From: Candidatus Thorarchaeota archaeon
GTDB taxonomy: Archaea > Asgardarchaeota > Thorarchaeia > Thorarchaeales > Thorarchaeaceae
DNA: 13,585 bases
Direction of reading: 5' to 3'
Assembly (NCBI GenBank): GCA_029858305.1
Contig: JAOUFI010000057.1
Span: forward strand, 1 to 13,585
Shown here: in pieces, positions 1-13,585 of the stretch
Numbering within the stretch: position 1 is the first letter of the stretch
How the letters are laid out: every line of letters begins with the position of its first letter
Notes under the pieces: model-generated
What the model was told of the DNA's origin: nothing
The model's database searches: none
What the model saw: the letters and a program-made list of their open reading frames with translations, nothing else
Made by a program: the position numbers and the translations under genes

Positions 1-668
1 TCATTTTGCGCGAGCATAGGAAGGGCTGTTCGAGGTTCAATTAGACGTTTCCTGATGGCATCATCCTTTATTGCACCTATTGACATTGATGTTGGGAAAA
101 AACCTGGAGCAATTGCATTTACACGAATATTGTGCTTTCCAAGTTCAACAGCCAATGCCTTTGTCATAGTAATCAGACCACCCTTTGAAGTATAATAGCT
201 AATCTCAGTAAACTCAGTCCCACCGTATCCGAATGTTGAGGATATGTTTATGATTGAACCAGATTTTTTGGGAATCATAACTTTAGCTACCTCTCGAGTC
301 GCAAGGAAGGCTGATGTGAGATTAACATTCATTACAAGGTTCCAATCATCGAGAGTCTGCTCCATGAGAGGTTTGACAATATACATCCCTGCGTTATTCA
401 CTAGCACATCAACTGTACCGAAATTACTCACTGTCTTCTCCACTAGATGAATGATATCTTTCTCTTTCGAGACATCAATCTTTAGCGGCATGGCTTTTAC
501 ACCATATTTTTCTGTGACTTCATCTGCTACTCTCTTTAGAAGATCTATGCGTCTAGCTCCAAGGACAACGTGAGCACCTGATTCTCCGAAAGCATGTGCA
601 AATTGCTCGCCAAGCCCTGCAGACGCGCCGGTGATAATCACAACTTTCTCATCGAGATTATACTTCAT
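1..668 (-). CDS. SDR family NAD(P)-dependent oxidoreductase (FabG/gluconate 5-dehydrogenase-like), 3' end truncated by the window edge
   Basis: Not in the ORF track because its stop lies outside the window. Manual translation from ATG at 668 gives MKYNLDEKVVIITGASAGLGEQFA..., with TGxxxGxG, VLVNNAG, IINISS, catalytic YxxxK (YYTSK) and IRVNAIAPG motifs. The frame is open to position 1. Confidence 0.95.
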   Translation of the reverse strand, partial: MKYNLDEKVVIITGASAGLGEQFAHAFGESGAHVVLGARRIDLLKRVADEVTEKYGVKAMPLKIDVSKEKDIIHLVEKTVSNFGTVDVLVNNAGMYIVKPLMEQTLDDWNLVMNVNLTSAFLATREVAKVMIPKKSGSIINISSTFGYGGTEFTEISYYTSKGGLITMTKALAVELGKHNIRVNAIAPGFFPTSMSIGAIKDDAIRKRLIEPRTALPMLAQN

Positions 669-677
669 TAATCTAAT

Positions 678-726
678 CTCCTGATAGACTCATACTATTG
701 TCTCATGTGAAAAACCCCTTAATAAA
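678..726 (-). promoter_or_regulatory. Putative TATA box and Shine-Dalgarno for the SDR gene
   Basis: Minus strand reads TTTATTAA (726-719) and AGGAG (682-678), the latter 9 nt before the ATG at 668. Confidence 0.5.
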
Positions 727-747
727 AACAGACATTGAATGAAGGAC

Positions 748-1212
748 TTAATCACACTCTGAAATGATCTTAGTATAATAGTTCTCGGAACGTACAAATC
801 CTTCCTTTTCATAGATGCCTTTACTCATCTTTGTATCATTGAGTGTCATCTTCTCTATTCCTCTTTCTCGACAAAGTTGAGTAATATGCCTCACGAGTGA
901 TGTCGCTATTCCTCTTCCACGATACTCAGGTTCCACGAACATATTGTAGAGATAAGCAAACCTTCCACTTGGATTTCTAGCTGAAGGATACGCAATGCAG
1001 AAACTTACTGCACAACCTCCAATTACTTGCTCTCCATATGTTGCGAGATAACACTCAATACTTGGGTCCCATGGCTCTTGCAGAAACTTATGCGTTGCAG
1101 TTTCAGTAGCTGAAATCATGTCCTCAGACCAGCCCATTGACCTTATCATTTCGATGCGATGATGGATAATTGTCTTGATATCATCTCTAGTTGCTTTTCT
1201 AATATGGATCAC
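748..1212 (-). CDS. GNAT family N-acetyltransferase
   Basis: IRKATRDDI N-terminal pattern and acetyl-CoA-binding motif A (NMFVEPEYRGRGIA), plus C-terminal GIYEKEGF. GTG at 1212 fits the domain boundary. TTG at 1221, or ATG at 1284 overlapping the upstream stop as ATGA, are alternative starts. Confidence 0.9.
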   Translation of the reverse strand: MIHIRKATRDDIKTIIHHRIEMIRSMGWSEDMISATETATHKFLQEPWDPSIECYLATYGEQVIGGCAVSFCIAYPSARNPSGRFAYLYNMFVEPEYRGRGIATSLVRHITQLCRERGIEKMTLNDTKMSKGIYEKEGFVRSENYYTKIISECD

Positions 1213-1280
1213 GGCGACCAATCTCAAAGCTGGTATGATATATTCGATAATTTGGATGTTCGGAATGTAGCAAGAAAGAA

Positions 1281-2255
1281 TCATTCCGGAGTAGTTCTGT
1301 CAATTGTGTCCTTAGAATCCAAGGAACGGTCTTTCCATCTGAGCTGATAGAGACGAAGCAAACCAATTGGAACAATAATAGCAAGCCAGATGACTACATC
1401 ACCAAGCGTTGACATTAGGCCCCTATTCCCAAGTGGATCCAGCCAGATTTGACCCAGTTTCATCATTGTGACAAGAGGTAAAATCAATATCAAACCAAAA
1501 ATCTGTTTCAACTGGACTGCATTGACTCGGCTGGCAAGTCTTGAACCAATCTGTCCTCCTATGAGCATCCCGAAGCCTAATGATATTGCAAAGTAAATAT
1601 TCACTGCTCCGACAAAGAAATTTAATGCTGTTCCAGCGGTTGTTGTGAAGATCATTATGAACATGGATGTAGCTACTGCAGCATGCATGGGCAATCCCAT
1701 CAGAACAGAAAGGACAGGCACGACGACAGCTCCTCCTCCAAGGCCAAGCAGTCCTGCAGAAATGCCGCCAATAAAAGCACCAAATAATGAAATCACCCAT
1801 TGTTTTCTTGTTATCTGAGAAACATTCCAATTTGCTAATTCTGAAATTAGGTCTCCTTTCCCTCTTTTCTTGGCAAAAAGCATCTTCAACGCAAGTGGCA
1901 TTAAAGCGATTCCAAATATGAGTCTTAACACATAAGGTGCTGTTATTAGAGTTCTAAGTAATACACCAAAGAGTGAGCCAGGAACAGAGAAGATTACAAG
2001 AATTAATCCAACTCTTAAGACGGTTGGACGTGGATTTTGATGCCAATATGCAACTGAGCTAGCAATTGACACAAATAGGGCACCTACAAGAGCTGTTGCT
2101 GGTGCTGATTGTTCATTAAAGATGCCAAAGAATACAATGAGAAGAAGAGGCGTGTTTAGAGTACCTCCTCCAATGCCAATCATCGAAGAGAGTGTACCTA
2201 CACCTATAGCAAATATCGTAACGAAAAGAATATCGACCAGCAGAATTTCCTGCAT
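1281..2255 (-). CDS. Sulfite exporter TauE/SafE (TSUP) family membrane protein
   Basis: Duplicated glycine-rich signatures (SSMIGIGGG..NTP and AGLLGLGGG..VVP), AAVATS and GGQIGSR, with multiple hydrophobic helices. SD AAGGTGG lies just upstream. Confidence 0.92.
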   Translation of the reverse strand: MQEILLVDILFVTIFAIGVGTLSSMIGIGGGTLNTPLLLIVFFGIFNEQSAPATALVGALFVSIASSVAYWHQNPRPTVLRVGLILVIFSVPGSLFGVLLRTLITAPYVLRLIFGIALMPLALKMLFAKKRGKGDLISELANWNVSQITRKQWVISLFGAFIGGISAGLLGLGGGAVVVPVLSVLMGLPMHAAVATSMFIMIFTTTAGTALNFFVGAVNIYFAISLGFGMLIGGQIGSRLASRVNAVQLKQIFGLILILPLVTMMKLGQIWLDPLGNRGLMSTLGDVVIWLAIIVPIGLLRLYQLRWKDRSLDSKDTIDRTTPE

Positions 2256-2259
2256 CTTG

Positions 2260-2303
2260 CCACCTTCTATATTCTGCCGAGGTCACAGTCCAGTACTTAA
2301 AAA
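2260..2303 (-). promoter_or_regulatory. Putative TATA box and Shine-Dalgarno for the TauE/SafE gene
   Basis: Minus strand reads TTTTTAAG (2303-2296) and AAGGTGG (2266-2260) before the ATG at 2255. Confidence 0.5.
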
Positions 2304-2327
2304 GTTGGATGTTGGAAGTTTTGTTTC

Positions 2328-2759
2328 TTAATCAGGAGTTCCTCTTTTGGCAATCATATAGAGCCCAATTAGGAATACTAGGAGGCCAATAAATATCAAA
2401 ATTGCCGCAAAATTCTGTTCTGTAAGATCCCTTGCAATGGCATTAATTGTTAATCCTCCAACAAGAACAAGAAATCCAATCACAGAAATCACCTTACCAG
2501 GTTTTGTATTATAGGACAAGAACTTTGGCAATTCTTCATCCCGAGGAATAACGGGGGCTTCTGATACTCTTACATTGGTCTTAAAGAAACGTGAACCGTC
2601 TTTTGAAATTGTGCCAAGCAATTCACCTGCTGATAACAGTTCATTAATCAATAAAGTAACATCCTCTGGATCGATATTGAGCTTTTCACCCATAGTAACA
2701 ATGGCACTGATATTATCGCTTAGAATAAGTTTGACAAGCTGTGATTTTTTATCTTCCAT
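2328..2759 (-). CDS. Hypothetical membrane protein: N-terminal PCI-like winged-helix domain plus two C-terminal TM helices (143 aa)
   Basis: Start moved to ATG 2759 because of SD GAGGT at 2771-2767. Residues 17-60 (ISAIVTMGEKLNIDPEDVTLLINELLSAGELLGTISKDGSRFFK) follow the PCI/winged-helix pattern. VISVIGFLVLVGGLTINAI and FAAILIFIGLLVFLIGLYMIA are likely TM segments. Confidence 0.75.
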   Translation of the reverse strand: MEDKKSQLVKLILSDNISAIVTMGEKLNIDPEDVTLLINELLSAGELLGTISKDGSRFFKTNVRVSEAPVIPRDEELPKFLSYNTKPGKVISVIGFLVLVGGLTINAIARDLTEQNFAAILIFIGLLVFLIGLYMIAKRGTPD

Positions 2760-2940
2760 TGTCACAACCTCTATAGTAGATGAGTCTTTGTACACTAAGG
2801 AGACTATCACTAAGACTTATGTTACTCAGGAATTACACCCAACTAGTGTATCAATATCTGTTTTTCTCTATGAGTACGGCTTCGTCAGCAGAGACCAAAC
2901 ACCTTATACGAGGATTTGTTAGGTTCGCCCTTGAGTCTAA

Positions 2941-3603
2941 ATGACAATTGGCAACAACATAAATGTGGCAACTCCAAAGAAATGGATGGACGGATGGGAC
3001 AAAATATACAGCCAAATGCTCTCTGCGACTGATGATGAGCTGGCTCGAATCGATGTCGGACATCGAACCCAGCAATTAGAGCATGCATTAGCAATTACCA
3101 AAACGGATACATCTGGTTTGAAAGTTTTAGAGCTGGGTAGTGGAGATGGAAATGTAGCCTGTTATCTTGCCCGCCTTGGGTGTCATGTGGTCGGAGTTGA
3201 TGCACTAGCAAGTGCAATAGCACTAGCTCAACGAAAATCCAAGATTCTTGGTTTCTCAGATCGAGTTGAGTTCCGTCTGGATGACATCGATGGCTGGTCA
3301 ATTCCCAAAGAATCATACAATGTAGTGATTGCGTTGCAATGTCTGCAGTATCTCTTTGACAGAACTATTCCCAGATTGAGAGAGGCAATGGCAGCAGTAA
3401 AGCCAGGTGGATTCTTTGTCTACAGTGGAAATATTCCACCTCACTTCGAGACAGATCCTCCAATACGGTTTGTTACGCCAGATGAATTGCGAAGCGAGCT
3501 TGAGGGCTGGACACTCCATGCTTTTGGTACAGAAGAGCGAATTCTCCATCCTAATGATCTGAGAGGATATGTTTGGGCGGTTGCACGGAAACCATTGCAT
3601 TAG
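2941..3603 (+). CDS. Class I SAM-dependent methyltransferase
   Basis: Motif I VLELGSGDG, post-I VVGVD, motif II-like YNVVIA and motif III VKPGGFFV. The substrate cannot be inferred. Confidence 0.93.
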   Translation: MTIGNNINVATPKKWMDGWDKIYSQMLSATDDELARIDVGHRTQQLEHALAITKTDTSGLKVLELGSGDGNVACYLARLGCHVVGVDALASAIALAQRKSKILGFSDRVEFRLDDIDGWSIPKESYNVVIALQCLQYLFDRTIPRLREAMAAVKPGGFFVYSGNIPPHFETDPPIRFVTPDELRSELEGWTLHAFGTEERILHPNDLRGYVWAVARKPLH

Positions 3604-3609
3604 TTTAGA

Positions 3610-4458
3610 CTAGGACTTAATCCCCCAGAAAACGACTTGTCCGAGGTTGGTTTCGTACAGTCCATTTTTTGAGAAGTTTTCTTCGATTATTCCTTGTAGC
3701 AATTTTCCTTCTACAATGCCCAACTCAGGAAATAAGTCCATAGTAACCTTGCTGATAAAGTTGTCAAGCATTGGACTCCTTGGTTCATCAAAGAATACAA
3801 AGGGTACAGTAATTCTCAGAATCCCATTTATTGCCAGTGACCTTTTGCACTCAGAAATTGCGGATGGTAGTTCATTTGGATTTGGAACGCCTCGTAGACG
3901 AATTTCTGAAACCGATCCGCTTTGTGTGTCGATAGAGTTGATATCATCTCCCATGTGCAAATAATCAATCCCAGTTTTACAAAGGATATCACCTGATCCA
4001 ATAATCGCAATTAACGGGGATTCATTGGATGCAATCACATCTCGGATCTCATGCAAATCTTCTACAGTCATATTTGGGAAAGCGGCAAAGAGAATACAGC
4101 CATTAGGTCGATTTATCTTTGGTTCTTTTCTGAGCTTGCAAAGAGTTCCAGAATTCTCATGTCTATAAATACAATAGAAGTGAAGAATGGTTTCTATGGC
4201 ATCTCGAAGACTCTCATTCAAGTAATCTTGAGCTCTAGGTCCGAGTTCATACATTCTCCTATAGGGTCCAAGGGGACCTGGTTGGAGCGCACTAACTACT
4301 AATTCATCTTCTTCCATGGCTTTGAGTAATTTTGGCAATCTTGTCCTTCCAGGATCAGCTATATCCGAAATTGAATATTGGATATCATAGATTGACGAGG
4401 GATGTCGGTCTATAGTGAGCAAGATTTTTCTCATAATATCTGATCGGGGGACCTTCAC
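3610..4458 (-). CDS. PadR-like winged-helix transcriptional regulator with a C-terminal degenerate methyltransferase-like domain
   Basis: GTG start with SD AGGTGA at 4468-4463. The N-terminus ILLTIDRHPSSIYDI...KLLKAMEEDELV...GPYRRMYELGPRAQDYL matches the PadR pattern. The C-terminus GDDINSIDTQSGSVSEI...AISECKRSLAINGILRITVP resembles class I MTase motifs II/III. Confidence 0.75.
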   Translation of the reverse strand: MKVPRSDIMRKILLTIDRHPSSIYDIQYSISDIADPGRTRLPKLLKAMEEDELVVSALQPGPLGPYRRMYELGPRAQDYLNESLRDAIETILHFYCIYRHENSGTLCKLRKEPKINRPNGCILFAAFPNMTVEDLHEIRDVIASNESPLIAIIGSGDILCKTGIDYLHMGDDINSIDTQSGSVSEIRLRGVPNPNELPSAISECKRSLAINGILRITVPFVFFDEPRSPMLDNFISKVTMDLFPELGIVEGKLLQGIIEENFSKNGLYETNLGQVVFWGIKS

Positions 4459-4462
4459 TATC

Positions 4463-4502
4463 TCACCTACTATACAAATTGTAGTGAAATATTTCCTTAA
4501 TA
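4463..4502 (-). promoter_or_regulatory. Promoter region of the PadR-like gene with candidate operator palindromes
   Basis: On the minus strand: TATTAA (4502-4497), perfect palindrome GAAATATTTC (4486-4495), TACAA-A-TTGTA (4473-4483) and SD AGGTGA (4468-4463). Confidence 0.45.
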
Positions 4503-4601
4503 CTCAAACGTTCAACGCCAACATTATGCCAGATTGAATAAAGAGCTTCGAAAAAGATAGGCAGGGCTGTAGATGGACATTAAGAAAATCCCTGTAAGGT
4601 A

Positions 4602-5504
4602 TTAGATTGCCAGTATAACAAGCATAACTCCTGCTACAGTGAGTACAACTCCGATAATCGATTTGGAACTGAATTTCTCCTTAAGAGTCATGATCGAGAT
4701 AGGAACGGCAAAGAGAGGAGATGTGGACCCAAGTAGTGCTGAGATTGGTGCACCTATGAGTTTGACAGTATATGTATATAGAAGAGATCCTAATGTCATT
4801 CCTAGAAATCCCGCAGCAACAACAATTTTTGCCGACCTTCGAGTTGGAAGACGCATTCCGAGTTTAATTGAGCCGAGGAATATTGGAACAAATATCATAC
4901 CTCCGAATAGCATTCTAATGAAATTTGCATCAATTGGATCTATTCCTGTAACACCTATCTGAAGCAGTACAGTTCCGAATGCCCAAGCGAGTGCGGCGAG
5001 AAAAGCCAAGCCTATACCTAAGGCATCGAATTTTTTCATGCCATTCCGTTTATTCTTTTCAGCTTGCTCTCTTGATATTAATGTCACACCTAGAACGGCC
5101 ACAATGATACCGATGAATCTGCTTATGATGATAGTTTCATTCACTAGGAAGATGGCAACGATATAGGTCAAAATTGGATAGATATTCGCAATCGGGAAAG
5201 CATAGGATACACCAATCCTCTCCTGGCTAGTGAGGTAGATCACATCGCCAATGACCAATCCAATTGTCACTGAACTAGCTAAGTAGATCATATTCTCAAA
5301 GGGTACATAGAAAGGTGTTGTCCTAAATGGAATAATGACAATCAAAGACATGAAAACCATAGCAGCCCACATTTTCATTGCGTTAATCGCTATCGGCGTT
5401 GCTTCCTTACTTTGGGATTTGTAAACGTTAGTTGATACTGCCCAAAGAAACGATGTAAACAAACCGATTATGCTTCCGATGATAAGTTCTGGTGTGAGCT
5501 GCAT
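4602..5504 (-). CDS. DMT/EamA family transporter
   Basis: 300 aa with about 10 TM helices in two repeats. Typical segments are FLWA, IGVSYAFPI..IYPI..FLVNE, ALAWA and IGAPISALL..TSPLF..LKEK. Confidence 0.93.
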   Translation of the reverse strand: MQLTPELIIGSIIGLFTSFLWAVSTNVYKSQSKEATPIAINAMKMWAAMVFMSLIVIIPFRTTPFYVPFENMIYLASSVTIGLVIGDVIYLTSQERIGVSYAFPIANIYPILTYIVAIFLVNETIIISRFIGIIVAVLGVTLISREQAEKNKRNGMKKFDALGIGLAFLAALAWAFGTVLLQIGVTGIDPIDANFIRMLFGGMIFVPIFLGSIKLGMRLPTRRSAKIVVAAGFLGMTLGSLLYTYTVKLIGAPISALLGSTSPLFAVPISIMTLKEKFSSKSIIGVVLTVAGVMLVILAI

Positions 5505-5549
5505 ATGGATATCAGAGAGTGGTTGCTGAAGGTCTTATTGAAGCTATTC

Positions 5550-5561
5550 TATTGTACAATA
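5550..5561. promoter_or_regulatory. Perfect 12-bp palindrome, candidate transcription-factor site
   Basis: TATTGTACAATA in the divergent intergenic region between the DMT gene and ORF 5709. Confidence 0.35.
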
Positions 5562-5708
5562 TTCAATCACAATGTACTTGGCTTTCCGCGGTCTGTATTC
5601 GTTCAGAATTCAATTTTCAACGAGAGATTCTCTTGTACCTAGAGAAAAGAGTCTTCGAAACACATATTGCAATCACTTTGTACACGAGTGATATGAAGTG
5701 CGTTTCCT

Positions 5709-6446
5709 ATGTCAGATAGACTTGACGAGCTTGAAAGAATTCGTAGCCTTGTTCAGGCAAGTGCACCAGAAGTGACTTCAGAAACACGAAAAGCATTCTG
5801 GAAATTTGTACGACAGATAAAACGTGAAGTCGAGCCTAATCAAGAGGAAGTCGCGATTGCGTCAGAGATTCGAAATATCCTATTCATGTTAGACAGAGGG
5901 AAGACATATCCTATCGTTCCGTTCCTAGGCATTGAGATTGCTGGGGGACTTGTTTCATTTCTTGTTTTTCTCTATGGCTTGACAATTCCAATCAGTTGGA
6001 TTGACATCCTCTCTTGGTCGTTCACTGATATCGTTGTGGTCTTGATCAGGTTTCTTGGTCTCTTTTTTGTCGTAGCACTAATCTATCCTTGCGGGAGAAT
6101 AATCGCTGGGAGACTGTTCGGTATTCGTTTGGAAGCCTGGTGTTTTGATGAATATAAGGAGCCCACACTAAAGATAGATTATGTCTCATTCCTTCTTGCT
6201 CGACCAAGTAGAAGAAAGTGGTTTTTCTTCATCTCCGGATTATGGACTTTAATACTCTCGATTATTATCGGCATTATTGGATTCGTCCTTGGTGGTGACC
6301 TCTTAGGATTCTTCTTCAGCTTTTTCTTAATTCTATTTTACACATATGTGATACAGACCGGAACAACTTCTCATGGTCGAGGTGAGATGGCGCATTACAA
6401 CAGGGAAAAGATGATTGAGAAGAGCTGGAGAAAAAGGTTGGTTTAG
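5709..6446 (+). CDS. Hypothetical integral membrane protein (about 4 TM), possibly a degenerate M50/site-2-protease-like fold
   Basis: 245-aa ORF with a charged helical N-terminus and four hydrophobic stretches. It contains the segment IYPCGRIIAGRLFGIRL...PTLKIDYVSFLLARPSRRKWFFFISG. Coding status is well supported; the function is speculative. Confidence 0.7.
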   Translation: MSDRLDELERIRSLVQASAPEVTSETRKAFWKFVRQIKREVEPNQEEVAIASEIRNILFMLDRGKTYPIVPFLGIEIAGGLVSFLVFLYGLTIPISWIDILSWSFTDIVVVLIRFLGLFFVVALIYPCGRIIAGRLFGIRLEAWCFDEYKEPTLKIDYVSFLLARPSRRKWFFFISGLWTLILSIIIGIIGFVLGGDLLGFFFSFFLILFYTYVIQTGTTSHGRGEMAHYNREKMIEKSWRKRLV

Positions 6447-6500
6447 CTACTCCACTTTCATACCATCCTCAACTGCATTGCGGTAATGTATTAGATTTTA

Positions 6501-6600
6501 TTGTGAATAGTCACAAGTTGGGACCTCGAAATGAGTCCCCCCTTGGTGGCTCCTCATTATATAGTTTTGATTCTCAAAAATGAGTGGTTCTTCTAAGGAG
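6501..6600 (+). promoter_or_regulatory. MFS gene promoter: TATA box flanked by two related inverted repeats, plus SD
   Basis: TTGTGA-N4-TCACAA (6501-6516), TTATATA (6557-6563), TTTTGA-N3-TCAAAA (6565-6579) and AAGGAG (6595-6600) before ATG 6612. Confidence 0.55.
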
Positions 6601-6611
6601 TACTGCAAGAA

Positions 6612-8120
6612 ATGAGTAGGACTTCAAGCTTCATGGGATTCACGGAGGCTGATGAGAAGGCGGTTCACCTTGGTAGAATTCTCATGATTCTCCTTCCAAC
6701 CGCTAACATCATCTTTACATTGAGTACTACTTTCTATACTATTTTCATTGCTGAAGCTTTGGGTGGTCCCGATGGATTCATTGGTGGATTAGGTCTATTA
6801 GGGGTTCTTGCAGCAATAGAGATGATCACTCAAACCATTCTTGACTATCCGAGTGGTGCATTAGGTGATGCAATTGGACAGCGGTGGGTAATAGCTATTG
6901 GGAACTCGCTGTATGGAGTGGTCTTCTTTATGGTTTCCTTCGTTACTCCCACAACACCTTTTCTTTACCTAGTAGCTATCTTCGTTCTTCAAGGTCTTGC
7001 TCAATCACAGATTAGTGGAGCATGGGGCGCATGGTTTGATAATAATTACAAAGTCGCCATGCCAAAAGATAAGGATAGAAAGCAATATGGAGTATTTTGG
7101 GGTCGTATGGGTATGATTGCACAGATTGCATCAACTGCAGCGCTCATTCCAGGTAGTATACTTGCAGTTGCTTTTCAGAGACCCTTTGTCTTTCAGCTTC
7201 AGGCTATAGGTGCTGTGTTCTTTGCATTCCTTGTCCTACGGTACATTAGAGACTTTCCTGAAGTGGAAGCACTACGTAAGCAACGCCCATCAATGAGTGA
7301 GTATACTTCTCTTTTGAAAGAGGGTGTAACATATCTCTGGAAGACTCCCTTTGTCAAATATCTAGTGTTGGGCTCGATGCTTGCGGCGAGTGCAATCTCT
7401 GTGTGGGGTCAATTGATTCTATTTCCTCTCTATTACAGTTACTTAATCACCGATGTAGCAGTTGCCACATACCGGACAGTCGCTTTCATACCAGGAGTTG
7501 CAGCAAACGAGCGTTCGGGGATATGGTCACAGAGATTTGAGCCGAAGAAATGGATTCCACGATTCAGACTTCTACAAGCATGTGGTTTTGTATTCTTTCT
7601 AGTTCTTGCTTTCATCATGTTTGTCTTTCCTCCAGTCGGAGATGCAGCTCAGATGGTCACAATCATGTGGCCCTTCACATCGTTAGTCCTCATTGAGATA
7701 CCACTGCAGCACATTGTTCCAATTATTATTCTCTTTAGTCTCTTCACGATTACGATGTTCTTTGGGGGCTTCGCTGAAATCCTCACTCAGCGAGTACTAC
7801 TTGATGCTATACCAAGCAGAAATCGAAATTCGCTCTACTCTCTACAGCCAACAATTCTCCTTATCTTAGCAACTCCACAGATTGCGATTCTTGGTTGGGT
7901 CATTCCAATTATGGGTTTCCCGGCTACTCTACTCATTTGTGGACTTGTATCACTGTCTGGCGTCTTCATCATCAGATATGCACTGACACTTGAAAAACCA
8001 GTAATAGAGGACGAGGATACGAACCCTGCTCTAAAAGAGCACAAAGAAGACATCGATATATTGCGATCGGAAACTCCATCAGAAGAAACGGAAGAAGTTG
8101 TTAGAGCCATACAGGAGTGA
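6612..8120 (+). CDS. Major facilitator superfamily transporter
   Basis: 502 aa with about 12 TM helices, MFS motif A variant DYPSGALGDAIGQRW, cytoplasmic IPSRNRNS loop and an acidic C-terminal tail. Confidence 0.92.
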   Translation: MSRTSSFMGFTEADEKAVHLGRILMILLPTANIIFTLSTTFYTIFIAEALGGPDGFIGGLGLLGVLAAIEMITQTILDYPSGALGDAIGQRWVIAIGNSLYGVVFFMVSFVTPTTPFLYLVAIFVLQGLAQSQISGAWGAWFDNNYKVAMPKDKDRKQYGVFWGRMGMIAQIASTAALIPGSILAVAFQRPFVFQLQAIGAVFFAFLVLRYIRDFPEVEALRKQRPSMSEYTSLLKEGVTYLWKTPFVKYLVLGSMLAASAISVWGQLILFPLYYSYLITDVAVATYRTVAFIPGVAANERSGIWSQRFEPKKWIPRFRLLQACGFVFFLVLAFIMFVFPPVGDAAQMVTIMWPFTSLVLIEIPLQHIVPIIILFSLFTITMFFGGFAEILTQRVLLDAIPSRNRNSLYSLQPTILLILATPQIAILGWVIPIMGFPATLLICGLVSLSGVFIIRYALTLEKPVIEDEDTNPALKEHKEDIDILRSETPSEETEEVVRAIQE

Positions 8121-8141
8121 TGGGATTTTACCCATCACTCC
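8114..8141. terminator. Perfect 11-bp hairpin between convergent genes (candidate terminator or RNA-stability element)
   Basis: GGAGTGATGGG-ATTTTA-CCCATCACTCC. The left arm contains the MFS stop codon TGA (8118-8120). No poly-U tract follows directly. Confidence 0.55.
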
Positions 8142-8197
8142 AACTATTCTATGAATATTGCTGTACTAATAACGCAAGAAGAAAAAATGCATGGATT

Positions 8198-9262
8198 TTA
8201 GTTTTCATAGAAATATTTGCCTTTACTATATATCAGTTCATCACCTGCGTAGATTTCGCCTTTATGCATTGATTTAATCATGTCTACATGAACTGCTGAT
8301 TCATTTTCGCCATTGCATTCTTTATAGGCACGCCCTAATGCACAATGAATCGTATCGCCAATCTTTTCATCAAACAACATGTTAAGAGTATACTGTTTTA
8401 TTCCCCGATTTGTACCGATGGCCATCTCACCAAGTCTGCGAGATCCTTCATCAGTTTCTATAATCGACTTGAGAGTGGCTTCCTCCTTCTCTGCTGAGAA
8501 GTCGACTACTACTCCTTTTTCAAATGTCAATCTGACTCCTTCAATCACTTTACCTTGTTGGAGAAATGGAATATCAAAGAAGATCTTCCCCTCAACACTA
8601 TTTTCTACAGGTCCTGTAAACACTTCACCACTGGGCATGTTGTGCTTGCCATCACTCGCAATCCATATCCTCCCCTCTGTTGACGCATAAAGATCGGTTT
8701 CTGGCCCAATGTATCTGATGTCTTTATGATTCTCTAGGTGTTCCTTCATAACATACAGCATCTTGCTTTCTTCAGCCCAGTCTATGAGAGTGGCTCCATA
8801 GACAAAATCACGATATTCTTCAAGGCTCATGTCTGCCTGCTGCGCTAAGGTCTGACATGGATGGACTGTAAGGGTCCATCGTTTTCCAAGGCGGATGCCT
8901 TGAATCTCCTGCTGAGATTTATTATCTATCAGAATACGTTTCGGATCAACATTAGCGAGCGCCTTCGTATTAACAGGAGAGCGCAATGCGATATAGACAT
9001 CGCAGGTTTCTGTAATTGCTTTCAGATGTTTTGGAACGAGTTGTAGTGTTTCTTCTGACGCACCATCATAGAAAGCTCGAAGTGCCTCCTCACTGTTCAT
9101 CAAAGTCACAACTCTTCCGCCAGCCTCTGCGATCTTTCTGTTCAAGGCAACAACAAGCTCATGGGAGTCAGGTGTTGCACTGATAACAACCATATCACCC
9201 GGTTTTATTGCTGTGCTCCATTCGACAAGTATCCTAGCATGCTCTTCAATTCGGGAATCCAT
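8198..9262 (-). CDS. Aminopeptidase, peptidase family M29 (AmpS/AmpT/PepS-like)
   Basis: Family motifs NMPSGEVFTGP, LGEMAIG, LFDEKIGDTIHCALGRAY and NESAVHVD, which carry the metal ligands and the catalytic Tyr. Confidence 0.95.
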   Translation of the reverse strand: MDSRIEEHARILVEWSTAIKPGDMVVISATPDSHELVVALNRKIAEAGGRVVTLMNSEEALRAFYDGASEETLQLVPKHLKAITETCDVYIALRSPVNTKALANVDPKRILIDNKSQQEIQGIRLGKRWTLTVHPCQTLAQQADMSLEEYRDFVYGATLIDWAEESKMLYVMKEHLENHKDIRYIGPETDLYASTEGRIWIASDGKHNMPSGEVFTGPVENSVEGKIFFDIPFLQQGKVIEGVRLTFEKGVVVDFSAEKEEATLKSIIETDEGSRRLGEMAIGTNRGIKQYTLNMLFDEKIGDTIHCALGRAYKECNGENESAVHVDMIKSMHKGEIYAGDELIYSKGKYFYEN

Positions 9263-9464
9263 TTCAAAGCCTCAGAAATCATGAAATCTTTGGCGGTCAT
9301 ATAGGTTGTGGAGTACGCTGTTCCAGCGTCAGAATGTAGCAATATGCTCAGATGTCACGCTTCCAAGTCGTGTGTGTTGTTCATCTATAGCGGAAATTGG
9401 CTATCAAGGGACTGGTACTTTCGATTTGTGCTAAATATTATATTCGATTACTGTCATAGCAAAG

Positions 9465-9998
9465 ATGAAGGGTAATCTGTTTATGAAACGACCTATCTTT
9501 CTAGTGAGTTGTGGATTCATAGCTCTCATCATCTACGATTTTTTCTTTGCTTCAGTAATTCATCCCAATGTACCATTTATTGTCGGAGAAACAATAGTCA
9601 TCGTAATCGCATGTATTTTTCTAACTGCAGGGATTGCTGATGGAATACCAGAAACACGGCGTTATATCACGCGGCCAAAGAAGGCAGTCTACTCTGCAAT
9701 GGACCCTTCTATTCTGAGTCGTGTTGTGAAGGATGGGCTAGAAGGAGATGAATTCTTGGTTCGTGGCTCTAGAGAAACAACTTTTCGGGAAGCATGTATT
9801 GCAAATTGGCAGTTCAAGTATGTAAATCGCAAATCAGATTGGTTAGTAACTGATAGCAAAGGAAATGATGTATCAAAAGAGCCATTATCACGTTTTGACG
9901 GTCTTTTTACCCTAATCCGTGGAAATGGAACTGATGAGTCATTTGATGGTGCAGATGAGCCCACATCGATTCATGATAGTGTAGAATACTACGACTAA
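9465..9998 (+). CDS. Hypothetical 2-TM protein with putative beta-grasp (ubiquitin-like) domain and EYYD C-terminus; paralog A
   Basis: Two N-terminal hydrophobic helices. Residues 76-151 align without gaps to the paralog at 11946 (30/76 identical by hand count). AT-rich TATA-like TAAATATTATAT at 9432-9443. Alternative start is ATG 9483, preceded by GAAGGGT. Confidence 0.85.
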   Translation: MKGNLFMKRPIFLVSCGFIALIIYDFFFASVIHPNVPFIVGETIVIVIACIFLTAGIADGIPETRRYITRPKKAVYSAMDPSILSRVVKDGLEGDEFLVRGSRETTFREACIANWQFKYVNRKSDWLVTDSKGNDVSKEPLSRFDGLFTLIRGNGTDESFDGADEPTSIHDSVEYYD

Positions 9999-10016
9999 TT
10001 GCTGGTTTCCGTTTCA

Positions 10017-10427
10017 CTAGATCTCGCGTTTCTCAGCAGACTGCGTCGCTCCACAATATGGGCATTTAACAGTGAGCGGTCCAACCCATTCAATTCCCTC
10101 GGATGTAATGGCAGCTCCACAGCTTGAACAGAAACTCGGAGGTTGGTATACATATGACTTTTCTTTTGACACTGCAGTTATCTGACGATTTGGTACGAAA
10201 CGGATCATTGCATTTTGACCAACAGATTTTCGTAGACCATAGAGTATAACACCTATTCCAATAAGTGCACTAATCATGGGCACAACTAAGACATAGAACA
10301 GAATCGTTCCTACGTCAAGCGTATCTGCCCAGAAGAATTGCATAAATCCTCCGAAAAAGCCTCCGACAATAATGATTAATCCAATAATAGTTGTGACGCA
10401 ACTTTTTCCGCTAGAATCATCTGACAT
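10017..10427 (-). CDS. Small 2-TM membrane protein with C-terminal zinc ribbon
   Basis: Two hydrophobic helices followed by CSSCG...EWVGPLTVKCPYCG (two CxxC knuckles). Confidence 0.85.
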   Translation of the reverse strand: MSDDSSGKSCVTTIIGLIIIVGGFFGGFMQFFWADTLDVGTILFYVLVVPMISALIGIGVILYGLRKSVGQNAMIRFVPNRQITAVSKEKSYVYQPPSFCSSCGAAITSEGIEWVGPLTVKCPYCGATQSAEKREI

Positions 10428-10562
10428 TTTTCATCAAACCTAGTTTCTATTTCGCATAATTACACACCGAGTTATAGGTTTCTCTCTGATGGACTAATTT
10501 GTGTTATGAATTCTTTCTGCTTCATTAATTCGCTGGAAGAAACACCATACAATCACGAGTCC

Positions 10563-10569
10563 TTTAATA
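10563..10569 (+). promoter_or_regulatory. Putative TATA box implying a leaderless transcript for the ion transporter
   Basis: TTTAATA ends 25 nt before ATG 10595, and there is no SD in between. Confidence 0.45.
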
Positions 10570-10594
10570 GTCAGAACCTCAGTAAGAGACCATA

Positions 10595-11875
10595 ATGGAC
10601 GCAGCAGGAGTAATCATACTTGTCATACTCATTATTACTCTACTAGTGATACTATCTGAACGGATTAATGAAACAGCAATGGCTCTGCTGGCAATGTCCA
10701 TTGTTGGGGGGATTCTCTATCTCGCCTATGGATTCACATTCACAGAATTCGTATTATTGATGCCTTGGGATACCATCCTATTTGTTACTGCAATGCTAAT
10801 TGTTGTAGCCATCGCAGCTTCATCAGGAATGTTTCAATACATAGCCTTGGTACTGATCCGAAGAACTCAGGGAAATCCGCGAATGATTTTTGTGACATTC
10901 ATGGCTTTTGTTTTTATCATCTCACTTTTTCTCGATCCACTACCGACGATGCTAGTGATGGGAGTGTTTACCGTAGAGGTCTGTAAAGCGGTTGATTTGG
11001 ATTTCAGACCGATTCTCATCTCCGAAGTGATAATTGCCAACTTTGCATCATTTCCCTCTTTGGTTGGATCTGTACCAAATCTAGTCATCTTCGTAAAATC
11101 AAATATTGACCTACCATTCGCGTTTGTCATTCTAATGCCACTCTCATTGATTCTATTTGGTTTGACTATGTTCTTGCTCTTGCGCAGATACAGTGACTCT
11201 CTAGTAGTCGAGGGTGGCTCTGATTGGAATGTTCTCTACATGATCAAACCAAGCGTCATGATAAAATCAAGGCATGATTTCTATCTATCAATCATAGCTA
11301 TGGCAATTCTAATTCTAGGATTCACAATTGGAGCAATTCGTATAGAGGCAAGTTTGATAGCAATGATGGTTGCCTCAGGTATGCTAGTCTTCTCGCATGA
11401 ACGTGCTAAAGATCTGCTCAGAACTCTCTCATGGGATACAATCTTCTTCCTTGTTGGTCTGTTCGGAATAATTGCAGGTCTCGAACGAACAAATGTGATA
11501 CATGAATTTGTGACTGGAACTATGGACCTGATTGGGCAGAATATCTTCTTGGCCATTGGATTTATGATCTGGATTCCTGGCTTTGTACTCTCGCTAATTG
11601 ACAATATACCAATAGCTGCTCTCCTAGCCCCATTAGGACTTCAGCTTGGCACAATAAATGCAGTTGTCCCACTTGCCCTCATTGTTGGGACTAATGTTGG
11701 AGGTTACATGATTCCCTTCGGTGATGCACCGAATATGATTGCAGTAGGTCTTGCGGCAGATGAGGGGAAACCTATCAGTTTTATGGATTTCACAAAGATC
11801 GCGCTTCCCCTAGGATTTCTTCATCTCCTCGTGAGTACTGGGTATTTGATTCTTGTTGCTCTAATACTTGGATAG
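10595..11875 (+). CDS. Ion transporter superfamily permease (ArsB/NhaD/SLC13, P-protein/OCA2-like)
   Basis: 426 aa and highly hydrophobic, with internal repeat WDTILF / WDTIFF. Second-half motifs are IDNIP and GTNVGG..PFGDAPN. Confidence 0.9.
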   Translation: MDAAGVIILVILIITLLVILSERINETAMALLAMSIVGGILYLAYGFTFTEFVLLMPWDTILFVTAMLIVVAIAASSGMFQYIALVLIRRTQGNPRMIFVTFMAFVFIISLFLDPLPTMLVMGVFTVEVCKAVDLDFRPILISEVIIANFASFPSLVGSVPNLVIFVKSNIDLPFAFVILMPLSLILFGLTMFLLLRRYSDSLVVEGGSDWNVLYMIKPSVMIKSRHDFYLSIIAMAILILGFTIGAIRIEASLIAMMVASGMLVFSHERAKDLLRTLSWDTIFFLVGLFGIIAGLERTNVIHEFVTGTMDLIGQNIFLAIGFMIWIPGFVLSLIDNIPIAALLAPLGLQLGTINAVVPLALIVGTNVGGYMIPFGDAPNMIAVGLAADEGKPISFMDFTKIALPLGFLHLLVSTGYLILVALILG

Positions 11876-11945
11876 TCTTACTTCGCATCTGAGATACTTA
11901 ATCATTATATTCCTTCAGGAGGATACTTGTGCTGAGGGGTTCGAA

Positions 11946-12485
11946 TTGGATAAGTTCCTACGAAATTCATTACTCATAGTATTGTTGATTCCCTTTGTGT
12001 TCATTCTAAGTTATTATGGAATCATACCTACACCTGTAACTGAAACTGCAGCTGTTTCGTTCCTGATGTTTGTTATTTTCCTTGTCATAATTGGGATAGT
12101 ACTACTCGGCCTGTACTACGCATTCGTTGAGTCTATGGCAAGAAGCAAAGCGCAGAAAAAATACAGTGACCCCGACCCGACTCAATGCCGACGTGTGGTC
12201 AAGGATGGAATTGATGGTGCTGACTATTTAATCAGTGGACCTCTAAAGGAATCATTCGGACAAGCCTGTAGAAATAACTGGCAATTTGAAAAGACTGACA
12301 AGCATTCCAGTTGGATAGTCAAAGATGAACGAGGAAATGACATAACAAACTCCCCCCTCGAGTCCTATGATAGTATTGCCATGATTGTAGGCACTTTTGG
12401 TTCAGAATACTTTACCGGAGAATCCGAAAGTGACATACCATCTGAATATACTTCAATTGAAGATGGCACCGAATACTATGATTAA
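11946..12485 (+). CDS. Hypothetical 2-TM protein with putative beta-grasp (ubiquitin-like) domain and EYYD C-terminus; paralog B (179 aa)
   Basis: Start moved to in-frame TTG 11946, which follows SD GAGGGGT (11934-11940) and gives a length matching paralog A. Shares RVVKDG, ACxxNWQF, WxVxDxxGND and TSIxDxxEYYD with ORF 9465. Confidence 0.85.
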   Translation: MDKFLRNSLLIVLLIPFVFILSYYGIIPTPVTETAAVSFLMFVIFLVIIGIVLLGLYYAFVESMARSKAQKKYSDPDPTQCRRVVKDGIDGADYLISGPLKESFGQACRNNWQFEKTDKHSSWIVKDERGNDITNSPLESYDSIAMIVGTFGSEYFTGESESDIPSEYTSIEDGTEYYD

Positions 12486-12517
12486 GTTCTTCAGTAAATT
12501 GTATCATTTTGTGTATC

Positions 12518-13006
12518 ATGTTCGAGTTAATGGCGAATGCTTTCAAACGAGGACTTAGAGGCAAGCACACCCATATGGATCCTCTGAAAGCTCTTGAAGG
12601 TCTTACCCCAGAGAATGCTCGAATGGTCCCATCCAAGGGAACTCATTCATGTTGGCATATTCTCTATCACATCGTATATTGGCAAGAATTAATGCTAACT
12701 GCAATAAAGGGTGAGGAAGTAGACTGGCCAAAGAACAATGAGGAGAGCTGGCCTACCAACAAGTTGCTTGAACGCTCCAAAGACTGGGTTAAGCTTGTTG
12801 AGAAATTCGAGAATGGACTTAACGAAGCGGAGAATCTAACACGCACGCTTGAATCCACTGAAGATTTGCCAGCATGGCCTAAGGTTCCACCTTTTGCAGC
12901 ATTCTTAGTACTTGCACAGCACAATTCATTCCACATTGGTGAGATTGTTGCGACGCGTCAGGCACTGGGCATTTGGCCGCCACCTGATTACAAAGCTATG
13001 TTCTAA
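12518..13006 (+). CDS. DinB/YfiT family protein (putative thiol S-transferase or metal-dependent hydrolase)
   Basis: HSCWHILYHIVYWQ and QHNSFHIGEIVATRQALG give the DinB His triad pattern. The start is ATG 12518 or ATG 12530. Confidence 0.9.
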   Translation: MFELMANAFKRGLRGKHTHMDPLKALEGLTPENARMVPSKGTHSCWHILYHIVYWQELMLTAIKGEEVDWPKNNEESWPTNKLLERSKDWVKLVEKFENGLNEAENLTRTLESTEDLPAWPKVPPFAAFLVLAQHNSFHIGEIVATRQALGIWPPPDYKAMF

Positions 13007-13011
13007 GAATT

Positions 13012-13585
13012 CTATTTCCTGAACGGCACAACTCGCACCAGAACTGAGTTGAAACCTGGTGTATGTCCAAATGCGGTGTGTTTATCATCAGTAAGTACAT
13101 TGACGTTTCCATCATGATTCCACCACCCATCTGATGACCATACAACTCTTGGATCTACATCTTCAGTGAGTTCCAATCTAATATTCTCTATACTTCCTCT
13201 CTTTGATTCGATAGTCACTCTGCATCCATCGGTGAGATTGAGGTCTCTTGCTGTTTTAGGGTGCATCCTTAGAAATGTACGATTTGAGCTTGTTTCTTTC
13301 ATTAAAGGCATTCGTATTGGATTTGTGACAACATCATACGGACAGACATCAATCTGGCATTCTCTACAGCCAATGCACCGTGATTCATCCCATGTAGGTA
13401 TCAAGAGTGATGTAATCTCGGAGGGGACATTTATACTGGCCTCTGAGAGGCTGACTGCTAGTTCTCCGATTAGTGTGCTCAATTCACGACGAAGTATTGC
13501 AGGACTTGTCGTAGCTTTATCAGCGTCCTGTTGAAGAAGCTGTGGATTTGGTTGGAAAAAGGAAATTGCCTCTTCAGGGCATTTA
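13012..13585 (-). CDS. Molybdopterin (Mo/W-bisPGD) oxidoreductase C-terminal region with 4Fe-4S ferredoxin motifs; 5' end outside the window
   Basis: The frame stays open past the ORF-track start to the edge (KCPEEAISFFQPNPQ...). It contains CIGCRECQIDVCP and then the molybdopterin dinucleotide-binding pattern LRMHPKTARDLNLTDGCRVTIESKRG...DGWW...NVNVLT...TPGFNSVLVRV. Confidence 0.88.
   Translation of the reverse strand, partial: KCPEEAISFFQPNPQLLQQDADKATTSPAILRRELSTLIGELAVSLSEASINVPSEITSLLIPTWDESRCIGCRECQIDVCPYDVVTNPIRMPLMKETSSNRTFLRMHPKTARDLNLTDGCRVTIESKRGSIENIRLELTEDVDPRVVWSSDGWWNHDGNVNVLTDDKHTAFGHTPGFNSVLVRVVPFRK

Follow-up and report, generated by a model that had tools for sequence, protein, structure and literature searches.

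Protein machines are repeatedly wired together by short docking peptides at a free C terminus, among them HbYX, EEVD, and EEY, and a new one usually leads to its reader. The known carriers of the C-terminal HbYX motif, whose last residue (X) is not known to be constrained, are ring-shaped or multivalent regulators; in Blm10/PA200 the C terminus reads YYA. EEVD-COOH tails of Hsp70 and Hsp90 are read by TPR dicarboxylate clamps, the FFAT motif E-F-F-D-A-x-E is read by the MSP domains of VAP, and C-terminal degrons exist as a class. β-Grasp domains bind peptides as well, as in the SIM-SUMO, LIR/AIM-Atg8, and UFIM-UFM1 pairs. Ubiquitin-fold domains also occur in eukaryotic membrane-anchored proteins (MUB/UBL3) and in hairpin-anchored UBX adaptors (Ubx2/UBXD8).

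We analyzed a 13,585-nucleotide stretch from a Candidatus Thorarchaeota archaeon (hereafter, the window), which encodes two small membrane proteins, ORF A and ORF B, that end in nearly the same peptide. Narrow full-text searches of the open-access literature for precedents returned nothing relevant.

Two Paralogues with a Common C-Terminal Peptide

Re-reading of the sequence confirmed the shared C-terminal motif described in the initial annotation. Nucleotides 9963-9995 (ACA TCG ATT CAT GAT AGT GTA GAA TAC TAC GAC) encode TSIHDSVEYYD and are followed by a TAA stop at 9996-9998; nucleotides 12450-12482 (ACT TCA ATT GAA GAT GGC ACC GAA TAC TAT GAT) encode TSIEDGTEYYD, with a TAA stop at 12483-12485. 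Residues match at 8 of 11 positions, and 4 of the 8 common codons differ synonymously (ACA/ACT, TCG/TCA, TAC/TAT, GAC/GAT), both as had been noted. The two proteins are indeed paralogues, which BLASTP aligns over 148 columns at 35% identity (E = 1e-27), and the acidic linker that precedes the tail varies between them in length and sequence, as reported, with a 6-residue insertion in B. The extent first given to the motif was too short, however: [DE]-E-[YF] upstream of it is also conserved, so that the conserved unit comprises about 14 residues, [DE]-E-[YF]-[ST]-[SDT]-[IML]-x-[DR]-[GS]-V-x-[YF]-Y-D-COOH. The features of the locus are collected in Table 1. ORF A, which has homologues with 99%, 80%, and 68% identity, probably starts at ATG 9483 (171 aa), because its homologue P0002 begins at the equivalent position, its ESM Atlas record begins at residue 7, and a contig of a related strain (run X2) has A>G at position 9465 and lacks one base at 9468.

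Table 1. Features of the window discussed in the text
Feature	Position	Strand	Description or basis
ORF A	9465..9998	+	177 aa from ATG 9465; order: membrane hairpin, UBL domain, acidic linker, tail
A: two predicted transmembrane helices, hairpin (residues 8-31, 38-68)	9486..9668	+	AF2 helices
A: ubiquitin-like (β-grasp) domain, predicted cytoplasmic (residues 83-152)	9711..9920	+	AF2 pLDDT 85-90
A: variable acidic linker (residues 153-163)	9921..9953	+	AF2 pLDDT, poorly conserved columns
A: conserved C-terminal motif DEPTSIHDSVEYYD	9954..9995	+	Sequence, family tails, codon counts
Small membrane protein, C-terminal zinc ribbon	10017..10427	-	Weak zinc-ribbon Pfam matches; between A and the permease
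CitMHS-type (ArsB/NhaD-like) permease	10595..11875	+	Pfam PF03600, E = 1.7e-41; directly upstream of B, co-directional
ORF B	11946..12485	+	179 aa from TTG 11946; architecture as in ORF A
B: ubiquitin-like β-grasp domain (residues 80-149)	12183..12392	+	AF2 pLDDT 96-98, 135-sequence alignment
B: conserved C-terminal motif SEYTSIEDGTEYYD	12441..12482	+	Sequence, family tails, codon counts

The relatives compared were 161 distinct sequences (P0001-P0139 and 22 locus-derived sequences, deduplicated; fragments and the unrelated P0123 are included). A tail is present in 79 of them, and 71 of these tails end exactly in [YF]Y[DNE] (YYD in 43, FYD in 23). Both window proteins have Tyr as the penultimate residue, with the motif directly before the stop. 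Counting back from the last residue (position 0), the 71 tails have Asp (66), Asn (3), or Glu (2) at the end, Tyr (47) or Phe (24) at -2, and Glu at -3 in 46 cases. Ile, Met, or Leu occupies position -8 in 59 and an aromatic residue position -11 in 48 (Tyr in 42, Phe in 6), and positions -12 and -13 are chiefly Glu or Asp. At -11, where most family members have Tyr or Phe, A has Pro and P0003 has Ser. The terminal V-x-[YF]-Y-D is the most conserved section. Three of the eight other tails end in FGE or FFG and five in Y[FL]DD; the latter belong to orthologues of B (P0013 and P0016-P0019, 51%-70% identical to it) in which the penultimate residue is Asp, not Tyr. These TEYFDD/TEYLDD proteins retain E[YF]TSI[ED]xGTEY, the nine upstream residues being kept. 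Judging from the aligned tails, the core common to all variants is E/T-[YF]-[YFL]-D with zero or one more Asp, an acidic-aromatic patch rather than a Tyr fixed at -1.

The synonymous differences between A and B had been taken to point to protein-level selection on the free C terminus, and the wider comparison agrees: 71 of 79 tails have the exact end, and pN/pS is about 0.17 over the last five codons (pS 1.10, pN 0.18), with synonymous sites saturated over the tail codons. Over the last 11 codons, pS is 0.87 and pN 0.32. These values come from an uncorrected Nei-Gojobori-type count on a small sample, 14 tail-bearing genes (91 pairs). Every synonymous codon is in use for Val at -4 (four codons) and for Tyr at -1 and Asp at 0 (two codons each). 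Of the 3595 ORFs of 100 aa or more in the genome of origin, A and B alone match the pattern [VIAT].[YF]Y[DE]$. A second tail family in this genome was considered and rejected: a zinc-ribbon protein (G000:C114:31629-32204) ends in SDYYD and another protein in GFYD, both by chance resemblance. Among 27 further distinct ORFs from 24 loci related to the zinc-ribbon protein, a similar end (DHYD) occurs just in a 95% orthologue; since the other relatives lack it, we regard the SDYYD end as fortuitous. A metal-binding reading of H-D-x-x-E-Y-Y-D was likewise discarded, His being present at -7 in only 23 of the 71 tails.

A Lineage-Specific Family of Membrane Proteins with a Ubiquitin-Like Domain

Pfam and NCBIfam searches with the carrier family were without match, and a search for look-alikes in the ESM Atlas gave no usable match. 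In a genome survey (threshold E ≤ 1e-5), the family was matched in 54 of 76 genomes of its own GTDB family and in none of 225 genomes from 29 other sampled families of the phylum; all 22 loci on named contigs are labelled Thorarchaeota or "uncultured archaeon". The carrier is a lineage-specific family of Thorarchaeota membrane proteins. Members of 100 aa or more number 138; the tail is present in 75 of them and absent from the other 63. P0123 (972 aa), whose profile match (E = 4.6e-10) consists of seven short stretches, is a Malectin-domain protein and was left out of this comparison as spurious. The tail-less members keep the domain signature R86, E96, G101, W115, F117, W126, D130, and D135, and the third paralogue in the genome of origin is also without a tail. 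Because about half of the family does without it, the tail is an added module, separate from the fold.

In the deep-alignment AF2 model of B, the membrane helices span residues 3-23 and 33-70. In the 85 members with two hydrophobic segments, the mean number of Lys and Arg residues is 2.9 at the N terminus, 0.15 in the loop, and 2.2 in the 15 aa past the second helix. By the positive-inside rule alone, this distribution suggests an N-in/C-in hairpin, with the ubiquitin-like (UBL) domain and the tail on the cytoplasmic side. Membrane tethering of a partner by the tail, as suggested in the initial annotation, would be possible on geometric grounds, given that the tail-carrying domain is predicted to be cytoplasmic.

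This domain is modeled in B with the element order E-E-H-E-E. A Foldseek search with the A model gave ubiquitin, UBL, RBD, and UBX domains as best matches (E from 6e-3, probability 0.9-1.0, TM(target) 0.6-0.67), and the B model again matched ubiquitin and UBL domains; TM(target) to ubiquitin/UBL is about 0.58-0.67 for the two models. VIA aligned 71-77 residues of the A model (Z 7.2-7.6, rmsd 2.6-3.8 Å). With the B model, 47 of the 50 matches listed align at model residues of about 70-160 (Z 6.2-7.6), and by title nearly all the matches listed are ubiquitin, UBL, Ras-binding, or FERM F0/F1 domains. For A as for B, Foldseek and VIA alike point to ubiquitin, UBL, RBD, and FERM F1 domains. Over both models, rmsd is about 2.5-3.8 Å, with 65-77 residues aligned of domains of ~75 residues. 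We assign the β-grasp fold by structure match to the predicted models; as Z scores below 8 are middling, the assignment is to fold only, not to homology. No conserved C-terminal di-Gly for conjugation, of the kind found in ubiquitin, SAMP, and Urm1, is present in the family alignments. The domain continues instead into the linker and the YYD tail.

In having a ubiquitin-fold domain at the (predicted) cytoplasmic membrane face, the family resembles MUB/UBL3 and Ubx2/UBXD8, and it shares with the latter a hydrophobic hairpin anchor and a C-terminal β-grasp domain. The Foldseek matches of the A model include a MUB-E2 complex (4x57, rank 23) and a UBX domain (2cr5, rank 25). The family differs in showing no sequence similarity to these proteins (no Pfam or NCBIfam match), and its anchor consists of two transmembrane helices, not the prenyl group of MUB/UBL3. 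The eukaryotic proteins, moreover, have no known counterpart of the C-terminal motif, and the family described here is confined, in the genomes sampled, to one archaeal family.

We clustered 24 sources, made up of 22 related loci, paralogue locus L003, and the window; in 13 of them, the CitMHS-type permease that separates A from B adjoins family genes. By our reading of the places listed, about 20 genomes of several genera have it on the same strand at a distance of up to about 2.5 kb. Another conserved neighbor is the gene for the zinc-ribbon membrane protein (5 of 24 sources); a single 228-nt contig of metatranscriptome run X20 lies over it, at 10239-10466, and this run gave no contig on A or B. 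The co-directional permease could mean that the family provides an accessory or regulatory subunit of the transporter, its hairpin packing on the permease, with the UBL domain and tail as the regulator of the transporter or as its link to a cytoplasmic factor. The longest version of ORF B (TTG 11868, 205 aa) would even overlap the permease stop by 8 nt. The start at 11946, supported by the homologues P0012 and P0019, which begin at the LDKFLRN position, leaves a 70-nt gap and no overlap, however. Since the genomes belong to a single family, shared gene order may also be inherited, not selected, and the same block includes genes for an M29 peptidase, DinB, and a molybdopterin oxidoreductase. 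An orthologous permease (56%-57% identity) is found in two genomes (G233 and G128) that have no family member at E ≤ 1e-5, and no permease adjoins copy A of the window, the third paralogue, or the family gene at locus L005. Such a subunit role would leave the tail unexplained, and we consider it improbable; the permease is a conserved neighbor and a candidate partner at most.

Candidate Partners of the Tail

Folding back of the tail as a structural strand of the domain, which the initial annotation had named as counter-evidence to docking, was looked for, and neither AF2 model predicts a secondary-structure element in the tail. pLDDT falls below 50 for residues 155-174 in the A model (20-sequence alignment) and for linker residues 153-160 and 163-165 in the B model (135-sequence alignment). 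In the latter, mean pLDDT is 52 for the linker and 67 for the last nine residues, compared with 96-98 for the domain. From conservation, predicted disorder, and terminal position, we assign the tail a putative docking role: with a probability of roughly 0.6, it is a short linear docking motif of ~14 residues at the free C terminus of this Thorarchaeota membrane family. It would act in trans, as a flexible handle for a cytoplasmic reader that contacts the aromatic pair, Val at -4, and the acidic end; the reader would thereby be held at the membrane beside the UBL domain.

The partner might instead lie within the family. The tail would then bind its own β-grasp domain, in autoinhibition, or that of a neighboring or paralogous molecule, building membrane chains or lattices. 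In its N-terminal half, [DE]-E-[YF]-x-x-[IML], the tail resembles a LIR core, with acidic residues before an aromatic one and an aliphatic residue three positions further on (48 and 59 of 71 tails at the two key positions; EYTSI in B, EPTSI in A) on a protein that itself bears a β-grasp domain, and family genes often stand in tandem, with two or three adjoining copies (L006, L007, L012, and L019, also G185, G260, G179, and G161). In the domain helix, T106, F107, A110, and C111 vary less among members with a tail than among those without, a pattern that may fit an intramolecular or intra-family contact or may reflect closer kinship of the tail-bearing members. The higher pLDDT of the last nine residues of B in the deep model, relative to its linker, could likewise reflect packing of the tail on its own domain. 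Still, we consider recognition within the family unlikely. With Pro at -11 in A and Ser in P0003, the LIR-like aromatic residue is dispensable, and AF2 adds the tail to the sheet as a strand in neither model. Conservation peaks in the terminal V-x-[YF]-Y-D rather than in the LIR-like half. Compared with LIR/AIM, SIM, and UFIM motifs, the aromatic residue is missing in A, where Pro replaces it, and Met at the last position of the core is unusual. Mutual information with average-product correction, computed on tail-bearing sequences filtered at 80% identity (54 kept, which is too few), singled out no tail-domain pair; the top corrected values were 0.15-0.18 (SD 0.05), with many tied.

The initial annotation had proposed an HbYX-like motif that docks into the 20S proteasome. 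The formal Hb-Y-X pattern holds, the tail sharing with the HbYX regulators (PAN, archaeal Cdc48, Rpt2/3/5, Blm10/PA200, and the PAC/Pba chaperones) its place at the extreme C terminus and, in 71 of 79 tails, a penultimate Tyr preceded by an aromatic residue. The terminal [YF]-Y-D would enter the pocket between 20S α subunits and bond to the pocket lysine, with the predicted cytoplasmic UBL domain alongside, as a membrane tether or for gate regulation. PAN of the host ends in SSMYA and one of its Cdc48-like ATPases in QSMYG, so docking of HbYX type is likely used in the host. The 20S proteasome has two α and two β genes there. The canonical α subunit of the host resembles known 20S subunits, matching a solved archaeal α subunit at E = 3e-69, and Lys67, which we take to be the HbYX-pocket lysine, is invariant in all 30 aligned sequences (29 α-1 family sequences and the host's own α-2). 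The role of the HbYX motif and of the conserved α lysine is stated in a preprint (bioRxiv 10.1101/2025.05.09.653063).

Several observations argue against the canonical form of the motif. The caution in the initial annotation that an acidic last residue is atypical of HbYX was apt, the terminal Asp being near-invariant (66 of 71). Conservation over 14 residues exceeds what a pocket insert needs, and the five YFDD/YLDD ends among the 79 tails place Asp at the penultimate position while the remaining tail is kept. The host's own HbYX termini, MYA and MYG, differ in look from the tail. The carrier, moreover, is a small membrane protein with two transmembrane helices and a UBL domain, unlike the ring ATPases, HEAT-repeat caps, and assembly chaperones among the known HbYX carriers, which are ring-shaped or multivalent. 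A complex prediction with three copies of the canonical α subunit and residues 148-177 of A (30-row α alignment and tail alignment) gave scores of 0.00 and 0.01, where the mark is 0.32; run without controls, it counts neither way. We do not take the tail for an HbYX motif of the canonical, gate-opening kind, and entry of its end into the α pocket appears unlikely. Lower still are the odds we give to a hairpin-anchored UBL adaptor whose Hb-Y-X-shaped tail docks the 20S particle, or a Cdc48/PAN-type machine, at the cytoplasmic membrane face. If true, it would be a prokaryotic membrane-proteasome tether that follows the logic of eukaryotic UBL/UBX adaptors and arose within Asgard archaea.

The initial annotation had also named a Tyr-phosphorylation site, a sorting signal, and a TPR-clamp ligand as alternatives. 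In its sequence pattern only, the tail recalls the EEVD peptides read by TPR clamps, as an acidic C-terminal peptide with terminal Asp (66 of 71) and Glu at -3 (46 of 71). A reader could contact both the main-chain carboxylate and the side chain of this Asp, which would account for its conservation. The YFDD/YLDD variants, still ending in Asp, seem to fit a clamp of EEVD type better than HbYX. The tail reads V-E-Y-Y-D, however, not E-E-V-D, and its carrier is not a chaperone.

Searches of the genome of origin (88.9% complete) led us to set aside two further readers. The best match to the MSP domain (PF00635), expected for a FFAT/VAP reading, had E = 0.29 and 12.4 bits (cut-off 25.9), and the best match to PF09409, expected for a p97/Cdc48-type tail read by a PUB domain, had E = 0.33 and 12.6 bits (cut-off 34.3). 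A tail that is terminal, exposed, predicted to be disordered, and strongly conserved could also serve as a C-terminal degron, a tag by which a protease or unfoldase (LonB, Cdc48, or PAN) turns the membrane protein over. This strikes us as highly improbable: degrons are not known to be as elaborate as a two-part, 14-residue motif whose acidic end is invariant, and the data give no pointer to turnover.

Significance for Asgard Archaea

The putative docking peptide is found here on a membrane-anchored ubiquitin-fold protein and, among the genomes sampled, in one Asgard family only. If its partner were mundane, or if the tail bound its own domain only, the result would be a well-delimited lineage-specific family. 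Short and sharply defined, the motif can readily be made as a synthetic peptide. Asgard archaea are studied for the origins of the eukaryotic ubiquitin, proteasome, and membrane-trafficking systems, and the identity of the partner would reveal whether proteolytic or other machinery is drawn to the membrane in the archaea described here.

Genes A and B and their family

Genes A and B of the window encode paralogues (35% identity, E = 1e-27), neither of which has a Pfam or NCBIfam match. Each product has a predicted two-helix membrane hairpin, a UBL domain, an acidic linker and a C-terminal tail. The start of A at ATG 9465 is doubtful: a related strain contig (run X2) differs by A>G at 9465 and lacks one base at 9468, and homologue P0002 and an Atlas record begin at the equivalent of ATG 9483 (MKRP...), not 9465. 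Homologues of B begin at the equivalent of TTG 11946, which gives a 179-aa product; proteins P0012 and P0019 start at this LDKFLRN position and other B homologues further in. The longest frame, from TTG 11868, has an 8-nt overlap with the end of the CitMHS gene, and translational coupling of B to the permease may exist.

Coordinates of family genes and other reading frames (window positions, except for the third paralogue, which lies on another contig of the same genome)
Feature	Position	Strand	Product
ORF A	9465-9998	+	177 aa; end TSIHDSVEYYD-stop
ORF B	11868-12485 (longest frame)	+	205 aa; end TSIEDGTEYYD-stop
Third paralogue	G000:C205 (L003 1483-1944)	-	153 aa; hairpin and UBL domain, without linker or tail; end ...IVFLKEN
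Zinc-ribbon small protein	10017-10427	-	two hydrophobic segments; C-terminal CxxC...CxxC
ORF	2328-2810	-	160 aa; soluble N-terminal part, hydrophobic C-terminal end; also in loci L010, L014; no Pfam/NCBIfam family
ORF	5709-6446	+	245 aa; multi-pass membrane protein; no Pfam/NCBIfam family

Two word-based searches found 10 and 9 proteins. A profile run against 1.84 billion cluster representatives added 122 matches at E <= 1e-3, and a scan of genome contigs yielded 22 loci, all titled Candidatus Thorarchaeota or uncultured archaeon. Pooled and deduplicated, the family set comprised 161 distinct sequences, fragments counted in. P0123, among the 122 profile matches, was rejected as an unrelated Malectin protein. 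When 301 genomes were sampled across the phylum, the family profile matched 54 of the 76 genomes of the window's GTDB family and none of the 225 genomes from 29 other families. The own genome (88.9% complete) contains a third, tail-less paralogue, flanked by a 258-aa ORF and an Elp3-like radical-SAM/acetyltransferase ORF, the Elp3 label coming from sequence reading alone.

Family genes often stand in tandem, within a block ordered as M29 aminopeptidase (beside family genes in 13 of 24 clustered sources), zinc-ribbon membrane protein (5), CitMHS-type permease (13), one to three family genes, DinB (9) and molybdopterin oxidoreductase (11). The block, conserved in this archaeal family, extends over window positions 8198-13584 and is also seen in loci L004-L021; its last members are a DinB-fold protein and a molybdopterin oxidoreductase with a 4Fe-4S motif. 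A 228-nt contig from metatranscriptome run X20 falls on 10239-10466, in the zinc-ribbon gene region and outside A and B. The widespread adjacency of family gene and permease could mean that the family provides an accessory subunit of the permease. However, all the genomes are kin, the orthologous permease is present in two genomes where the family was not found (G233 and G128), and some family genes, A among them, have no adjoining permease, which makes such a role very unlikely.

Conservation of the tail

The tail codons of A and B read exactly as the initial annotation gave them, with 8 of 11 residues in common, and codon comparison bears out that four of these eight use differing synonymous codons. 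In the census, the tail was present in 79 of the 161 distinct family sequences and absent from 82; of the 138 that reach 100 aa, 75 carry the tail and 63 are tail-less. It lies at the free C-terminus, as first described, and not internally: 71 of 79 tails end exactly in [YF]-Y-[DNE] (YYD 43, FYD 23), five end in Y[FL]DD and three in FGE or FFG. From the residue counts over the 71 canonical tails, the conserved unit spans about 14 residues, so that the 11 residues originally reported are conserved but three more belong to the unit.

Residue counts over the 71 canonical tails, numbered back from the C-terminus (0, last residue)
Position	Residues
0	D 66
-1	Y 71
-2	Y 47 / F 24
-3	E 46 / T 15
-4	V 63
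-5	G 32 / S 30
-8	I 39 / M 13 / L 7
-9	S 44 / D 15
-10	S 40 / T 18
-11	Y 42 / F 6
-12	E 47
-13	D 34 / E 18

Uncorrected counts over a small sample of 14 tail-bearing genes (91 pairs) gave pS 1.10 and pN 0.18 for the last five codons, and pS 0.87 and pN 0.32 for the last eleven. Across the same genes, Val at -4 is encoded by all four of its codons, and Tyr at -1 and Asp at 0 by both of theirs. These comparisons indicate that selection is acting on the tail peptide and not on the nucleotides, in agreement with the protein-level selection proposed earlier.

The own genome has 3595 ORFs with a minimum length of 100 aa, and the ending [VIAT].[YF]Y[DE] is confined to A and B. A 191-aa zinc-ribbon protein on another contig (G000:C114:31629-32204, minus strand), ending ...SSESEMQSDYYD, was rejected as a second tail-bearing protein; its YYD resemblance is attributed to chance because homologues do not retain that end.

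Fold and topology of the carrier

In AF2 models built from 20 (A) and 135 (B) sequences, two long N-terminal helices are followed by a compact E-E-H-E-E domain (pLDDT 85-90 in A, 96-98 in B). Foldseek searches of the PDB with both models matched ubiquitin, UBL, Ras-binding, UBX and SUMO domains (best E 2.6e-3, probability 0.9-1.0, TM(target) about 0.6-0.66). An independent VIA search aligned 65-77 residues at rmsd about 2.5-3.5 A, with Z 6.2-7.6. Of the 50 matches listed for model B, 47 fell on residues about 70-160, and nearly all were UBL-type by title. Since VIA Z values below 8 are middling, the modeled domain is assigned to the beta-grasp fold, and homology to a particular UBL family is not claimed. 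In 85 members with two hydrophobic segments, the stretch ahead of TM1 has 2.9 K+R on average and the 15 residues following TM2 have 2.2, against 0.15 for the loop; these positive-inside counts place both termini, and hence domain and tail, probably in the cytoplasm.

After the domain, linker and tail have no secondary structure in either model, and thus the tail is predicted not to be a structural strand of the domain. The pLDDT is below 50 at A residues 155-174 and at B linker residues 153-160 and 163-165; over the last nine residues of B it averages 67. This climb in the deep B model would be consistent with recognition of the tail by a family beta-grasp domain. LIR-type peptides bind beta-grasp domains, their acidic-aromatic-x-x-aliphatic shape recurs in the N-terminal half of the tail, and four domain-helix residues are better conserved in tail-bearing members. 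Nevertheless, Pro occupies the LIR-like aromatic position in window protein A and no strand addition by the tail is predicted, and we regard intra-family recognition as unlikely.

Candidate partners of the tail

The initial annotation proposed HbYX-type docking to the 20S proteasome. The Hb-Y-X pattern is satisfied by 71 of 79 tails, and the organism encodes 20S subunits of both alpha and beta type, two of each (loci L027, L029, L026 and L028). The canonical alpha aligns with an archaeal alpha of known structure (E 3e-69), and its Lys67, which we take to be the HbYX-pocket lysine position, is invariant in 30 of 30 sequences. Of the ATPases at L030-L032, PAN ends SSMYA and the two Cdc48-like proteins end QSMYG and LPGYM. 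Both alpha types occur in 38 of 41 family genomes searched, with one match each in the other three. The role of HbYX and the alpha-subunit lysine is described in a preprint (bioRxiv 10.1101/2025.05.09.653063). Against such docking, the last residue of the tails is almost always Asp, conservation extends over 14 residues, and five B orthologues (from a group 51-70% identical to B) end TEYFDD or TEYLDD, with Asp penultimate and the prior nine residues kept. A natural one-residue extension with the rest still constrained fits poorly with a Tyr at fixed distance from the carboxylate; common to all tail variants is [ET]-[YF]-[YFL]-D, followed in some by one further Asp. The tail is HbYX-like to the letter in most members but seems to lack the defining invariance, and docking to 20S is unlikely. 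That the tail is a C-terminal degron seems highly improbable.

In sequences and models, a strongly conserved terminal peptide, a non-conserved acidic linker predicted to be disordered, and dispensability in half of the family are the hallmarks of a short linear docking motif. The tail would work like known free-C-terminus docking peptides. Its constant terminal Asp recalls EEVD-type dicarboxylate ligands; the likeness of the carrier to membrane-anchored ubiquitin-fold proteins and hairpin-UBX adaptors of eukaryotes is confined to layout. Narrow full-text searching found no printed description of tail or family, which a 2026 Asgard structural-clustering preprint might cover. A search of the own genome for MSP and PUB reader domains gave none above cut-off. 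We file the tail as a new C-terminal linear motif, of the known kind of C-terminal docking peptides, on a lineage-specific membrane UBL family. We favor, with a probability of roughly 60%, binding of the tail in trans by a putative cytoplasmic reader, which would thereby be kept at the membrane, next to the UBL domain.
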